From: an uncultured Thermoplasmata archaeon
Lineage (GTDB): Archaea; Thermoplasmatota; Thermoplasmata; Lutacidiplasmatales; UBA184
Assembly: GCA_963797975.1 (NCBI GenBank)
Contig: CAWCRH010000002.1
Span: forward strand, 112,524-176,523
Length of the DNA stretch: 64,000 nucleotides
Direction: 5' to 3'
Shown here: in pieces, positions 1 to 64,000 of the stretch
Position numbering within the stretch: the first letter of the stretch is position 1
How the letters are laid out: the number at the start of each line of letters is the position of its first letter
Translations under genes and position numbers: made by a program
Notes under the pieces: generated by a model
Databases searched by the model: none
The model's input: the letters and a program-made list of their open reading frames with translations, nothing else
Told to the model about the DNA's origin: nothing

Positions 1-316
1 TCCTCTTCGGGGCTGGCAGGACAATCGAACCGGTCACCCTCGGGGATGAGCGACCCGAACCGCCTAGCCATTCCTGCGGAGTGGGTCGCTTCCGATCGGG
101 GCGCCCTAGATCAAGGTGGCGCGCTCACGTCCGACCGACCACGGGCGGTTCACACGAGCTCTTTGGGGCGCGGGGGCGAGGTCTGAACGGTTCGCCTGGA
201 AAGCTCGTGGCACCCCGGCGAAAGGTCGTCGACGATGGAGGATCCCGGCGCTGCTCTGGGATTCCTCCTCCATGCCTCTCGGTAGCACCCCCCTGGCCAC
301 CAGGGTTTTGGGGGGC

Positions 317-1696
317 TCAAACGGGGTGGCTGTCCGCAACGGGGGCTGAGGTGGAAATTGGTCCGAGGAAGGACTGGGGGGTTCCCCCCTTCAACCGTCG
401 CTCGAGGAACTCCGCGTACCCCGTGAGGTCGAGCAGGCCGTGGCCGGATAGGTTGAACACGATGGTCTTCGCCGTGTGGCTCCGCTTCGCCTCGAGTGCC
501 AGGTCGATGGCCGCCCGGATAGCGTGGGCCGACTCGGGCGCTGGAATGATTCCCTCCGTCAGTGCGAAGAGGCGTCCCGCTTCGAAGCATTCGTCCTGAC
601 CGAGAGCGATCGGGCGAACGATTCCCGTATCGACCAGGGCGCTCAGGGTCGGGGCGCATCCATGATACCGCAGGCCCCCCGCGTGGATTGGCGGGGGCAC
701 AAACGACGAGCCGAGGGTGTACATCTTCAGGAGCGGGGTCATCTGACCCGAGTCACCGAAGTCGTAATCGTACCGGCCTCCGGTCATCGAGGGCACCAAC
801 GTTGGTTCCGCCGCGAGGAACTCCGTCGAGCCGACCCGGCCGCGGAGCCGCTCCCCGATCATCGGATACGCGAACCCGGCGAAGTTGCTCCCCCCCCCAA
901 CGCAACCAATCATGTAGTCGGGGATCAGCTCTGCCTGGGCGAGCTGCTTGATGAGCTCTTGTCCGATGACGCTCTGGTGGAGCAGCACGTGGTTGAGCAC
1001 GCTTCCGAGGGCGTACTTGGTGTTCGGATGCCCCACGGTGAACTCCATCGCCTCGCTGATGGCGATCCCCAGCGATCCGGGATGATCTGGTCGCTCGGCC
1101 AACACACTCCGGCCATATCCGGTGAGAGGGCTCGGGGACGGGGTGACGTCGGCCCCGAACAGACTCATGACGTTCTTGCGGTACGGCTTCTGGTCGTAGC
1201 TCGCCCGGACCATGAATACCTTGCATTGGAGCCCGAAATAGGCGGATGCGAAGGCTAGCGCCGAGCCCCACTGCCCCGCCCCGGTCTCCGTGGCCAGCTG
1301 TTCCACGCCCTCGCGGGCGTTGTAGTACGCCTGGGCGAACGCAGTGTTGGGCTTGTGGCTCCCAGTGGGGCTCAGATCCTCCCGCTTGAAGTAGATCTTC
1401 GCTGGCGTCTTCAGGTATGACTCAAGGTGATTCGCGCGCTGCAAGGGCGTTGGCCGATTCAAGAGCGTGTAAGCCTCCCGGACCTCTTCAGGGATACTGA
1501 TAAACCGGTCCATGGAGACCTCCTGTCGGATGAGCTCCTTCGCGAACACCCTGGCCAGGTCGTCAGGCCCGATCGGGGCCCGGGTCGACGGGTTGAGGGG
1601 TGGGGGGAGAGGACTGCTGAGATCCGGGACCAGGTTGTACCATTGCTTCGGGAGCTCTTCAGGGTCCAGCAGAATCCTCTCGGTCCGCACCGCCAC
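317..1696 (-). CDS. trpB: TrpB2-type tryptophan synthase beta-like PLP enzyme
   Basis: 459-aa ORF. PLP-lysine motif [12 protein letters not shown] and glycine loop [11 protein letters not shown]. The length and N-terminal extension are typical of the TrpB2 subgroup. Confidence 0.85.
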
Positions 1697-1822
1697 ACCA
1701 CCGCTGCGTGGGGAGGCGCTCGCCCTACTTCAGTGCTGTGTCACCAACGCTGAGGTTGACATGGAAGGTAATGCCAACCCTTTGGTTGATATGGGCGCTC
1801 AGGAGCCCGACGATCGGAGCGG

Positions 1823-2512
1823 TCAATCGGGAATGGGGGCCGCGACCACCCCGGACATCGGCCGGTACACGAACGCAGTCGTGGCCGTCGAAAGCTTGTG
1901 CAGGGCTCGGATTCGGAGGAGGATGAGATACGGATCGAACAGGAGCTTCTCGATCGGGTCCCATAGCATCACCCAGGCAACAGTGATGACGACGAGATAC
2001 AGGGCCGTCGTGAGGAAGGGAGGTCCGCCCAATAGTGGCGAGTTGGCGGAGAGCACTCCCGCGATGAGGGCCGCGACAACGACCACTGGGATCGCGAACC
2101 AGAGCGAGCCTAACCCCTCAGTTCTGTTCACTCTATTCTCGAGCGCGGCCAGATCGGCCTCGTTGGCGAAGAAGCTACTCATCTGTGCTCGGATGCTCGC
2201 CTCCTCCTCCGGGGGGAGCGGTAGGGCCGTGAACGCGACGGTGAGCTCGAGACTCGGCTTCCGACGGTCCTGGCGAACAGAATTGAGCAAGAACCTTGCG
2301 ACCGCAGCGTTCAGCATCGGTCCGCTGTGCGGATAGCTCGGCGGGGCGTCCCGATCGAACAAAGAGTCGAGGTCCTTCAACTCTACCTGGACCTTCCCCG
2401 GTGACCTCTCGAAGTGCACGATCGGTTCCCCGTTGAGCCGGGCGTGTTGTTCGACCTCCAACGCCGGGTCGTGCTGGGCTAGGGTCGCACGCACAGCAGG
2501 TACGACGGCCAT
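1823..2512 (-). CDS. hypothetical protein with C-terminal hydrophobic segments
   Basis: 229-aa ORF. Soluble-looking N-terminal half followed by two hydrophobic stretches (LWFAIPVVVVAALIAGVL, LTTALYLVVITVAWVMLW). No family recognised. Confidence 0.55.
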   Translation of the reverse strand: MAVVPAVRATLAQHDPALEVEQHARLNGEPIVHFERSPGKVQVELKDLDSLFDRDAPPSYPHSGPMLNAAVARFLLNSVRQDRRKPSLELTVAFTALPLPPEEEASIRAQMSSFFANEADLAALENRVNRTEGLGSLWFAIPVVVVAALIAGVLSANSPLLGGPPFLTTALYLVVITVAWVMLWDPIEKLLFDPYLILLRIRALHKLSTATTAFVYRPMSGVVAAPIPD

Positions 2513-2780
2513 CGTCGGTTGTTACGGTGGTTAGCGACCCCGGGCCCGTCCCTTCCGATTCGTTCGGTCCGAGCAGGGCATTGCCAGCCCGGAAACCGAG
2601 CCGTGCGATGGGATCAAGAGGGTTGACGTCAACAAGAGGAGGCCGAGGAGGAACGGACGCGTTACGGGCAAGATCCCTCGGCCACGACGAGGCATTGCCG
2701 CACTCCGAGCTGATGAGACGGGAGCTCCGTGCTCTCCGGTTGGCCCAACCTACTCCGACCTACCGGTCGTGGCCCGCAAG

Positions 2781-2787
2781 TTATATT
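2781..2787 (+). promoter_or_regulatory. TATA-like box (TTATATT)
   Basis: Isolated AT-rich heptamer in GC-rich intergenic DNA, 26-32 nt upstream of ATG 2813. Confidence 0.4.
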
Positions 2788-2812
2788 CACACCCCTCCAA
2801 GCTCGGTGGAGA

Positions 2813-3862
2813 ATGGAGTCACTGCCGGGCCGTGGGTTGCAGTTGGACTGCCATCGCAGTCGCTTTCACGAGGGAGCGGCTCTCGGATGGCGCGGGAGTC
2901 TCGATTCTGGGACCGGAGGGTGCCGGGGACGAATTCGGAGCGTATTTATCGCCGTTCCACGTCCGCTCCTCTCCCGCGAAGTCCCATCTCGGCCGGGGCG
3001 CGAGACCAACGTTGAGCGTTTTCTGCTGCGAAACAAAGGCGGAGGCGCTCCGGAAGGTAGCATCGTGGGCGGGCTAGCACTTACCATGGACGCCCCGCCA
3101 CCCGCAACCCTGCCACGCTGGCGGAGGCTTCTGGTGCCCCGAATTACGTCGGAGTGCCACGCGATTCAGGCGCTCGTCACCGGCTTCTTGATGGAGGCTG
3201 GCACCGAGATCTACCAGTTCGTAACGACGGTCCGCTCCACGAGCACGTCGCCGGCCGGGTACTACCTGAGCCTCGCCACCACCCTGGTCGGGTTCTACTT
3301 TCTCTGGCGAGGGCTCCACGAATGGAACCGGCTGGAACCCCGCTTCCCCAAGTGCGCCGGTCCGCGACGCATCCCGTGGGAATCGATCCAGATGCTGGTC
3401 GGGGGGATCATCGCCACGGGCCTGCTTAACATTGCACTAGGCACCGTCGGGGGCGGCGATACACCGCCGCTCCTAGTTTGGGTCGTCGGAGGCGTCATGG
3501 TCCTCGCCTTCGGCTCATTCTTCCTACTGCTGCGGCGGATGGTCGCCCCGTTACAGAGTCCAACGGGGAGGGCGATCGGCTGGGCGTCGTTCGCCTGGTC
3601 GCTTGCCGTCTCCGTCATCGCCGGACTCGCCCTTGGCCAGGTGATCGTGGGCCTTTTCGTCGATTTCTTCACCAGCTGGCCGGCTCTGATCCTAGACCTG
3701 GCACCGTTCATTTTCGCGACGGCCCCGCTGTTCGTCACCTTCAGCCTCCTGGCAGTCGCGTACGGAGAGGCCTGCCGCAGGGCCTCCCGAAGCGGGGTTT
3801 CCGCGCGGAGTGACCGCCGGACTCGCGCCTCCTCCATGGAAGGCCCGCCTCAAGTTCCCTAG
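2813..3862 (+). CDS. polytopic membrane protein, unknown family (start uncertain; alternative ATG 3086)
   Basis: Lies in track ORF 2729..3862. ATG 2813 has leaderless-type spacing to the TATA-like box. The hydrophobic body with several TM-like segments begins after ATG 3086. The segment 2813-3085 is Arg/Gly-rich and less protein-like. Confidence 0.55.
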   Translation: MESLPGRGLQLDCHRSRFHEGAALGWRGSLDSGTGGCRGRIRSVFIAVPRPLLSREVPSRPGRETNVERFLLRNKGGGAPEGSIVGGLALTMDAPPPATLPRWRRLLVPRITSECHAIQALVTGFLMEAGTEIYQFVTTVRSTSTSPAGYYLSLATTLVGFYFLWRGLHEWNRLEPRFPKCAGPRRIPWESIQMLVGGIIATGLLNIALGTVGGGDTPPLLVWVVGGVMVLAFGSFFLLLRRMVAPLQSPTGRAIGWASFAWSLAVSVIAGLALGQVIVGLFVDFFTSWPALILDLAPFIFATAPLFVTFSLLAVAYGEACRRASRSGVSARSDRRTRASSMEGPPQVP

Positions 3863-3898
3863 GTCGGAGACAGCCCCGTCCCCGCGCGCGGCGGAGGG

Positions 3899-3909
3899 TT
3901 TATTCTATT
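3899..3909 (+). terminator. T/A-rich tract TTTATTCTATT (oligo-T terminator-like, or a TATA box for the MFS gene)
   Basis: Lies 37 nt after the stop codon at 3860-3862, in otherwise GC-rich DNA. Archaeal terminators are T-tracts. The assignment is inferential. Confidence 0.3.
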
Positions 3910-4011
3910 GAGCCCGCCGTGGCTTCTCACCCCTCGTCATGAGTTCGAACCAAATCGACCCGGTCACCGCGACGCGTGCGTACGCTATCTAAAGCGTCTT
4001 AATCGCCGGGC

Positions 4012-5211
4012 GTGGTCCGTCGCGAACTCCTTTCGCTCTCCCTGTACTCTCTCTTCGCGAGCAACCGTGCCGGGCTCTTCATCGTCTTTCTACCCATCTA
4101 TCTGGTTGAGGTGAAAGGGGCAACCCTTCCCGTTGCCCTGACCATCCTCACCCTGGCGTACGTTCCCGCGGCGCTCCTCGGGCCAGTGGTCGGCCGCATC
4201 TCCGATCGAGTTGGGCGGCGAAAGGTGTTCCTGGTCGTCGGCGAGGTGATGGCCTTTCCTTTGTTCATCGCGATCATCTTCGCTCCCGGCTGGGAACTCT
4301 CGGGGGCGTTGTTCATCGCGGCCGAGCTGGCCCTCGCGATCGGCAGCCCTTCCTACAATGCCTACATCGCCGACGTAAGCCACGCCCACGAGCGGGGCGA
4401 GGGGTACGGCTTGCTCAATGCGACGTCCAATGCGGGCGCGGCCGCCGGGTTCGTTGGAGCGGGGGTTGTGACCTACTTCTACGGACTCAACGCGCTCTTC
4501 CCGTTCGTCGTCGCGGTCATGGTCGGCACCCTCATGGTGGTCATTTTCCTCGTACCGGAGGTCCAGGTGCTGCCCACGCCGATGAGACGCCCGTGGCGGG
4601 AGATGGCGCCCGTCGCGAGATTCTCGTTCGCGGTCTCCATCCGGGCGATCGGGAGCGGTGCGGTCGCCACGTTCTATGGATACCTCGCCTACAGCTTGGG
4701 TGCGAACGACTTTGAGGTAAGCCTGGTCGCGATCGCGGCGCTGGTCACCGCCGCTCTCGTTTCGCTCCCGCTGGGGCGCATGATCGACCGGCGCGGATCG
4801 ATTCGGGGAATCTGGTACGGCACTGCGCTCACTCTCGCTTCGTACGGGATCTTCCTCGTCTCGACTAGCTGGGCGGAGATCCTTCCCGCCACCTCGGTGC
4901 GGAGCGCCGGCCTCTCGTTGATCGGACCGGGCATGCAGGTCTGGGTGACTCACGCAGCCCCGGAGGGCCACCGGGCGGAGTACCTCGGATTCTTCGCTCT
5001 GATCAACTCGACGATGTGGAGTGTGGGGCCTCTGGTCGGGGCTGTCGCCATCGAGGTGTCCGGCTACACGGGCCTCTTCGTCATGGCGATCGCCACGACG
5101 GTCATTTCCCTCATCGTCATGGAATTCTACTACGGGGAGATGGGAATCCGGGCACGCCTCGGCGGACAAGGGCGTGGACCCTCGTTGCCGGGGGCTGGGG
5201 TTACACCGTAG
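4012..5211 (+). CDS. MFS transporter
   Basis: 399-aa ORF with GTG start. About 12 hydrophobic segments and the MFS loop 2-3 motif GRISDRVGRRK. Confidence 0.85.
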   Translation: MVRRELLSLSLYSLFASNRAGLFIVFLPIYLVEVKGATLPVALTILTLAYVPAALLGPVVGRISDRVGRRKVFLVVGEVMAFPLFIAIIFAPGWELSGALFIAAELALAIGSPSYNAYIADVSHAHERGEGYGLLNATSNAGAAAGFVGAGVVTYFYGLNALFPFVVAVMVGTLMVVIFLVPEVQVLPTPMRRPWREMAPVARFSFAVSIRAIGSGAVATFYGYLAYSLGANDFEVSLVAIAALVTAALVSLPLGRMIDRRGSIRGIWYGTALTLASYGIFLVSTSWAEILPATSVRSAGLSLIGPGMQVWVTHAAPEGHRAEYLGFFALINSTMWSVGPLVGAVAIEVSGYTGLFVMAIATTVISLIVMEFYYGEMGIRARLGGQGRGPSLPGAGVTP

Positions 5212-5236
5212 CCAGGCGTCGAGCGGGACCCATGCG

Positions 5237-7156
5237 TTAGCGTCGCGGCCCGTTGGCTCGTCTCCCGTGGGTCCCGCCGGCACTCTCCGAGGAATCCCCC
5301 ACGAACCGCTCTACGATCATGAGGTGTCGCAGCATCGACATCTTCTTCGATTGGTGCGATTGCATACGGTGAAGGATGCTGTTCAAGGCATGGACGGCCT
5401 CGACCACATGCGGACCTTTGTTCAGCATGACGCACTCGGCCCGCTCACCCATCGCGGCATCCGTCACCTCGGCTCGGGTCGGTAGCCCGGTCTTAGTGAG
5501 CCCCTCCAGCACCTGTGTCGCCCAGATCGCCGGCAGGTGCGCCGCCTCGCACAACCATAGGATCTCCTCCTGAACTTCGGAAAGGCGCTCGAAGCCGACT
5601 TCGACCGCCAGGTCTCCGCGGGCGATCATCACACCGACGGGCGGTTGACGAAGGCTGGCAAGGAGGAGCCCGGGCAGCTCTTCGAAGGCACGGCGTGTCT
5701 CGACCTTCAGGAGAATGCCCATGCGCGGTCGGCCCAGACGAGCGAGCTCTGCACGGAGGTCGGCGATGTCGCTCGGCCGGTGGACGAAGGAGTAGCCGAC
5801 CGTGTCCGCGTGCCGAGCGACAAAACGAAGGTCCTCCCGGTCCTTTCGGGTGAGTGGGGGAAGGTCGAGGGCGGTCTCTGGCAGGTTGATCCCCTTGTCC
5901 GCCCCGAGCCATGCCCCCGTGGGGGGGGCGTGCGTCACCTCCAGGAGGAGGCGATTCATGTTCGCTGAGCGTACGACCCCTCCGATCCGACCATCATCAA
6001 GCCAGATCGGTTCGCCCGGATGCACGAATCGAAACGCCTCGGGGAGGGTGCACGCGATGCGGGCAGGTCGAGTCGCTCGGCCACGGCGGTTCCGCTGGGC
6101 CTCCGCTCCGGGATCGGGACGCGCGGTCATGGTCAGACGGTCCCCGATGCCCAACCGGATGCGTTGCTCCACGGCAGGGAGCGGCCCGACGCGCGTAGCA
6201 TCCGCGCGTCCGTTGTCCCGTCGGGCAATGAGTCGAGTGCCGGCCGTAACATACGCTGTCTTCTCGAGACTGGCCCGGAGGAACTGAGGAACGACGTCAA
6301 GGACGCGGAGCGAGCGTCGCGCGCCCCGCGCATCCGTGAACCGGATCCGCTCTCCGCGCCCTCGTCGCCGAAGCCACCCGCGCTGCACTAGCAAGGCCGG
6401 ACCGGCCGGAACCTTCGCCCGCGGAGGGCCGGGTGGGATGAGCCAAACGACGGCGGGCCCGGTTACCCGACCCAGTTTATCGCGACTCGGCCGCACCTTG
6501 ACGACCGACGGCCCGGGGCGCATAGGCCCTGTACGGATTTTCGGTCCTGCCAGGTCCATGTCGATCCAGCAACGTCGGTGGAGGGCCCGCTCGGCCCGGT
6601 GGATATGAGCGATCATCCGAGACCACGCAGGCGGGTCGTCGTGTGCGCAGTTGATCCGTGCAGAATCCATTCCCGCCCGCATCAGTTCGTGGACGAGTCG
6701 ATAGTCCACCGCTGCTTCGGAGGGCATGGTAACCATGATCCGCACGGTCCGTCCTCGACGAGTCGGACCGAGGACGGTCTGGGCGTTCCGTTCAAGGACC
6801 TCTCGCCCCCGAACCGGGTCCACGCCGCTGGCAGTCGACCGTTCGCCGAGCGGGGGGGCCTCGTGCTCGCGGAGCCAGGCGAGGACCGTATCTAGAGTAT
6901 AGAGCACGTGGCTCTCCGAGCGTCCGAGCGAGGAGAGGGCCCATTTTGCAAGGTGGGTCTGATCTCGTCGGAGGTCGAACCGGCGGAATGCGAGATAGTG
7001 GAGAAGGTTCCGGGCACTATCGCGTCGCGCACCGAAGGAGGCGAGGTCGACCGAGCTCTCGAGGGCGAGAAGGCTCGCTCGTACCTCCTCGAGGTGGCTT
7101 ACCACGGAGCGGACCGCCCGCGCTTCCCGACCGGGTTGCAGTTCCCTCACGGCCAT
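5237..7156 (-). CDS. pyruvate kinase family protein, atypical architecture
   Basis: 639 aa. PK core motifs present: ARINCAHD, DLAGPKIRTG, INLPETALDLPPLTRKDREDL, LKVETRRA, MIARGDLAVEVG, ATQVLEGL..PTRAEVTDAA. It also has a long N-terminal extension, an enlarged lid region and no C-terminal domain. Confidence 0.75.
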   Translation of the reverse strand: MAVRELQPGREARAVRSVVSHLEEVRASLLALESSVDLASFGARRDSARNLLHYLAFRRFDLRRDQTHLAKWALSSLGRSESHVLYTLDTVLAWLREHEAPPLGERSTASGVDPVRGREVLERNAQTVLGPTRRGRTVRIMVTMPSEAAVDYRLVHELMRAGMDSARINCAHDDPPAWSRMIAHIHRAERALHRRCWIDMDLAGPKIRTGPMRPGPSVVKVRPSRDKLGRVTGPAVVWLIPPGPPRAKVPAGPALLVQRGWLRRRGRGERIRFTDARGARRSLRVLDVVPQFLRASLEKTAYVTAGTRLIARRDNGRADATRVGPLPAVEQRIRLGIGDRLTMTARPDPGAEAQRNRRGRATRPARIACTLPEAFRFVHPGEPIWLDDGRIGGVVRSANMNRLLLEVTHAPPTGAWLGADKGINLPETALDLPPLTRKDREDLRFVARHADTVGYSFVHRPSDIADLRAELARLGRPRMGILLKVETRRAFEELPGLLLASLRQPPVGVMIARGDLAVEVGFERLSEVQEEILWLCEAAHLPAIWATQVLEGLTKTGLPTRAEVTDAAMGERAECVMLNKGPHVVEAVHALNSILHRMQSHQSKKMSMLRHLMIVERFVGDSSESAGGTHGRRANGPRR

Positions 7157-7390
7157 CGGCCCCCTCGGAGCCGAGCGGTCTCTCAGTTATAGCCTGAAGA
7201 GGGGGACGGGTCGAGTTCGCGTTCGCGGGTAGCTCTTCCGGACGGTCACATCCTCGGAGCGGTACGCCGCCTGTGCCCAGCCTCTCCGGTTGAATATGGC
7301 GGGAACCGGAACCCGCCGGAGGGAGGGGGACGCAAACACCCTTAGAGCACGGTGGGGTACACCGGGGCACGGTCGGCATCCGACCCACCT

Positions 7391-8053
7391 ATGCACGAAA
7401 GGACGGCGAACCTGAAGGACCGCCACGCGGCCGGCGTCCAGCTAGGTGAACGCTTGCGGCACCTCCAACCCGCGTCCCCGCTGGTGCTGGCCCTGCCTCG
7501 AGGCGGGGTTCCCGTGGGGTTCGAGATCGCTCGCCGTCTCGCTGCGCCTCTGGACGTGCTCATCGTCCGGAAGATCGGTGCTCCCGACAGTCCCGAGTAC
7601 GGACTGGGAGCGATGGTCGAGGATGGGGCGTACTCGCTAGACGATGATCGGGTTCGAGAAGGTGGTTACTCCTCTTCCCAGCTCAAGCCGGTGATCGAGC
7701 GAGAGCGCAAGGAGACCGAACGGCGGACGAGGGTCTACCGGTCCGTTCGACCGTGGATCGAACGGAGGGGGCGAACGGTGATCGTCGTCGATGATGGGGC
7801 GGCAACGGGGGGGAGCCTTCTGATGGCCCTGCGTTCCGTTCGATCGCAAGGGGCTCGGCGAGTCGTGGCCGCCCTCGGTGTAGCCCCTCCCGATACCTGT
7901 CTCCGCCTCGAGCGGGAGACCGATGAGCTCGTCGTGCTCTATCGGCCCACGAATTTCTACGCAGTCGGTCAGTTCTACGACCATTTTGACCCGGTGGAGG
8001 ATGCCGAAGTTCTGGAGCTTCTTCGGCGGTCCGCGACCCCGCCCTCCCCATAG
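7391..8053 (+). CDS. phosphoribosyltransferase-family protein
   Basis: PRPP-binding loop VIVVDDGAATGGS and N-terminal LALPRGGVPVG. ATG 7391 chosen inside track ORF 7352..8053. Confidence 0.8.
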   Translation: MHERTANLKDRHAAGVQLGERLRHLQPASPLVLALPRGGVPVGFEIARRLAAPLDVLIVRKIGAPDSPEYGLGAMVEDGAYSLDDDRVREGGYSSSQLKPVIERERKETERRTRVYRSVRPWIERRGRTVIVVDDGAATGGSLLMALRSVRSQGARRVVAALGVAPPDTCLRLERETDELVVLYRPTNFYAVGQFYDHFDPVEDAEVLELLRRSATPPSP

Positions 8054-8230
8054 AGCACCCGCCCGCCGGCGGACCATGGAGATGGCGTGGAGCCCGGAAT
8101 GCGCCGCGCTTCTTCGCGCCGCGGCGAAGCGGGACCAGCGACCGGAAGGACGGACTGGATAGGGATTGGTTAGTGCGCGGAACGGAAAAGAGAATCCACC
8201 TCACTCTCCGGAGGTCGGAGGGGAGAATCG

Positions 8231-8770
8231 ATGGTCGACCTCGAGGATCTGACGCTATGGACGGCCGTGGCCACGTGGGGGCTGGCCGTCGGGACCGTAG
8301 TCCTGCTGTATTGGCAGACGCGCCAGTCCCACCGGCTCAATTCTGCCAACGCCGTCATGCAGCAGAGGGAGCGATTCGACTCACCGCGGATGCGGCGAGC
8401 CCGCCGCGATCTCGCGGCCGGCTGGTTGAGCGGCCAGTTGGACGACATCACCAGCCTCGAGGTCCTAACGTTCCTCGAGCTCATGGGAGCCCAGACGGCG
8501 AGCGGCATCTTGGACGAGACGATGGTCTGGGAAGCCTTCGGCGGGTGGGTCACGAGCTACTTCTGGGCGATGCGCCACCCCGAGGACCGCATCGGGCAGT
8601 TGCGTCGAGATAGCCATGACCCACTCGTGTTCTTCCGTTTCGAGTGGCTGAACGACCGGGTTCGGTCGATCGACCAGCGGGAGCTGGGGGATCACTTGGA
8701 GAAGGGAATCGAGGAAGGGGCGGACAGCCGTCAGTTCTTGCTACGGGAGTCCAAGCTCGCCATGGACTAG
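8231..8770 (+). CDS. hypothetical N-terminally membrane-anchored protein
   Basis: 179-aa ORF with one N-terminal hydrophobic helix (LWTAVATWGLAVGTVVLLYW). GGAGG-like sequence upstream. Reminiscent of DUF4760-type proteins from memory only, unverified. Confidence 0.55.
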   Translation: MVDLEDLTLWTAVATWGLAVGTVVLLYWQTRQSHRLNSANAVMQQRERFDSPRMRRARRDLAAGWLSGQLDDITSLEVLTFLELMGAQTASGILDETMVWEAFGGWVTSYFWAMRHPEDRIGQLRRDSHDPLVFFRFEWLNDRVRSIDQRELGDHLEKGIEEGADSRQFLLRESKLAMD

Positions 8771-8802
8771 GCCGGTCCCTCCACCGGGCTCAATGAGCTC
8801 TC

Positions 8803-9909
8803 CTACGAAGGGACGGCCGGCTCTTGTTGAGTAGAGCAGTGGATGGTTCCGAGGCCCCAGACCAGGTCTCGGGAAGCGATGCCCACCACCGTTCGGCCTG
8901 GGAACGTATGGGAGAGGGTCGCTATCGCTTCGGAATCCGCAGGGTCGTCGAATGTCGGAACCAACACGACCCGGTTCGCGATGTAAAAGTTGGCGTAGCT
9001 CGCGGGGAGAATCTGGCCCCGGAACCGAACGGGCTCTGGGCTCGGTAGCTCCACCAACTTGAGCTTGCGTCCCAGGGTGTCACGGTGCCGTTGGAGGAGC
9101 GCAAGGTTCTGAGCCAATGCGTGTCGATTCGGGTCCCGCCGGCCGTGGGCCACGACCGTGGCCACCGTGCCCGGGCCGACGAACCGTGCGACGTCATCGA
9201 CGTGACCGTGCGTGTCGTCCCCCTTCATCCCGTACGCAAGCCATATGACATGGTCCACGCGAAGCTGCTCGTGAAAAACGCGAATGAGGTCATTGCGGAT
9301 CAAGCGAGGGTTGCGAGCCTGAGGGGAGCGCAACAGGCATTCCTCAGTCGTGAGCAGGCTTCCGCGTCCGTTCACGTCGAAGGCGCCGCCTTCCAACACC
9401 ACCCACTCCCCCTTCTGGGCCGGACACCAGCGCGGGACGCGTAGGTAGGCAGCGACGCGCTCAGGCAAGTGTCGATCGTTCGAGAAGTTGTCATACTTAG
9501 CCCACCCATTGAACCTCCAGTGGACCGCACCGAGCGATGGAAGTCCCTCCCTCGCACGGTCGCGTCGCAGAAACGTAGGACCGCTGTCCCGCGTCCAGCT
9601 GCGGTCGGTCTTCCATGAATGGAAGCGTACCCGATCCATCGGGACGTCGGAGCGCTCGAGGACCGCCCGTGCCTTCGTCAACGCGCGCCGTCCCTGGACG
9701 ACGATCTCGGCCACCTCGCCCCGTGTCACCCAACGAACGATCTCGGCGAACACCCACGGGATAGCGGAGAACTTCCCGGGCCAATCCGAAGGTTCGTGCG
9801 GCCAGGCGAGCCACGTGGCCCGGTGGGGCTCCCATTCGGCCGGCATCCGGTAGCCGAGCGCGCGGGGAGACCCCGATGGGGTCGTTCGAGCCCGTCCCGT
9901 GTCCCTCAC
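8803..9909 (-). CDS. aguA: agmatine deiminase
   Basis: N-terminal YRMPAEWEPH and C-terminal catalytic-Cys motif GTIHCSTQQEP. GTGA start/stop overlap with the upstream gene. Confidence 0.88.
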   Translation of the reverse strand: MRDTGRARTTPSGSPRALGYRMPAEWEPHRATWLAWPHEPSDWPGKFSAIPWVFAEIVRWVTRGEVAEIVVQGRRALTKARAVLERSDVPMDRVRFHSWKTDRSWTRDSGPTFLRRDRAREGLPSLGAVHWRFNGWAKYDNFSNDRHLPERVAAYLRVPRWCPAQKGEWVVLEGGAFDVNGRGSLLTTEECLLRSPQARNPRLIRNDLIRVFHEQLRVDHVIWLAYGMKGDDTHGHVDDVARFVGPGTVATVVAHGRRDPNRHALAQNLALLQRHRDTLGRKLKLVELPSPEPVRFRGQILPASYANFYIANRVVLVPTFDDPADSEAIATLSHTFPGRTVVGIASRDLVWGLGTIHCSTQQEPAVPS

Positions 9910-10853
9910 GCCCGGTCCAAGAATCGCTCGGTGATCGGTCCGTAAGCGTCCACGCGCCGGTCGCGGAGGAACGGCCAGTGCTGGCGGGTCCGCTCGACCT
10001 GGCGGTGATCGATGTCGACCACGAGCAGCTCCTCGCGCTCCTGGGTTGACTCGGCCACGACTCGGCCGAAGGGGTCGACGACGAACGATCCACCCCAGAA
10101 CTCGATGCCCGCCCCGTCCACGCGGTCACCGAGGACATCGCCGTGCTCGAGCCCTACACGGTTCGCGACCGCGACGTAGACGCCGTTGGCGATCGCATGC
10201 CCGCGTTGGATCGTTCGCCACGCGTCGTGTTGGGCCTCCCCGAACTCCTTCTTCTCTCCGGGATGCCAGCCGATCGCCGTAGGGTAGACGAGAAGTTCGG
10301 CTCCCAAGAGGGCGGTGATCCGTGCGGCTTCAGGGTACCACTGGTCCCAGCAGATCAACGGACCGACGCTCAATCCGCCCAGCGAGAACGTGCGGAAGCC
10401 GAGATCCCCCGGAGCAAAGTAGAACTTCTCGAAGTAGAGGGGGTCGTCGGGGATGTGCATTTTGCGGTAGATCCCTGCAAGGCGGCCATCCGCGTCGATC
10501 GCGGCCACCGAGTTGTGGTAGAGTCCCGGAGCCCGCCGTTCGAAGATCGGGGCAATGACGGCGATGTGCCGCGCGCGTGCCTCGTCCGCGAGCCGGTCGA
10601 CGGTGGGGCCCGGAACTGGTTCGGCCAGGTCGAACAAGGCATGGTCCTCTCGTTGGCAGAAGTACTGAAATCGGAAGAGCTCCGGAAGGACCACGAGATG
10701 GGCCTCCCTCCCAGCCGCTTCACGGATCCGGTCGATGGCCTTCTCGAGGTTCATCTCCGGATCGGCGCTCATGGACATCTGGACGATCGCCACGCGGCTT
10801 CGCGCCCGGCTCGCCATCGAACGGTGTTCGTGAGAGGGGGGATTCCGCGGCAA
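9906..10853 (-). CDS. aguB: N-carbamoylputrescine amidase (nitrilase/CN-hydrolase superfamily)
   Basis: CN-hydrolase Glu-Lys-Cys signature regions (VVLPELF; ICWDQWYPEAAR). Operonic with the agmatine deiminase gene. Alternative start at 10817. Confidence 0.82.
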   Translation of the reverse strand: MPRNPPSHEHRSMASRARSRVAIVQMSMSADPEMNLEKAIDRIREAAGREAHLVVLPELFRFQYFCQREDHALFDLAEPVPGPTVDRLADEARARHIAVIAPIFERRAPGLYHNSVAAIDADGRLAGIYRKMHIPDDPLYFEKFYFAPGDLGFRTFSLGGLSVGPLICWDQWYPEAARITALLGAELLVYPTAIGWHPGEKKEFGEAQHDAWRTIQRGHAIANGVYVAVANRVGLEHGDVLGDRVDGAGIEFWGGSFVVDPFGRVVAESTQEREELLVVDIDHRQVERTRQHWPFLRDRRVDAYGPITERFLDRA

Positions 10854-10944
10854 TTTCGCGCCGGTGCTTCCGAGGGTATGTGAGAGTTAATGCCCTTTCG
10901 GTGACGGGCGCGCGGTGCGGCGGTTGGGCCGCCCTGCTCTGCCC

Positions 10945-11532
10945 TCACAGCGCCGGCTGAACCGCGAGAAACGCAAAGTAGGCGGCGAAGCCCACTATCA
11001 GCGCCGCGGAAATATAGCGGATCCATGGCTCGATAGACGGATAGCGCTGCGTACCCGAGCGGATCAGGAGCGGGAAGAACAACACCCACAGGAGGATCGC
11101 GCCAAACAGGCCGATGAAGAGAGGCGCTCCCCCGACGTAGGCGAATCCGACGCCCGCGGTCAGCCACCAAACGATCTGGAACGGGTTACTCAGACCCGTG
11201 GCTACTCCCTGAGAGTAGGCGGTGGGCCCCGGAGGGGCCGTTGGAGTTCCCTGCGGGTTGGTTCGCAGGACTAGGTACGCGAGCACGATCATGACGACGC
11301 TACCCACCGCGTAGACCGGCCGAATGAACTCAGAGAGGTCCACCGTCGACTGGAAAGTGAAGACCAGGACTCCGAGGATTGCGTCCGCGGTTAGGGCGCC
11401 CAGGCCCGTGTAGACGCCGGCGCGCCACCGGACGGAGGAGCGGGCTGCGATGAGCGCGTTCATCGGCCCGGGAGGAACGACCAGAGAGAACCCAAGCAGC
11501 AGGCCAAAGCCGACCAAGCTGAGTTCGGACAT
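10945..11532 (-). CDS. LysE/RhtB-family amino-acid exporter
   Basis: 195 aa with N-terminal GFSLVVPPGPMNALI motif and about 6 hydrophobic segments. Confidence 0.8.
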   Translation of the reverse strand: MSELSLVGFGLLLGFSLVVPPGPMNALIAARSSVRWRAGVYTGLGALTADAILGVLVFTFQSTVDLSEFIRPVYAVGSVVMIVLAYLVLRTNPQGTPTAPPGPTAYSQGVATGLSNPFQIVWWLTAGVGFAYVGGAPLFIGLFGAILLWVLFFPLLIRSGTQRYPSIEPWIRYISAALIVGFAAYFAFLAVQPAL

Positions 11533-12124
11533 CGTTCTTTCCGGAGGTGAGATCGGCGGTCCGCGGAGAGTCGCGCTCGCCTTGACTACATCGGGCGGAA
11601 CGGTTCAAGGTGATAATGGGAGCGAATTCCCTCTTCAGACGAGCATCGATGGGGGAGGAGATCCGGCGACACCCCCCGGCTGCAGGCCGGGGCGGGAGGT
11701 CTCCGCAAGCAATCCCCTCGGCGCATCTCAGAGGACGGAGCCCCAAGGCTACCGGCTCTTCTTCTTCCGGCCCTTGGAAGCTTTCCGCTTCCCCTTGGCT
11801 GCCTTCTTCGGCATGTGCGCACCATGGTCGTTTCGGGTTATTCCCCCGTCGGTTCGTACTCCCGCGTCCGAAAGCGGCGCTCGGTTGCGCGTTCCCGCTC
11901 CATGGGAGATGGGTTTACACCTCCAACACGCGGGTTTCTTCGTTGGACTCAGTGATTTCAGCGAGTGGGCCTCGCTGAGGGATCATCTCTTCCGATGGGG
12001 AATCGAATCAGGCGCGGACGCGAGTCGCTGAGGAGAGAACGCAGTACGGACCCTCCCCGCCAGGATGCCACAGTGCGGAGGGGTTGACGCAACCCCTTTG
12101 ACCCTCCGCTGACTTTCCTCCCGC

Positions 12125-12259
12125 ATGACCGACAAGTGCGAATACTGTGGAGACTCCTTGGCCGATGACTGGGTGGCCTGCCCGAAGTGCGGTAAGCCGA
12201 AGTACGGTGGGAAGCCACTGGTCGAGATCCAGGCTTCCCAGAAGAAGCCTCCTTCGTAG
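12125..12259 (+). CDS. small zinc-ribbon protein (44 aa; not in the supplied track)
   Basis: Hand translation gives MTDKCEYCGDSLADDWVACPKCGKPKYGGKPLVEIQASQKKPPS. Cx2C-x10-Cx2C knuckles with a Lys-rich tail. Sits upstream of the MFS gene on the same strand. Confidence 0.45.
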   Translation: MTDKCEYCGDSLADDWVACPKCGKPKYGGKPLVEIQASQKKPPS

Positions 12260-12454
12260 GTTTCCTCGCCGAGGGTCTCGTACCGATAGGAGGCTCTCGC
12301 CTGGTGGCGTCGCAGTTACCAGAGCGCGACGCATCGTGCGCATCGGTATAACCCCCGTCCGCTCATCCTCCGAGATCCGCAGCGACGTCACGAGGTGACG
12401 GAGCATCTCCGTCGGCCGGCGACTCGCGCGCCGGGCACGGCCAGGAAGGACACG

Positions 12455-13927
12455 ATGGAGTACAAGTGGAAGGCGTTCTCCGTCACGTCGATCGGCGCCT
12501 TCATGGCGGCCGTCGACGGCACGATCGTTCTTCTCGCCCTGCTGCCCATTGCTCAGAACTTGAACTCGAGCTATGTGACGATCATCTGGGTCGTCTTGGC
12601 CTACCTCCTCGCCACGACCGCGTTGGTCCTCAGCTTCGGGCGGATCTCCGACATCTACGGCCGTAAGCGAATGTACAATGTCGGGTTCGTGGTCTTCACC
12701 ATCGGGTCGGCGCTCTGCGGCATCGCTACCACGGGAGTCATGCTCGTGGGCTTCCGGGCGGTTCAAGGGGTCGGAGCCGCGCTGCTCACCGCGAACTCCT
12801 TCGCGATCCTCTCCGAGGCGTTTCCCCCGGGGGAACGCGGCCGGGCGTTCGGGTCCACGGCGGTCATCTGGGGAGTCGGCTCGGTCCTCGGCATCCTCCT
12901 TGGAGCGACGATCATCGCGTTCACCAGCTGGCGCATCATTTTCCTGATCAACATCCCGATCGGGATCTTCGGAACGCTCTGGGCCTATCGTACTCTGAAG
13001 GAATCCGGCCGAACGGTCTCCGAGGGTGAATCGTTCGACCTACCCGCCGCGATCCTGTTCACCGCCGCCCTCACGTCGCTTCTGGTGGGCATCACATGGG
13101 GCCTCCTCTACACCTGGAACAACCCGGGCACCGTCCTCGGACTCGCGCTCGCTCCGCCGTTGTTCGTGGCCTTCCTCCTCTGGGAACTCTACTATAGCCG
13201 CCAGCCGATCATCGATTTTGCTTTCTTCCGAGATCGAACGTTCACGCTCGCGATATGTGCGGCGATGCTCCAGTCGATCGCGATCTTCAGCGTGAACTTC
13301 CTCGTGGTCTTTTACCTCGAGGGGATCTACGGTCTCTCCATCCTAACTGCCTCTTACCTCATCGTCCCGTATGCGGCCGCGATCGCGAGCGTCGGACCGT
13401 TCGGGGGTATGCTCTCCGACCGGTTCGGGGCCAAGAGGATCGCGACGATCGGGCTCGTGCTCCAGATATGTGCGATGCTCGCGTTAAGTCAGCTTACCAC
13501 GACCACGTCCCTTTGGACGCTTGGGCTCGTGGAAGCCGTCTTCGGCGTGGGAGGCGGCCTGTTCTTCCCCGCGAACACGAGCACGATCATGTCGAGCTCG
13601 CCGCGCGGTCGCTACGGGATCGGTTCGGGCATCATGAACACCTTCCGCAACACGGGAATGGTGCTCAGCTTCGCGGTCAGCCTCATCGCCATCACCTCGA
13701 CGCTGTCGAGCGGGCTTGTCTATCAGCTCTTCATCGGTACCCTGTCGGGCGCTCTCCCGGCCAGCGCCGCCACGGAGTATCTCGCCGGGCAGAGCCTGGC
13801 GTTCCTCATCTCCGCCACTCTCCTCTCGGTTGCCCTGTTGCTCGTGCTGGGTACCCGCTCGCGAGGGCCTCCGCATCCGGCGCCGGCCGTGGAAGGGCGG
13901 CTACCGGTCAGCGGAGAACCAAGCTAG
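12455..13927 (+). CDS. MFS transporter, DHA2 (EmrB/QacA-like, 14-TMS type)
   Basis: MEYKWKAFSVTSIGAFMAAVDGTIV start and motif FGRISDIYGRKR. About 490 aa. Paralog of the gene at 61393..62841. Confidence 0.85.
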   Translation: MEYKWKAFSVTSIGAFMAAVDGTIVLLALLPIAQNLNSSYVTIIWVVLAYLLATTALVLSFGRISDIYGRKRMYNVGFVVFTIGSALCGIATTGVMLVGFRAVQGVGAALLTANSFAILSEAFPPGERGRAFGSTAVIWGVGSVLGILLGATIIAFTSWRIIFLINIPIGIFGTLWAYRTLKESGRTVSEGESFDLPAAILFTAALTSLLVGITWGLLYTWNNPGTVLGLALAPPLFVAFLLWELYYSRQPIIDFAFFRDRTFTLAICAAMLQSIAIFSVNFLVVFYLEGIYGLSILTASYLIVPYAAAIASVGPFGGMLSDRFGAKRIATIGLVLQICAMLALSQLTTTTSLWTLGLVEAVFGVGGGLFFPANTSTIMSSSPRGRYGIGSGIMNTFRNTGMVLSFAVSLIAITSTLSSGLVYQLFIGTLSGALPASAATEYLAGQSLAFLISATLLSVALLLVLGTRSRGPPHPAPAVEGRLPVSGEPS

Positions 13928-16095
13928 CGATTCGCCGTCCCCGGGTTCGTCCGAGGTCCCAGGGTCGGACCTGACGCCGGTGCGGACGAGGTCATCGCTC
14001 CCGTAGCGACGCGTGGCCCGGGAGCCGGACGGGAGAGCGAAACGTGCACCATCGGTAGCTTGGACGGGGGACGTCCGGAGAGGTCACGACCGAAGACCCG
14101 GGCGATGGCGTGGCGCACATCGTAAATGTACATGTTCCCGTACGGGCATGCCTCGACGCAATCGCCGACCCCACAGCACTTCGTGCTGCGGAACTCTCCC
14201 TTCGTTCGGAAGTGGCCGGGCATGTCGACCAGACCGACGGGGCACGATTTCGCACAATCGAGCGTGGTGCAATCCCTGCAAATCGAGCGGTCCTTGACTT
14301 TCAGTTTGAAGAAGCCGATCTTCTGAAACGCTTGGGCGATCGCTCCAGTGTAGCACCATCCCATCGTGACACAGTTGTAGTTCCCCGAGTAGGGGATGGT
14401 AACGAACATCACGTACCAGAGCACCGCGAAGTAGAGCGTGAACAGAAAGACGGTCGGGTCGAGGCCGACCACGGTCACGTTCGTCACGTTGAGCCCATCC
14501 AGGACGGAGTACACGGACGCGACCACGAGGGAGCCCATGACGACCATGATCGTGGTCGAGTAGGTCCACGAGAATCGGCTGCTCAGATACTTCCGAGCGA
14601 GCGGGCTCGACCGGTTGAACGACTTCATTGAGTCGACGGTCGTCCCTTGGTACATCAGAGCGGCCGAGCAGAACGTCGAGCAGATGGCTCGCCGCCCGAA
14701 CAGGGCGGAGGCGGATCCCATGGCGGCGTAGGTCACCAGGATGACGATGAAGACCGCCGGAGCGATCGTGGTGGAACCGATCCCCATGCTCCACCCGAGC
14801 ACCGGAACCTGCGTTCCGGCGGGGGCGTTCGGGAAGAGCCAGGAGTAGTAGATGCTCGGAAAGAAGACCACGAACGCGCCGTAGCATCCCATGAGCAGCC
14901 CCAACCGGACACGGGTCTCGACCGACCGCGTCTCTCGGAACTTGAAGGCGACCAGAGCCCCCATCTCCAGTCCCATCATCACGAGGAACCAAGTGGAGGC
15001 GGTGACCAGCGCGAGGAAGAAGAAGCCGTTGTAGAGAGCGTTCGAGAGGACCGTTAGCGGGTCGCCCGTGAGGCCGAGCGCCGGAATCGCCGAGAGAAAG
15101 GAGGACCCGAAGACCTGGGCGTCCAGGAGCGCCCCCATGAAGATCTCGGCGACGAAGACGCTCGCGAGGAGCGCGAACGCCCAGTTGGCCTTCAGCTGCC
15201 AGACGAACGGATCTCCTCCCTCAAAGCGCTCCCAGCGTAGGACCGCATCGAAGTAGAGAACCATCTCCAAGACCAACGAGAGGGCGAAAAGCGTGGAGTC
15301 CCCGTAGGCGACCCAGAAGAAGAGCCCGGCCATCATGAGCCCGTAGACCGCGACGAGCCGGACGATGTAGCGGGCCAGCGCTGGGTTCAGGTTGCGGTGG
15401 CGATAAATGTACTCGAAGAGGAACACAAAGAGCACGATCATCGTGGCGGAACCCACGTAGACCGCGGTCGCCGACCAGCCCGCCGACGCGAGCGCGGTCG
15501 GGGTCAAGACCATGATCGGCACCTGGAGGGCAAAGATGACCGACAGCGGGCGCGGGAGCTCATGCCGCAGGAGAACGACGGTCAATCCCATCTCCGCGGC
15601 CATCGTGAAGACAAACCACGGCGATTGAACGACGTTCGCGAGAAGACTCGCAAAGCCGTAGCTGCCTTGCGCCATCGCCGAGAGCGATGTTCCGCTGGCC
15701 AGGCTGAAGACCAGCCCCATGAGAAGCTCGCTGACGAGGACGAGCGCGACGACCGCTAGTGCGAAGGGCAGCGTCGGGCGGAAGGGACGGGGAGTAAAGT
15801 CTTCCGGGCTGGTAGCGAGTCGCTCGTTCGCCTCTCGGAGGACCTGGACGAACACCGGCACCACGCTCAGGGACATCAACGCGCTCGCGATCCACAACCC
15901 GCCGACGAGCGAGGTCGGGCCCGGGTTCAGGTAGTAGTAGAGGGCCCCCGCCAGCATGCCCCCCATCATGCCGAGCAGGAACAGGGACGCCGCAGCGCGT
16001 ACTCCCGTGCGCGCGTTGGCCGCCCAGCGCACGAGCACCGCCGTGGCGAGCGCCATCGCGGCCGCCAGCGGGATCAAGTAGAGCTCGTAACTCAC
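13924..16095 (-). CDS. polytopic membrane protein fused to a NapH/CcoG-like membrane polyferredoxin module
   Basis: 723 aa. The N-terminal ~460 aa is hydrophobic with an internal repeat. The C-terminal part has membrane Cys pairs (RRAICSTFCS, NYNCVTMGWCY) and two ferredoxin-like clusters (CRDCTTLDCAKSCP, CCGVGDCVEACP). Confidence 0.8.
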   Translation of the reverse strand: MSYELYLIPLAAAMALATAVLVRWAANARTGVRAAASLFLLGMMGGMLAGALYYYLNPGPTSLVGGLWIASALMSLSVVPVFVQVLREANERLATSPEDFTPRPFRPTLPFALAVVALVLVSELLMGLVFSLASGTSLSAMAQGSYGFASLLANVVQSPWFVFTMAAEMGLTVVLLRHELPRPLSVIFALQVPIMVLTPTALASAGWSATAVYVGSATMIVLFVFLFEYIYRHRNLNPALARYIVRLVAVYGLMMAGLFFWVAYGDSTLFALSLVLEMVLYFDAVLRWERFEGGDPFVWQLKANWAFALLASVFVAEIFMGALLDAQVFGSSFLSAIPALGLTGDPLTVLSNALYNGFFFLALVTASTWFLVMMGLEMGALVAFKFRETRSVETRVRLGLLMGCYGAFVVFFPSIYYSWLFPNAPAGTQVPVLGWSMGIGSTTIAPAVFIVILVTYAAMGSASALFGRRAICSTFCSAALMYQGTTVDSMKSFNRSSPLARKYLSSRFSWTYSTTIMVVMGSLVVASVYSVLDGLNVTNVTVVGLDPTVFLFTLYFAVLWYVMFVTIPYSGNYNCVTMGWCYTGAIAQAFQKIGFFKLKVKDRSICRDCTTLDCAKSCPVGLVDMPGHFRTKGEFRSTKCCGVGDCVEACPYGNMYIYDVRHAIARVFGRDLSGRPPSKLPMVHVSLSRPAPGPRVATGAMTSSAPASGPTLGPRTNPGTANR

Positions 16096-17484
16096 GGTCC
16101 CTCCGTTTCGACCACGCGGATGCGGGAGTCGGAGGGTCGCGCTCCTGGAACGGCCACGGCTCGTGCCGGGGCGTTCCTGGGTCCATGAGAGCCACCCAGC
16201 TCCGGCGCAATGGGAGGCCGGTCGAGCCCCTCCCGGTCAGGAGCCGTCCGTCCCCCAGTCCCATTCTCGGCCCAGAGGCGGCGGCCTGCGCTGACGGCCG
16301 AGGCGGTCGGGTCGATCCGGTTTAGGGTGACCTTTGGCCAGAGCGCGAGAGCCAACACGAACACCCCGAGCATGGCAAAGCCAAGCGCGAATCGAAGAAC
16401 GAGTGCGACCGGGCCGGAGAAGGGGGGGGCCACCGCTCCCCAGGATGCTGGTGCCCCGGCCACCCCGAGGATTTCGTTGACGAGTCCCGCGGTCTGGGGG
16501 CTCGCCCACAGGGGCGGTACCCACGTCAGGAGGAGTAGGCTAGTGAACAGGAGGCCCCCCCGCAACGCCTTCGTCGACCGGCGAGGAGCCTGCGGTGCTA
16601 GCACATCCAAAAGTGCGCTTGGGAACAACGCGATTGCGATGACGAGCCCGGCGACCGCCTGATGCTCGAAAAGGAACCCAAACCACGCCGCGGGCGTCGT
16701 GAAGGCCCCCGGAAGCGGAAAAGAGAGCGGCGAATGCCTCGAGCGACCACAGCGCGGCCGCCGCGATGAGCACGCCGCGGGCCACGGCCGCAACAAGGTC
16801 CTGGCCACGGAGCGGGGGCGAGTCCGAGGTACCCGATGGCCCATGGTAGGGGACGCCCGAGAGCCCCAGCATGGGTCCGTAGGCGACTAAGATCGCCTCC
16901 TGAGCGAGAAGAGCGACGAAGACCACCAGCATCTGGAACACTCCCAGGTACCAGTTGTTCGCGAGCAGGGTGTCGACACTCGTCCCGGTCGTCTGGGCGA
17001 CCACCCCGAGGCCGGCTGCGCTTGCGGCGGTGGTCGTGCAGCACGCTCCCATGGTCACGAGGGCGAGCAGCGCTGGCGTGAGTCCGGCGATCGACCCCGC
17101 GGCGAGGGGGCGGCCGGCGGCGCGTCGAAGAGCGATCAGCCGGGCGGCGATGACCGCGGCCACCGACATGCCGATGCCGACCCCGATGGAGACGACGATC
17201 ATCGAGACCGTGGGGAAGAACGGGAGCGCGAGGCTTCCCCCCGGGAAGACCACGAGCAGGGCCGGGTAGTTCCACCATGGGTTTCCGGCCGTGATGAACC
17301 AGACCGTGAGGGAACTGGCCCCCGTCCGCGCAAAGACCAACATCCCGCCGAGAAGCATGGAGGCGAAGGCATAGGTGCCCGCGATCAGGAAGAAGAGGGC
17401 GATGACCCACGGGCGTCGGAACGCGGAGCGCGTAGCGCGCGCCGACAGCACAGCGCCGGCCGTCGTTCCGGCGGGAGGACCCAT
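16092..17484 (-). pseudogene. polytopic membrane protein, reading frame broken near 16706-16710 (frameshift or assembly indel)
   Basis: ORF 16540..17484 is protein-like only down to about 16715. ORF 16092..16844 is protein-like only below about 16715. Each turns Arg-rich beyond that junction. A C5 run sits at the junction. Contains the motif MGACCTTTAASAAGLG. Confidence 0.65.
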
Positions 17485-17510
17485 TGGGTGCTGACGACCG
17501 GGTCTTCCGC

Positions 17511-17515
17511 TATAT
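17511..17515 (-). promoter_or_regulatory. TATA-like box (GCATATAGC on minus strand)
   Basis: Isolated TATAT 27-31 nt upstream of ATG 17484. Confidence 0.4.
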
Positions 17516-17587
17516 GCTAGGCGTCCTTACCTCTTCAGCCGGTAGTAGCTTGGGGCGACCTTGCCGGGCGGCCGCACGGTAGCGCCC

Positions 17588-18577
17588 TCATCCGTTGGGT
17601 TCCACCCCAGGTGTCGGGACCTCAGGTCGGTCCGTCGTCAATGCCGCGCGGCCAGCCGATCCGAGCGGGGCGGAGACCGGGCTCCCGGGGCCGTCGACCG
17701 ATCCCGCCCGTCGAAGCAGCATCCGGAGCAAGAAGACGAGTTCGGCGGTCATGATGGCGACATTCGCAACCGCGAACGGGGGCAACCCCCAAGAGGGAGG
17801 CAGAAGGAGGTAGGAAAGTGCCCACGCGGACGACATCACGAAGAAGGCGAGGACGACAGCCATTCGGAGGCGGATGGACGAGTGGGCGAGGTGAGGCGAT
17901 TGGAGGCCGCGCCAAAGGATGGCGATGGCCAGCGTCATCACGACAGCCATCGCGCACGCTCCGACCAAGGGAACTTCGAACGCCCAGGGCGCGACAAAGG
18001 CGCTCAGCGTGAGCGTGTAGAGGGCTCGTCGGTCGCTAGGCCCGAGTGCGGACCAGCGCACCAGAACGAGCATGGAGACCCCCATCGGCCAGTAGTACCA
18101 CGCCGTGCTCGAAGCGACCAGCAAGGCCTGGCCCGCCGATGCAAGCGTGGACAGGTCGGTCGGCAGCGAACCGGTGACCAAGGCAGCGAACGCCCAGCTC
18201 ATCAACAACTCATTGACGAGAAGCAGTAGGGCGAGGCCCACGGGCCAGGCAGCATTGTTCGCTCGGACGGGGCGTTCGCCCTCTTCGAAGACGAGCGAAA
18301 CAAACCAGAGCCCCACCGGGACCATCATGAACTGGACCGCGAGAGAGAAGATCACAAACCCGTCCACGGTCGGGACCTCGAGGTAGTAGGCGACCCCTCC
18401 CCAGAAGACGGCCTGGGAGACGAGGACGGCGGTTCCGAGGACGAATGTGGAGAAGGCTGGGACGCTGTGCCCGGCGAGGAGGCGGTAGATGATGTACAGG
18501 TTGAGGGCGATCATTCCGACCGCCACGGCGGCAAAGGGGACCGTGGCGCTCGTGATCTCAGCGAGTCCCGCGAACAC
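17588..18577 (-). CDS. polytopic membrane protein, paralog of the N-terminal module of the 723-aa protein
   Basis: 329 aa with GTG start. Shares LVNELLMSW..TGSLPTDLSTLASAG..AWYYWPMGVSMLVLVRW with the corresponding segment of the 13924..16095 product. Confidence 0.7.
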   Translation of the reverse strand: MFAGLAEITSATVPFAAVAVGMIALNLYIIYRLLAGHSVPAFSTFVLGTAVLVSQAVFWGGVAYYLEVPTVDGFVIFSLAVQFMMVPVGLWFVSLVFEEGERPVRANNAAWPVGLALLLLVNELLMSWAFAALVTGSLPTDLSTLASAGQALLVASSTAWYYWPMGVSMLVLVRWSALGPSDRRALYTLTLSAFVAPWAFEVPLVGACAMAVVMTLAIAILWRGLQSPHLAHSSIRLRMAVVLAFFVMSSAWALSYLLLPPSWGLPPFAVANVAIMTAELVFLLRMLLRRAGSVDGPGSPVSAPLGSAGRAALTTDRPEVPTPGVEPNG

Positions 18578-18738
18578 GGGAGCACCTCCCCGTGGCAGGG
18601 TTCCTCACTGCATGCAGGGTCCAGCGTCCGAGCAGGGGAGCCTCCTCCACGGAAAGAGGCGAGGCGTGTCGCGCTATATCGCCCCGAGGTAAGTACGCCC
18701 CCGGGTCGTGGGGAGCACCCGCGGAAAGAGCCGCGCCG

Positions 18739-18909
18739 TCATCCACCGGAAGCCGGGGCCGCTCCGGCTCCTAACGACGCGACGGCCCGAATGAGCGACA
18801 GAGCCTCGTCGCGATCGTCGCAGACGAACACGGAGCCGAGCTCGACACGCACTTGGTTACGCCCGTATTTTCTGAGCTCCCCGCGGACCGACTCGAGTTT
18901 GATGGACAT
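18739..18909 (-). CDS. possible small protein (56 aa; not in the supplied track)
   Basis: Hand translation gives MSIKLESVRGELRKYGRNQVRVELGSVFVCDDRDEALSLIRAVASLGAGAAPASGG. The composition is protein-like, unlike the surrounding Arg-rich shadow frames. No family recognised. Confidence 0.3.
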   Translation of the reverse strand: MSIKLESVRGELRKYGRNQVRVELGSVFVCDDRDEALSLIRAVASLGAGAAPASGG

Positions 18910-18986
18910 CGAGGGGACTCAAGCCGGTAGAGGGATAGGAGGTTTAGGGTCCCATCCCGGGTAGGGCACGTGGCCGAGCGTCTCTC

Positions 18987-19877
18987 TTAGGTCACGCGAT
19001 CGAGGAAGCGCCGAATTCGTGCGATGTAGGCGGCTCTTTCCTCCCAGAACGGCAGGTGGGCGCTCTTTTCGAACGTTGCGAGCTCAGCTCCGGGGATTCC
19101 GTCCGCGATTTGACGGGCGACGGCCGGACTGACTTCATCGTACCGCCCGCCCGTGACGAGGGTTGGCACCCGGATGCGAGAAAGCTGTCCGGAAACGTCC
19201 CAGTCGCGGATCGTGCCGACGATCGTGAACTCGTTGGGCCCGTTCATGTGACCGTACACCGGCACGCTGATCTGGTCGAAGCTATAGCGGACGGGCTCGG
19301 GCCACTCCGTAAGCCGGCAGAGGTGCCGATGGTAGAACGTCTCGACCGCGGCGAGGTACTCGGGCGAGCCGTACTCTCGCTTCGCGTTCCCCGCCCGAAT
19401 CGCGTCCCGGTCCTTGGATGGCAGCTGGCCGATCCATCGGTCGAGCTCGCGATTCGTCAGCGGAACGCTCGCGATCCCTCCCGCGGTCACCAGGCTCTGA
19501 ACGTTCTGAGGGTGGGCGAGTGCATAGGCAATGGCGAGCAGACCGCCGTAGCTCGACCCAAAAAGATGGACGCGTCCCAGGTCGAGGTTCCTCCGAACCT
19601 CCTCGACCTCCTGAACGTTGTGCTCTACCGTGAAGAGCGACGTGTCGGTCACGCGTTCCGAACGGCCGCATCCGAGCTGGTCCATGAACGCCACTCGGTA
19701 GCCCTGCCGCGTCAGGTCGGAGAGCGGCTGGAGGTAGTCGTGGGTCGCGCCGGGCCCTCCATGAAGGCAGAGCACGGTGGGCCGTTCGGTGGGGTCGCCG
19801 CAGATGCGGTAGTAGATCGGGAATCCAGTAGCAGTCGTTCGCCCTTCGACCATCGGCTCGGGCCAGCCGGACGTCAT
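18987..19877 (-). CDS. pip: proline iminopeptidase (alpha/beta hydrolase; tricorn-interacting factor F1-like)
   Basis: LHGGPGATHDY and the nucleophile elbow GSSYGG. 296 aa. Confidence 0.85.
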   Translation of the reverse strand: MTSGWPEPMVEGRTTATGFPIYYRICGDPTERPTVLCLHGGPGATHDYLQPLSDLTRQGYRVAFMDQLGCGRSERVTDTSLFTVEHNVQEVEEVRRNLDLGRVHLFGSSYGGLLAIAYALAHPQNVQSLVTAGGIASVPLTNRELDRWIGQLPSKDRDAIRAGNAKREYGSPEYLAAVETFYHRHLCRLTEWPEPVRYSFDQISVPVYGHMNGPNEFTIVGTIRDWDVSGQLSRIRVPTLVTGGRYDEVSPAVARQIADGIPGAELATFEKSAHLPFWEERAAYIARIRRFLDRVT

Positions 19878-19900
19878 GCTTGCTCCGACCTCCGCGGCCG

Positions 19901-19907
19901 CTATACG
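19901..19907 (-). promoter_or_regulatory. TATA-like box (GCGTATAGCG on minus strand)
   Basis: Isolated TATA about 27 nt upstream of ATG 19877. Confidence 0.4.
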
Positions 19908-20078
19908 CTTGCCGATGACCGCCGCGTCGGTGGGCCTGACACCCCCCGGCGCAATCGGTTCCGTGACACACTTCGGTCGGGCGATCGCCCAGTCAGCACG
20001 TCCCCTTCGATCAGCCGTTCCAACTCGTCAGGATGAGCCCGGCCCGCGAGAGAGCACGTCCCGTTCTGAGAGAGAGGT

Positions 20079-20846
20079 TCACCGAAGAGCCGGGGGGAGG
20101 AGGTAGCGGGATTCGACCTCCGTCCAGGAGGTGGCCCGAGGTGTACTCGCGGGTTCCGTCCGACGTTTCCTGCGATAGGTCAAGGGACTTTCGCGGTCGA
20201 CCCCCACGTAGAGGACAAACTGCGCCCCGGAACGCTCGGCTCCAAGACGATCGACGGGCATGTCTCCGACGAAGAGCACTCGGGGAGCAGGAACCCCCAG
20301 GCTACGGAAGCATCGGCGAAACAGAGCCGGGTCGGGCTTCGCGCTTCCGAATTCGCTCGAGAGGACGATCGCGTCAAAGAAGTCGAGCAGCCCCTCCGTC
20401 CTCAACCGAGCCCGAATCCCTCCAGGGCTCTCGTCGCATATGTTGGAGACCATCCCGACCGCAAGGCCCCGCGATCGAACGTGCTCGAGGAAGGGGCGGA
20501 TGCCCGGTGTGAGGTGGAGGTGGGCGTGCGCGAGGGCACGGTCGAGCCGTTGGGTCAAAAGGTTGGCGTCGACGCGCGCCCCCACCCAGCGACCTACCCA
20601 TCGCGCCTGGTCGTCGAGCGTCGAGGCTCGACCCACCTCCTCGATTCGGTTAAGCTTCCCTCGAAGGCGGTCGAGGGCCCTCCGAGCGGGGCCAGCCGCG
20701 ACTTTAGCGTCGGCGAGAGTGCGCATCCAGGCCCGCCGTTTCGCCCTATGGTACTCGAGGCGTTCATTGGCCCGATGGTACCACGTGGTGTACCAAAGAT
20801 CGAGCGCCACCGCGTCGATGGGGCCAAAGGTTGGGGGTTCCGCCAT
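20079..20846 (-). CDS. HAD-superfamily hydrolase (haloacid-dehalogenase-like subfamily)
   Basis: Motif I-like VALDLWYT (D-x-aromatic-x-T as in the DAYGT type), motif III/IV SAKPD..VGDMPVD. ATG 20846 chosen inside ORF 20079..20885. Confidence 0.72.
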   Translation of the reverse strand: MAEPPTFGPIDAVALDLWYTTWYHRANERLEYHRAKRRAWMRTLADAKVAAGPARRALDRLRGKLNRIEEVGRASTLDDQARWVGRWVGARVDANLLTQRLDRALAHAHLHLTPGIRPFLEHVRSRGLAVGMVSNICDESPGGIRARLRTEGLLDFFDAIVLSSEFGSAKPDPALFRRCFRSLGVPAPRVLFVGDMPVDRLGAERSGAQFVLYVGVDRESPLTYRRKRRTEPASTPRATSWTEVESRYLLPPALR

Positions 20847-21118
20847 GCAACCCTCAGAAGGCGGCGCGGTCTTGCTCGATGACAATCCCTCGGAGCCCGA
20901 GGGTATCCGCCTCGGTGGCGGTCGATGCGTCGTTGTTCCATGGAACGGTCATGGTGCGCGTCGGGCCAAGAGCTGGGCCAGCGCGTCAGGGCCAGAGCGT
21001 GCCGAGGGGAAATCCCTTCGCCCGGGCCCGAGCCACCCATCCGACCCCCACTCCTCCTCCGGGTCCCGAGAGGCGTAACATCGAAATCCGTGCGCCGTGA
21101 TGCGGCCCTGGATAAGCG

Positions 21119-22183
21119 ATGGTCGAGCCAGAGCTTCGATTCGACACCACCCTGCTCAACGGCTTCCGGTTTTCTTGCCGTCCGGACTGTGGGCTCTGTT
21201 GTTACACCACCCCGGCGGTCACGGCTTCCGAACTCAACCGTCTACGAGCCGTACGGCCCGGGCTCCCGCTGGTCACCACCTCCGACGGTCGCACGGCCAT
21301 CGCGGGTCATCCGAACGGCGGCGCCTGTCGGATGCTGACGGGGCGCCGTTGCTCGGTCTACGCGGTGCGACCGGGTCCGTGTACTACCTTCCCGGTCAGC
21401 GTCCACGGAGGTTCGGAGCGCTGGCAGGCATCCTTGGTGCTCTCGTGCCCCGGACTAACGTTGGACATCCTCGCGGGATGGACGGTCGGAGCCCAGACGT
21501 CACCGTGCCAAGGGCTCGAAAACGAAATCGAAGCAGCCCAACAGCGGAGCCGTCTGCCCTATGCGACCCGAGGTCGGGCGAACGACTGGATCCACCGTCG
21601 GCGCGCGGAGCGCTTGGCGCGCCGCCAGGACCCGCAAGGAAGCGCGGAGAAGGTCCGCGAAGCGCTTCGCCGAGAGACGCTTCAGGTCTGGCCGCAAGAC
21701 CTGCCGGGAGAGATCCCGCCGGCGGTCGAAGACGGGGTAGACTACCTGCCCCTGGTCTGGGAGGGGCCGGACCGGGTTGTCGGTATCGAAGGCGACCCGC
21801 TGGGCTTCCGCTTCGTGGATCTGGACCCTTCGGGCGCCCGTGAAGAACCTTCGGAGGTTTTTCCCCTCCCCCGCACCATCCTCTCATTGACCCCCGAAGC
21901 ACGCTCGCTGCTGGACGGATACCTCCGCTACTGGGTCGAGCGAGACGCGCTGTTCGACTACGTGCTCACGGACATGGTAGCCGACCAGCCCTCCGTGCAG
22001 CTCATCGACCGCATCCGCCGTGAGCTGAGCTTCATCGGGGCGACCGTCATCGCGCGGGCGGCCGTCCGTGCCCGGCGCCGAGGCGAGTTCGAAAGAAGGT
22101 TGAGCTTCGAGGCCATGGTTCTCGGCGTGCAGGCAACGGACATGGACCTGCTCGACCGCCCGAGCCTCGGGGTTCGGCTCTAG
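21119..22183 (+). CDS. YkgJ/UPF0153-type cysteine-cluster protein, extended form
   Basis: FSCRPDCGLCC and GACRMLTGRRCSVYAVRPGPCTTFP match the putative Zn/Fe-chelating CxxCxxCC domain. A C-terminal extension of about 230 aa is unassigned. Confidence 0.68.
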   Translation: MVEPELRFDTTLLNGFRFSCRPDCGLCCYTTPAVTASELNRLRAVRPGLPLVTTSDGRTAIAGHPNGGACRMLTGRRCSVYAVRPGPCTTFPVSVHGGSERWQASLVLSCPGLTLDILAGWTVGAQTSPCQGLENEIEAAQQRSRLPYATRGRANDWIHRRRAERLARRQDPQGSAEKVREALRRETLQVWPQDLPGEIPPAVEDGVDYLPLVWEGPDRVVGIEGDPLGFRFVDLDPSGAREEPSEVFPLPRTILSLTPEARSLLDGYLRYWVERDALFDYVLTDMVADQPSVQLIDRIRRELSFIGATVIARAAVRARRRGEFERRLSFEAMVLGVQATDMDLLDRPSLGVRL

Positions 22184-23250
22184 CGCGGCGACGGGAACTT
22201 GCGGCCGAGCGTGTTGGAGAGCTCATGGACGAGCGCGTTCTCTCGCTGCCGATTCCATGGGGTCGGGGAGAGCGTGAACGGAGCATCCCAGCTCATCGGT
22301 GCCGATTGGTCGAGTTGCCGTAGGAACTCACTTCGCCACTCGGCGGGGGTCTCTGCACCCGGGGAGGGAAACGCCGGCTCGCCGGCGAGCAGACGGCCCG
22401 TCTTCGCGAGGGTGAGCGCGACGTTGACCGGGTCATAGCCGCCTCCTCCCGTCACGACGAGGCGTCCCTGGGAGAGCTCGGAGGAGAGCTGGAGGAGCCG
22501 CGAAACGACGGCCGCGTAGCCGTGCGACGTGAACTGGAGCTGGGCGAGCGGGTCGCCGGCATGCCCGTCCACACCGTGCTGAAGGATGATCAGCCCGGGC
22601 CGGAACTCTTCCAGGAGGGGTGGGACGATCCTCTCGAAGAGCGGTACCAACGCCTCGTCGCCCGCCCAGGGAGGCAGGGGAAGATTGACCTTCAGCCCGG
22701 ATCCGTCGCCTCCCCCGTGCTCGCTCACGCTCCCCGTGCCGGGAAATAGAGTGCGCCCATCCTGGTGGAAGTCGATGTCGAGAACCTGACCAGAATCGTA
22801 GAATCCGTACATGACCCCGTCACCGTGGTGGGCATCGATGTCGATGTAGGCGACCTTGCCGATGCGGTCCATCGCGCTACGGACCCCGACCGCCACGTCG
22901 TTGTAGATGCAGAACCCGCTCGCACGGTCCGGGTGCGCGTGGTGGAGGCCCCCGAACGGGTGGAACGATGGACCTCGGCGCTCGATCGCCGAGTCCACCG
23001 CATCGACGGTCCCCCCGACGACACGAGCGGCCGCCTCGTCGCATCCCGGGAAGGATGGGGTGTCTCCCGCGTCGAGCCAGAGGCGCCGACCGTGGTGTCC
23101 GGATCGCTCGACGCTCTGCACGTACGCCTCCGTGTGGAATGTTCCGAGCGTCTCCGCGGAGGCCGGGTTGACGGAACGTTGCCAGTCCACCGTTTCAGGG
23201 GCCGGGAGGGAAGCTTCGAACAGCCGTGTCCCGAGCTCGCGGAACGCCAT
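22180..23250 (-). CDS. histone deacetylase-family amidohydrolase (AcuC / acetylpolyamine amidohydrolase-like)
   Basis: GGLHHAHPDRASGFCIYND and metal/charge-relay motif DIDAHHGDG. Confidence 0.85.
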   Translation of the reverse strand: MAFRELGTRLFEASLPAPETVDWQRSVNPASAETLGTFHTEAYVQSVERSGHHGRRLWLDAGDTPSFPGCDEAAARVVGGTVDAVDSAIERRGPSFHPFGGLHHAHPDRASGFCIYNDVAVGVRSAMDRIGKVAYIDIDAHHGDGVMYGFYDSGQVLDIDFHQDGRTLFPGTGSVSEHGGGDGSGLKVNLPLPPWAGDEALVPLFERIVPPLLEEFRPGLIILQHGVDGHAGDPLAQLQFTSHGYAAVVSRLLQLSSELSQGRLVVTGGGGYDPVNVALTLAKTGRLLAGEPAFPSPGAETPAEWRSEFLRQLDQSAPMSWDAPFTLSPTPWNRQRENALVHELSNTLGRKFPSPR

Positions 23251-23568
23251 CGCGAACGGGTGTCCTGGCCCGAAGTCGGTACTCTCGTAGACGAGGGTCC
23301 CAGACCGTGAGCAGCTTCGACATTCCTAACGTACCGTCCCCTTACTGTGAGGACGGGAGACGACCCACCGGTGTCGCCGCTCCCGGTGAAGAAAATAGGG
23401 AGGGCAGTGAGGCCTATGGCGGTTCCGCATTCGATCGCAGCGGAGGTCCACCGCGAGATAAGAGGTCCGCCGGGAGCATTCCCCCGCCTCCGACGCTTCG
23501 GGGCGTAGCCCGAAGTGGACTCCCGAGCACCCTGCAGAGACGCTGAACGACGCCGCCGTCGAGCCGGT

Positions 23569-24537
23569 TCACGCCCCGCGCTGGCCCCAGGGGAGGGACC
23601 GTTCCAAGATCCGGCGGGTCGAGCGGAGCGTGACCTCGGTCACGGCGCTGACGCGCGCGATCTGGGCGTGGGAGTGGCGCTCTCCATGCTGGTCGGAGGC
23701 GACAGAGATCATCGCAGCGACCAGACCGTGCGGGCTCAGTCCGGAGAGCTCAGGATTGCGCTGGACCTCAGCGAGCATCTCCTCGACGGTCGATCGGACC
23801 GGGGAGCTGAGCGCGAGCTCCTCCGCGTAGCGGGCCAAGAACCCTCGCATGCCCACGGAAGGGACGCGGATGTCGGCCCCCCGCTGGACGACCTTGAAGG
23901 CACGGCCCACGTCGGTTCGAGAGGAGTTGACCGCGGCAGCGACTTCGGTGAGCGTTCGGGGTACGGAGAAAATGCGGCAGGCCGCGTAGACGGCGGCCCC
24001 TACACACGACTCGAGCGTCCGTCCCCGAGAGAGGCCACGGCTCTTCGCCTCCTGGAAGATCCGCTCCGCTTCCGCCACCACGACGGGGGGTAGGCGGAGT
24101 TGTTCACCGGCGACCGCGATCTCGCCTCGGGCCGGGGTGTGTCGCGGGCCTCCCACGCTCGCACGGCTCGTCTGGCGTTGCATCACGCGTTTCAGGTGCT
24201 GGAATTCGTAGCGTCGCCGGTAGTCGAGCCGTCGGCCCTGGCCGTCCCGGCTCAACGTGAGGGTCGATCCGAGCGAGCTCCTCGCGCGCGTAGCGGTCGA
24301 GAACGGACCGATCCCGCGGCCGCTCCCCTCGGAGGTCTGCGGATCCTCGGCCATGGGGGGGGAGGCGACCAGTTCTCCGCTCTCAAAGACCAGGCCGCAG
24401 TCGGCGCAGTGAACTTCGGATCGGATGGAGTCAACGATGCGGTGGGAGCTGTGACACATCGGGCAAGCCGATGAGGCAGCGCCGCCCCCTCCGTTCGCGC
24501 CCGTTCGGTCGTCCGGCACGAGGAGGGAAAACCGCAC
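23569..24537 (-). CDS. tfb: transcription initiation factor IIB (TFB)
   Basis: N-terminal zinc ribbon CPMCHSS..VHCADCG followed by two cyclin-fold repeats. Start uncertain: GTG 24537, GTG 24519 or ATG 24459. Confidence 0.9.
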   Translation of the reverse strand: MRFSLLVPDDRTGANGGGGAASSACPMCHSSHRIVDSIRSEVHCADCGLVFESGELVASPPMAEDPQTSEGSGRGIGPFSTATRARSSLGSTLTLSRDGQGRRLDYRRRYEFQHLKRVMQRQTSRASVGGPRHTPARGEIAVAGEQLRLPPVVVAEAERIFQEAKSRGLSRGRTLESCVGAAVYAACRIFSVPRTLTEVAAAVNSSRTDVGRAFKVVQRGADIRVPSVGMRGFLARYAEELALSSPVRSTVEEMLAEVQRNPELSGLSPHGLVAAMISVASDQHGERHSHAQIARVSAVTEVTLRSTRRILERSLPWGQRGA

Positions 24538-24542
24538 GGGAG

Positions 24543-24551
24543 TATTTATAT
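24543..24551 (-). promoter_or_regulatory. TATA box (ATATAAATA on minus strand) upstream of tfb
   Basis: The strongest AT-rich element in the window. Centred about 28 nt upstream of in-frame GTG 24519. Confidence 0.5.
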
Positions 24552-24613
24552 CGAGTCCAGCCGAAATCGCACCGTAGCACGGGCGCCGCGCGGCGTCACC
24601 GGGCTCACGAAGC

Positions 24614-24620
24614 GTATTTG
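24614..24620 (+). promoter_or_regulatory. TATA-like box (GTATTTG)
   Basis: AT-rich heptamer about 27 nt upstream of GTG 24644. Confidence 0.35.
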
Positions 24621-24643
24621 CGCTCCTCGGGCCTCATCCGATT

Positions 24644-25327
24644 GTGCGAACTGGACTCGTCATCATCGGGCTCGTGATCGTTGTGGTCGGTGCCACGATC
24701 TTCCTCGCGGTCGTTCTTTACCCGCCCATGCATACCGTGTCCAGCATCACGTCCGATAGCTTCCTGGCCTCGGCAGCCCCCCAAGGCTCGGCAGGAGGAC
24801 GGGCCGGCGTCCTTCCGTCCGAACCGGAAGGTTCGGTTGTCTTGTTCTGGATTGCGAACGCCTCGGTCGGGCTCAAGTTCTATGACTCGACCGGATGTCC
24901 CCTCTTCATCAATGACACCTGTCATGGACCGCCGCTCGTTTCGTGGCCGGAGAACGCGTCCGGCCTCTACACGAGTACCACCAGCCTCCTCTGCCCCTGC
25001 TACGCCATCCCGACGAACTCGCACAGCTGGGAGGTTGGGATCAACGGCTATCTCGTAGTGACCTATCCCACTGTGGTTCCATCGCTGAGTGAGTGGTCCT
25101 ACGTGGCCGTCGTCTTCGGGTCGCTCATCCTCCTTTTGATCGGGGGACTCGCGCTCTTCCTAGGGCTCTTCTTGCGGGGCCAGCTTTTCCGACGCACCCC
25201 GCCTCCCGGGCCGGGGGAGGCGGAGGCCCCTCCAGGTTCGTCGGGGGGGTTCGACGATGAGCTGGTGGATGAGGAGGCCGAGACTATTGGCCCCAGAACG
25301 GGCTACTGGCCAGATGAAGTTGAATGA
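24644..25327 (+). CDS. hypothetical bitopic membrane / surface protein
   Basis: N-terminal helix LVIIGLVIVVVGATIFLAVVL, then a Cys-containing middle domain, a C-terminal helix and an acidic tail. No family recognised. Confidence 0.55.
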   Translation: MRTGLVIIGLVIVVVGATIFLAVVLYPPMHTVSSITSDSFLASAAPQGSAGGRAGVLPSEPEGSVVLFWIANASVGLKFYDSTGCPLFINDTCHGPPLVSWPENASGLYTSTTSLLCPCYAIPTNSHSWEVGINGYLVVTYPTVVPSLSEWSYVAVVFGSLILLLIGGLALFLGLFLRGQLFRRTPPPGPGEAEAPPGSSGGFDDELVDEEAETIGPRTGYWPDEVE

Positions 25328-27047
25328 TCTCCCGGAGGATCGCCTGCTCCTCCGGTGTGAGCTCGACCTTGTGCAGCGTGCGGACCACCCCTTCCGACAG
25401 AGCGACGAGGAGCACGTCCCCCTCTCGGAGGTTCCGCCCCACGACCGCTCCCTCGATCGAGGCGGCGAGCTCGGCTCCGGCCTCCGCCTGGGCTACGCTC
25501 TCCCCTTCCCGCTGGAGACTTCGGAGGACCCCGACCTCGGCGCCGTCGGCGCGCATGAGGCGAACGCCCGGCCGGAGCGTTCCCCCCATGACGCGGACAC
25601 CGACGATCGCGGGCTTGGAGCTTCGGAAGACGAAGCCGGGCAACACCTCGAGCTTCGCTGGGTGCACGAGCTCGAGGCGTCGTTTCACCTCCAGCGCGCG
25701 CCGCCGCTCGTCCCTCCACCGGATGTACTCTTCGACCACACGGTAGATGACCTCCCCCTGGAAGACCTGCGCCGAGGCCTCGGCCTCCGGGAGCGCGGCG
25801 TCCGGTAGGATCGGGACGTTGAACGCGAGGACCGCGCGGTGAGTGGGGTCCTTCACATCCTGCATGCGGATCATCGTGGCTCGGCCCACCGAGCCGATCG
25901 CGGCCTCATGGATCGGGATCCCCGCAGCTCGGCACTCAAAGGCAAGTGCTTCGAGTCCGCCGAGTGTATCCGCATGGATGGCCACCCCGCTCTCGGCGAT
26001 CTCGGCTACCGGGTGGCTCTCGCGCTCGAGTTCGGCCCGTACTGCATCGACCTCCTGGGGGGTGCGGATCACACGGAACAGACCGCCGGGCATCGCCTCC
26101 TCGATGCCGGGGGCAGAGACGTACACGCCGGCGGCGGCGTGCACGGTCTCTAGCGATTCAAGCCGCGGGTGCTTGGGCGCCTTTCCCGTACGGGGAGGTT
26201 CGGGCCGGTAAATGCCCCTCACCCGGGTGACGAACGGGGCCTCCCTCCCGGTGACCATGATCTCGTCTCCCACCGAAAGGTGCCCACGGTAGACGATCAC
26301 GCTCCCGACCGGACCGAGCCCGCGCAGTTCGCTCCGTTCGAGGATGGTCGCCTCAGCGCCCCCTGCCCCGAGACGCAGGTCGTCCTTCAAGAACCGCTGG
26401 GCGAGACCCACGACGAGCGCCAGCAGCTCGGGAACGCCGATCCCCGATTTCGCCGAGACCGGGACGATACCGACGTTATGGGTGAAGTCGGTGACCCGGT
26501 CGTAGCGATCGGCCGAGAAACCGAGGGCGACCAGCCCTTCCGCCACGGAGTAGACCTGCTGGTCCATGTTCTTGAGCAGGTCAGCGCCCGAGCGCTGGAG
26601 CTGTTCCGCCAGCGGGATCGGGCTGCTCGTCTTCCGCCAGCCAGGGAGCAGGTCGATCTTGGTCAGGGCAACCGCGAAGGGCGTCTTCTCATGGCGTAGG
26701 ATCTGGAGCGACTCGCGGGTCTGGGGCATCAACCCCTCGCGCGCGTCCACGACAAGGATAGCGAGGTCAGCGAGCGCTCCCCCACGACGACGGAGCGTCT
26801 CGAAGGAGCGGTGGCCGGGCGTGTCGATGAAGAGCAGTCCCGGGACCTTGAGCTGGTCCTCCCGCAAGATCCCATGGCAGACCGTGAGCAGGATCACCGC
26901 CGGCACTTCGACCGCACCGATGTGCTGGGTGATCCCTCCCGCCTCCTTCGATGCCCGGACCGAGCCCGCGATCCGGTCGAGCAACGTCGTCTTGCCATGG
27001 TCAACGTGACCGAGGAGGCTGATGATCGGCTCGCGCAGGGACGCCAC
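25284..27047 (-). CDS. infB: translation initiation factor aIF5B (IF2-type GTPase)
   Basis: G motifs GHVDHGKTTLLD, DTPGH and LTKID. 587 aa with four-domain length. Confidence 0.92.
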   Translation of the reverse strand: MASLREPIISLLGHVDHGKTTLLDRIAGSVRASKEAGGITQHIGAVEVPAVILLTVCHGILREDQLKVPGLLFIDTPGHRSFETLRRRGGALADLAILVVDAREGLMPQTRESLQILRHEKTPFAVALTKIDLLPGWRKTSSPIPLAEQLQRSGADLLKNMDQQVYSVAEGLVALGFSADRYDRVTDFTHNVGIVPVSAKSGIGVPELLALVVGLAQRFLKDDLRLGAGGAEATILERSELRGLGPVGSVIVYRGHLSVGDEIMVTGREAPFVTRVRGIYRPEPPRTGKAPKHPRLESLETVHAAAGVYVSAPGIEEAMPGGLFRVIRTPQEVDAVRAELERESHPVAEIAESGVAIHADTLGGLEALAFECRAAGIPIHEAAIGSVGRATMIRMQDVKDPTHRAVLAFNVPILPDAALPEAEASAQVFQGEVIYRVVEEYIRWRDERRRALEVKRRLELVHPAKLEVLPGFVFRSSKPAIVGVRVMGGTLRPGVRLMRADGAEVGVLRSLQREGESVAQAEAGAELAASIEGAVVGRNLREGDVLLVALSEGVVRTLHKVELTPEEQAILREIIQLHLASSPFWGQ

Positions 27048-27138
27048 GACCGAATGACGGGAGCCGGACCTTTAGGTCTTCCCGGGTCCGCCGGTGCTTC
27101 CGCCGGGCGGCTTTGGCTACCGTCGGTAGAGAGGAGGC

Positions 27139-28185
27139 TCAACCGGAGGCGGTGAGAGCCGTTCGGTAGCGCTCTGCGGCGATCTCGGGAGCGATGGGGT
27201 TCACGGGAACCCAAGAGGCCAGCTCGAAAGCGTCCTCCCTGACCAACCGTGGGAGAAGGTCGATCGACCAGTGGAAAGCGGGGAGGGCGGAACCGCGGTG
27301 CGAGGGGAACGCCCCCGTCACGTTGTAGGAGGTCCCCGGGAACAAGGTGAGGAGCGCCCGTTCCAACCGAGGCAGGATCCCCGCGAGGGACTTGAGCTCC
27401 TCATCGCTGGCTTGGGATAGCGAGCGAGCGTCCCGGCGGGGCACGACCTTAAGCTGGTAGGGAAGCGTCGAAGCATAGGGAGCGATCACCACGAAGTGGT
27501 CGTCCTCCCAAACGAGGCGACGGGACTCCCTGCGCCCTTCGCTCAACAAGAGCTCAACGGGGCATGGCACACCCCATTCAGCGGCCCGCTTCTGGGTTTC
27601 CTGCAGCGTTCGCTCGAGACCCGGTAGGACCTCTGGCGTCGCGAGGAGCTGACCGTGAGGATGGGCCAGGCTTCCTCCGGAGTCGGGTCCGCAATTCTCG
27701 GCGAGGATGACGGAACGCACCCCCGCCGTGGCCTCCAATGCGCGAAGACGCTCGCGGTAGACGTCGACGACCTCACGCACCTGCTCAAAGGGAAGGAACG
27801 GGAGGCCCGGGCCGTGGGCGGGGTGTTGGATGACGACCTCGTGGATGCCTACCGCAGGGAGTGTACGGAAGTGGTCGTTACGCTCCGAGGCCCTGGGCGG
27901 CGCTCCGTCCGCAGGCACGAAGGTCGGGAACTTGTTGGGGATAACGCGGACCTTCCAGCCGGGCCCGTTCCTATGCCCGCCCGCGTCCCGACGCGCTGCG
28001 ATCTCGGGCGGGGTCTCTTCCTCGTGGCCCTCGCAGAAGGGGCATTGGGTCGTAGCGGGTGGTGGGAGTGGGGGTACGTAGTCGACCGGGCGCGCGATGC
28101 GACCTTCGGCGATGATGACCGGCTCCCCGGTGATCGGGTCGAGGCGCCACTCGGGCATCATGAGAGCTAGGCCGTCCAGCCCCAT
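27139..28185 (-). CDS. galT: galactose-1-phosphate uridylyltransferase-family (HIT superfamily) protein
   Basis: Zinc site CPFCEGHEEETPPE and active-site HPHGQL. Confidence 0.8.
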   Translation of the reverse strand: MGLDGLALMMPEWRLDPITGEPVIIAEGRIARPVDYVPPLPPPATTQCPFCEGHEEETPPEIAARRDAGGHRNGPGWKVRVIPNKFPTFVPADGAPPRASERNDHFRTLPAVGIHEVVIQHPAHGPGLPFLPFEQVREVVDVYRERLRALEATAGVRSVILAENCGPDSGGSLAHPHGQLLATPEVLPGLERTLQETQKRAAEWGVPCPVELLLSEGRRESRRLVWEDDHFVVIAPYASTLPYQLKVVPRRDARSLSQASDEELKSLAGILPRLERALLTLFPGTSYNVTGAFPSHRGSALPAFHWSIDLLPRLVREDAFELASWVPVNPIAPEIAAERYRTALTASG

Positions 28186-28215
28186 TAGATGTGGCGAGCG
28201 GGGAGCAACGGGCGG

Positions 28216-29295
28216 TCAGTAGCGGTCGAGCCTCGCCTGTTTCGACGGCGCGGGGGTGACCCGCTCGGCCCGAACCGTCAGGGTTCGCACAGGACGGTCG
28301 CGACCGGCGTGTTCTTCTTGGAGGAGCTCGCGGAGGAGCCGTTGGCTGTGCGCCACCAATGCGGCAGGTCCCGTCGTCACGCCGGGAAGGGCATGGGTAC
28401 GCTGGATGCGGTCAAAGTCGGACCACCGGACCCCTACCCCGACCCCCCCGTAGGCCAATCCCTCCTTCTCCAAGGTCTCCGCGAGCTCGACCGCGAGACG
28501 TTCGCCCTCTTCCACGATCGCGACCCGGTCGGACCGGTCGACATCGAACGTATGGTCCGTCGACCGCGACCGGGGCCCCGGGCTCTCCTCGGTATCCGGC
28601 GGGGGTTTTCCTCGGGCGGTCGCCACCAGGATGGCTCCCCAGGGCCCGAGAGTCTGCCGTAGCTCGCTCGTTCGTCGTTGGGCCAGCTCGCCGATCCGTT
28701 CGATGCCGGCCCGGCGCAACACTTCGGCGGTCTTCGGGCCGACACCCGGGATCGCTCGGACGGGCAAGGGCGCGAGGAATTCGGCCAGCCGTGAAGGATC
28801 CACACCGACGACCCCCGCGGGTTTCGCCTGGTCGCTGGCGATCTTCGCGATCATGCGACTGGTCGCCACGCCCCAAGACGAGGGCAGGTCGAGGGCGTCC
28901 TTCAGGTCGTGCTGCGAACCTCGAGCGAGGGCGACCGCGCCGTCGACCGAATCCGCTTCGGTCCGGACCGACGCCTCGTCGATGCTGTGAGGGCTCACGG
29001 AGCGAAACCGCCCTTCCAGCCAATCGCGAACCTCCCTCGAGACCCGCTCGTAGAGGGGAAAATTGGGAGGGATCCATTCGGCGTCCGGGCAACGACGTAC
29101 AGCCTCGCCAACCGGCTGGGCCGATCGAACCCCGAACGCTCGGGCCTCATAGCTCGCCGAGAGGACTACGGCGCGGCTGGGGGATGCGGACGGTCGGTGG
29201 CCCACGATCACGGGTCGCCCACGGAGCTCGGGACGCGTACGGAGCTCGCAGTTGACGTAGAAGGCGTCCATGTCCACGTAGAGCGTCCACTCCAT
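28216..29295 (-). CDS. dinB: DNA polymerase IV (Y-family, Dpo4/Dbh/DinB type)
   Basis: MEWTLYVDMDAFYVNCE and RGRPVIVG..SASYEARAFGV, palm/finger motifs of Y-family polymerases. Confidence 0.9.
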   Translation of the reverse strand: MEWTLYVDMDAFYVNCELRTRPELRGRPVIVGHRPSASPSRAVVLSASYEARAFGVRSAQPVGEAVRRCPDAEWIPPNFPLYERVSREVRDWLEGRFRSVSPHSIDEASVRTEADSVDGAVALARGSQHDLKDALDLPSSWGVATSRMIAKIASDQAKPAGVVGVDPSRLAEFLAPLPVRAIPGVGPKTAEVLRRAGIERIGELAQRRTSELRQTLGPWGAILVATARGKPPPDTEESPGPRSRSTDHTFDVDRSDRVAIVEEGERLAVELAETLEKEGLAYGGVGVGVRWSDFDRIQRTHALPGVTTGPAALVAHSQRLLRELLQEEHAGRDRPVRTLTVRAERVTPAPSKQARLDRY

Positions 29296-29346
29296 CGCCC
29301 GGTAACCGGCCCGAGGGAGGGTCGTACGGGGGAATGAACCTACGGG

Positions 29347-30081
29347 CTACGCGTTGAGGCGTCCGAAATCGACCGCGTTCGCGTCGATCTCGATGCCGTG
29401 GGGTCCGATCGTGTACGGTTGGGCGCTGCGCACATGCGCGGTGCGTCGCATCTTCAGTATACGGGCGGCGAGGCCCGCCCTCCGCCCGTCCGCGGTCTGG
29501 GAGTGCCCGAGCAGGATGACGCCGTCCGCGACGTACTCGGCGAGGCCGTTACGGGTCACTTCCGGGTGACGCGGGTCGGCCTCGGCCGTGAGGATTGTGG
29601 TCGCCCCGCTCGCGCGGCAAGCCCCCGCGAGCGCGAACAGCGTCTCGCGCCGGCTCACCTCCGTGTCGCAGAGCATCTCGAGCAAGGAGACCGAGTCGAC
29701 CACGATGCGGCGGGCTCCCAGACTGGCGAGCTCCTTCCCGAGCTCTCCCTGGATCCGCCGCAGACTCTGGTGCGTCTCGCGAGGGTCGAGTCGCAGGATC
29801 TTTAGCCGTCCCTCCTTCGCGGCGGCGTCAAACGGCCAACCGAACTGCCGCGCGGTCTCCATGAGCGGCTCGATATCCTCTTCCAGGGAGAGGAAGACCC
29901 CGAGTTCGTTCCTTTCCACCCCAGCCGCGAGAAAGGCAAGGCCGAGGCAGGTCTTTCCGGTCCCGGGGAGGCCGGTGACCAGGACGACGTGGCCGACCGG
30001 CACGCCTCCGTTGAGCATGGCGTCCAGACCGCTGATGCCCGTCGGCGCGCGGGCGCGCGGAGCCGTCTCAGATGCGCTCAT
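29347..30081 (-). CDS. KaiC/RadA-like RecA-superfamily ATPase (single domain)
   Basis: TGISGLDAMLNGGVPVGHVVLVTGLPGTGKT with an intact Walker A. 244 aa. Confidence 0.8.
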   Translation of the reverse strand: MSASETAPRARAPTGISGLDAMLNGGVPVGHVVLVTGLPGTGKTCLGLAFLAAGVERNELGVFLSLEEDIEPLMETARQFGWPFDAAAKEGRLKILRLDPRETHQSLRRIQGELGKELASLGARRIVVDSVSLLEMLCDTEVSRRETLFALAGACRASGATTILTAEADPRHPEVTRNGLAEYVADGVILLGHSQTADGRRAGLAARILKMRRTAHVRSAQPYTIGPHGIEIDANAVDFGRLNA

Positions 30082-30985
30082 GCTGAGTCGTCACCAGCCC
30101 GGTTTGGGCGTGCACGCGGATCACGAACCGGCCATGGTAGTCGTCCTGGACGTGGGAGAGGACCGGCATGAACTTCTCGATCTGCAACGAACGTTGACGG
30201 TAGGATCGGTTCGGGGTCGAGGTCCAGTTGAAGGAGAGCACGCCATCGACCGAGTCGACGATCGCGTATTCGATGGCGGGTGAGGCGACGCCGCGCGCGA
30301 GGAGCAGATAGACGATCCCGTCCCACTCCTTCGCTCGACGGCGGAGACCCTTGAGGAAGGTGACCAATTCGCTCCCGTCGAGACCGGGACGAATCACGAG
30401 GTCGCCGATGGAGTCGACGATCGTTACGGTCCGCGGTCCTCCGGCCTCGAGCGCCTGCGCGAGCGCGGGGAGCGGGCCCGCGGGCGCCCGGCTCAGCGCA
30501 GGCCCGGAGGCGGCGAGCGGGCTCGGGACCTCGGCCCAGACCGACGGCACGCTCGTATCGGCGAAGTAGGCCGGGGAGAGGTCCTCGAAGGTCAAGTGGC
30601 GGGCGAAGACCTCGGGGTAGACCGCGTCGAAGGCGTCGCGCACCTCGTTCAAGACCTGGCGCCTCGACCGGGTCAGGCTCACGTACAGGATCCGCTCGGG
30701 ATAGAGGAAGGGACCCTTCGCCGTGCCCAAGTGGAAGCCGTGCGCCTCCGGGTCCTCCCGATGGAGCATCAGTTGAACCGCGGAAGTGAACGCGAACTCC
30801 GCGTGACCCGCTCCCGCGTCCCCCATGAGCAGGACCACGGAGCCGGCCGGAACTCCGCCCATGAAGTAATCAAAGTCGGGCACCCCCGTCGGCACGCGTT
30901 CCGCGATGTCTGTCGGTAAAGGGGTGGCGTTCTCGGTCGGGGAACGCGCCTGAAGAAGGTCGAGCGCCACGTCTCTTCTCCGCAC
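30068..30985 (-). CDS. KaiC/RadA-like protein with degenerate Walker A
   Basis: TGVPDFDYFMGGVPAGSVVLLMGDAGAGHAEF. Start set to in-frame GTG 30985 (or 30970), because the longer track ORF 30068..31408 runs through truD in another frame. Confidence 0.6.
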   Translation of the reverse strand: MRRRDVALDLLQARSPTENATPLPTDIAERVPTGVPDFDYFMGGVPAGSVVLLMGDAGAGHAEFAFTSAVQLMLHREDPEAHGFHLGTAKGPFLYPERILYVSLTRSRRQVLNEVRDAFDAVYPEVFARHLTFEDLSPAYFADTSVPSVWAEVPSPLAASGPALSRAPAGPLPALAQALEAGGPRTVTIVDSIGDLVIRPGLDGSELVTFLKGLRRRAKEWDGIVYLLLARGVASPAIEYAIVDSVDGVLSFNWTSTPNRSYRQRSLQIEKFMPVLSHVQDDYHGRFVIRVHAQTGLVTTQHERI

Positions 30986-31004
30986 CGTCCTCTGCCGGCG
31001 CGGC

Positions 31005-31012
31005 AGTATTAG
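31005..31012 (-). promoter_or_regulatory. TATA-like box (CTAATACT on minus strand)
   Basis: AT-rich octamer between the truD stop and GTG 30985, about 23 nt upstream of that GTG. Confidence 0.3.
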
Positions 31013-31037
31013 AACGCTCGTTTCCAGTCGTGCCCGC

Positions 31038-32402
31038 TCAGCCCGTTGCACCGCTCTTGGTAAACTCCCGGAGGAGGACGGTGGCGTAAGACCCTCTCGG
31101 GAGCGTGAACCGGAATCTCGCGGACGGAAGCGGATCGCCCGGAGTGCTACCGATCTCGAGCTCGATGGGCGGGAGGGGGACGAGCGCCGGGCGCCAGGAC
31201 CCTCGACTGGCAAGCTCCGGGGTCGTGGGGAGCTTGAAGGCGCGCGGGTCGAGCCCTTCCTCGTCCAAGACGGCCTTGAGGATCTCCCCCCCCGGGCCCG
31301 CCGGAACGCGGGTCTCGAACCCGACGAGCGGTCCACCGACCAAGGCTTGCCCTCGCGTGACCAAGGCGGAGCATTCGGGGAGGTTGTCCGCCTCGACGGG
31401 GACCGCATCCTCGCCTCGAACGGTTCCGTCCCGGGCCCGACGTAGGATCCAGTCTCCCACGGTCGCCTCGCTCAGGGCTAGCCCGCGAATATGGCGCTCG
31501 GAGAGCCACCGATTGAAGAGAAGGGATTGGTAGGCGTGGACGAAGAGCAGGCGAAGCTCACGACCGAGCGCACGAAGCGCCCGTTCGGGGCTGTGACCCC
31601 GCGCGAGGTGCTCGAGCAGTGAACGCTCGAAGCGGTACTCCCGGGGGAAGTCGCGGAGGGCTTTGGCGGCGTCGTGATCCTGCCCGTACGCGATGCGAGC
31701 GGGGTCGACCGGTCGCTCGTCCCCGGCTGGTACCGCGGCGAGATAGATCTCGACGGCGCGAGCAAAATCGCCCTGGACGATCGCCCGACCGACCTCGTGG
31801 GTGATGGGGCGGACCTCCCCGAACCGCTGAGGGCCATAGAAGTTAGGGATCCCACCCGCCATCCGAAGGGCCTCGAGCGTGGCGCGGTAGGCGTGCTCGG
31901 CGTCCGCAGCCGACCCAGCGAGCGCTCGAAGACGGAGGTCAAAGCGGTTTCCGAAATGATCGCCCAACCGCAGGCCTTCACGGGCACGATAGGTCTCGAT
32001 CACGCGGGTGCGAGGGAGGTCGAGCTCGGAAGGCGCGAGCTCGCCCAGGTAGGAAAAGAGACGTTCGGTGACCGCCCGTCGATCTTTCGTCCCCGCCCAC
32101 TGGACGGCATGGCGGGGAAGGCGCAACTGCCGAGCGATCGCCTCCGCGAGTTCGTGTTGTTCCCAGCCTTGGCTCTCGATGCGGAGGATCGTGAACCTCC
32201 CGGCAGGGTCCGGGCGGGGATAGGCGGATATCTCGTCCACTCGAAAGTCTTCTGCGCTCGTCTTGATCACACCGTAGACGCCCGGCGTGCGAGAGAGGTA
32301 GAAGCCGAGTCCGATCGACCGCTCCCCTGGTGGAGGAGCCCACTCGCCTTCCACGTTGCGCCTCCGGCGCCGTACCGGCGCCGGGCGGATGACCACTTCC
32401 AA
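31038..32402 (-). CDS. truD: tRNA pseudouridine synthase D
   Basis: GVIKTSAEDFRVDE and the catalytic-Asp motif WAGTKDRRAVT. 454 aa. Confidence 0.9.
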   Translation of the reverse strand: MEVVIRPAPVRRRRRNVEGEWAPPPGERSIGLGFYLSRTPGVYGVIKTSAEDFRVDEISAYPRPDPAGRFTILRIESQGWEQHELAEAIARQLRLPRHAVQWAGTKDRRAVTERLFSYLGELAPSELDLPRTRVIETYRAREGLRLGDHFGNRFDLRLRALAGSAADAEHAYRATLEALRMAGGIPNFYGPQRFGEVRPITHEVGRAIVQGDFARAVEIYLAAVPAGDERPVDPARIAYGQDHDAAKALRDFPREYRFERSLLEHLARGHSPERALRALGRELRLLFVHAYQSLLFNRWLSERHIRGLALSEATVGDWILRRARDGTVRGEDAVPVEADNLPECSALVTRGQALVGGPLVGFETRVPAGPGGEILKAVLDEEGLDPRAFKLPTTPELASRGSWRPALVPLPPIELEIGSTPGDPLPSARFRFTLPRGSYATVLLREFTKSGATG

Positions 32403-32439
32403 GCCACTTAATCCCGCCCGTCCGCGGGGGACGTAGAGG

Positions 32440-33852
32440 TCAGCGGGGGGCCACGGGGTTGGGGGCGCCCCGGCGAGCGTGCTTATCGACGCTCGGCCGG
32501 TCGCGATGCAAGCGCACGAGACGGCGACGGACCGTGAACATCGGGAAGGGGATGGGTGCGATCAGGATCATCCCGACCACGACGACCGCCGCCGCGAGAC
32601 TGTAGGTGAAATCCACGCCGTAGGTCGCGAACAACCATCCTCCAAGGACGGTGCCGACGAGGCTGCCCGCCCCCGCGACGGCGTTGTACAGTCCCAGCGC
32701 GCGTCCCCGGGCCGACCGCCCGACCAATCGAACGAGGAAGAGAGTGCTCGCGGTACTGATGAAGGCCCAGGTGACGCCCAGAAGAGCGTTGAGGAGCGTC
32801 ATCCATCCAGCGAGCGCGGGGCTTCCGAGGCCGAGCAGGATGTAGACGGGACCCCACAGGAACAAGAGCATGAGCAGGACCCGTCCGCCGAGGGAAGCCA
32901 GGAAGACCGACTTCGGAGAGTGGCTCTCGACCGATTTGCCCGAGTGGAAGAACAAAGCGGTCGACGCCGCGGCCGACCCGAGGTAAACGATGAAGATCGA
33001 GGCGTCCGAGAGCTGAGCGTTCTGCCAGAGGAAGACCGGGAACGGCCCGTAGAAGATGTCGAAGCCGAGCGAGACCGTCGCGAGGGCCGCCAGGAAAAGA
33101 TACTCCCGCCCGGGCAAAGATTCCGGGGGACCTCGAGCGATCTCGACGATATTGAGCACGCGTGAGCGAACGTGACGAAGTCGCTCAACGACCCCCCGTT
33201 GGAGGTTGAAGAGGTCGGCAACGGCGCTACGGGCGATCCGCCCGAGCGGTTCCTCGATCCAGGCCCAGGCGATCGCGGCCGCCAAGATGGCCAGGACCCC
33301 CGACGCGATGAGCAGGGCCGTCATCGCCTGAACGGCGGGCTGGTTGTACCCGATGACGAAGAGCCAGACGAACCCGACCCCCAGCCCGACGGACGTACCG
33401 AGCCCGGAGATCAGGCCGAAGAGCCCGATGTCACCGGGCCACCATCGCTTCTGGCGCGTTTCGAGGAGCAGCATCGTCCCGATCGGGGCGCTCGCCGCCG
33501 AGGCGAGTCCCTCCACGACGTTCAGCCAGAAGTACGAGGTCAGGTTCTGCGCGAGCGCGATCAAAATGATGCTGACGCCGGTCGCGGCGAACGACCCCAC
33601 GAGGAAGAATTTACGGTGGGCGACACGGTCGGACAGGTTCCCCCAAAGGATCGTGAACGGAACTTGGCTCATCGCGCTCGCCGCGATGATGATCGTGACG
33701 ACGAAGGCGGAGGCTCCGAAGTGCTGGAGCGCGAGCAACGGGATCAGGGGGGTGGCGATCCCGTCCGAGATGGCGAGCGGAAGGTAGGAGAGGAACCACA
33801 GGTCGTTGGTCGACGGCCGGAGCTGGACCGTCTGCTTGATGTTGATGCCCAC
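32440..33852 (-). CDS. MFS transporter
   Basis: 470 aa. Motif GNLSDRVAHRK and 12 or more hydrophobic segments. Confidence 0.8.
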   Translation of the reverse strand: MGINIKQTVQLRPSTNDLWFLSYLPLAISDGIATPLIPLLALQHFGASAFVVTIIIAASAMSQVPFTILWGNLSDRVAHRKFFLVGSFAATGVSIILIALAQNLTSYFWLNVVEGLASAASAPIGTMLLLETRQKRWWPGDIGLFGLISGLGTSVGLGVGFVWLFVIGYNQPAVQAMTALLIASGVLAILAAAIAWAWIEEPLGRIARSAVADLFNLQRGVVERLRHVRSRVLNIVEIARGPPESLPGREYLFLAALATVSLGFDIFYGPFPVFLWQNAQLSDASIFIVYLGSAAASTALFFHSGKSVESHSPKSVFLASLGGRVLLMLLFLWGPVYILLGLGSPALAGWMTLLNALLGVTWAFISTASTLFLVRLVGRSARGRALGLYNAVAGAGSLVGTVLGGWLFATYGVDFTYSLAAAVVVVGMILIAPIPFPMFTVRRRLVRLHRDRPSVDKHARRGAPNPVAPR

Positions 33853-33933
33853 GACCCCGTGCGCCCCCGAGCCGGGGTTGAATCGCCTGCGTTAACGGAT
33901 AAAACTACAGTTCGTGACGAACGGCGAACGCCG

Positions 33934-34509
33934 TTACCGAGTCGCGACCCCGAGCGACTTCACGATCTCGGCGTGCTCGGCCCGGCTGATCCATTCGACC
34001 TTGAGGTAATCCCGAAGGAACTCGTCCGAGGCGCCGAGCGCGCGCGCGTCGTCCACGACGATCCGATAGGCCTCAAGCTCGGTCCATCGCTTGACGTAGC
34101 TCACCCCAGGCTCCCACAGGTTCGCTCCGTCCCGACGCTGACGGACGTGACAGAGCTCGTGGTAGATGTCCATGTACACGGTCATCGCCGGGCTCGTCAC
34201 CAGATGGTTTTGGCCGGCCACGATACAATCGGTATCGGGAGCCACCACCGGCTTCCAACGCCGGCGGGCATCGGGCGGGAGCTCGTGCGGGGCAACGTAC
34301 ATCCAGAGGTCGGCGGTCACGATCTCAACCTCGGTCCGATGAAAGAGTGCCGTGCGCTTCGTCGGGTCCGGCTCGACCCGCGCCGCGATCGGGAGCCGGT
34401 CGGCCCCCGGGAAGACGGCGAGCATCGCGTGGCGGCCGGCGGGCAACTCCCGGCGGATCTCGAAGCCCGCCGGAGGCTCTCCGGTCTTCATCGTCCTGGA
34501 CCGGGGCAT
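33934..34509 (-). CDS. hypothetical protein with HExxH motif (possible metallopeptidase)
   Basis: 191 aa with MDIYHELCHV (HELCH). No other family signature recognised. Confidence 0.5.
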   Translation of the reverse strand: MPRSRTMKTGEPPAGFEIRRELPAGRHAMLAVFPGADRLPIAARVEPDPTKRTALFHRTEVEIVTADLWMYVAPHELPPDARRRWKPVVAPDTDCIVAGQNHLVTSPAMTVYMDIYHELCHVRQRRDGANLWEPGVSYVKRWTELEAYRIVVDDARALGASDEFLRDYLKVEWISRAEHAEIVKSLGVATR

Positions 34510-34585
34510 GACGTTCGCGCGAGCCGCGCAGACCCTTAACGATGCGGTCGGGAGCCTTCATCTGAGCCCCCGCCTACTCGGGAGT

Positions 34586-35545
34586 ATGGCGGCGCAGAAG
34601 CGACGCGCGGTCGATTTTTCCCAGATTCAGGGGCTTAGGGTCGGGCACGCGCAGGACCCGACCGGCCAGACGGGGGTCTCCGTGGTGCGCTTCGACCGTT
34701 CGTCACCGGTAGTAATCGACGTTCGCGGAGGCGCGTCCGCTACGTACGACACCGGCTCGCTCAATCTGGAGGCGACGTTCGGGCGGCGTTGGGCCATCTT
34801 CTTCTCCGGAGGGAGTCTCTATGGACTGGACGCGGCGCGCGGCATCCGTACTCGACTGTTAGAGGAGGGAGTGGGCCAACGGGCCTTTGGGGGGGAGGCG
34901 GTCGTCGTACCGGTGTCGGGGGCTGCGATCTTCGACATATACGCCGGCCGACTCCCGAAGGCAGACTACCAAGCGTTGGGATACGCGGCCGCCCGGGACG
35001 CATCCCGTTCTTCGGCGGTTCGGGCCGGCTCCATCGGGGCGGGCTGCGGCGCGCGCGTCGGCAAGTACCTCGGTCCATCGCGCACGATGGCCGGCGGGGT
35101 GGGGAGCGCTGCCGCCCCGCTTGCGGGAGGCGGCCGCATCGGCGTCCTGGCCGTGGTGAACGCGGTCGGGGCAATCCGGGATCCCTTTAGCGGAGAGTTC
35201 ATCGCAGGAGCCCGCTCGCGAAGAGGGACCATCGTTCCGCCGACCTCCCGCGCGCTCGCGCACGTTGGCCGAACTCACACGACCCTCGCGCTCGTCGCGA
35301 CCGACCTTCTCCTGTCCCGGCCGGAGCTTTTCCGACTGGCGATGATCACATCGACCGGCCTCGCCCGGGCGATCGTCCCGTTCCACACGACGACCGATGG
35401 GGACATGGTTTTCGCGGCGTCGACCGAGAGAGTGGCGCGCCGTGGAACGGAGCGACGACCCGGTGAGGTCGTCGACCGGATCGGCATCGCGGCCGCCGAC
35501 CTCGCTGTAGAGGCCGTTCTCGCTGCGGTCTCGCGGGGGCCGTAG
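34586..35545 (+). CDS. P1/DmpA (S58)-family aminopeptidase
   Basis: GLRVGHAQDPTGQTGVSVV, FSGGSLYGLDAA, and TTLALVATDLLLSRPELFRLA..HTTTDGDMVFA. ATG 34586 chosen with GGAG upstream. Confidence 0.8.
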   Translation: MAAQKRRAVDFSQIQGLRVGHAQDPTGQTGVSVVRFDRSSPVVIDVRGGASATYDTGSLNLEATFGRRWAIFFSGGSLYGLDAARGIRTRLLEEGVGQRAFGGEAVVVPVSGAAIFDIYAGRLPKADYQALGYAAARDASRSSAVRAGSIGAGCGARVGKYLGPSRTMAGGVGSAAAPLAGGGRIGVLAVVNAVGAIRDPFSGEFIAGARSRRGTIVPPTSRALAHVGRTHTTLALVATDLLLSRPELFRLAMITSTGLARAIVPFHTTTDGDMVFAASTERVARRGTERRPGEVVDRIGIAAADLAVEAVLAAVSRGP

Positions 35546-35550
35546 CGGGG

Positions 35551-36135
35551 TCAGTTCCCGGTGGGCCTCGCGCGCCGGTCGGCTCGCAGCCTACGGATGA
35601 GGTCGCTGCGAGTGATGATCCCGCTCACCGTTCCTCGGTGGGTCACGAGGACCGCGGGTACCCGGGTGAGGAGGTCGGCCAACAGGTCGGTCGGGAAATC
35701 GAGGTCGACCTGGGGGTACATGCTCTCCTGGGTATCGCGGACACGCGGTGGTGACCGACGGTTCGAGCTCTGGGCCAGGGTGCGTAGAACCCCCGATTCG
35801 GACAGGGAGCCCGTGACCCGTCCGTTCTCCGTGACCGGGATCTGGGAGATGGCGTGCTGCTCCATGAGGCGGGCGGCATCGCCGAGTGAGGTCGACCCAT
35901 CGACGGTTCGAACCGGGCGGGTCATGATCTCGCCGGCCGTGAGCCGGGTCGTGAGGGCGCCCTCTTTTTCCTCTAGGTAGGAAAGGATCCGCTGGACCAG
36001 CTCGTAGGAGGGCCGAATCTGGCCTCGCTCGATACGGGAGAGCGTAGCGTCACTGCGGCCCACCGCTCGCGCGACCTCGCCAAGCGGGAGACCCAACGCG
36101 CGCCGCCGTCGGCGGATCTCGGACAGCGGGTCCAT
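35551..36135 (-). CDS. XRE-type HTH plus CBS-pair transcriptional regulator
   Basis: LGEVARAVGRSDATLSRIERGQIRPS helix-turn-helix followed by two CBS-like repeats. Confidence 0.8.
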   Translation of the reverse strand: MDPLSEIRRRRRALGLPLGEVARAVGRSDATLSRIERGQIRPSYELVQRILSYLEEKEGALTTRLTAGEIMTRPVRTVDGSTSLGDAARLMEQHAISQIPVTENGRVTGSLSESGVLRTLAQSSNRRSPPRVRDTQESMYPQVDLDFPTDLLADLLTRVPAVLVTHRGTVSGIITRSDLIRRLRADRRARPTGN

Positions 36136-36233
36136 ACGAAGGCCAACCGGGCGGGTCTTATGGCGTGTGCTCTCCCACTCCCGGAGCGCCGACCCGTCCG
36201 TAGGCGGAAACTACAAACGACCGGCCATCTCTC

Positions 36234-36503
36234 ATGGGAGCGAGCATGACTGCCCCGCGCCGAACGGCTTGGATCGTGGCTCCTCCCGAGATCTGCTGTC
36301 TGTGCCAGGAGCCGTTAGGTCTCCCGTCGGAGACCAGCTCGTGGAACGGGCGCCCCGCGCACCGAGACTGCGTCCGGGTCCATCTCCTGCAGAATGACCC
36401 GGCCTTCCGCGGGGCCTCCGAGGCCGAGGAGGCGTCGGAGGAGCCCTCCGATACGATGGAAGGCGCGGTCCTCCGGGACGACGACGACCCCGGCTACGAG
36501 TGA
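36234..36503 (+). CDS. possible small Cys-containing acidic protein
   Basis: 89-aa ORF with EICCLCQEP..HRDCVRVH and an Asp/Glu-rich tail. Immediately upstream of the radical SAM gene. No family recognised. Confidence 0.35.
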   Translation: MGASMTAPRRTAWIVAPPEICCLCQEPLGLPSETSSWNGRPAHRDCVRVHLLQNDPAFRGASEAEEASEEPSDTMEGAVLRDDDDPGYE

Positions 36504-36575
36504 GCACGGGACACGAATTCCATCACACCGGGGCGTCGAAACGCATAAGAAGGAGGCCCTCGTGGCTTCACAAGG

Positions 36576-36580
36576 ATATA
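36576..36580 (+). promoter_or_regulatory. TATA-like box (GGATATACA)
   Basis: AT-rich element about 24 nt upstream of ATG 36602. A GGAGGAGG Shine-Dalgarno-like run lies between them, so the leader status is ambiguous. Confidence 0.35.
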
Positions 36581-36601
36581 CACTGTCTAGGAGGAGGAAG
36601 A

Positions 36602-38194
36602 ATGCCAGAAGTGGTCATCACGTGCGACTGGACGATGATGAGCAACCACAACGGAAAAGAGTTCCTCGGCTTCGGAACGACGACTCCGGCCTACGTGCTA
36701 CCCGAACGAGTCTACAAGCGGCTCTTCTTTCCCGAGATGCCCGTCGATGCCCATGGCTACCCCGTCCAGGCCCCCTACGGCATGCGCAAGATCGAGGCCT
36801 CGCTCATCGACGGCGGGTTCGACGCGCGCATCGTTCACCCCTCCCACCTGTCTCGGTACATGCCGGGAGAGGCGAAGGTACTCCTGATCTCGGGCCACGA
36901 TTACTTCGGCCTGAACCCACCCGCATCCACGTTCGGCGGCGTGATGCACAAGGAACCGCTCAACTGCGTGAACTTCAAACGGATGATGTCCCAGCCGGCC
37001 GTCGTCGAGGCACGCCGACGGGGCATGAAGATCATCGCCGGGGGCCCGTGTGCCTGGCAGATCGCGCCCCCGACGCGCATGAAGCTCCCGTGGATCCAGG
37101 AGTTCGTCGACTCGTTCGGCGGCGTCGACTCGGTCGTGGAAGGGGAGGGCGACATCTACGTACGGGAGATCGTCCGTAAGGCCCTCGCCGATGAGTTTCT
37201 TCCCCCTCACGTGATCCTCGGCGCGAAGGAGGCGCCGAAGGTAGAGCAGATCTCATCGATCAAGTACCCCAGCGTCAACGGCCTCGTCGAGATCGGTCGC
37301 GGATGCTGCCGCGGCTGCTCCTTCTGTTCGGTCACCACGCGACCTACGCGCTGGTACGGGCTCGAGAAGATCGAGGAGGAGCTCAAGGTCAACGCGGCGA
37401 TCGGGGTTCGAAAGGGGATTCTTCACTCGGACGATGTCTTGTTCTACGGCAGTCCCAACATCATGCCGCGCGAGGAGAAGCTCATCCCCCTCCTCAAGCT
37501 CGCCAAGCGCTACTATGAGCAGGTCGGCTGGAGCCACGTGGCGATCGCCACGCTGATGACCAAGCCGAAACTGCTCCCGAAGTGCGCCGAGGTCCTGATC
37601 GACGACAAGCAGGGTTGGTGGGGCGTCGAGGTCGGTGTGGAGACGGGCTCTCCCCACATGATCACGGCCGCCATGCCGGGCAAGGTCGCCCCCTTCAAGG
37701 CCTCCCAGTGGCCCGAGCTCGTCGTGCAGGCCGCCGGTCTGATGAACGACAATCACGTCTATCCCGCGTGCACCTTCATCGTGGGGCTGCCGCAAGAGAC
37801 CGAGGACGACGTCATCCGGACGATCCAGCTCATCGATGACCTGTGGGACTTCAAGGGCCTGCTCGTGCCCATGTTCTTCGTTCCGCTCGGGCACCTGAAG
37901 TCGCGGGACTGGTTCCGACGCGACATGCTGAGCCCGGTGCAGGAGGAGCTGTTGAAGCGGGCCCTGAGCCACGGGCTACGGCAATCGAAGGGACTGCTGA
38001 ACGACTTCTTCGACTGGGAGGGTGCGCACACCCACGCCTACCGCGCCGCCTTCCGCGCGTTCATTGGGCTGCTCGATTTTACGGCGAAGACCCGCGGCCT
38101 CTGGAGCGAGCCCACGCGCCCAGCGCGGTCGATCGAGGACCCGAACCTGCACCCGGACCGGATCCCGATCCCGACCATCCCCGTGCGTGAGTAG
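36602..38194 (+). CDS. radical SAM protein with an N-terminal domain whose length and position fit a B12-binding-like domain
   Basis: CX3CX2C cluster in EIGRGCCRGCSFCSV at about residue 230. 530 aa. ATG 36602 chosen inside ORF 36500..38194. Confidence 0.85.
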   Translation: MPEVVITCDWTMMSNHNGKEFLGFGTTTPAYVLPERVYKRLFFPEMPVDAHGYPVQAPYGMRKIEASLIDGGFDARIVHPSHLSRYMPGEAKVLLISGHDYFGLNPPASTFGGVMHKEPLNCVNFKRMMSQPAVVEARRRGMKIIAGGPCAWQIAPPTRMKLPWIQEFVDSFGGVDSVVEGEGDIYVREIVRKALADEFLPPHVILGAKEAPKVEQISSIKYPSVNGLVEIGRGCCRGCSFCSVTTRPTRWYGLEKIEEELKVNAAIGVRKGILHSDDVLFYGSPNIMPREEKLIPLLKLAKRYYEQVGWSHVAIATLMTKPKLLPKCAEVLIDDKQGWWGVEVGVETGSPHMITAAMPGKVAPFKASQWPELVVQAAGLMNDNHVYPACTFIVGLPQETEDDVIRTIQLIDDLWDFKGLLVPMFFVPLGHLKSRDWFRRDMLSPVQEELLKRALSHGLRQSKGLLNDFFDWEGAHTHAYRAAFRAFIGLLDFTAKTRGLWSEPTRPARSIEDPNLHPDRIPIPTIPVRE

Positions 38195-38202
38195 GCCCGC
38201 GT

Positions 38203-38700
38203 CTACTCGTGTCGGTGGACGGCCCGCACCGGGCGGCCGTCGCCCGGGATCCCCTCGACCTGTCCGTCCGGGGCGATCACGTCGAACCGCGTAGGGTTCC
38301 CGTTGCCGTCGTACGCTCGCCACGAGCTGGGACCGAACGGCGCCCCGAGGATGATGTGCCGGCGCCCCCAGTTGCGGAAGAGACGGATATCCGCATCCGA
38401 AGCGTGCAACGCGCCCGACGGATGAGAGTGCACCGTGCCTACGATCGCCAGGTCGGCCGGAAGCATGTAGAATTGGAAGTTCGCATGGCGGCGCCCCGCC
38501 GTGGTTCCCGGAAGCAGTAACAGCTCTGAGATCACGCCCGGCGGGTCGGCGCGCAGCATCCCGCCGAATTCGTTGGGGTAGGCGCTCCGAGCGCTCGCCA
38601 GTACGCTATCGAGCAGGTCTCGGGTAACGAGCGTGGGTGTGGACCCGACCCGAGCGCCGGGCGGCCCCGTCCGTTTACGCTGAGGGCGGAACATCGGCAT
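38203..38700 (-). CDS. JAB1/MPN/Mov34 (JAMM) metalloprotease
   Basis: NEFGG Glu plus HSHPSGALHASDAD (HxHx7Sx2D). Confidence 0.8.
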   Translation of the reverse strand: MPMFRPQRKRTGPPGARVGSTPTLVTRDLLDSVLASARSAYPNEFGGMLRADPPGVISELLLLPGTTAGRRHANFQFYMLPADLAIVGTVHSHPSGALHASDADIRLFRNWGRRHIILGAPFGPSSWRAYDGNGNPTRFDVIAPDGQVEGIPGDGRPVRAVHRHE

Positions 38701-39563
38701 ATGTGCCGTTCTCCCGGTCGCTCTTCTCCATCGGCGACCACGGGAGGATCCCCTTTCCCTTGAGGTGGAAGAGATAGGAGGTATCGAAGCGGATGAACCG
38801 CGCTCGGCGGGGGGATCGGTAGACCACCACGGGCTCCTCTGCCGGGACGGCGATCTCCTCTTGGCCGTCGATGACCGCTACGGTCGCGAACGTCGTCTGC
38901 GCGGAGCGGATGGTCACCGTGTGGAGCGGGTCGATCACGATCGCCCGAGAGACGGCACGGAACGGAGCGATCGGGACGACCACGATCCCCTCCACGCCCG
39001 GCTCGACGATCGGACCGAGAGCGCTCATCGCGTAGCCGGTCGAACCGGTGGGCGTCGCGAGGATGATCCCATCCGCCTGGATGCGACCGAGTCGCTGGCC
39101 GTCCAGGTCGATCTCGAACTGGCCCATCCGGGCGGGATGGGCGCAGTGGATCACGACCTCGTTCATCGCATCCGGAACGATGGTCTTTCCCGCGCGAACG
39201 GCGACCTTCATCCGTTCGTCCACAAAGTAGCGGCCCCCCACGAGCCTCTCCAGAGCCTCATCGACCGCCGGGCGGTCCCGGCCGTCCACCTCCGCGAGCA
39301 CGCCGAGCGTGCCCGCGTTGATGGCGAGCACCGGGGCCTGGGTCCGACGGAGGGTGGCAAGGAAGGTCCCATCTCCCCCGATCGCCACGATCGCGTCCGG
39401 GTCGATGGTTTCGACGGGCCGAAGGGGGACCGGCCAACGCGAATCGTCCTCGAGGGCGTCGGAGATCGAGAGGTCGGCGCGGGTGCTGAGGAACGCCGCC
39501 GCAATGTGAGCGAGCTCGATGGCAGACCGGCTTCCGCGGGTTCGCGACCAGGCCGACCTTCAT
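38675..39563 (-). pseudogene. nadK: NAD kinase, reading frame broken after codon ~14 (frameshift or assembly indel)
   Basis: The body carries GGDGTFL and the rest of the NAD kinase fold in ORF 38675..39388. The typical N-terminus MKVGLVANPRKP is in another frame, starting at ATG 39563, which overlaps the upstream stop as ATGA. Confidence 0.8.
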
Positions 39564-40372
39564 GCCCTTCCCTCCCCCGACGTCGCTCGGGCGAAAGCTG
39601 GATCCCCCCATGCGAACAGGCTCGTCCGCCGGTCGACCGTGAGCGGAAAGCGGTCAATCGGACGGCCCTCCGCGTCGCTCGCTCCGCCGCCCGCTTCCAA
39701 GAGGATCCGATAGGCTGCGGCGATGTCGGTGGCGCGCAGGTTGAGCGATTCTGCTCGATTATCGAAGAGGTAGGCGTCGCCCGCCCCCTCGGCGACCTGG
39801 GCCATCTCCAGAGACGCACACCCGAGCGCGCGGATCCGCCGCGCCCGGCGTGCCCGCTCCACGGCCCGGTCCATGGTGTCCCGCGCGAGGTTGATGAAGA
39901 CCAGGTCCGAGCGTGAGTTCCACGGACGCACGTGGATCGCCCGGCCGTTGCGGAAGGCGCCCTGGCCTCGGACCGCCCAATACGTAGTCCGGCGGTAGAG
40001 GTCGTGGACCACTCCCATATCGATCCCGCCCAGCGTCTCTCGCCCGAGGGCCATCGATACCGATGCAAAGGGGAGCTCGTGGAGCGCGTTATGGCTCCCA
40101 TCGATCGGGTCCACGACCAGCAGAGGGCCTCCGCCACGCCTAACCAAGCCGATCTCTTCGCTGAGGAAATCCCAGTTCACGCCCTCCGTGTCCAGGCAAT
40201 CGAGCACGGTCTGTTCGGCGGCCTGGTCGATCCGTTCGGTGGGAGAGCCCGACGCGCCCATGCCGACGACATCGGCGCGGTGGGGCGAGCCGGAGACCTG
40301 ACGAACGACCCCTTCCACAGCCCCCGTGATGCGGAAGAGGACCTCGAGGTCCGCGGACGGGTCCCCGGTCAT
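39560..40372 (-). CDS. suhB: inositol monophosphatase / FBPase-family phosphatase (possible NADP phosphatase)
   Basis: LSEEIG, VVDPIDGSHNAL and ATDIAAA motifs of the IMPase family. Confidence 0.85.
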   Translation of the reverse strand: MTGDPSADLEVLFRITGAVEGVVRQVSGSPHRADVVGMGASGSPTERIDQAAEQTVLDCLDTEGVNWDFLSEEIGLVRRGGGPLLVVDPIDGSHNALHELPFASVSMALGRETLGGIDMGVVHDLYRRTTYWAVRGQGAFRNGRAIHVRPWNSRSDLVFINLARDTMDRAVERARRARRIRALGCASLEMAQVAEGAGDAYLFDNRAESLNLRATDIAAAYRILLEAGGGASDAEGRPIDRFPLTVDRRTSLFAWGDPAFARATSGEGRA

Positions 40373-40435
40373 GACCGCCGGACCGGGCCCCGGGTAAAGA
40401 GCGCTTTGCTTCCCCCGACGGCCGGTGTCGGGATG

Positions 40436-40443
40436 AACTTAAG
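40436..40443 (+). promoter_or_regulatory. TATA-like box (AACTTAAG)
   Basis: AT-rich octamer about 27 nt upstream of ATG 40467. Confidence 0.3.
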
Positions 40444-40466
40444 TGAGGGTCCCGCTCCGCGAAGCG

Positions 40467-41699
40467 ATGGACCTCCAATTCCTCGGTGGCGCGTCCGAGA
40501 TCGGCTCGCTCGGCCTCGTCGTCCGTGACCAAGGCCGGACCTTGCTCTTTGATTACGGCATGACGCCGAGCGACCCTCCTTCCTACCCGCGGCCGGCTCC
40601 GCTCAACGTCGATGTCGCCGTGCTCTCGCACGCGCATCTCGACCACTCCGGCATGACACCGCTCCTGAGCCGACTACCGCGGGCTCGGATCGTGATGACC
40701 CCCGTGACGCTCGCCCTTGCGGACCTCCTCACCCGGGACGCGCTCAAGATTGCGCGGCTTGAAGGCTATCTTCCCCCGTACCACACCACCGACATACGGT
40801 CCCTTCTGGCACGGTCCACCGCGATCGAGCAGCGCGAGGTCTACCGTCATCACGGCATCGAGCTCGAGCTCACGCCCGCCGGGCACATCCCGGGAGCGTG
40901 CATGTTCCTCTACCGAGGAGCGAAGGACCTTCTCTTCACCGGGGATGTGCAGACGATCGCCACGCGGCTGGTCGGACCCGCGGAACCGCTCGAGTGTGAT
41001 GTCCTCGTCCTGGAGTCGACCTACTCCGGCCGGGAGCACCCGAATCGCGACGAGACCGAGCGAAGGTTCCGCGACCGCATCCGCGCGACGGTGGAGCGGG
41101 GCGGCAAGGCGATCGTCCCCGCGTTCGCCGTCGGTCGCGCCCAGGAGGTGCTCATGACGCTCGCGAGCTCGGGATTCGAAACGTACCTGGACGGGATGGC
41201 GAGAACGGTCAACCAAATCTACGAAAGCGCGCCCGAGTATCTCGCCCATCCGAACAAGTTCCGTCGTGCGCTCGAAGGAGTGCACATCGTTACCTCTCCG
41301 ACGGAAAGGCGCAAAGCGACCCGGGAGGCCGAGGTCATTGTCACGACCGGAGGGATGTTGGATGGAGGTCCCGTTCTCCACTACATCGGGGAGCTGTACA
41401 CGGACCCCAAGTCCTCCATCTTCCTGACCGGCTTCCAAGTGGAGGGCTCGAACGGTCGTCGCCTCCTGGAGGAAGGAACGATCGACGTGGACGGCCAGAC
41501 GATCCGCCCTATCTGCGAGGTCATGAAGTTCGATTTCTCCGCCCACGCATCCCATTCGGAGCTCGTGAAGCTCGCCAAGGCGACCCGGGCGAAGACGGTC
41601 GTCCTGATGCACGGGGACCAGCGCGAGGCGCTGCGCGATGAGCTCGCCCAGTTCTGTGATGTGGAGACGCCCGAAAACGGCCGCCTCTTCTCCGTGTAG
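40467..41699 (+). CDS. metallo-beta-lactamase / beta-CASP ribonuclease (aCPSF2-like, no KH domains)
   Basis: MDLQFLGGASEIGS and the HxHxDH motif SHAHLDHSG. About 410 aa. Confidence 0.85.
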   Translation: MDLQFLGGASEIGSLGLVVRDQGRTLLFDYGMTPSDPPSYPRPAPLNVDVAVLSHAHLDHSGMTPLLSRLPRARIVMTPVTLALADLLTRDALKIARLEGYLPPYHTTDIRSLLARSTAIEQREVYRHHGIELELTPAGHIPGACMFLYRGAKDLLFTGDVQTIATRLVGPAEPLECDVLVLESTYSGREHPNRDETERRFRDRIRATVERGGKAIVPAFAVGRAQEVLMTLASSGFETYLDGMARTVNQIYESAPEYLAHPNKFRRALEGVHIVTSPTERRKATREAEVIVTTGGMLDGGPVLHYIGELYTDPKSSIFLTGFQVEGSNGRRLLEEGTIDVDGQTIRPICEVMKFDFSAHASHSELVKLAKATRAKTVVLMHGDQREALRDELAQFCDVETPENGRLFSV

Positions 41700-41708
41700 G
41701 AGCGCCGG

Positions 41709-42044
41709 TTACGGTAATTCGACCCAGACCGTGCCGCTCTCGAGCTTCGTCGCATAGCGCGCCACGGGCGCGACGCCCCCCTCGGGCGGCTCGATCCCGA
41801 AGGGGTCCGCGAGCACCGCTCCGCTCATTACTTCGAACACCGCGCCGTGCAACGGGCAGGTGAGCCGGTCCCCGTCGAGCGTTCCATCCGAGAGTTGGCC
41901 GTCCCGGTGGGGACAATGGTCCGCGAGGGCGAAGACCTGGGCCCCCACTCGGGCCAGCACGATCTCCGTTCCCTCGACCTCCACCGACCGCGGCTGCCCG
42001 GGCAGGACGGAATCGGCGTTCACCCCGGTCGGATGCCACGGCAT
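41709..42044 (-). CDS. Rieske [2Fe-2S] ferredoxin-like protein
   Basis: CPHRDGQL ... CPLHGAVF. ATG 42044 chosen inside ORF 41709..42245. Confidence 0.8.
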   Translation of the reverse strand: MPWHPTGVNADSVLPGQPRSVEVEGTEIVLARVGAQVFALADHCPHRDGQLSDGTLDGDRLTCPLHGAVFEVMSGAVLADPFGIEPPEGGVAPVARYATKLESGTVWVELP

Positions 42045-42066
42045 CAGAAGGTCGAAGGCCACGGAG

Positions 42067-43196
42067 CTATTTACTGCGATTCGGCCGTTTCGGCCTCCGC
42101 TCGGGGGAGGACGACTCGCTCGATGGCGCGTCCGAGGGAGCGTCAAACGTAGGAGGTTCGAGTTCGTCGGTCGACGGCGGCGCTTCCTCCAGGGCCGGCC
42201 GGGGCTGCGCCGACTCGACCGCTCGGATGGCCCGGCGCAGTTCATCGAGCCCTTCCCCGGTAATCGCCGAGACCCTTAGCCGTCCCGAACCGCGGTCGGG
42301 AACGAGGTCGGACTTCGATTCCACCACGATGATCGGGCGTCCCGGTATCTCCTGTTGCCACCGAGCGAGGAGGCGTTCCTGCTCCTCGATCGAATAGCCG
42401 CTCGACTCCGAGGGGTCGATCACGAACAGGACCACGCTCGCGGCGCGCTCGACCGCGACGGCGGCCTCGCGCTCCGCCGGGTTTGAGCGGCCGGTGCGAC
42501 CCAGCACCCCGGGCGTGTCCAGGATCTGCCATCGGTCAACCCCGAGGTCGGCGTGGCCCACCTCGATCGCCAACGTCGTGAACGCATAGTCCGCCACCTT
42601 GGGATGCGCGCTCGACAACTGGGCGACGAGGGCGGATTTCCCGACGTTCGGAAAGCCGGCGACGACGAGCGTCGGCGCCCCGGCCTCGAGGTGCGGACGG
42701 TCCCTCAAGAACCGTTGGATCTCTCGGAGACGAGCAAGGTCAGGGTCGACCTCCCGGACATGGCTCGAGAGCCGGCCGTAGAACCGTCGGACCTCCTCGC
42801 CGTAGGTCGTCGAGTCTCCCCCGCGGAGAACCGCCCGCTCGGACTCCTGCTGGAGCCCGCGGATCCGTTGTTGCGCGCGGGAGACCCGCGTCAGGGACCG
42901 TTCGAGCGTGCCCATCCCGAAACGCGTAGCGACGAGCGTCGCATCGAACGGCGAGAACGATGCAGAGCGGAACGGCCGTGTCCAGGTACCTGAAGTTGGC
43001 GGATCACGGTCGCCCCACTTCGCACGACTTTCAGTCGCGCCCGGAGCCGGTCGCGCTCGGCCTTGCTGGACCCCCTCGGACTGGCGAGGGAGGCGCGGTG
43101 GAAGGCGACATCGAGGATCTCGACCGACGCTGGAGGGGCCGCAGGCGCTCCCCTTCGTGGACGGACGGTGCGCTTCAGGTTCCTCAGCCCCCCCAT
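42067..43196 (-). pseudogene. Nog1-type GTP-binding protein (COG1084-like), reading frame broken near 42950-43000
   Basis: The G domain (GFPNVGKSALV, DTPGV, ESKSD) is in ORF 42067..42915. The typical N-terminal domain (LRNLKRTV..VEILDVAFHRAS..KAERDRLRARLKVV) is in ORF 42891..43238, starting at ATG 43196. Confidence 0.75.
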
Positions 43197-43302
43197 AGGT
43201 CCGTCGTGCGCCCGCATATGCTTACCGGGCCGACCCAAAAGCGCGCGGACGTGCCAAGGGATTTATGCGCTCCCCCGCTCGCGAGCTCCCCGGAGCGGGT
43301 TC

Positions 43303-44685
43303 GTGGCACGTTGGATTCCCGACACGGAGCGCGAGGAGACGGCGATGCTCGCGGAGATCGGTCTATCGAAGGTCGACGAGCTGTTCGCCGATGTTCCTCG
43401 AAGGGCGCGCATCGGCCGGATGGGACTGGGGGGTGGGCTGAGCGAGTCGGAGGCAGTAGCGACCATCGACCGAATCCTCGACCGCAACCAACCGTACTCG
43501 AAGTTCGCGAACTTCCTCGGGGGTCGCCTGTCCGCCCGGTATGTCCCGGCAGCGGTGGATTCGATCCTCCAGCGGAGCGAGTTCTACACTGCGTACACTC
43601 CCTACCAACCCGAGGCGAGCCAAGGGATGCTCCAGAGCCTCTTCGAGTTCCAGAGCCTCTGGGTCGAGCTCACGGGGATGGACGTCGCGAATGCGTCGCT
43701 GTACGACGGCGCGACGGCCAGCGCCGAAGCCATGCTGCTCTGCCGCCGCATCCACGAAGGGAAACGGTTCCTGGTCCCGGAGAGCCTGCCGTGGGAAGAG
43801 CGTAGCGTTCTGGACAACTATGCCAGCGGCCAAGGCCTGCGGGTAGAGGCGATCCCGTTCGACCGGGAGACGTCGGAAATCGACCTGGGCCGATTGCGGA
43901 CGTTGATCGGGTCGGGTGATGTGTTCGGTGTGCTGGCCGACCTTCCGAACGGCTTCGGCCACCTGGACGAGGGGGTCACGGAGATCAAGTCCACTGTCGG
44001 CGACGTGCCGTTGGTCGTCCGGGCGGACCCGCTGGCCTTGACGGTTCTCGAGCCACCCGGAAACTACGGAGCCGATGTCGTGGTAGGCGAGGGTCAGCCC
44101 TTTGGCGTTCCGCTCTCCTACGGCGGCCCCCTCCTCGGCCTGTTCGCCTGTCGCCGCGAGCACACCCGCTTCACCCCTGGGCGGATCGTGGGCGCGACCC
44201 GCGACCGCGAGGGACGCCGGGCGTTCACCCTGACCCTGCAGACCCGCGAGCAGCACATCCGCCGTTCCCGTGCGACGTCGAACATATGCACCAACGAATC
44301 GTTGATCGCTCTCGCCTTCGTCGTCTATGCTTCGGTCGTGGGACCCAAGGGCCTCGTAGCGCTTCAACGGCGACTCTCGGAACAGGCCCACGCATTGGCC
44401 CAGGCGTTGGGGTCCGTAGAAGGGCTCCGGGCGCCGCGCTTCCGCGCTCCTCACCTCGGAGAGTTCACGATCGAGGTCACTCGGGGTAGCGCGCAGGCGT
44501 TCCTGGACGGACTACGCCGTCGCCGCGTCCTCGGGGGGATGCGGCTCGCGGACCCCCGGCCCAGTGCTCCCGCGCTGGCCGAGTGGGTCCTGGTCGCCGC
44601 CACGGAGACGACCGATGCGCGGGCAATCGCGCGTTACGCCAAGGCCGCACGCTCGACCCTTGCCAGCGCTCCGAGGCCCACGTGA
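43303..44685 (+). CDS. gcvPA: glycine dehydrogenase (decarboxylating) subunit 1
   Basis: [25 protein letters not shown] and [14 protein letters not shown]. In-frame GTG 43303 chosen inside ORF 43063..44685. Confidence 0.9.
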
Positions 44686-46149
44686 CGTTCCGGCAGGCCC
44701 GGTGGGACGAGCCCCCGGTACGGGAGCTCGGACCGGCGGAGGAGGCGCTCCCGGTCGACCCGATCGAAGGGGTCCCCGAACGCCTGCGCCGACGCGCCGC
44801 CGTTCGGTGGCCCGAGCTCGGCGAGCTCGATGTGTTGCGGCATTACACCCGGTTGAGCCAGATGAACTTCGGGATCGAGACGTCGACCTACCCCCTCGGC
44901 TCGTGCACGATGAAGTACAACCCCCGCGTCGGCGAGGTCCTGGCTCGACGGCGCCACGCAACGGAGCTCCATCCGGACCAACCGGAGGATACCGTGCAAG
45001 GGGCGCTCGAGATCCTCTGGCGACTCGAGCAGTTGCTCGTCAGGGTGACTGGGCTCCCTGAGATCTCTCTCCAGCCCGCCGCGGGAGCGCACGGCGAATA
45101 CTCGGCCCTCCTCATGGTCCGTGCCTACTATCACGACCGCGGGGAACTCGAGCGGCGTACCGAGGTCCTCTTGCCCGACACCGCTCACGGAACGAACCCG
45201 GCGTCGGCGGCGATGGCCGGGTTCGCCACGCGAGAGCTCCCGTCCACGAACGGCTGTGTCGACCTCAAGGCGCTTCGGGAAGCTGTCAGTGACCGCACTG
45301 CTTGTTTCATGCTCACGAACCCGAACACCGCGGGCCTCTTCGAAACGGATATCCTCGAGATCGCCGAGACGGTGCACGGCGCGGGCGGCTCCCTCTACTA
45401 CGACGGGGCGAATCTGAACGCCATCCTCGGCATCACCCACCCCGGGCGCATGGGATTCGATGTCGCGCACCTCAACCTGCACAAGACCTTCGCGACGCCC
45501 CACGGCGGGGGCGGACCCGGAGCCGTGCGTCCTGGCGGCCAACGCTACCTTCGGACCCTACCTGCCGATCCCGCGCGTGGTGAAGTCCGGGCGACGCTTC
45601 CACCTGGATTATGACCGGCCGAAGTCGATCGGCAAGATCAAGAGCGGGTACGGTAGCTTCGCTCTCGACCTGAGGGCGCTCGTCTTCGCCCTCGTTCATG
45701 GCGAAGAGGGCCTCAAACATGTGGCCCACCGCTCCGTGCTCAATTCGAACTACGCTGCCCACAAGCTCGGGGCGCACCTTCCGCGGCCGTTCCGACCGCT
45801 CGTCAAGCACGAATTCCTTCTCTCGGGCGCGCCTCTCAAGGAGCGGGGAGTGCGGACCCTCGACCTCGCGAAGCGGCTCCTAGACGAGGGGGTCCACGCT
45901 CCGACGATCTACTTCCCTTCCTTGGTCGAAGAGGCACTGATGATCGAGCTTCCCGAGAGCGAGAGTCGGCGAAGCGTCGACGCCTTCATCGCTGCCTTCG
46001 AACGGTCCCTCTCTGACACCCCAGAGAACCTGAGGACAGCGCCCCATGCGACATCCGTCGGGCGCATCGACGAGGTCGAAGCCGCCCGGCATCCCCTCCT
46101 TTCGTGGAAGGACCTGCGCGCGTCGGCGGCCGTCCCTCCTCCTGGCTAG
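44682..46149 (+). pseudogene. gcvPB: glycine dehydrogenase (decarboxylating) subunit 2, reading frame broken near 45505-45535
   Basis: PLP-lysine region [17 protein letters not shown] ends ORF 44583..45614 in frame. The conserved continuation ([23 protein letters not shown]..) is in ORF 45460..46149. GTGA overlap with gcvPA. Confidence 0.88.
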
Positions 46150-46206
46150 GTTCCACCCCGACGGTGGGGGCGCAACCTTGAAACCTCGCCATCACTAGAG
46201 CGGCCG

Positions 46207-47316
46207 ATGAAGGCGCGCATCCAGAAGCTCTTCGCTTTGGCGGAGCCGAAACCCGATGTCATTGTGATCGCGAACGCCGTAGACCCCCACTTGGACGGGA
46301 GCTTCTTCTGGCTCTTCGACGTACCAAGCGGGCTGTTCGAACAGTCGGTCGCCGTGGCCCACCCGGACGGGAAGCTGGACGTCTACGCCTCCGTCTTGGA
46401 GGCCGAGTCGGCGCACACGGCGGCCAAGAAGGACCCCAACGTTCGGGTCCACGAGTTCAAGACGCCCGCCGACCTCGAGGGCTCCCTCAAAGAGACCGTG
46501 GGCCCGGCGAAGAAGATCGGGCTCCATTACCCTGAGCTCACCCACGCGAGCTACCTGAGGTTCACCAACACGTTGGCGGGCTGCGAGTTCGTGGACGTGG
46601 GCAACGCGATGCGCAAGGCCCGGGTCACGAAGGACGCCGAGGAGATCGCTCGGCTCAACAAGGCCGCGGAGATCGGCTCCAAGGTCGCCCTCGAGATCCC
46701 CGGATGGCTCAAGGAAGGGCTCGTGGAGCTCGCGCTGGCCACCGAGATGAACTACAGCATGATGCATCACGGTGCGGACGGCCCATCGTTCTCGACGATC
46801 GTGGGCTTCGGTCCGAACAGTGCCGAGCCGCACTATTTCGCCGGAGCACGGCCGCTACGGTCGGGGGACTCCATGGTCTGCGACTTCGGAGCGTACTTTG
46901 GGCGCTACGCGAGCGACATCACTCGCTCGTTCCACTTCGGCCGACGGGACGACGAACTGAAGCGGGTTCACGAGAAGGTCGAAGAGGCGCAGCAGGCCGC
47001 CCTGGCCGTGATCCGGCCCGGCGTGGCTGCCAAGGACGTCCATCTCGCAGCCCAGAAGGTCATCGACGCTTCCCCGTGGAAGGGCCGGTTCACGCACGGT
47101 CTGGGCCATTCGATCGGTCTTCGAGTGCACGACGGCTGGGCGATGAACGAACGGGTTGACGAACCTCTCGAGGAGAACATGGTCATCACTGTCGAACCCG
47201 GGATCTACCTCCCCGGCCACGGAGGGGTTCGCATTGAGGACGATGTGGTCGTCACTTCCTCGGGGTACCGCTTCCTGACGACGGCGCCCCGGGGCTACAT
47301 CGAGGTTCCGGTGTGA
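46207..47316 (+). CDS. Xaa-Pro aminopeptidase/dipeptidase (M24B)
   Basis: Metal ligands in HGLGHSIGLRVHDG and ITVEPGIY..GGVRIEDDVVV. Confidence 0.85.
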   Translation: MKARIQKLFALAEPKPDVIVIANAVDPHLDGSFFWLFDVPSGLFEQSVAVAHPDGKLDVYASVLEAESAHTAAKKDPNVRVHEFKTPADLEGSLKETVGPAKKIGLHYPELTHASYLRFTNTLAGCEFVDVGNAMRKARVTKDAEEIARLNKAAEIGSKVALEIPGWLKEGLVELALATEMNYSMMHHGADGPSFSTIVGFGPNSAEPHYFAGARPLRSGDSMVCDFGAYFGRYASDITRSFHFGRRDDELKRVHEKVEEAQQAALAVIRPGVAAKDVHLAAQKVIDASPWKGRFTHGLGHSIGLRVHDGWAMNERVDEPLEENMVITVEPGIYLPGHGGVRIEDDVVVTSSGYRFLTTAPRGYIEVPV

Positions 47317-48335
47317 AGTTCGGCGTACTGACCGGTGGGGGAGATTGCTCCGGCCTCAACGCTGCGATCCGCGGCGTCGTTCTGCGGGCCTCCCAGAAGG
47401 GACACGTCACGTTGGGGTTCCTGGATGGATGGAAGGGGGTCCGTGACGACCTCGCCCGACCGCTCGACGTCGAGGAGGTCCGCGGGATCGTGGGGATGGG
47501 AGGGACGATCCTCGGGACTTCACGGACGAACCCGTTCAAGGTTGACGCCGACGCGAAGAAGGTGACGGGGACCCTTGCTCGCCATGGGGTCGATGCCCTC
47601 ATCGCGATCGGGGGGGACGATACGCTGACCGCGGCCCGTGAACTTCATCGACGCGGTGGCAGAGTAGTCGGTGTCCCGAAGACGATGGATAACGACGTCT
47701 CGGCCACCGACTACACGTTCGGATTCGATTCGGCCTCGACCGTGGCGGTGGACGCGCTCGAGCGCCTTCGCGACACCGCCCGCAGCCATCACCGAGTCAT
47801 CGTGCTGGAGGTGATGGGCCGCAGCGCGGGTTGGGTGGCCGCCGCCACCGGGATCGGAGGCGGTGCCGATCTGACGCTGGTCCCGGAGGAGGCGTGGGAC
47901 GAGGCGAAACTGATGGCGTCGGTGAAGAAGGCCGTCACGGCCCGGGGCTACGCCCTTGTGGTCACGAGCGAGGCGGTCGACCTCGGCCTACCGACGGGGG
48001 ATCAGGCGGCGCGCGACCAGTTCGGCCACGAGCTCCTGCGCGAACGAGGGGTCGGAGCGGCGATCGCGAGCCGCATCGAACAGCGCCTGGGAGTAGAGAC
48101 CCGCTCGGCCCAGATCGGGCACATTCAACGGGGGGGACCGCCCACGCTCTTCGACCGCCTGCTCGCCTCGCGTCTGGGGGTCTACGCAGTCGACATGGCC
48201 CTCGAAGGGCGCTGGGGAGAGGTAGCCGTCTCCCGGGGTGGGAGGATCATCGGGGTGTCGCTCGATGAGGCCATCGGCACGACCAAGCGCGTGAGCGCGG
48301 ATTGGCTCGACCTCATGCACGCCCTGGAGTCCTAG
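47313..48335 (+). CDS. 6-phosphofructokinase, PfkA family, predicted PPi-dependent
   Basis: GGGDCSGLNAAIRG, IGGDDTL, PKTMDND and MGRSAGW. The Asp in GGDD and Lys in PKT are the PPi-type signature. GTGA overlap with the upstream gene. Confidence 0.88.
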   Translation: MKFGVLTGGGDCSGLNAAIRGVVLRASQKGHVTLGFLDGWKGVRDDLARPLDVEEVRGIVGMGGTILGTSRTNPFKVDADAKKVTGTLARHGVDALIAIGGDDTLTAARELHRRGGRVVGVPKTMDNDVSATDYTFGFDSASTVAVDALERLRDTARSHHRVIVLEVMGRSAGWVAAATGIGGGADLTLVPEEAWDEAKLMASVKKAVTARGYALVVTSEAVDLGLPTGDQAARDQFGHELLRERGVGAAIASRIEQRLGVETRSAQIGHIQRGGPPTLFDRLLASRLGVYAVDMALEGRWGEVAVSRGGRIIGVSLDEAIGTTKRVSADWLDLMHALES

Positions 48336-48347
48336 GCGGTCGCTGCC

Positions 48348-49376
48348 ATGCCCGTGCGCGCGCTGTGGTACGGCCACCACACTCTCTCCCTCATCGACCA
48401 GCGCGCATTGCCGGCCCGTCTGACCGTGTTGAGGCTACGCCGTGTCAACGAGGTCGCGGATTCTATCCGCACGATGGTCGTTCGGGGCGCCCCGGCCATC
48501 GGGGTCGCCGCGGCCTACGGAATGGCGCTCGCGTCGCGCGAGCCCGGCCAGACCCCGGCTCGCGCCGCGAAGGTTCTTCGCTCCACCCGACCCACCGCCG
48601 TTGACCTCTTCGTCGGGATCGAGGCCGTTCGCTCGGCGTGGGCGCGCGGCGAGGACCCGGAGAAGGCCGCGGACGCCTACCGGCAGGACGTGGTCGAGGA
48701 GTGCCGCCAGATCGGGCTTGCCGGCGCTCCTCTCCTCCCTCGCGGCGCACGCATTCTGACTCACTGCAACGCCGGCGCCCTTGCGACGGTCCAGTGGGGA
48801 ACCGCCCTCGCGCCGATCCGGGTCGCGTCCGAACGCGGTCGTCGCCCCTTTGTCTACGTGGATGAAACGCGCCCGCTCCTTCAGGGGGCGCGCCTCACGG
48901 CATGGGAGCTGGCCCGAGAGGGAATCGCGTACACGGTGATCGCCGACAACGCCGCCGGCTACTTCCTGAAGCGGGGGGACGTCGATGTGGTCATCGTCGG
49001 CGCCGACCGCATCGCGCGGAACGGCGACTTCGCGAACAAGATCGGGACCTACGAGAAGGCCGTCGTGGCCCGGGAGAATGGGATTCCCTTCTACGTCGCT
49101 GCGCCCTGGACCACGTTCGACTTCGCTCGTCGCTCGGGCGACGCAATTCCCGTGGAGGAGCGATCGCCCGAGGAGGTCCTGTCGATCGACGGGGTGCGGT
49201 TGGCCCCCCGCGGAAGCTCGGCGGCGAACCCCGCGTTCGACGTGACCCCCGCGCGCTACGTCACCGGCTTCATCACCCCCGCCGGGGTCGTCGCTCCGCG
49301 GTCGGTCGCCCGTCTCGAGCGGTCCTCGACCGCTACGCGACCCACACCGACTCGCCCCGTCCGGAGGACGCGTTGA
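48348..49376 (+). CDS. mtnA: methylthioribose-1-phosphate isomerase (eIF-2B alpha/beta/delta family)
   Basis: LSLIDQRALP and MVVRGAPAIGVAAAYG, followed by GADRIARNGDFANKIGT. Confidence 0.8.
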   Translation: MPVRALWYGHHTLSLIDQRALPARLTVLRLRRVNEVADSIRTMVVRGAPAIGVAAAYGMALASREPGQTPARAAKVLRSTRPTAVDLFVGIEAVRSAWARGEDPEKAADAYRQDVVEECRQIGLAGAPLLPRGARILTHCNAGALATVQWGTALAPIRVASERGRRPFVYVDETRPLLQGARLTAWELAREGIAYTVIADNAAGYFLKRGDVDVVIVGADRIARNGDFANKIGTYEKAVVARENGIPFYVAAPWTTFDFARRSGDAIPVEERSPEEVLSIDGVRLAPRGSSAANPAFDVTPARYVTGFITPAGVVAPRSVARLERSSTATRPTPTRPVRRTR

Positions 49377-49398
49377 GGTCCCTGGCTGAGGTGCGAGT

Positions 49399-50136
49399 AT
49401 GACCCCGGTGCGGCCGGCCAGCGTGGCGGCCGCAACCGCCAGCGAGGGGCATCCCACGCCGGGCCTTCTCTCGGACTTCATTCTCGGGAGCCAAGACGGA
49501 TTGGTCAACGTTCTCGGTGTTCTGCTCGGGTTGGTGAGCGCGGGGCAGAACCGCTCCGTCGTCTTGGTGGCTACGTTCGCGGCGCTTGCGGCGGAGACGA
49601 TCTCGATGGCGGCCGTCGCGTACACATCGACCCGAGCGCGCCGGTCGTTCTACTTGGCCGAGGCGAAACGGGAGGAGTGGGAGATGAAGAACCTCCCAGC
49701 CGCGGAACGACAGGAGGTCAACGATATCTTATCGCAATGGGGGTTCGAGGGCGAGGAGAAGAGCCGCCTCCTCGACCAGATCGTAGCCAAGCCGAAGGCG
49801 ATGCTCGACCTGATGATGGCCTTCGAACTCCATCTCGCCCCGGTCTCGGAGGACCAGCCTCGGCGCAGCTTCTATATCGTAGGCGTCGCGACGGTCGTCG
49901 GTTCGATCATCCCGATCCTTCCCTTCCTCCTCACGACCAACGTCGACACCGCGGCCATCGCCTCGGTCATCCTGGCGGCGATCGTGCTGTTCACGGTCGG
50001 GTGGTATGAGGCCCGCGCCACGGTCGGCTCGGTCTGGAGGAGCGGGGTGCGGATGTTGGTGATCGGTCTCGCCGCGGGCTTCGCCGGCTTTGTCGTGGGA
50101 ATCCTGATCAGCACGTTTGCGGGCGGTGGGCTATAG
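49399..50136 (+). CDS. VIT1/CCC1-family iron/manganese transporter
   Basis: DFILGSQDGLVNVLGVLLG, a central acidic helix region and a C-terminal TM bundle. Confidence 0.8.
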   Translation: MTPVRPASVAAATASEGHPTPGLLSDFILGSQDGLVNVLGVLLGLVSAGQNRSVVLVATFAALAAETISMAAVAYTSTRARRSFYLAEAKREEWEMKNLPAAERQEVNDILSQWGFEGEEKSRLLDQIVAKPKAMLDLMMAFELHLAPVSEDQPRRSFYIVGVATVVGSIIPILPFLLTTNVDTAAIASVILAAIVLFTVGWYEARATVGSVWRSGVRMLVIGLAAGFAGFVVGILISTFAGGGL

Positions 50137-50160
50137 GCCCACCCGGGGCGCGAATGGGTC

Positions 50161-50379
50161 TTACGTGCTTCGGCGCGAGCGCTTGCCGCTGGGAGGGGTC
50201 TCCCGCATGTGGATCCGCACGGTGACGGTGCCCGAGAGCCTGATCGACTCGTGGATGAAGGGGAACTCCACCTGGAGGGCGTCCAGCTGGAGCACGAGTT
50301 CGCCCTGCCGGTCGGTCAATGCCTGGATCGCGTCCTCAAAGACGTTGGTCATCATTCCCGGTGGTGAGTGCTCGGCCAT
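50161..50379 (-). CDS. possible small protein (72 aa) with its own leaderless-type promoter
   Basis: MAEHSPPGMMTNVFEDAIQALTDRQGELVLQLDALQVEFPFIHESIRLSGTVTVRIHMRE... ATG 50379 lies about 29 nt downstream of TAAGATTTAC. No family recognised. Confidence 0.4.
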   Translation of the reverse strand: MAEHSPPGMMTNVFEDAIQALTDRQGELVLQLDALQVEFPFIHESIRLSGTVTVRIHMRETPPSGKRSRRST

Positions 50380-50403
50380 GCCGGGCGATAGGCCGCTACC
50401 CAT

Positions 50404-50413
50404 GTAAATCTTA
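50404..50413 (-). promoter_or_regulatory. TATA-like box (TAAGATTTAC on minus strand)
   Basis: AT-rich decamer about 29 nt upstream of ATG 50379. Confidence 0.4.
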
Positions 50414-50455
50414 GGCCCGCTAGCCGCGGAGCGTCGCGGCCGCAATCGTAGCCCT

Positions 50456-51334
50456 TCACGGTCGAGGAACGGCTCGACGGGGAGCAGCGGGCGCTCCCAT
50501 CGGGCGTAAGGTTCCACCCCGAGCATGTCGGAGAGGAGCCACTCGACCTCGTAGGCATAGAGGAGGCGGGAGCCAACGCCCTCGAGGAGGCGGGCGAGTC
50601 GGAGCGACGATCGGGGGGAGAGCGACCAGTACCCGGGGGGCTCGCCCCAGGGCGGCCCACATACGATCCGTAAGCTCTCGGTAACAGTAGCGACGAGGTC
50701 CGCCCAGCACCAACGAGCGCGAGCCCGGGAGGCCCATCTCAAAGCGCAGGATGGCTGCGAGGTCGGCGCTCGCGAGAGGACTCACGTGATAATCTCCCTT
50801 CCCGAACATCGGAAACCGGTGGTAGCGCTCCATCCCTCGCAACATGACGGTCAAGAGGCGGTCGTTAGGCCCAAAGAGCATCGTGGGCCGCAAGACGAGG
50901 AAGGGAAGGGGACTCCGTTCCACGGCTTGGTCGACCTCTCGCTTGAAGGAGAGGTAGGGAAGGTCCCGCTCCATCGACGCAGGGGCGTCCGGTACACTGA
51001 TGTGGACGAAGCGCGCCACGGAAGCGCTCTCGGCAGCGCGGAGGAGCCGTAGAAGGCCGTCCTTGAGTGGGCGGAACCGGCGCGCAGAGCCTGACCGTAG
51101 CCACGCAACGTTCAGCACGACATCGATGTCGCGGAGGATCGGAGCCCAGTCGTTGACAGAGCCAACATCGGCCGCAACCCATTCGACGCCGGCCTCCGCT
51201 TCACCGGGCGCGGCGTGAGGGTGAACGGAGCGGATCGACCAATCTCCTCCGAATTCCCGCAGGATCGCGCGTCCCACGAGGCCCCCTCCGCCCCCGACCA
51301 GGAGCATTCGTCCGGAGGGCTTGGGGGCGCTCAT
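50456..51334 (-). pseudogene. NAD(P)-binding Rossmann-fold protein (atypical SDR/NmrA-like), frame broken at the G6 run 50613-50618
   Basis: The LLVGGGGGLVGRA dinucleotide loop follows ATG 51334, which overlaps the lipB stop as ATGA. The protein-like C-terminus (RSSLRLARLLEGVGSRLLYAYEVEWLL) continues in the frame of ORF 50161..50742. Confidence 0.65.
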
Positions 51335-51977
51335 GCGGGGACGATAACGACGGGGCCCTGGCGCGGCGTCTGCGGCGCGTCGAGCCAGCGGCGAGAGAGG
51401 ACCGGCTTCACCTCGGCGAGAGCCACCGGGCGACCCAGCTCGCGCGCCATGGACGTCATGACCCGGCCCTCGAACCCGCACGGGTGGATGCTCTCGAATG
51501 GAGAAAGGTCCATATCGACGTTCAGAGCGAACCCGTGGAACGTTACCCAGTCCTGGACGGCGATCCCGATGGACGCGATCTTCCGGCGGGAGCCGACCCA
51601 CACCCCGCGCCGTCCCGAGATGTGTTCGCCCGTTAGGCCGAAGGCGCCGAGCGTGTCGATGACGACGCTCTCGGTCGCATGCACGAAGCCTCGTACGTCG
51701 CATCCTCCCGGGCGTAGGTCGACGATAGGGTATCCGACGAGCTGGCCCGGCCCGTGGTACGTACTTTTCCCCCACGCTCGACCGCAACGACGGGCAGGCC
51801 CGAAATCGCCGCGCTTCCGTCATCGCCCTCGACCCCCACCGTGACCACCGGTGGGTGCTCGACGAGGACCAGGGTGTCCCCCACCTTCCCCGCGTGTCGA
51901 TCCGCCCGCAACGCGCGCATGGCCTCGAGCGACTCGGGGTAGGGTCGCAGTCCCCAGTCAATCACGCTTCGCGTCAC
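51331..51977 (-). pseudogene. lipB: lipoyl(octanoyl) transferase, reading frame broken near 51762
   Basis: The conserved motif ERGGK-VTYHGPGQLVGYP is split. ERGGKV lies in ORF 51633..51977 and TYHGPGQL..KIASIGIAV lies in the frame of ORF 51331..51684. One nucleotide is missing after AAAGT. Confidence 0.85.
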
Positions 51978-53400
51978 GAGCCCTCCGCGTCACGTGCATG
52001 GGTTCGTCCAGCCAGAGCAGCGCCGCCTCCGCGAGCGCTTCCGCGAAGGTCGGGTGGGGGTGGATCGTAGCCGCGATGTCGCGCACGGTGGCTCCCATCT
52101 CGATGGCGAGCGCCCCCTCGCTGATGAACTCCCCAGCCGCGACCCCCGCGGCCTGGATCCCTAGGACGAGAGCCGACGTGTCATCCCCCACGACCTTGAC
52201 CCAGCCGGCGGCCGCGTGGTTCGCGTGGGCTCGGCCCAGCGCCATGAACGGAAACCGCGCCTCCCGCGCGGAGAACCCCCGCGCCGTCGCCTCGCCGAGA
52301 GTCAGCCCGACCGAGGCGAGCTCGGGCTCGGTGAACACGACGGAGGGAATGGTCTGAAAGTCGAAACGCGTCGGGCGACCGGCGATCGCTTCGGCCGCGA
52401 CGATCCCCTCGCGGTAGGCTTTGTGCGCGAGCATCGGGGGCCGGGTCACATCCCCGGCGGCGTAGATGTGTTCGACGTTCGTCCGCATTTGGTCGTTCGT
52501 GGGAATGAAGCCGGTCTTGGCATCGACCTGGACGCCGGCCTCCTCGAGGCCGAGCGACCCGGTGTCGGCCCTCTTACCGATCGTCACGAAGAGCATCTCC
52601 GCCGACAACGCCTCGGACCTCCCCTCCGCCTTCACCGTCACGGTAATGCTCTCCTTGGCCCGGTCGAGCTTCACCGCCTTCGTCGACGTCAGCACGCGGA
52701 CCCCCATCTTCTCCAGAGTGCGTGTGAGTTCCCGGGAAAGGTCGGTGTCCATCCCCGGCAAGAGCTGGGAGAGCATTTCGACGATCGTCACGCGCACGCC
52801 GACCCGGGCGAGGAACTCCCCCAACTCGCACCCGCTGACCCCGCCTCCGAGTACGAGCATCGAGGCCGGCAGGCGTGGGAGGTCCAGTAGCTGCCATGCG
52901 TTCACCACCCGCACGCCGTCCGTCTCGAATCCTCGCAGCTCGATGGGGATCGCTCCGCTTGCGATGACGGCGGCCGAGAAGTCGATCCGCTCCTGTCCCC
53001 CGTCCGCGGCCGCAAGCTGCGCAGAGCGCGGTCCGCTGAATCGTGCGGCCCCCTTGAGAACGGAAACGCCCGCGGACCGCAGCAACGACTGCACCCCGAT
53101 GCGTTCTTTCTCCACGACGGAATTCTTCCATCGCATCGCCGCGGCGAGGTCGAACGACGTATCGGTCGCGCGCACGCCGATCTCGGCGCCTTCCGTCCGC
53201 AGGTGGTAGAGGAGCTCCGAGGCGTGAATCAGGGCCTTAGAAGGGATGCATCCTCGGTTGAGGCACTCGCCGCCGAGCTCGCCACGTTCGACGAGCAGCA
53301 CCTTCTTCCCGAGCTGGCCGGCACGGATCGCCGCCATGTAACCGGCAGGACCGCCGCCGATCACCAGGACCTCGGTCGACCGCGCGTAGGTTCCGGCCAT
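51958..53400 (-). CDS. lpdA: dihydrolipoyl dehydrogenase (E3)
   Basis: GGGPAGYMAAIRAGQLG and the redox disulfide GGECLNRGCIPSK. 480 aa. Confidence 0.92.
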   Translation of the reverse strand: MAGTYARSTEVLVIGGGPAGYMAAIRAGQLGKKVLLVERGELGGECLNRGCIPSKALIHASELLYHLRTEGAEIGVRATDTSFDLAAAMRWKNSVVEKERIGVQSLLRSAGVSVLKGAARFSGPRSAQLAAADGGQERIDFSAAVIASGAIPIELRGFETDGVRVVNAWQLLDLPRLPASMLVLGGGVSGCELGEFLARVGVRVTIVEMLSQLLPGMDTDLSRELTRTLEKMGVRVLTSTKAVKLDRAKESITVTVKAEGRSEALSAEMLFVTIGKRADTGSLGLEEAGVQVDAKTGFIPTNDQMRTNVEHIYAAGDVTRPPMLAHKAYREGIVAAEAIAGRPTRFDFQTIPSVVFTEPELASVGLTLGEATARGFSAREARFPFMALGRAHANHAAAGWVKVVGDDTSALVLGIQAAGVAAGEFISEGALAIEMGATVRDIAATIHPHPTFAEALAEAALLWLDEPMHVTRRARDAKRD

Positions 53401-53403
53401 CGG

Positions 53404-54474
53404 TCACTCCCCCGTCCGATCGCGACCGAGGTCGGCGGGAAGGGAAAGCGGTTGCGCGTAGATGTCCTCCATCAAGGATGCCGGCGGAGGGGGCGGTGTC
53501 GATTCCGCTGCCTCCACCGCCGCTCGGATCGAGGTGTCTATGCGGGTCTCCATCGCCGCCCGCGCCGAGCGGTCGAGCCAGCCGGCGTTCTCGAGCCAAA
53601 GGGCGACCCGCGTTAGCGGGTCGCGCGCGACGGCGCGCTCCATCCAGCCGGCGGGCTGGTAGCGGCTCGGGTCGTCCGAGGTCGAGTGGGGGGTCATCCG
53701 GAAGAGCTCGAACTCGAGGAGGCGCGGGCCCCGGTTCTGGCGCGCCGCTTCCAACGCCTCGCCGAGCGCGCTCCAGACCTGGAAGAGGTCGGTCCCGTCC
53801 ACACGAAAGCCTTCGAACCCGTAGGCGCGAGCTTTTACTGCAAGGGACGGGGCCGCGCTCTGCCGGCTGACGGGGACGGAGATGGCCCACTGGTTGTTCG
53901 CACAGCAAAAGAGGACGGGGAGCTCGCGCACCCCGGCCCAGTTCATCGCGGCGTGAAAATCATTCGAACTCGTCGCCCCGTCTCCGAAAAAGGCGAGGGC
54001 GACTCCGGGGGCATGACGGTGACGCAGTGCGGCCGCTACTCCGACCGCGTGCGAGATCTGCGTCCCGATCACCGACGACATCGAGACGTAGCCGACCTCC
54101 CGAGCGCTCGGATGGCAAGGCAGCTGACGACCGCGGGATGGGTCGAGGTCCGTAGCGAACAAGTGGTGCACGTAGCGCGACAGCGGATGACCGCGGACGA
54201 GCGCGACCAATTGCTCGCGCAACCCCGGAAAGATCCAGTCCTCGGGCCGAGTGAGCAGGCCCGCGGCGACGTTGAGCGACTCATGCCCGGTGGTCGCCCC
54301 GTAGAACCCCACGCGGCCCTGACGCTGGAGGGCGGTCATCCGCCCATCCAGAGTCCGACCAAGGAGCATCCACTCGTAGGCCGAGAGCAACGTCCTTTGG
54401 GCATCCGGGCCGAAGACCCGGATCGCGTCCTCCGTGGTGTACGGAAGCGGAATTATGGCGACAGCCGAGGTCAT
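53404..54474 (-). CDS. 2-oxoacid dehydrogenase E1 alpha subunit, second divergent copy
   Basis: TPP motif GDGATSSNDFHAAMNWAG..CCANNQWAIS. ATGA overlap with the E2 stop. Confidence 0.85.
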   Translation of the reverse strand: MTSAVAIIPLPYTTEDAIRVFGPDAQRTLLSAYEWMLLGRTLDGRMTALQRQGRVGFYGATTGHESLNVAAGLLTRPEDWIFPGLREQLVALVRGHPLSRYVHHLFATDLDPSRGRQLPCHPSAREVGYVSMSSVIGTQISHAVGVAAALRHRHAPGVALAFFGDGATSSNDFHAAMNWAGVRELPVLFCCANNQWAISVPVSRQSAAPSLAVKARAYGFEGFRVDGTDLFQVWSALGEALEAARQNRGPRLLEFELFRMTPHSTSDDPSRYQPAGWMERAVARDPLTRVALWLENAGWLDRSARAAMETRIDTSIRAAVEAAESTPPPPPASLMEDIYAQPLSLPADLGRDRTGE

Positions 54475-55790
54475 GCCATTTCCGCGAACAGCTGGTGGGG
54501 ATCCTCGAGGTAGGACTTCACGACCGCCAGGAACTGGGCCGCGAGGATTCCGTCCAGCACCCGGTGGTCGACCGAGACCGAGAGGTTCATGAGGTCGGCC
54601 GGGCCGATGGTGCCGTCTGCTCGGTAGACCGGTCGTCGCTGGATCTTGTGGACCCCCAGGATCGCCACCTCGGGGTAGTTGAGGATGGGGGTCGCCATGA
54701 CCCCTCCGAGGGCCCCGAGGCTGCTGATAGTGAACGTGGACCCCATGAGCTCGGTGCGGGTCAGTTTGCCTTCACGGCCCCGCGCCGAAAGGTCCTGGAT
54801 CTCTCGGGCCAGTTGGGCGACGCTTTTCGAGTCGGCGTCGCGGATCACCGGGACGATGAGCCCGTCGGGAGCGGCGGTGGCGATGCCGATGTGGTGGGCG
54901 CTATGGACCCACAGCTCGCCCAGGTCATCGTTCATCGTCGCGTTCATCTGGGGATACTTCCGTAGTCCCGAGATCACGCCACGGATGACGAACGGAAGGT
55001 AGCTCAGTTTCACCCCTTGGGCTTCGAGGTGACGAGCCATCCGCTCTCGAAAACGGGCTAGCTCCGTTGCGTCGACCTCTTCGACATAGGTGAAGTGTGC
55101 GGCCCGATGGATCGCCTCCGTCATGTGGTCGGCGATGACGCGCCGGACGCCGCGGATGGGGATCTTGGTCACGACGTCAGTGCCGGGAGAGGGAACTTGG
55201 GCGGGTGGCCTGGCGCTCTCTTGGTCCGGTTCCGCACGCGGGGAGCCCCGGGCGCGTGCCTCCGCGCCCCGGAGGTCCTCCTCCGTGATACGGCCCGCCG
55301 GGCCGGTTCCGTGGACGTGGGCGAGGTCGACCCCCATCTCGGCCGCCTTGCGTCGCAAGAAGGGTGAGGCAAGCACCCGGCCCTCCGCCTCCGCCGCGAG
55401 GGATGCGCTCGGGGGGGGTGCAGCGCCCCCCGCACTCCGAGCTCCACCGGAGGGAGAGGCGGGCGTCACGGGGGATGGAGGGGCCGCCGGCGACTTTGCG
55501 ACGATGCTCGGGGGTGGAGAAGCCTTGCCCGAGGTAGCTGCCGACCCTTCGCCCGGGGGTTCGATGGTGACAAGCAGCCCTCCGACCTTGACCTTCTCGC
55601 CAACTTGGGCGTGGATCTTGAGGATCTTCCCGCTCTTGGGCGAAGGGATCTCGACGTTGGCCTTGTCGGTGAGGACGCTCACCAACGGGGCGTCCTCCGC
55701 TATCGAGTCCCCCTCGTGGATGAACCACTTCACGACCTCGCCCTCGGCGACGCCTTCCCCGATGTCCGGTAACCGGAATTCGAACGTCAT
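54471..55790 (-). CDS. dihydrolipoamide acyltransferase (E2)
   Basis: Lipoyl domain LPDIGEGVAEGEVVKW..VLTDKANVEIPSP, Ala/Pro linker, subunit-binding domain, and catalytic VSVDHRVLDG. ATG 55790 chosen. Confidence 0.9.
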   Translation of the reverse strand: MTFEFRLPDIGEGVAEGEVVKWFIHEGDSIAEDAPLVSVLTDKANVEIPSPKSGKILKIHAQVGEKVKVGGLLVTIEPPGEGSAATSGKASPPPSIVAKSPAAPPSPVTPASPSGGARSAGGAAPPPSASLAAEAEGRVLASPFLRRKAAEMGVDLAHVHGTGPAGRITEEDLRGAEARARGSPRAEPDQESARPPAQVPSPGTDVVTKIPIRGVRRVIADHMTEAIHRAAHFTYVEEVDATELARFRERMARHLEAQGVKLSYLPFVIRGVISGLRKYPQMNATMNDDLGELWVHSAHHIGIATAAPDGLIVPVIRDADSKSVAQLAREIQDLSARGREGKLTRTELMGSTFTISSLGALGGVMATPILNYPEVAILGVHKIQRRPVYRADGTIGPADLMNLSVSVDHRVLDGILAAQFLAVVKSYLEDPHQLFAEMA

Positions 55791-55804
55791 CTCTTTCTCC
55801 GTGC

Positions 55805-56782
55805 CTATCCCTGGGCTGCGACGCTGCGGACCGCTCGGGCGATACGAGCCGCGTTGGGAAGGTAGATCTGCTCGAGCGCGTAGGGGAACGGCGTGTCGTA
55901 GCCGGTCACGCGCTGGATCGGGGCCTTCAACGAGAAGAAGGCCTTCTCGGCCAGAATGGCGCTGAGCTCGGCCCCGAACCCGCAGAACCGCGCCGCCTCG
56001 TGAACCACTACGGCGCGCCCGGTCTTTTCGACGCTCGCGAGGACTCGCGCCTCGTCCAGCGGGACCAGGCACCTGAGGTCGACGACCTCGACCGATATTC
56101 CTTCGGGGGCGACCATCTCCGCAGCCTCCAGGCTCGGGCCGACCATCGCACCGTAGCAGAAGAGCGAGACGTTCTCGCCTTCCCGCGCGATCCGCGCCTC
56201 CCCGAAAGGGACCCGGTGGTCCCCGTCGGGCACTTCCCCCGAGACCGAGCGGTAGATCCGCTTGGGCTCGAGGAACATGACGGGGTCCTCGTCGTGGATC
56301 GCGGTGAGAAGGAGCCCCTTCGCATCGGCCGGTGTCGACGGGACCACCACCTTCAATCCGGCGGTGTGGCAGAAGTAAGCCTCCGTGCTCTGGGAGTGGT
56401 AGAGACCGCCTTTGATCCCCCCACCGAACGGGGCTCGGACCACGACGTGGCAGGGGTACTGGCCGCCCGACCGGAACCGGAACTTCGCAAGCTCGCTGAC
56501 GATCTGGTCGAACCCGGGATAGATGAAGTCGAGGAATTGGATCTCCGCGATCGGCTTGAGACCGTAGAGTGCCATCCCGATCGCCGAGCCGATGATGCCG
56601 GTCTCGGAAAGAGGCGTATCGATGACCCGGTCGGCACCGAACTCTTTGATGAGACCGTCGGTGGCGCGGAACACGCCGCCGTCGACCCCGACGTCCTCTC
56701 CGAGAACGAGGACGTCTGGATCTTCCCTCATGGCAAAGGCCAGAGCCCGATTGATCGCTTGCACGAGGGTCAGCTCGGTCAT
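55805..56782 (-). CDS. 2-oxoacid dehydrogenase E1 beta subunit
   Basis: LGEDVGVDGGVFRATDGL..DTPLSETGIIG. 325 aa. Confidence 0.92.
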   Translation of the reverse strand: MTELTLVQAINRALAFAMREDPDVLVLGEDVGVDGGVFRATDGLIKEFGADRVIDTPLSETGIIGSAIGMALYGLKPIAEIQFLDFIYPGFDQIVSELAKFRFRSGGQYPCHVVVRAPFGGGIKGGLYHSQSTEAYFCHTAGLKVVVPSTPADAKGLLLTAIHDEDPVMFLEPKRIYRSVSGEVPDGDHRVPFGEARIAREGENVSLFCYGAMVGPSLEAAEMVAPEGISVEVVDLRCLVPLDEARVLASVEKTGRAVVVHEAARFCGFGAELSAILAEKAFFSLKAPIQRVTGYDTPFPYALEQIYLPNAARIARAVRSVAAQG

Positions 56783-57855
56783 GGGCGGATCACCCCCTCG
56801 GAGAGGAGGCGTTCGAATTCCGCCAATTCCTCCTCGAGCTGGGGGGTCCTCACCTTGAAGGTGTCATCGAACAGGGTCCGCGGGTCGATGGGGGGTGTCG
56901 CTTCCGCCCCTTCGACCGCCTTCGCGATCAATCCACGGGCGTCGGCCGTGATCCTCGCATCGTCGCTTTCCGACAGCGCGGAGGACGCCCGAAGCTCCTG
57001 TTGGAGGCGGAGGATGGGATCCCTCCCCTTCCACTCGGCCAGTTCGGCGTCGCCGCGGTACTTGGTCGGGTCGTCGGAGGTCGAGTGTGGCCCGTACCGG
57101 TAGACCTGCGCCTCGATGAGGGTCGGCCCGTCGCCGGCGAGCGCGCGCTCCCGGGCCCCTCTGACCGCGCGGTACACTTCGTGGAGGTCGGTCCCGTCGA
57201 CCACGACACCGGAGAAACCGTACGCCTCGGCCTTCTGAGCGAGGGTCGCGCTCTTGGTCTGGCGCGCGCGAGGGAGGGAGATCGCCCACTGGTTGTTCTG
57301 GCAGAAGAAGATCGTGGGAGCGTGGAAGACGCCGGCAAAGTTCAGGCCCGCGTGGAAATCGTTCGAACTGGTTGCCCCATCGCCAAAAAAGGTCGCCGTG
57401 ACCGCGGGCGTCTTCTTCCGCTGCATGGCCATGGCAGCACCTACCGCCTGGGAGATCTGGGTCCCAATCGGGCTGGACGCGACCACGAAGTTGCTCTCCC
57501 GTAGGCCATAGTGGTTGGGCATCTGGCGGCCCTTCATCGGGTCTGCCGAATTCCCCATAAACTGGTTCATCAGCGTAGCCACGGTGATCCCTCGCCAGAG
57601 CGCGACCCCGAGCTCCCGGTAGGCGGGGAAGACCCAGTCGGTCGGGGCAAGCGCCGCGGCACAGCCTACCTGGGCCGCTTCCTGGCCCGAAGCGGGAACG
57701 TAGAAGCCGATGCGACCTTGGCGTTGGAGGGAGATACATCGATCATCGATGGCGCGCGAAAGGACCATCGTGCGATAGGCCTCTATGAGCGAATGCGGGT
57801 CGAGAGCGTTACGGCTCTCCGCCTTGGGGGCTGACGATGGTGAAAGCGGAGGCAT
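56779..57855 (-). CDS. 2-oxoacid dehydrogenase E1 alpha subunit
   Basis: TPP motif GDGATSSNDFHAGLNFAG..CQNNQWAIS. First gene of the operon. Confidence 0.9.
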   Translation of the reverse strand: MPPLSPSSAPKAESRNALDPHSLIEAYRTMVLSRAIDDRCISLQRQGRIGFYVPASGQEAAQVGCAAALAPTDWVFPAYRELGVALWRGITVATLMNQFMGNSADPMKGRQMPNHYGLRESNFVVASSPIGTQISQAVGAAMAMQRKKTPAVTATFFGDGATSSNDFHAGLNFAGVFHAPTIFFCQNNQWAISLPRARQTKSATLAQKAEAYGFSGVVVDGTDLHEVYRAVRGARERALAGDGPTLIEAQVYRYGPHSTSDDPTKYRGDAELAEWKGRDPILRLQQELRASSALSESDDARITADARGLIAKAVEGAEATPPIDPRTLFDDTFKVRTPQLEEELAEFERLLSEGVIRP

Positions 57856-57888
57856 GAACCCTCGAGTGCGGGGCGAGCGGCGTGGCTC

Positions 57889-57894
57889 TTATAA
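57889..57894 (-). promoter_or_regulatory. TATA box (TTATAA) upstream of the 2-oxoacid dehydrogenase operon
   Basis: Isolated TTATAA 34-39 nt upstream of ATG 57855, implying a short leader of about 10 nt. Confidence 0.45.
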
Positions 57895-57965
57895 CTTTGG
57901 CACGACCGCATGCGCGAACGATGGAGAAGAGCGGCGTCGGTCGTGCCTCTCTGCGAACGGGCCCC

Positions 57966-57977
57966 TTAGCTATTTCT
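57966..57977 (+). promoter_or_regulatory. TATA-like box (TTAGCTATTTCT)
   Basis: AT-rich element about 29 nt upstream of ATG 58001. Confidence 0.35.
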
Positions 57978-58000
57978 GGGGAACGTGACCTCGTTCTCCC

Positions 58001-59047
58001 ATGAGGCGCGCGGTTCGAGTCCATTTGACGGACCCAGAGACGCGTCAGCTTCGGAGTTGGTCCCAAGCGTCGGAACGGCCCGCGTCGCGGGCCCGACGGG
58101 CCAAGATCGTGCTGATGGCCGCCGAAGGCTGGACCAACCAGGCCATTGCTTCCGCCCTGGCGATCCACCCGGAAACCGTCGCCCTGTGGCGCCGTCGGTT
58201 CGTTTCGAACCGGCTGGAGGGCATCCGCATGGACGCACCGCGATCGGGACATGGGCGACGTTCGGCCCGGCTCAAGGCCCGCATCGTGAGCGCCGCGGGG
58301 CGGAATGCGGGAGAGCACGGGCGAGGCTGGACCACACGGACGCTGGCGAAGCGCTTCCGAGTGAGCCACATGACGGTGTACCGGGCCTGGCGTGCGCATT
58401 CCATGCAACAGGCCAAAGCTTCCGACCGGGTCCAGGACCTCGCGACCACCGCCGGGCCGGACCCGGTCGAGATGGAGGGCGTCTTTCTTCACCCGCCGCG
58501 CCGAGCGGCTGTTTTCCAAGTCGATGGACAGCGGCGCCTACCCTCAGGCGGAGTTGCGACCTCGGCCCCGATCGGGCGGGAGACCGACGGCCGCGGGGAT
58601 CCCGGTCGCGGTCTGAGCGCGTTGTTCGACCGGTGGAAGAAGTCTGCGACCGATCGAGCCGGGTCAGTCCGCTCGGTCGCGGAGCTGCTCGTGTTCCTTC
58701 GCATGGTCGAACGACGCGCCCCCGCCTCGAGCACGTTCATGGTGCTCTATGAGGGATTCTCGCGCACGGCCGAGCAACGCGTTGAGCGTTGGGCCCGCTC
58801 CCACCCTCGCTTCTACCCCGTCCGAGTTCCTGCGGGAACGACCTGGCTCAAGGCCGTAGAACGATGCGTCGGCACCTGGGGTTCGGGTCCCCTCGCCTCC
58901 CCTTGGGACCGAATCTTCCGACCCCTGACGGAGTCTCTCGCGAGCTACCTGCAAGCCGACCCTGCGGCCCTGCCCCCCTTCGTCTGGACAGCCCCCTCCC
59001 TCGGCGAGGGGCCCTCGGGTCCAGCGGGACCAGCGCCGGCGACCTAA
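58001..59047 (+). CDS. IS630/Tc1-mariner-like transposase homolog, apparently degenerate or domesticated
   Basis: Paired N-terminal HTH regions (RAKIVLMAAEGWTNQAIASAL; RTLAKRFRVSHMTVYRAW). The C-terminal part resembles the IS630 catalytic domain, but the DDE positions read VFQVDG / MVLYEG / LKAVE. Confidence 0.6.
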   Translation: MRRAVRVHLTDPETRQLRSWSQASERPASRARRAKIVLMAAEGWTNQAIASALAIHPETVALWRRRFVSNRLEGIRMDAPRSGHGRRSARLKARIVSAAGRNAGEHGRGWTTRTLAKRFRVSHMTVYRAWRAHSMQQAKASDRVQDLATTAGPDPVEMEGVFLHPPRRAAVFQVDGQRRLPSGGVATSAPIGRETDGRGDPGRGLSALFDRWKKSATDRAGSVRSVAELLVFLRMVERRAPASSTFMVLYEGFSRTAEQRVERWARSHPRFYPVRVPAGTTWLKAVERCVGTWGSGPLASPWDRIFRPLTESLASYLQADPAALPPFVWTAPSLGEGPSGPAGPAPAT

Positions 59048-59787
59048 CGCCACGAGATCAGGATCGAGGGTCGGTCGAACTTTCGGACCGCAAGACTTCC
59101 GAGGATCCAGATCCCGATCCCCAGGGCCGCGGTGAAGCCGCCCACCACCGCGATCGTCGACGGGAGGAAGACGAACGCGACCAGCACCGCCACCAGCACC
59201 GGCAAGACGACGAACGTGCTCATCTGTTGGGCGGCCCGCGAGTCCTTGGCCCAGCTGGACACCACCAAGATCGCGAACGTGCCCAGAAGGCCGAGCGCGG
59301 GAGCCAGGACGAGCATCTGGTAGATGGCCAGCGCGGTCGGCGCGATCGGTCCGCCCACGATCGGCCAGGCGATCGCGTCGATCGCGGCGAACTCCACGAG
59401 GTAGCAGACCCACACCGCCACCACGCCAGGTATGAGGGGAGTGAGCGCCTTCCCCACCAACAGCTCGGTATCGGTGATCGGGGTGGCCAGAAGAGGCTCG
59501 AGGCTGCGGTTTGTCTTCTCTTGGACAATGGACGTGGCTCCAATCGTTACCGCGGTTAGGAGCGGGATCAGGAGCAGAATGTCGAACCCGAATCCCGCGT
59601 AACTAGGGATAGTGCCCGAGGCGCCGGGGGACCCGGGAGAGAGAGCGCCCGCCCGAAAGGCGACCGTGAGAACCGATTCTCCCGTCAGGATCACCGGAAG
59701 AATGAACAGCGTCGCAAAGACTGATCGGTTGGACCGCAGCTCCAGGAAGTCCTTGCGGAAGATCTCCCGCACACGTTCCCACCTCAC
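59044..59787 (-). CDS. ABC-2-type transporter permease
   Basis: IFRKDFLELRSNRSVFATLFILPV start region and 6 hydrophobic segments. GTG 59787 overlaps the ATPase stop as GTGA. Confidence 0.75.
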   Translation of the reverse strand: MRWERVREIFRKDFLELRSNRSVFATLFILPVILTGESVLTVAFRAGALSPGSPGASGTIPSYAGFGFDILLLIPLLTAVTIGATSIVQEKTNRSLEPLLATPITDTELLVGKALTPLIPGVVAVWVCYLVEFAAIDAIAWPIVGGPIAPTALAIYQMLVLAPALGLLGTFAILVVSSWAKDSRAAQQMSTFVVLPVLVAVLVAFVFLPSTIAVVGGFTAALGIGIWILGSLAVRKFDRPSILISWR

Positions 59788-60743
59788 GGCAGTGCTCCTC
59801 CCGGGCCGACCGGTGACTCCTCGAGCAGTTTGAGGTAGGCGTCTTCGAGGGAGTGCTCGAGCGGCATGGTGTACTGGACCCTCAGCCCCGCTCGGACGAG
59901 CGACTCCACGACCGTCGGAAGGTCTCGGTCCGGCTCCTGGAGCTGGAGCAGGAGATGGGGCTGAGACCACTCGGCGTGGACGACGCTGGGGAGGTCACGC
60001 ACCGCCCGGATCACATCCGACCCAGCGTCCTTCAATTGGATCGATACCCGCCGATGGAAGAGCCGCTCCTTGAGCGCTCGAGGGGAGTCGAGGGCGATCA
60101 ATCGGGAGCGGATCACAGCCACCCGGTCGCTGAGCCGGTCCGCATCGTCCAGGTTGTGGGTCGATAGGACGACCGTGCGTCCTCGGCGCCTTTCCTCGAC
60201 CAAGAAGTCCCGGACGGCCTTGGCCGCCTCGGGATCGAGCCCGGAGATCGGCTCGTCCAGGATCAGGCAGGGCGGCTCGTGAAGCATCGCGCGGACGATG
60301 GCGACCTTCTGCTTCATCCCCTTGGAGTAGGTCGCGATCTTCTCCTCGCGTCGCTCCCAGAGGTCGAAGGTCGTGAGCAGAGCTTGGGCTCGCTCATGGA
60401 TCGTCGCGTCCGAAAGCCCGTGCAGACGTCCGTAGAACAGTAGGTTGCGATAGGCAGACAAGCTCTCGTAGAGACCGGGGGTCTCGGGCAGAACGCCAAT
60501 CGCGTCGTGGAGCTCCTGGATGCGGCCCGCGTCGGTGGTCGGGACGCCGTTGACGCGGACCTCGCCCGCCGTCGGATAGATGAGCGCGGACAGGAGCCGA
60601 ATCGTGGTCGTCTTGCCGGCGCCATTCGGTCCGAGCAGTGCGAAGATCTCTCCCCGAGCGATGGAGAAAGAGAGTGTGTCCACCGCCGGCGGTTGGCCGT
60701 CGTAGGAGCGCGTGAGGCCCTGTGCGACGATCACGTCCGTCAT
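59784..60743 (-). CDS. ABC transporter ATP-binding protein
   Basis: Walker A GPNGAGKTT, signature YSKGMKQK, Walker B LILDEP. Confidence 0.9.
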   Translation of the reverse strand: MTDVIVAQGLTRSYDGQPPAVDTLSFSIARGEIFALLGPNGAGKTTTIRLLSALIYPTAGEVRVNGVPTTDAGRIQELHDAIGVLPETPGLYESLSAYRNLLFYGRLHGLSDATIHERAQALLTTFDLWERREEKIATYSKGMKQKVAIVRAMLHEPPCLILDEPISGLDPEAAKAVRDFLVEERRRGRTVVLSTHNLDDADRLSDRVAVIRSRLIALDSPRALKERLFHRRVSIQLKDAGSDVIRAVRDLPSVVHAEWSQPHLLLQLQEPDRDLPTVVESLVRAGLRVQYTMPLEHSLEDAYLKLLEESPVGPGGALP

Positions 60744-60851
60744 CGATGCAGACTCGCCCGTTGGCGGGCTGGGGGAGCCGACCGCTCAATTAAGCGCTCA
60801 GGGGGCTCGAGCCCCAGCCGGCGATATATTGGTCCGTCCCATCCGCGCGAC

Positions 60852-61295
60852 ATGGTGCGCAAAGCAGCGGACCTCATGGATCCCTCGGTACTGGTCATCG
60901 ACGTCGGGACCGACGTGTTGACCTGCGCGAAGCAGATGAGCGATCACGGCCAGGGCTACGCGATCCTAGCCGGAGGGGAGCAGCCCATCAGTGGCATCGT
61001 GACCGAGTGGGACATCGTGAACAAGGTGGTCGCGGCCGGGGTCGACCCCTCGACCGTCGCGGTCTCCGCAATCGCCTCGAAGCCGGTGGTAACCTGCTCG
61101 GCGGACCTATCGACCGACCGGGTCGTCGAGCTCATGGTAACCAAGGGGGTCCGCCGGCTGGTGGTGACCAGGGGCGACCACGTGGTCGGCGTCATCACGA
61201 GCCGGACCCTGCTGCTATCCTTCCGCAAGTACGTTGACGAGATCTCCTCGGACATCGCCAAGCACAATTCGATCGGAACTTCCACCGGGGCGTGA
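60852..61295 (+). CDS. CBS-pair domain protein
   Basis: Two CBS repeats (AADLMDPSVLVID..GIVTEWDIV; KPVVTCSADL..VGVITSRTLL). ATG 60852 chosen. Confidence 0.8.
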   Translation: MVRKAADLMDPSVLVIDVGTDVLTCAKQMSDHGQGYAILAGGEQPISGIVTEWDIVNKVVAAGVDPSTVAVSAIASKPVVTCSADLSTDRVVELMVTKGVRRLVVTRGDHVVGVITSRTLLLSFRKYVDEISSDIAKHNSIGTSTGA

Positions 61296-61392
61296 GGGCC
61301 ACCCCCGGGACCGCCCTTGTGATCCCCACCCCCCCCGCGGCGGGCCGACCTAGTCTCGACGCGGCCCGACCCTGAGACCGTTGGGCCTGTTG

Positions 61393-62841
61393 ATGCAGTA
61401 CAAGTGGCTCGTCCTCTCGAACACGACGGTCGCCACGCTCATGGCGGCCCTCGATACCAACATCGTGCTCATCGCGCTCCCGACGATCGGTCGAGAGCTC
61501 CCCGGGTCCACCCCCACGAGCCTGCTATGGATCCTCTTGGGCTATGCTCTGGTAACCTCCGTCGTCCTGATCAACTTCGGTCGGCTCAGCGACATGTTCG
61601 GTCGCGTCCGGCTCTACGTGATCGGCTTCGCCATCTTCACCGTGGGCTCGCTCCTCTGCGGGTTCTCCCAGACGGGGACCGAGCTGGTCATCTTCCGGAT
61701 GGTCCAGGCGATCGGGGCCGGGTTCCTGTTCTCCAACTCCGCCGCCATCATCACCGACGCCTTTCCTCCGAACGAACGCGGACGGGCACTCGGCATCAAT
61801 CAGGTGTCCATCGTCGTGGGAGCGGTGGTCGGTCTGGTGCTCGGCGGGGTGATCACATCGACGATCGGCTGGCAGTGGATCTTCTTCGTTAATGTGCCGA
61901 TCGGAGCGGTCGCGACCTATCGGGCCCACCGTGACCTCCACGAGCTTGCGAAGGCGCAGCGGGATCAACCGATCGACTGGGTGGGGAACATCGCATTCGC
62001 CGGGGGCCTCGGGCTCGTCTTGTTGGCGATGACGTTCGGCTCGTTGGGTCAGTGGAACGCGCAGGCCACGGTCGCCGGTCTCGTCATCGGTGTTGCGTTG
62101 ATCCTCACGTTCATTCTCATCGAGAGAAGAACGAAATTTCCGATGCTTGACCTCTCGCTCTTCCGTACTGTCGAGTTCACGGACGCCGCCGTGGCGATGT
62201 TCTTTAACGCGTTAGCACGAGGGGTCTTCTTGTTTGTGATGGTCTTCTATCTTCAAGGCCCCCCGGTCTATCTGAGCCCACTCGCCGCCGGCCTTTTTCT
62301 AATCCCGGTCTCCGCTTCCCTCGCCGTCGCCGGCCCATTGAGCGGATTCTACTCGGACAAGTACGGTCGACGGGGATTCACGATCGCCGGTCTCGCTGTT
62401 TCCCTCGGTGGTTTCCTCTGGCTGGCCACGATCCCGTCCGGCGCCTCGTTCGGTGAATTACTCGGACCGTTCATCCTGGTGGGTGCCGGCATGGGGCTGT
62501 TCGCCTCCCCCAACCGCGCCGCGATGATGAGCGCCGTCACCCCGGACCGTCGTGGCGTCGCATCGGGGATCGGCGTCACCCTCGTGAACACCGGGGCAAC
62601 CATCAGCCTCGGCCTGACGCTCGCCATCATGTCGCAGGTCATACCGCTCTCCTCCCTCGAGGCGATTCTTACCGGCCAATCGGGGGGCGGGGGCGCGGCG
62701 GTGGCCGGGGACTTTCTGACCGCCGTCCACGTCGTCTTCCTCTTCTCGACTGCCATGGTCGCGATCGCTCTGGCGCTGGTGCTTCGTCGGTGGCGATCTG
62801 AGCATGCGGGCCGGCCACTCGACGTGGTCGAGACCCCCTAG
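61393..62841 (+). CDS. MFS transporter, DHA2 (EmrB/QacA-like)
   Basis: MQYKWLVLSNTTVATLMAALDTNIV and FGRLSDMFGRVR. Paralog of the gene at 12455..13927. Confidence 0.85.
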   Translation: MQYKWLVLSNTTVATLMAALDTNIVLIALPTIGRELPGSTPTSLLWILLGYALVTSVVLINFGRLSDMFGRVRLYVIGFAIFTVGSLLCGFSQTGTELVIFRMVQAIGAGFLFSNSAAIITDAFPPNERGRALGINQVSIVVGAVVGLVLGGVITSTIGWQWIFFVNVPIGAVATYRAHRDLHELAKAQRDQPIDWVGNIAFAGGLGLVLLAMTFGSLGQWNAQATVAGLVIGVALILTFILIERRTKFPMLDLSLFRTVEFTDAAVAMFFNALARGVFLFVMVFYLQGPPVYLSPLAAGLFLIPVSASLAVAGPLSGFYSDKYGRRGFTIAGLAVSLGGFLWLATIPSGASFGELLGPFILVGAGMGLFASPNRAAMMSAVTPDRRGVASGIGVTLVNTGATISLGLTLAIMSQVIPLSSLEAILTGQSGGGGAAVAGDFLTAVHVVFLFSTAMVAIALALVLRRWRSEHAGRPLDVVETP

Positions 62842-63063
62842 CGGGTCGCATCGTCCTTTGGACCGGTCTGTGCGCTGTCGCGCCGCGGTCGAGCACGGGG
62901 CTCTGGACAGGATCTCGGCGGGCCATGATTCGAGCCTCCATCCCACAACTATAGCTGTTCGTCCGCTCGCCTCCGCCGGCCCCTCTCCCCAGGCCGGCGA
63001 ACCAGTGATGGGCCTCTCGGGATGGGCGAGACCTTCTGTCCGCCGGCTTTCCGGGCGGGTCCG

Positions 63064-64000
63064 CTAGCCCTGCAGGCGAAGCCATCGGTCGATCCCGTCA
63101 CAGAACAGTCCGATTGCGAGGCCGAGCCCTACGATCGCGAGCAGGGGGAACAGGAGCATCCACCAGTAGATCGGCCCGATCGCGATCGTGAAGCCCCAGC
63201 ATGCCCCGAGGCCGAGCAGGTTGCCCCATTCCGGAAAGTTGACCGCGGGCAACGGTGAAATCGGCGGAAGGACCGGGACGGGATACGCGGAGGTAATGCT
63301 GGACGGTGGGAACGGTCCGGCGCAGTTGAAGAACCACGTGAACACCGACAGCACGAGGAAGATGGCCCCGACATCGAGGGGGAGTTGGGCCAGGACGGGG
63401 CTCAACGAATAGGGAAGGATATGACGGACGAGCACCCGGAAGTCGCTCGCGCCAGACGCCCGCGCCGCGTCGACGTACGGCTCATGGGAGATCGTCCGAA
63501 CCCTCTCGCGCACGGTCCTTGCGATGGTCGGCCATAGCACGATGCCAAAGAGGACGACGAACAGTTCGAGGTTCGCGTAGTGCGGCGCCACCTCCGCGAT
63601 GCCTGCAAACAGAACGATCACGAGAAAGACGGCGGGGATCGCTCCCATGGAATCCGAAAGGAAGGTCACAGCCGCGTCGACCCACCCCCCGGCCGCATGC
63701 CGGCAATGGCGCCGAGGAGAAGGCCAATCGCCGCATCCAGCGCCAAGATGCTGAACACGATGGCGAGGTCCCAGGGGGTCGCCTTCCAAACCGCCGTGAA
63801 CAGGCCCGTCCCCAGCCCGGTGAGGACACCGAACGGGTGACCCCACGATGGTCCAGGGGGGTTGAACGGAGGGACCCAGGCCGGGTTCGATGCGAGGGTG
63901 CCCAGCGAGCCTCGGAAGACGACGATCGCGCTGACTCCCACCGCCAGGTAGAACAGGAGAAGGCCGGCACCCACCCACACCTCGAGCCCAACGGGGCGAG
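63064..64000 (-). pseudogene. Opp/Dpp-type ABC peptide/nickel transporter permease (OppC-like), 5' end outside the window, frame broken at the C6 run 63685-63690
   Basis: The N-terminal part (GHPFGVLTGLGTGLFTAVW..LLGAIAGM) is in ORF 63666..63980. The continuation (GGWVDAAVTFLSDSMGAIPAVFL..HILPY) is in ORF 63064..63978. One extra G in the run would restore GAIAGMRPGGWVDAAV. Confidence 0.75.

Follow-up and report, generated by a model that had tools for sequence, protein, structure and literature searches.

A three-gene membrane cluster with a fused polyferredoxin in a Thermoplasmata archaeon: a possible system for copper reduction and translocation

To our knowledge, the delivery of copper to the terminal oxidases and blue-copper carriers of archaea is essentially unknown. 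MerT/MerF-type carriers and the methionine Cu(I) pathways of CusA, CTR1 and CcoA use cysteine pairs and methionine clusters to handle soft metal ions. The sole archaeal Cu(II) reductase described is a CopZ variant of Archaeoglobus (PMC7558416). In bacteria, CcoG (FixG/RdxA) is the cupric reductase for cbb3 oxidase assembly (PMC7558416, PMC8267372), and CtiP of Corynebacterium glutamicum consists of a CopD-like region fused to a Caa3_CtaG domain, the role of which in CuB insertion is only tentative (PMC9145763). DUF1404 has no known function. The best-known member of the NapH-type fold class is a quinol dehydrogenase.

Here we describe three consecutive minus-strand genes, A, B and C, in the window, which is the whole stretch of 64,000 nucleotides that was analysed. 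The host is a soil Thermoplasmata archaeon. The order to which it belongs generally possesses an A1 haem-copper oxidase and blue-copper carriers (PMC9287336) and therefore needs copper delivery. The genomes TMEG-bg1 and UBA184 are bd-only. A sequence-only reading of the window had proposed that A, B and C form an undescribed membrane redox or transport module that handles ions, metals or cofactors. The core of this proposal holds, whereas the paralogy of B, the extent of the similarity of A and the account of the NapH-like part of C required correction. The three proteins were not all assigned to a characterised family, and their synteny was found to be conserved.

C resembles CcoG in that it is membrane-anchored, has ferredoxin-type cysteine motifs facing the cytoplasm and falls into the NapH fold class. 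Further, relatives of C, like CcoG, are encoded next to haem-copper oxidase genes (L165, L169 and L172), although this is not so in the clade of the window. In contrast to CcoG, C matches neither the CcoG-specific profile nor Fer4_18 nor the FixG_C Ig-like domain, carries approximately 460 extra N-terminal residues (modules N1 and N2, approximately 12 helices), has only three conserved cysteines in its second ferredoxin motif, and is found in archaea with A-type oxidases rather than cbb3. The CcoG-specific model, FixG_C, CopD, MerT and HMA were all absent from the Pfam and NCBIfam families listed for A, B and C (for NCBIfam, the best 25 of 36 families matched by the proteins of the window). 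Thus, the link to CcoG rests on the wider NapH-type fold class. B and N1 resemble MerT/MerF, CusA, CTR1 and CcoA in motif only, through the membrane cysteine pair of B and the MMxxM-type methionine clusters in the helices of N1, whereas A, B and C have no sequence or fold relationship to these proteins.

Gene organisation and the conserved cysteine pair of B

Open reading frames for all three genes were found on the minus strand as had been reported. Gene A (17588-18577) encodes 329 aa with approximately 8-9 hydrophobic helices, and gene C (13924-16095) encodes 723 aa. Gene B (16092-17484) encodes approximately 464 aa on read-through and is split into two ORFs in different frames (16540-17484 and 16092-16844). 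The strong hydrophobicity ascribed to the three proteins was evident from their GRAVY values (0.67-0.90). The stop codon of gene B overlaps the GTG start codon of gene C by 4 nt. An AT-rich CATATAG element (17507-17522, minus strand), located approximately 26-32 nt upstream of the ATG of gene B, may represent an archaeal TATA box for a leaderless B-C transcript. No tRNA was found between 9 and 25 kb of the window.

Gene B had been interpreted as a single gene interrupted by a frame break, and comparison with intact homologues of 462-464 aa bore this out, revealing a single extra base. The two ORFs were joined by tblastn with the intact proteins P0133 and P0132, which placed the switch of frame between ...ALFSASGG and TTPAAWFGF, and DNA alignment with L004 and L006 likewise showed one extra base in the window copy. 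The insertion lies in or near TCCGGGGGCCTTCACG (16698-16713, minus strand), which includes a run of five G, and both halves of B are still conserved.

B is predicted to consist of one N-terminal helix, a small outside domain of four strands and then approximately seven helices (AF2 model, pLDDT 76). Its 73 homologues are 420-460 aa long, and none is named. The only two cysteines of B (residues 148-149 of the window protein; codons at 17038-17043, minus strand) form an invariant mid-helix pair, within the motif MGACCTTT to which the sequence-only reading had drawn attention. GACC is invariant across 37 homologues (G147, C149 and C150 in the numbering of P0132), and E197 is also invariant. A second partner family of approximately 270 aa, not detectably related to B, likewise has an invariant cysteine pair inside a membrane helix.

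The three genes had been described as mutually paralogous. They are not, because B is related to neither A nor C (hhalign E = 0.16 and 0.24). Further, B had no match in a sequence-profile search of the PDB and no Pfam or NCBIfam family at E ≤ 1, MerT/MerF/MerC included, and comparison of its C-terminal half with the CtaG-like domain by hhalign gave E = 0.15. Homology of B to the short GASCC family, the SCQCE family or DUF1404/CtaG was considered and rejected as not significant (E = 0.15-0.5). When the AF2 models of C and B were compared with the PDB using Foldseek, the best E values were 0.36 and 2.7, and neither protein therefore has a fold relative in the PDB.

Modules N1 and N2 and the iron-sulfur domain of C

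On the minus strand, gene C comprises module N1 (15220-16095; aa 1-292, approximately nine helices), module N2 (14716-15219; aa 293-460), which is a partial repeat of a hairpin of N1, a NapH/MauN-like membrane polyferredoxin (14086-14715; aa 461-670) with three helices and a ferredoxin domain, and a Pro/Ser/Ala-rich C-terminal tail with the stop codon (13924-14085; aa 671-723). The tail varies in the alignment, is poorly conserved and has a pLDDT of less than 40, and the N1 region was modelled by AF2 with a pLDDT of mostly 85-97. The sequence-only reading had stated that the three proteins match no transporter or respiratory family that could be named. This was correct for A, B and the first 460 residues of C, for which scans of Pfam and NCBIfam and searches of the PDB returned no family, but not for the last third of C, which matches Fer4_7 and, remotely, NapH/MauN; a PDB profile search with C matched only the ferredoxin stretch. 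Structure and profile searches (AF2 models with Foldseek, hhalign and profile scans) placed N1, N2 and B in no characterised family. When 27 diverse N1 proteins were scanned singly, there was no family match, and Pfam CopD (PF05425) matched none of them at E ≤ 1. N1 is a large, highly conserved membrane family without a fold relative in the PDB, and it occurs stand-alone and in other fusions besides the C type.

Gene A is a stand-alone paralogue of N1, here called the A2 type, with 11 close homologues detected in a word-index search. The proposed paralogy of A and C is real at the profile level (hhalign probability 94%, E = 1e-7), although BLASTP gave only E = 0.13. The match is limited to the first ~290 residues of C and does not extend over the N-terminal ~460 residues, as had been claimed. 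Further, an A-type first module is present inside the full-length fusion proteins P0288, P0295 and P0300. A retains NELLM (aa 122-126) and WYYWPMGVSM (aa 160-169) and has a serine at the position of the second membrane glutamate of C.

The invariant or nearly invariant residues of N1 are M14, M43, M44, M47, M74, E123, M126, W160, M165, E168, M169, M195, P199, M219, M254, M255, E277 and M278, and the same set of methionine, glutamate and tryptophan residues is conserved across 62 diverse N1 modules. A second, internal copy of the module in C had been reported and was recovered by hhalign (residues 297-384 against 103-175; probability 81%, E = 1e-5); the HMM of N1 also matches the N2 regions of several homologues. 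N2 conserves E317, M320, M373, M374, E377 and M378, together with an invariant outside loop, LGWSMGIG (aa 433-440). The acidic residues that had been seen within hydrophobic helices proved to be invariant across 48 homologues (E123, E168, E277, E317 and E377). Across 15 diverse C-type proteins, 27 positions within the first 460 residues are invariant; 11 of these are methionine (background 4.8%, binomial p = 2e-8), three are glutamate, and none is histidine or cysteine.

The polyferredoxin of C has 11 cysteines that are invariant across 15 diverse homologues, and its membrane-proximal motifs are C472xxxC476 and C575x5C581. C472xxxC476 is invariant, and the trailing proline is found only in distant homologues (Fer4_5, 15-21 bits; cut-off 22). 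The 4Fe-4S dicluster domain (14137-14280, minus strand; aa 606-653) was recognised by Fer4_7 with 28.5 bits against a Pfam cut-off of 27. Its cysteines are spaced Cx2Cx4Cx3CP, then (C)Cx4Cx3CP; as Cx2Cx4Cx3CP and Cx5Cx3CP, the motifs keep seven cysteines family-wide, compared with eight in the canonical two CxxCxxCxxxCP.

The best profile match of C is to NapH/MauN (TIGR02163, PRK09477), with which it shares membrane helices and a dicluster domain over approximately 75% of the model, and distant members of the C family have the canonical CxxxCP of the Fer4_5 type. NCBIfam NapH matched aa 462-652 with E = 5.7e-6 and 25.6 bits against a curated cut-off of 234, and distant homologues of C matched TIGR02163 with E = 2e-10 and 29-40 bits against a cut-off of 213. 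Unlike NapH/MauN, which is defined by cut-offs of 213-234 bits, C and its relatives score 25-40 bits, the clade of the window has CxxxC-S/T-A, the second membrane-proximal motif is Cx5C, C is fused to N1 and N2, and NapG, NapA and NapB are not encoded nearby. As judged from these profiles, the C-terminal domain of C is a remote relative of the NapH/MauN superfamily, below the family cut-off.

Gene neighbourhoods in Thermoplasmata and in other lineages

The three-gene neighbourhood, the conservation of which had been proposed as a test, proved to be conserved in Thermoplasmata. Of 85 loci, 60 have B immediately upstream of C, with a median gap of 26 nt (in the window, the 4-nt overlap). The pair is kept at protein identities of 52-80%, and A-like genes turn up repeatedly to one side of it or the other. 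A stand-alone N1-like gene was found at 39 of the 85 loci, A2-type genes flank B-C at 21, and no other gene family occurs at more than 15. Genes for cytochrome oxidase (cox), cupredoxins or DUF1404 proteins were not found within 10 kb, either in the window or in the 85 loci of its clade, and neither napG/napA/napB nor mau genes were found in the window neighbourhood or the 85 related loci. The adjacent MFS transporters were considered as CcoA-like copper importers and rejected, as they belong to different subfamilies and none has the paired MxxxM/HxxxM motif.

In a one-genome-per-species GTDB collection, 302 stretches encode relatives of C. Thermoplasmata or Thermoplasmatota is the label of each of the best 80 (one 'bacterium'), many of which carry isolate names that suggest soil or peat surveys.

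Fusions of N1 to a DUF1404/Caa3_CtaG-like domain, with the histidine motifs of the latter retained, are found in other archaea. DUF1404 scored above the Pfam cut-off in P0239, P0241 and P0249, and Caa3_CtaG in P0240 and P0241; in contrast, neither profile matched A, B or C. These fusions occur in Conexivisphaerales and some Thermoplasmatota, with N1 N-terminal to the histidine-motif domain. Compared with CtiP and the Bacillus Caa3_CtaG, N1 takes the place of the copper-transport region of CtiP, and in one lineage the fusion gene follows COX1. N1 has no similarity to CopD, however, and the proteins of the window, unlike CtiP, lack a CtaG-like domain.

Genes containing N1 adjoin copper or oxidase genes in six separate lineages. 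In the L118 group, COX1 is followed by a gene of 71 aa and then by an N1-CtaG fusion. In the cultured Picrophilus oshimae (L165), a C-type gene (protein WP_011178100) lies 3.5 kb from COX1-SoxE-COX2-UbiA, and in L169 it is divergent to a COX2-COX1-plastocyanin-like-UbiA operon, 222 nt away. L172 has COX1 on one side, then C, a short CC protein, DUF1404, TatC, TatA, a cupredoxin-like gene and SoxE. A cupredoxin-like gene, an N1-CtaG fusion, a short CC protein and DUF1404 are grouped in L168, and in L114 a DUF1404 gene is divergent from C. The neighbours of C-type genes in these lineages include genes for COX1/COX2, blue-copper proteins, haem O synthase, Tat components and DUF1404. COX1 identity among these loci is only 30-42%. 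CC-motif partners are missing from the vicinity of many C-type genes. In L171, an A2-type fusion adjoins a DtxR-like repressor and a ZnuA-type ABC uptake operon.

Copper handling and alternative readings

The domain make-up, conservation, synteny, fusions and neighbourhoods are observed, whereas we infer which metal is handled, which way it is moved, what donates the electrons and how proteins A, B and C make contact. Because relatives of these proteins adjoin cytochrome oxidase genes, we read A, B and C as a candidate copper reduction and translocation system for the maturation of cuproproteins, and perhaps for copper tolerance too, with a probability of approximately 0.45. The module was linked more specifically to copper and the biogenesis of haem-copper oxidases because of the domain fusions and gene neighbourhoods in other lineages.

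C would be the core of such a system. Its cytoplasmic NapH/CcoG-like iron-sulfur domain, with two ferredoxin-type clusters and the CxxxC and Cx5C motifs at the membrane surface, would take electrons from a cytoplasmic donor. The fused 12-helix N1 and N2 would form a membrane path lined by approximately 15 invariant methionines as Cu(I) ligands, and the five buried glutamates may serve to bind Cu(II) or to carry protons. Reduction of Cu(II) would take place at the domain interface of C, the resulting Cu(I) would travel along the methionine path, and the mid-membrane cysteine pair of B would accept Cu(I) or hand it on. A, an extra copy of N1 minus one glutamate, might join C, either as an accessory subunit or as an alternative one. 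The copper would finally be used in haem-copper oxidase and blue-copper proteins.

The adjacency to cox genes fits a respiratory as well as an assembly role. C might be a NapH-like quinol dehydrogenase or a ferredoxin:quinone oxidoreductase in a respiratory or ion-translocating module that feeds or adjoins the terminal oxidase, in which N1 and N2 bind quinone, the buried glutamates move protons or sodium, and A and B are accessory. The best profiles of the C-terminal domain are those of NapH/MauN quinol dehydrogenase subunits, five invariant mid-helix glutamates are typical of ion-coupling sites, the neighbouring cox genes are structural ones, and the Oxyplasma genome paper places such a gene under aerobic respiration (PMC11349054). 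We nevertheless consider this role unlikely, as N1 also stands alone or is fused to an assembly-factor-like domain without a redox domain, N1 and N2 have no conserved histidine or cysteine for electron transfer across the membrane by haem or iron-sulfur clusters, and no partner of the NapG/NapA type or other redox enzyme is conserved beside C. Further, the extreme methionine enrichment is foreign to the quinone sites and proton channels known to us. The cysteine pair of B, on the other hand, could be the substrate of the iron-sulfur domain of C, which would reduce it like a ferredoxin:thioredoxin reductase or a heterodisulfide reductase. B, functionally analogous to CcdA/DsbD-TlpA, would then pass reducing power outward and might thereby keep, for instance, the cysteines of the CuA site or of cupredoxins reduced. 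Such a relay would suit a B protein whose only cysteines are this invariant pair, the same pair in an unrelated partner family, the translational coupling of B and C, and the oxidase, cupredoxin and Tat neighbourhoods, which fit a maturation role. However, a disulfide between adjacent (vicinal) cysteines is strained, and such pairs are more familiar as ligands of soft metals, as in carriers of the MerT/MerF type. Further, the relay would leave the methionine-rich N1 and N2, the reductase-less N1-CtaG fusions and the many C-type loci without a CC-motif partner unexplained; we regard it as distinctly improbable.

A membrane-helix cysteine pair also recalls mercury carriers, and the module might detoxify or take up another soft or transition metal (Hg, Ag, Cd, Fe or Mn), apart from oxidase assembly. 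Metals are mobile in the acidic soils and peat that the hosts inhabit (PMC9287336), and the DtxR-like repressor and ZnuA-type operon of L171 would suit this role. We give it little credence, since no MerA/MerR, P-type ATPase or metallochaperone is conserved nearby in the window neighbourhood or the 85 loci, Pfam MerT, MerC and HMA do not match, and the recurrent neighbours in other lineages are copper enzymes and assembly genes. The weak BLASTP match of A to C and the unrelatedness of B might even suggest chance co-location of functionally unlinked genes, with the A-C similarity arising from membrane-helix composition. In contrast, true homology is evident from the profile comparison and from those fusion proteins whose first module is of the A type, and the persistence of the B-C pair in 60 of 85 loci at 52-80% identity, with A-like genes on either side, makes coincidence hardly credible.

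Returning to copper, we tentatively suggest, with rather more doubt than for the cluster itself, that aerobic Thermoplasmatota and Conexivisphaerales possess a copper line of their own for loading haem-copper oxidases and blue-copper proteins. It would comprise an N1/N2 methionine-ladder permease, a fused iron-sulfur cupric reductase, cysteine-pair relays and DUF1404/CtaG-like insertases, would replace the Sco, Cox11, CcoA and CcoI routes of bacteria and mitochondria, and would have A-B-C as its reductase-permease core. If the copper role is true, the cluster represents a new design of membrane cupric reductase-permease and a new Cu(I)-conducting fold. With N1/N2, B and the short cysteine-pair family, the cluster establishes three uncharacterised families of membrane proteins, which are tied to oxidase biogenesis by fusion and gene neighbourhood. 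Cultured carriers are Picrophilus and probably Oxyplasma, in the genome description of which a 'polyferredoxin NapH superfamily' gene appears alongside cupredoxin and oxidase subunits (PMC11349054).

Organisation of genes A, B and C

Three minus-strand genes, A (17588-18577, 329 aa), B (16092-17484) and C (13924-16095, 723 aa), encode strongly hydrophobic proteins (GRAVY 0.90, 0.75 and 0.67, respectively). A and C are single ORFs, whereas B is split between two frames, with ORFs of 314 and 250 aa. The end of A and the start of B are separated by 103 nt, and the stop codon of B and the GTG start of C overlap by four bases. The G+C content of the window is 64-69% throughout, and its proteins match uncultured Thermoplasmata genomes, among them Candidatus Lutacidiplasmatales. 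The flanking genes (an MFS transporter convergent with C, LysE, CN-hydrolase, alpha/beta hydrolase, a CxxCxxCC protein, a histone-deacetylase-like protein and TFB) are kept in close relatives only and point to no function.

Unbroken homologues of B span 420-464 aa. When the homologous protein P0133 was compared with the window using tblastn, residues 1-262 matched in one frame and residues 256-464 in the next, with the junction between ...ALFSASGG and TTPAAWFGF. Alignment with the DNA of two relatives revealed one extra base in B of the window, inside TCCGGGGGCCTTCACG at 16698-16713. Both halves of B are well conserved and further stops are absent. Thus, in the one assembly examined, the frame break is either a mutation of very recent origin or an assembly error at the G run.

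The AT-rich sequences CATATAG (17507-17522, minus strand), upstream of B, and GATATAG (18670-18685, minus strand), upstream of A, stand in DNA of otherwise ~65% G+C and may be TATA boxes. A small minus-strand ORF (MSIKLESVRGELRKYG...) runs from 18909 downward, upstream of A, at a position matching that of called genes of 56 and 82 aa in the relatives' loci L004 and L006. Numerous long ORFs overlap at 10000-24000, in other frames and on the complementary strand; we take these to be a by-product of high G+C and not genes.

Domain architecture and conserved residues

The sequence-only reading described A, B and C as mutually paralogous. B is, however, unrelated to A and C (hhalign E = 0.16 and 0.24), which ruled it out as a paralogue of either. 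BLASTP detected no significant similarity between A and C (E = 0.13), whereas hhalign aligned residues 10-204 of A with residues 2-206 of C (probability 94%, E = 1e-7). The first 460 residues of C, used as the query of an exhaustive profile search, returned at least 150 cluster representatives, and local domain mapping of these delimited the first ~290 residues of C as one module, N1. This module occurs alone in many proteins of 300-320 aa, with N2 and a polyferredoxin in proteins of 650-730 aa (C type), and fused to a different C-terminal domain in proteins of 560-590 aa. In the full-length fusions P0288, P0295 and P0300, the family-A profile fits the first module better than the family-C profile does. 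On these alignments, A is therefore a stand-alone N1 paralogue along its entire length; its proposed homology to C stands, but extends over N1 (~290 aa) and not the first ~460 residues. The second internal copy proposed within C was also recovered: the hairpin at residues 103-175 is repeated at 297-384 (hhalign probability 81%, E = 1e-5), where the N1 HMM also matches in several homologues.

Family matches were confined to the last third of C. Fer4_7 was found at residues 606-653, above the Pfam cut-off, and NapH matched weakly across residues 462-652 (E = 5.7e-6). The NapH/MauN model covered more distant family members over about three quarters of its length (E = 2e-10), far under the family cut-off. 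By sequence, therefore, C is a remote relative of NapH-type membrane polyferredoxins and not a NapH. Eleven cysteines are invariant in 15 diverse C homologues (CxxxC, Cx5C, Cx2Cx4Cx3CP and Cx5Cx3CP).

The AlphaFold2 models are confident in their membrane parts (pLDDT mostly 85-97 across residues 1-400 of C; mean 76 for B). Foldseek detected no relative of either model in the PDB (best E = 0.36 for C and 2.7 for B). Judged from helix predictions and from where Arg and Lys fall, C would have ~15 helices, an outside N-terminus and a cytoplasmic Fe-S domain, and the only two cysteines of B, an invariant GACC pair, would lie midway along its third helix.

Residues E123, E168, E277, E317 and E377 are invariant in 48 C homologues, together with many Met and Trp. 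Among the first 460 positions of 15 diverse C-type proteins, 27 are invariant; 11 of these are Met (background 4.8%; p = 2e-8) and three are Glu, with no His or Cys. Further, 62 diverse N1 modules retain M43, M44, M47, M74, E123, M126, W160, M165, E168, M169, M195, P199, M219, M254 and M278. This signature is still recognisable in Picrophilus, and most of it is present in family A, in which Ser replaces E168.

Distribution and gene order

When one genome of each GTDB species was scanned, 302 stretches with C relatives were found. The best 80 of the 302 came from Thermoplasmata or Thermoplasmatota, with one record titled 'bacterium', and several isolate names among these 80 suggest soil or peat surveys. 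In 60 of 85 non-redundant loci, C was immediately preceded by B in the same orientation, with a median gap of 26 nt. Stand-alone N1-like genes were immediately upstream in 18 loci and present at any position in 39 (21 A-type and 17 C-type copies); some preceded B, and others separated B from C or followed C, on either strand. None of the remaining gene families reached more than 15 loci. Thus, the conserved core is B, C and a spare N1, and the A-B-C order of the window is one of several arrangements.

The earlier observation was largely right once B is removed as a paralogue, A is restricted to N1 and the C-terminal third of C is recognised as a remote NapH-type polyferredoxin. Its interpretation as an undescribed membrane redox or transport module has withstood every refutation proposed for it: synteny is conserved, and scans of Pfam and NCBIfam (including 27 diverse N1 proteins scanned singly) and sequence searches of the PDB returned no match for A, B, N1 or N2.

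B is absent from lower-G+C lineages, in which a ~270-aa membrane family with an invariant in-helix GASCC often adjoins C or N1. No homology between this family and B was detected (E = 0.5), and its likeness to B is therefore at the motif level only. It has no Pfam match, and at least 18 loci without B have a copy next to a C-type or N1 gene (e.g., L141:8901-9737, L172:3939-4760 and L168:11746-12579).

MFS genes recurrently adjoin N1-containing genes (window 12395-13927, plus strand; L004, L006, L008, L118, L087, L165 and L166). Because their subfamilies differ and none has the CcoA-like MxxxM/HxxxM pair, this recurrence is probably coincidence.

Links to copper and a proposed role

In the 560-590-aa architecture, N1 is fused to a DUF1404/Caa3_CtaG-like domain, exceeding the Pfam cut-off for DUF1404 in three proteins and for Caa3_CtaG in two. 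The N1-CtaG fusions keep the invariant NPxFHMLxH and H...H motifs, and one N1 fusion in Conexivisphaerales genomes carries the annotation 'DUF1404 family protein'. Caa3_CtaG acts in oxidase assembly, with a tentative link to CuB insertion, and Corynebacterium CtiP joins it to a CopD-like copper-transport region (PMC9145763), which holds a position analogous to that of N1.

Further, copper or oxidase genes adjoin N1-containing genes in six separate lineages. The L118 group has COX1, a 71-aa gene and an N1-CtaG fusion. In Picrophilus oshimae, the distance between the C-type gene WP_011178100 and COX1-SoxE-COX2-UbiA is 3.5 kb. At L169, C is divergent from COX2-COX1-plastocyanin-like-UbiA, 222 nt apart. 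L172 has COX1 on one side, followed by C, a short CC protein, DUF1404, TatC, TatA, a cupredoxin-like gene and SoxE. L168 has a cupredoxin-like gene, an N1-CtaG fusion, a short CC protein and DUF1404, and at L114 a DUF1404 gene is divergent from C. The COX1 proteins of these loci are only 30-42% identical. Against a copper role, neither the window nor its own clade (85 loci) has cox, cupredoxin or DUF1404 genes within 10 kb, and no CcoG-specific, CopD, MerT or HMA model was among the Pfam and NCBIfam matches listed for A, B or C (the best 25 of 36 NCBIfam families).

The NapH-type fold class, to which the C-terminal part of C is remotely related, includes CcoG. This cupric reductase carries two [4Fe-4S] clusters and contributes both to the assembly of cbb3 oxidase and to copper tolerance (PMC7558416, PMC8267372). 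Genes for an A1 haem-copper oxidase and blue-copper proteins are found in most Lutacidiplasmatales (PMC9287336), and the published description of the Oxyplasma genome names a 'polyferredoxin NapH superfamily' gene in one series with those for cupredoxin and oxidase subunits (PMC11349054).

The N1-DUF1404/CtaG fusions, the neighbourhoods in six lineages, the CcoG fold class and the copper enzymes of the hosts point to copper. We tentatively propose, with a probability of roughly 0.45, that A-B-C reduces Cu(II), moves Cu(I) and hands it on. The cytoplasmic Fe-S domain of C would take electrons from a cytoplasmic donor, and Cu(II) on the buried glutamates of N1 and N2 would be reduced near the membrane-proximal Cys motifs. 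Methionines might conduct the Cu(I) as far as an exchange with the Cys pair of B; the exchange partners in other lineages would be short CC and DUF1404/CtaG-like proteins, for insertion of the copper into oxidase or cupredoxins. A may be an accessory N1 that pairs with C. The adjacency of cox genes would also fit a NapH-like respiratory or ion-coupled oxidoreductase, which we consider unlikely, and an Fe-S-driven relay of thiol reductant through B is slightly less probable again. Handling of another metal is improbable and, with B so often adjoining C, co-location by chance is extremely so. With the copper proposal, a system that is uncharacterised and widespread in aerobic Thermoplasmatota now has a specific, testable hypothesis.

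Several neighbours of N1-containing genes were also recorded. In the L118 group (L118:6903-9494; also L090, L095 and L098), COX1 is 863 aa, of which the COX1 model matches residues 25-450 only, followed by a long C-terminal extension; the 71-aa ORF is a membrane ORF. At L171:263-4036, the A2-type N1 polyferredoxin fusion P0295 has as neighbours a DtxR-like repressor and a metal uptake operon of the ZnuA/ABC-3 type. Immediately upstream of B, two loci that lack A (L001:6207-6596 and L003:1545-1937) encode a membrane protein of ~129 aa whose C-terminus is SHOCT-like. A ~490-aa membrane family with an in-helix LSCQCE(G/S) motif is encoded divergently from the C-type gene in Picrophilus oshimae (L165:8416-9909, minus strand) and within the COX2-COX1-UbiA operon of L169 (4439-5905, minus strand). 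The two proteins are 36% identical, and the C-terminal ~110 aa of the family are weakly CtaG-like (hhalign E = 3e-4).

Follow-up and report, generated by a model that had tools for sequence, protein, structure and literature searches.

A three-part archaeal membrane iron-sulfur protein joining a methionine-lined domain to a distant NapH/YccM-like module, with a possible role in respiratory copper or electron handling

The 64,000-nt stretch of DNA analyzed here (the window), from an uncultured archaeon of the Thermoplasmata, encodes a three-part archaeal membrane iron-sulfur protein. An uncharacterized, methionine-lined polytopic domain is followed by a membrane module distantly related to NapH and YccM and by a ferredoxin domain predicted to be cytoplasmic (Table 1). 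Because the gene lies inside respiratory oxidase clusters in related archaea, the handling of copper (or of electrons) for respiration is its most likely role. The ORF, from a soil archaeon, is complete (723 aa) and begins with a GTG that lies in a 4-nt overlap with the upstream stop; nucleotide 14694 is the start of codon 468, matching the figure in the initial annotation. More than 439 full-length homologs were found (the ortholog in locus L083 is syntenic and 80% identical), and in at least 264 species the family is part of the conserved core genes.

Table 1. Features of the ORF and its neighboring genes (positions in the window)
Feature	Residues	Position (nt)	Strand	Description
ORF	1-723	13924-16095	-	Order: N-domain, NapH-like 4-TM module, ferredoxin domain, disordered tail
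N-domain	1-389	14929-16095	-	About 11 TM helices and two non-spanning helices
Internal repeat, copy A	104-175	15571-15786	-	ELLMG helix, connecting helix, SPWFVFTMAAEM helix
Internal repeat, copy B	298-384	14944-15204	-	AEIFMG helix, connecting helix, STWFLVMMGLEMG helix
NapH/YccM-like membrane module	390-599	14299-14928	-	TM12-TM15 and two Cys pairs predicted to face the cytoplasm
Cys pair 1 (C472, C476)	466-478	14662-14700	-	FGRRAICSTFCSA
Cys pair 2 (C575, C581)	571-584	14344-14385	-	Cx5C, GNYNCVTMGWCYTG
Dicluster ferredoxin domain (predicted cytoplasmic)	600-660	14116-14298	-	Fer4_7 match
Ferredoxin motif 1	606-619	14239-14280	-	Cx2Cx4Cx3CP, CRDCTTLDCAKSCP
Ferredoxin motif 2	640-651	14143-14178	-	CCx4Cx3CP, CCGVGDCVEACP
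C-terminal tail and stop codon	670-723	13924-14088	-	Pro/Ala/Gly-rich, non-conserved, pLDDT <50
Vicinal-Cys partner gene	~463 aa	16092-17484	-	Membrane protein; vicinal Cys pair in TM helix, LVTMGACCTTTAA
Stand-alone distant N-domain paralog	329 aa	17588-18577	-	Matches N-domain aa 5-276

Profile comparison places aa 390-660, as a remote relative, in the NapH/YccM(CcoG)-type polyferredoxin superfamily, an assignment that holds at the superfamily level only. The NCBIfam NapH model PRK09477 matched aa 462-652 of the ORF protein (E = 5.7e-6; 25.6 bits, cut-off 234). Among 15 diverse family members, PRK09477 matched 11 (best 8.5e-10) and TIGR02163 (napH_) matched 10 (best 5.3e-11), all below threshold. 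The family profile matched E. coli NapH (Prob 96%, E = 4e-9) and YccM (Prob 96.5%, E = 9.4e-10), and its alignments to NapH 19-287 and to YccM were collinear. Scores so far below the family cut-offs indicate a distant relative that is neither a NapH nor a CcoG ortholog; CcoG models were not among the top matches in the profile search of the 15 family members, and Pfam Fer4_5 had no match in the ORF protein (sub-threshold in the divergent member P0190, 16.1 vs. 22 bits). The initial annotation, which likened residues ~468-723 to COG0348-type polyferredoxins and proposed an HMM search, stands at the superfamily level on these scores and the collinear alignment, but the start of the module is probably close to aa 390 and not at 468, a boundary that rests on a low-confidence part of the NapH alignment.

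The helices of the module in the AF2 model are at 392-411, 444-466, 506-534, and 547-570, and by the positive-inside pattern aa 385-397, 467-505, and 571 onward are cytoplasmic (each predicted outer loop has a K+R of 0-0.4, whereas inner loops have 0.8-5.8 and the C-terminal region has 15.9). On this charge pattern both Cys pairs and the ferredoxin domain are predicted to face the cytoplasm, so that a topology with the Cys motifs within the bilayer, where clusters could not form, does not apply. The pairs had been described as helix-embedded; according to the AF2 helices and the charge pattern they lie 5-6 residues beyond the cytoplasmic ends of TM13 and TM15. The dual Sec-Tat NapH-NapG fusion polyferredoxins (Tooke et al. 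2017), recognized by a twin-Arg motif, then a last weakly hydrophobic TM, then an extracytoplasmic multi-cluster domain, do not match the ORF protein: the RR at aa 468-469 is the NapH GRRxxC motif, and the domain that follows is strongly positive and a single dicluster unit.

The protein has 13 Cys, 12 of them within aa 472-650. All 12 were invariant in 66 homologs (55-80% identity), and 11 (the exception being C641) were invariant in 15 members with identity down to 28%. This clustering and invariance place the four Cys strings quoted in the initial annotation, all of which are present, beyond chance. Cys pair 1 is CSxxC(S/T), with Ser or Thr where NapH and YccM have Pro; it aligns to NapH GKRLFCSWVCP and YccM KKAFCSWLCP, and F466, G467, C472, S473, and C476 are invariant. 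Cys pair 2, also without Pro, lines up with YccM WCRYLCPYG but has two inserted residues. Both pairs reported as Pro-less CxxxC are present, the first as CSxxC but the second as Cx5C; all four of their Cys are invariant, and the Pro of the first pair is found only in a divergent clade (P0190, P0207, and P0214), which retains the canonical GRRxYCSxLCP.

Ferredoxin motif 1 had been counted as Cx2Cx5Cx3CP and considered unusual. Its actual spacing, Cx2Cx4Cx3CP, is a common variant of the DmsB/NrfC/HydN/ArrB type, and it aligns with the ArrB, HycB, and EbdB modules. Across the family, motif 2 takes the 3-Cys form Cx5Cx3CP, which is the spacing of the [3Fe-4S] motif beside the quinone sites of SdhB/FrdB; C641, beside its first Cys, is a clade-specific extra, and the canonical CxxCxxCxxxCP was found only in P0131. 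The domain has seven family-invariant Cys (eight in the window's clade) and, compared with SdhB/FrdB and the DmsB/NrfC/ArrB modules, forms a single dicluster unit with the extra C641 in that clade. Pfam Fer4_7 (PF12838) matched aa 606-653 marginally (28.5 bits, cut-off 27; 29.2 bits for the C-terminal fragment alone), and the PDB profile matches were HycB/ArrB-type subunits (E = 1e-4).

The first 389 residues are an uncharacterized polytopic domain whose MxxxM and ExxM motifs are arranged in a unit that occurs twice within it (aa 104-175 and 298-384 align in hhalign with Prob 81%, E = 1.2e-5). Invariance extends to 18 of its 22 Met (hypergeometric P = 2.6e-12), and about 17 invariant Met and five invariant Glu lie in its TM helices, including three MxxxM (M43, M165, and M374) and two ExxM motifs (E123 and E317). 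The AF2 model of this domain has pLDDT >90, and Pfam and structure searches gave no family and no PDB fold match, in line with the earlier description of a fused domain of unknown function. In the copper importer CcoA, an MxxxM in a TM helix (M233xxxM237) forms the metal site together with H261xxxM265 (PMC7558416). The likeness to CcoA/CalT and CTR importers is one of working only, that is, of conserved MxxxM motifs within TM helices: there is no sequence or fold similarity (Foldseek MFS matches, TM-score ≤0.16, E ≥0.2), and the homolog alignment shows no conserved His in the domain.

With NapH (E. coli b2204; NapH/MauN, TIGR02163, PRK09477; COG0348), the module shares a four-TM core, (K/R)xxCSxxC after its second TM, a second Cys pair after the fourth, and a C-terminal dicluster ferredoxin domain predicted to be cytoplasmic. 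It differs from NapH in scoring approximately one tenth of the family cut-off, in lacking the Pro of both CxxxCP motifs and the canonical second Cys of motif 2, and in being archaeal, fused to the N-domain, and free of NapG/NapC/NapA context. NosR and NirI have a NapH-like core with another domain fused N-terminally and serve a copper enzyme; the ORF protein has the same kind of fusion, whereas the Pfam search found no FMN_bind domain in it, its N-terminal part is polytopic membrane rather than periplasmic, and nos genes are absent. The superfamily core is also that of CcoG/FixG/RdxA and of the short homolog YccM (E. coli b0992), and the Cys motifs are predicted to lie, as there, at the cytoplasmic face beside Fe-S clusters. 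CcoG, which reduces Cu(II) and contains two [4Fe-4S] clusters as well as two Cu sites, is encoded beside its oxidase (PMC7558416, PMC13038864); the gene studied here adjoins heme-copper oxidase genes in several lineages only. Unlike CcoG, the family has seven rather than eight conserved ferredoxin Cys and the Met-lined domain, and in place of the C-terminal TM and Ig-like FixG_C domain (no Pfam match) the ORF protein has a disordered tail after aa 670; partners of the ccoHIS type were not seen.

The main clues to function, on which the initial annotation was silent, are the conserved partner genes and the link to oxidase clusters. In the window's clade, a vicinal-Cys membrane protein is encoded immediately upstream of the ORF at 62 of 82 loci. 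In the window the two genes are co-encoded with a 4-nt overlap, and the partner gene is split into two frames because of one extra base at ~16701. This partner had no Pfam, NCBIfam, or PDB fold match. Adjacent Cys-Cys in a TM helix occurs in MerT/MerF and ArsP, where it serves soft-metal hand-over; the partner resembles these in this feature alone, without sequence similarity, and is much larger. An unrelated-looking GASCC(I/L)S protein is encoded directly downstream in nine divergent loci. The N-domain paralog (hhalign Prob 98.4%, E = 6.6e-15) has an ortholog in L002 (E = 4e-33), its synteny is kept in L083, and its gene is apparently the first of a three-gene unit.

In divergent relatives, the gene was observed beside or within COX1/COX2/cupredoxin/Rieske/cytochrome b clusters (at least one such gene in 29 of 75 loci, in at least eight arrangements). 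COX1 was the most common non-self neighbor family (18 of 75 loci), with cytochrome b (8), cupredoxins (7 and 6), and Rieske proteins (6) also recurring; COX2, CtaB-like UbiA, and DUF1404 were present as well. Operons that carry the oxidase link include L087, L088, L090, and L153. The order polyferredoxin (PFD) then COX1 was seen in L090, L093-96, and L098, and the gene is inside cox/cupredoxin/bc clusters in L120, L153, and L163, with the same-strand order COX1-cupredoxin-PFD-cupredoxin-COX2-Rieske-cyt b in L153. A 'polyferredoxin NapH superfamily' gene has been reported within a cupredoxin/cox I-II cluster of a cultured Thermoplasmatales genome (PMC11349054).

By analogy with CcoG, we tentatively propose a cupric reductase fused to a copper conduit for respiratory cuproprotein biogenesis, a reading whose chances we put at somewhat less than even. 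Electrons from a low-potential donor, probably ferredoxin, would enter at the cytoplasmic Fe-S clusters and go on to a metal bound at the interface Cys pairs, where Cu(II) would be reduced to Cu(I). Copper would cross or enter the membrane along the Met/Glu-lined domain, the vicinal-Cys (CC) protein may be the Cu(I) acceptor or a co-transporter, and the system would supply respiratory cuproproteins (CuA, CuB, and blue copper proteins) with copper or serve copper homeostasis for them. Counted in its favor were the NapH/YccM homology, the Cys invariance and cytoplasmic orientation, the Met conservation with its MxxxM/ExxM motifs, the CcoG precedent, the oxidase neighborhood, and the CC partner. 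Counted against it were the missing FixG_C region and conserved His, the lack of detectable similarity of the N-domain to any known Cu transporter, and the poor AF2 model of the Cys-rich part (pLDDT 45-77). The same holds for the gene context: no oxidase genes lie within 8-10 kb of the gene in the window's own clade, the window included, no CopA-type ATPase or HMA/CopZ motif was found in ~160 flanks, and gene adjacency looks alike for an assembly factor and a subunit.

In the main rival reading, which we consider rather unlikely, the protein would feed electrons into the respiratory chain (or draw them from it). Ferredoxin or another cytoplasmic donor would reduce the Fe-S clusters, and electrons would travel by way of the four interface Cys, which may hold an extra cluster, to membrane-bound quinone or directly to a bc/oxidase complex, with the N-domain as a quinone-binding or ion-translocating part. 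Such a role would suit the position among same-strand structural genes in L153, the 4-nt overlap of the gene start with the cytochrome b stop in Thermocladium, the fact that its closest named relative, NapH, is annotated as a subunit of a quinol dehydrogenase, the SdhB/FrdB-like spacing of motif 2, and the five intramembrane Glu. It leaves unexplained the extreme Met conservation, the MxxxM motifs, and the CC partner; moreover, the gene is away from respiratory genes in most genomes, including that of the window, no quinone-site motif was recognized, and no structural similarity to PDB respiratory subunits was found. Still less probable is the suggestion that the Met-lined domain, the Fe-S module, and the CC partner together form a previously unrecognized integral component of archaeal terminal-oxidase/bc supercomplexes. 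This component would be either an energy-conserving entry point passing electrons from reduced ferredoxin to the aerobic chain, or a membrane-intrinsic copper relay of new fold that metallates CuA/CuB/blue-copper sites without CopA/CopZ/Sco-type partners, the low estimate covering both versions jointly.

The vicinal Cys pairs in TM helices of the partner proteins, the Cys pairs beside the Fe-S clusters, and the Met-rich membrane domain would also fit reduction or transport of another soft metal or metalloid (Hg, Ag, or As), or membrane thiol/persulfide redox, with the CC protein acting like MerT/MerF or ArsP. In the window, an MFS efflux gene of the EmrB type runs convergent to the ORF and points the same way, although an MFS neighbor occurs at only 6 of 82 loci; with a core gene in so many species, no mer or ars genes in the flanks, and oxidase and cupredoxin genes as the recurrent neighbors, we regard this as very unlikely. 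Equally doubtful is a heme-handling role in oxidase biogenesis, in which the protein would hold heme iron in its reduced state or act as a chaperone for heme o/a, its Met side chains serving as transient axial ligands. UbiA/CtaB-type prenyltransferase and CcmF/NrfE-like heme lyase genes are single-locus neighbors and hemB/hemL/hemC adjoin the gene in L092, but each heme-related neighbor is confined to one locus or lineage. The homolog alignment shows neither a conserved His nor a WWD-type motif, about 17 conserved Met distributed across most helices resemble no known heme site, and the Cys pairs would be left unexplained.

Copper delivery and cupric reduction are essentially uncharacterized for archaeal heme-copper oxidases and blue copper proteins, and the only archaeal Cu(II) reductase cited in a review is a CopZ fusion (PMC7558416). 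As a CcoG-like Fe-S reductase core joined to a Met/Glu-lined polytopic domain, the family is a concrete, testable candidate. An electron-input role, if true, would bear on ferredoxin re-oxidation in aerobic Thermoplasmatota. Either reading would give functional context to three 'dark' membrane families (the N-domain, its stand-alone paralogs, and the CC protein), and the cultured relative Oxyplasma meridianum may permit experiments.

The 723-aa target joins an N-terminal domain (aa 1-389, the N-domain) to a NapH-like membrane module and a ferredoxin domain, and its full-length homologs, about 700-740 aa long, number more than 439. Those with names were Thermoplasmata MAGs, many carrying the JGI label "polyferredoxin." A genome scan recovered relatives in 264 species representatives; among the best 80 of these 264, 79 were titled Thermoplasmata or Thermoplasmatota MAGs (Ca. 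Lutacidiplasmatales and Lutacidiplasma silvani being two of the titles) and one was deposited as "bacterium" only. The window sequence was present in soil metagenome runs, and an ortholog from a soil metagenome (L083) was 80% identical to the target and fully syntenic with the window. When the Thermocladium homolog was used as query, only 9 relatives were found. Lutacidiplasmatales have been described as aerobic for the most part and as having complex IV and blue copper proteins (PMC9287336).

The C-terminal module is of a known superfamily, and in databases the protein already carries the label "polyferredoxin" or that of a "4Fe-4S binding protein." The NCBIfam NapH model PRK09477 matched aa 462-652 (model positions 95-271, E = 5.7e-6, 25.6 bits vs. 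a cut-off of 234); across 15 diverse family members, PRK09477 matched 11 (best E = 8.5e-10) and TIGR02163 matched 10 (best E = 5.3e-11). The family profile matched Escherichia coli NapH (Prob 96%, E = 4e-9) and YccM (Prob 96.5%, E = 9.4e-10). Relaxed profile alignment to NapH and YccM was collinear from about aa 390, with the first Cys pair of the target, FGRRAICSTFCS, opposite AGKRLFCSWVCP in NapH and KKAFCSWLCP in YccM, and the second, NYNCVTMGWCYTG, opposite HAWCRY--LCPYG in YccM; from the latter alignment, the Cx5C of the target corresponds to CxxxC with a two-residue insertion. A divergent clade retained GRRxYCSxLCP and gave a weak Fer4_5 match. Pfam found no FixG_C domain in the target, and sequence and profile searches of the PDB matched the ferredoxin domain only, with no solved NapH-like structure. 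Judged by these comparisons, the NapH/CcoG-like module of the initial annotation holds as superfamily membership (NCBIfam models and profile alignments to NapH and YccM) and not as orthology to either NapH or CcoG. The dual Sec-Tat polyferredoxin type (PMC5449189) was rejected as a misfit with the target topology.

Topology was derived by combining AF2 helices with charge counts over 66 sequences. K+R was 0-0.4 in loops 57-59, 134-158, 197-204, 265-267, 330-367, 412-443, and 535-546, vs. 0.8-5.8 in the loops alternating with these, and it reached 15.9 past aa 571. Because of this pattern and the AF2 helices, the target is predicted to have an external N-terminus, to span the membrane 15 times, and to place the ferredoxin domain and both Cys pairs on the cytoplasmic side. 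The Cys pairs had been described as helix-embedded; the AF2 helices end 5-6 residues short of each pair, so that the bilayer buries neither of them. The clusters are predicted to face the cytoplasm, and no Cys motif was seen inside the bilayer.

All four Cys motifs quoted in the initial annotation were found in place in the target, with one correction to their reading: the first ferredoxin motif, reported as an unusual Cx2Cx5Cx3CP, is Cx2Cx4Cx3CP, the ordinary DmsB/NrfC/ArrB/HycB-type spacing in PDB alignments. The second is Cx5Cx3CP family-wide, with three Cys; the canonical CxxCxxCxxxCP occurred only in one diverse member (P0131), and the clade of the window has an additional Cys beside the first Cys of this motif. 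Twelve of the 13 Cys of the target fall within aa 472-650, and these 12 were invariant in 66 homologs; in 15 members reaching down to 28% identity, 11 were still invariant, all but the clade-specific C641. Pfam matched the C-terminal part by Fer4_7 only, marginally (28.5 bits vs. a cut-off of 27). Going by known motifs, one [4Fe-4S] and one [3Fe-4S] cluster would be consistent with the seven invariant Cys of the ferredoxin domain.

The N-domain was modeled confidently (means over 10-residue blocks about 76-97, for the most part >90), and the Cys-rich part of the target was poorly modeled. A Foldseek search of the PDB with the whole AF2 model found no relative (best E = 0.2, TM ≤ 0.16), and neither Pfam nor NCBIfam gave a match for the N-domain or its paralogs. 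A full HMMER scan of aa 1-460 against 1.84 billion representatives returned only 105 relatives, some of them fusions 560-720 aa long and the others stand-alone proteins of ~300 aa that correspond to aa 5-295. An internal repeat relates residues 104-175 to 298-384 (Prob 81%, E = 1.2e-5). Within aa 1-460, 18 of 22 Met were invariant (P = 2.6e-12), together with seven Glu and seven Trp; MxxxM motifs at M43, M165, and M374 and ExxM motifs at E123 and E317 all lie inside TM helices, and the N-domain has no conserved His or Cys. A 329-aa membrane ORF of the window is a distant stand-alone paralog of N-domain aa 5-276 (hhalign, Prob 98.4%, E = 6.6e-15). Its homology emerged only by profile-profile comparison, BLASTP against the target not being significant; it keeps NELLM but not the Glu of the MxxEM motif, and has no Pfam family. 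Many loci have paralogs of this kind, or closer ones, beside the target gene.

Directly upstream of the target gene in 62 of 82 loci is the gene of a second membrane protein (CC protein), whose invariant residues are a vicinal pair in a TM helix, C149-C150 (GACC(S/T)TTAA), and E197, W71, P74, and P88. In the window and in L083, this gene overlaps the target start by 4 nt. The CC protein has no Pfam or NCBIfam family, and its model (pLDDT 80) had no PDB fold match in Foldseek. In the window, its gene is split into two overlapping ORFs of 314 and 250 aa. This frameshift is an assembly error and not a pseudogene, because the extra base in the C-run was absent from contigs of three independent soil metagenome runs and its deletion restores an intact 463-aa ORF.

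Coordinates of the target gene, its neighbors, and ORFs of related loci
Feature	Location	Strand	Remark
Target gene	window:13924-16095	-	723 aa, GTG start
CC protein gene	window:16092-17484	-	product of ~463 aa
Frameshift in CC protein gene	window:16691-16705		extra base at about 16701
N-domain paralog	window:17588-18577	-	329 aa
DHA2/EmrB-type MFS efflux permease gene	window:12395-13927	+	ORF end overlaps that of target at 13924-13927
Agmatine deiminase and N-carbamoylputrescine amidase genes	window:8803-10853	-	4-nt overlap
GASCC family, example	L129:8868-9728		~280 aa
DUF1404 ORFs	L128:9554-10348; L129:9823-10362; L146:9702-10247		PF07185
CcmF/NrfE-like heme lyase homolog	L141:2026-3927		633 aa
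Cupredoxin-like ORF	L088:2954-3661		also in L111, L112, L114
Hem locus with target homolog	L092:10011-13149		hem genes on opposite strand

No respiratory gene lay within the flanks in the window's own clade. The MFS permease gene, convergent with the target gene and sharing a 4-nt overlap of ORF ends, is probably unrelated to it since just 6 of 82 related loci share it. The genes that recur beside the target gene in this clade, for isocitrate lyase, malate synthase, CoA-transferase, and others, were rejected as partners, being lineage synteny on the opposite strand. For high-GC loci, ORF clustering used a GC3 filter, as long antisense ORFs otherwise corrupt it.

Linkage to oxidase and cupredoxin genes was found in divergent relatives, with MAGs of Thermoplasmataceae, Thermoplasmatota, and Thermocladium among the named members of their clusters. 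The Thermocladium locus runs SoxE - Rieske - cytochrome b - target homolog, with a 4-nt overlap; in a Thermoplasmatota MAG (L088) the order is cupredoxin-like - Rieske - cytochrome b - a 522-aa ORF without Pfam or NCBIfam family - target homolog; and in another MAG (L090) COX1 directly follows the target homolog. By unbiased ORF clustering of 75 diverse metagenome loci, COX1 was the most frequent non-self neighbor (18 loci), followed by ABC ATPases (16), a GASCC family (9), cytochrome b (8), two cupredoxin families (7 and 6), and Rieske proteins (6). We rejected ABC transporters as partners, their frequency being, by our estimate, about that of chance for so large a family. At least one respiratory or copper gene was present in 29 of the 75 loci, and one locus (L153) carries on a single strand COX1 - 88 aa - cupredoxin - target homolog - cupredoxin - 109 aa - COX2 - Rieske - cytochrome b. 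Homologs with mutual identities of 33-80% show at least eight different arrangements, so simple inheritance of synteny does not account for the linkage. A UbiA/CtaB-type enzyme was also among the neighbors. The GASCC family (LPAxGVxGGASCC(I/L)S; no Pfam or NCBIfam family) comprises membrane proteins with a vicinal Cys pair in a TM helix, encoded directly downstream of the target homolog in nine divergent loci (including L127, L128, L129, L130, L146, and L159). Its hhalign comparison with the CC-protein alignment was not significant, and the CC motif common to both may have arisen by convergence or may reflect a relationship too distant to be picked up.

The CcoG-like core, the Met/Glu-lined MxxxM domain, the vicinal-Cys partners, the cytoplasm-facing Cys pairs, and the repeated placement with copper and heme-copper genes lead us to a tentative reading, held at somewhat under even confidence: the target and its partners might form a membrane system that reduces and conducts copper for respiratory cuproproteins. 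CcoG, the superfamily member that has been characterized functionally, reduces Cu(II); it has two [4Fe-4S] clusters as well as Cu-binding sites, and its gene neighbors those of its oxidase (PMC7558416; PMC13038864). In the Cu importer CcoA, MxxxM and HxxxM are used within TM helices. It counts against copper that HMA/CopZ motifs and P1B ATPases (CopA) occurred in none of about 160 flanks and that the N-domain shows no resemblance to known Cu transporters. Our observations are of anatomy and gene linkage only; for the copper reading, we infer the substrate, the direction of transport, and the electron donor.

The main rival, an electron-input module of the respiratory chain, would suit both the position of target homologs among structural genes and the 3-Cys motif but leaves the conservation of Met and the CC partners unexplained; we regard it as rather unlikely. 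Other soft-metal or thiol chemistry seems improbable, as does heme handling, each less likely than copper or electron input. In the literature searched, we found no description of a fusion of this architecture, of the Met-lined domain or its paralogs, of the CC partner, or of the oxidase linkage, and nothing on a polyferredoxin with sulfocyanin or on NapH together with CcoG and NosR in archaea. The genome description of Oxyplasma meridianum lists a "polyferredoxin NapH superfamily" gene in the cupredoxin/cox I-II cluster (PMC11349054), and this gene is a candidate member of the target family.

Several further observations were made in these loci. A DUF1404 protein (E = 1e-43) with conserved His is encoded after a CC-type gene in four loci near COX1/cupredoxin genes; a literature search on DUF1404 found nothing. 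On one metagenome contig (L141), the gene of a CcmF/NrfE-like heme lyase homolog (TIGR03145, E = 1.5e-50) separates the target homolog from COX1. Such a gene would be odd should the contig belong to Thermoplasmatota, for which an absence of c-type cytochromes has been reported (PMC9287336). The cupredoxin-like protein upstream of Rieske/cytochrome b in L088 ends in TWQCYVPCG...GWMAGQ; this CxxxC...M pattern recalls CuA and not a type-1 site, and the motif shows no His. A weaker cupredoxin-like ORF was seen about 3 kb upstream of the target homolog in three loci of the window's clade (L065, L066, and L071). In one divergent lineage (L092), the target homolog stands alone beside hemC, hemL, and hemB. 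The two overlapping genes for agmatine deiminase (PAD_porph) and N-carbamoylputrescine amidase (CN_hydrolase) in the window, identified via Pfam matches on the syntenic locus L083, constitute a putrescine-synthesis pair.
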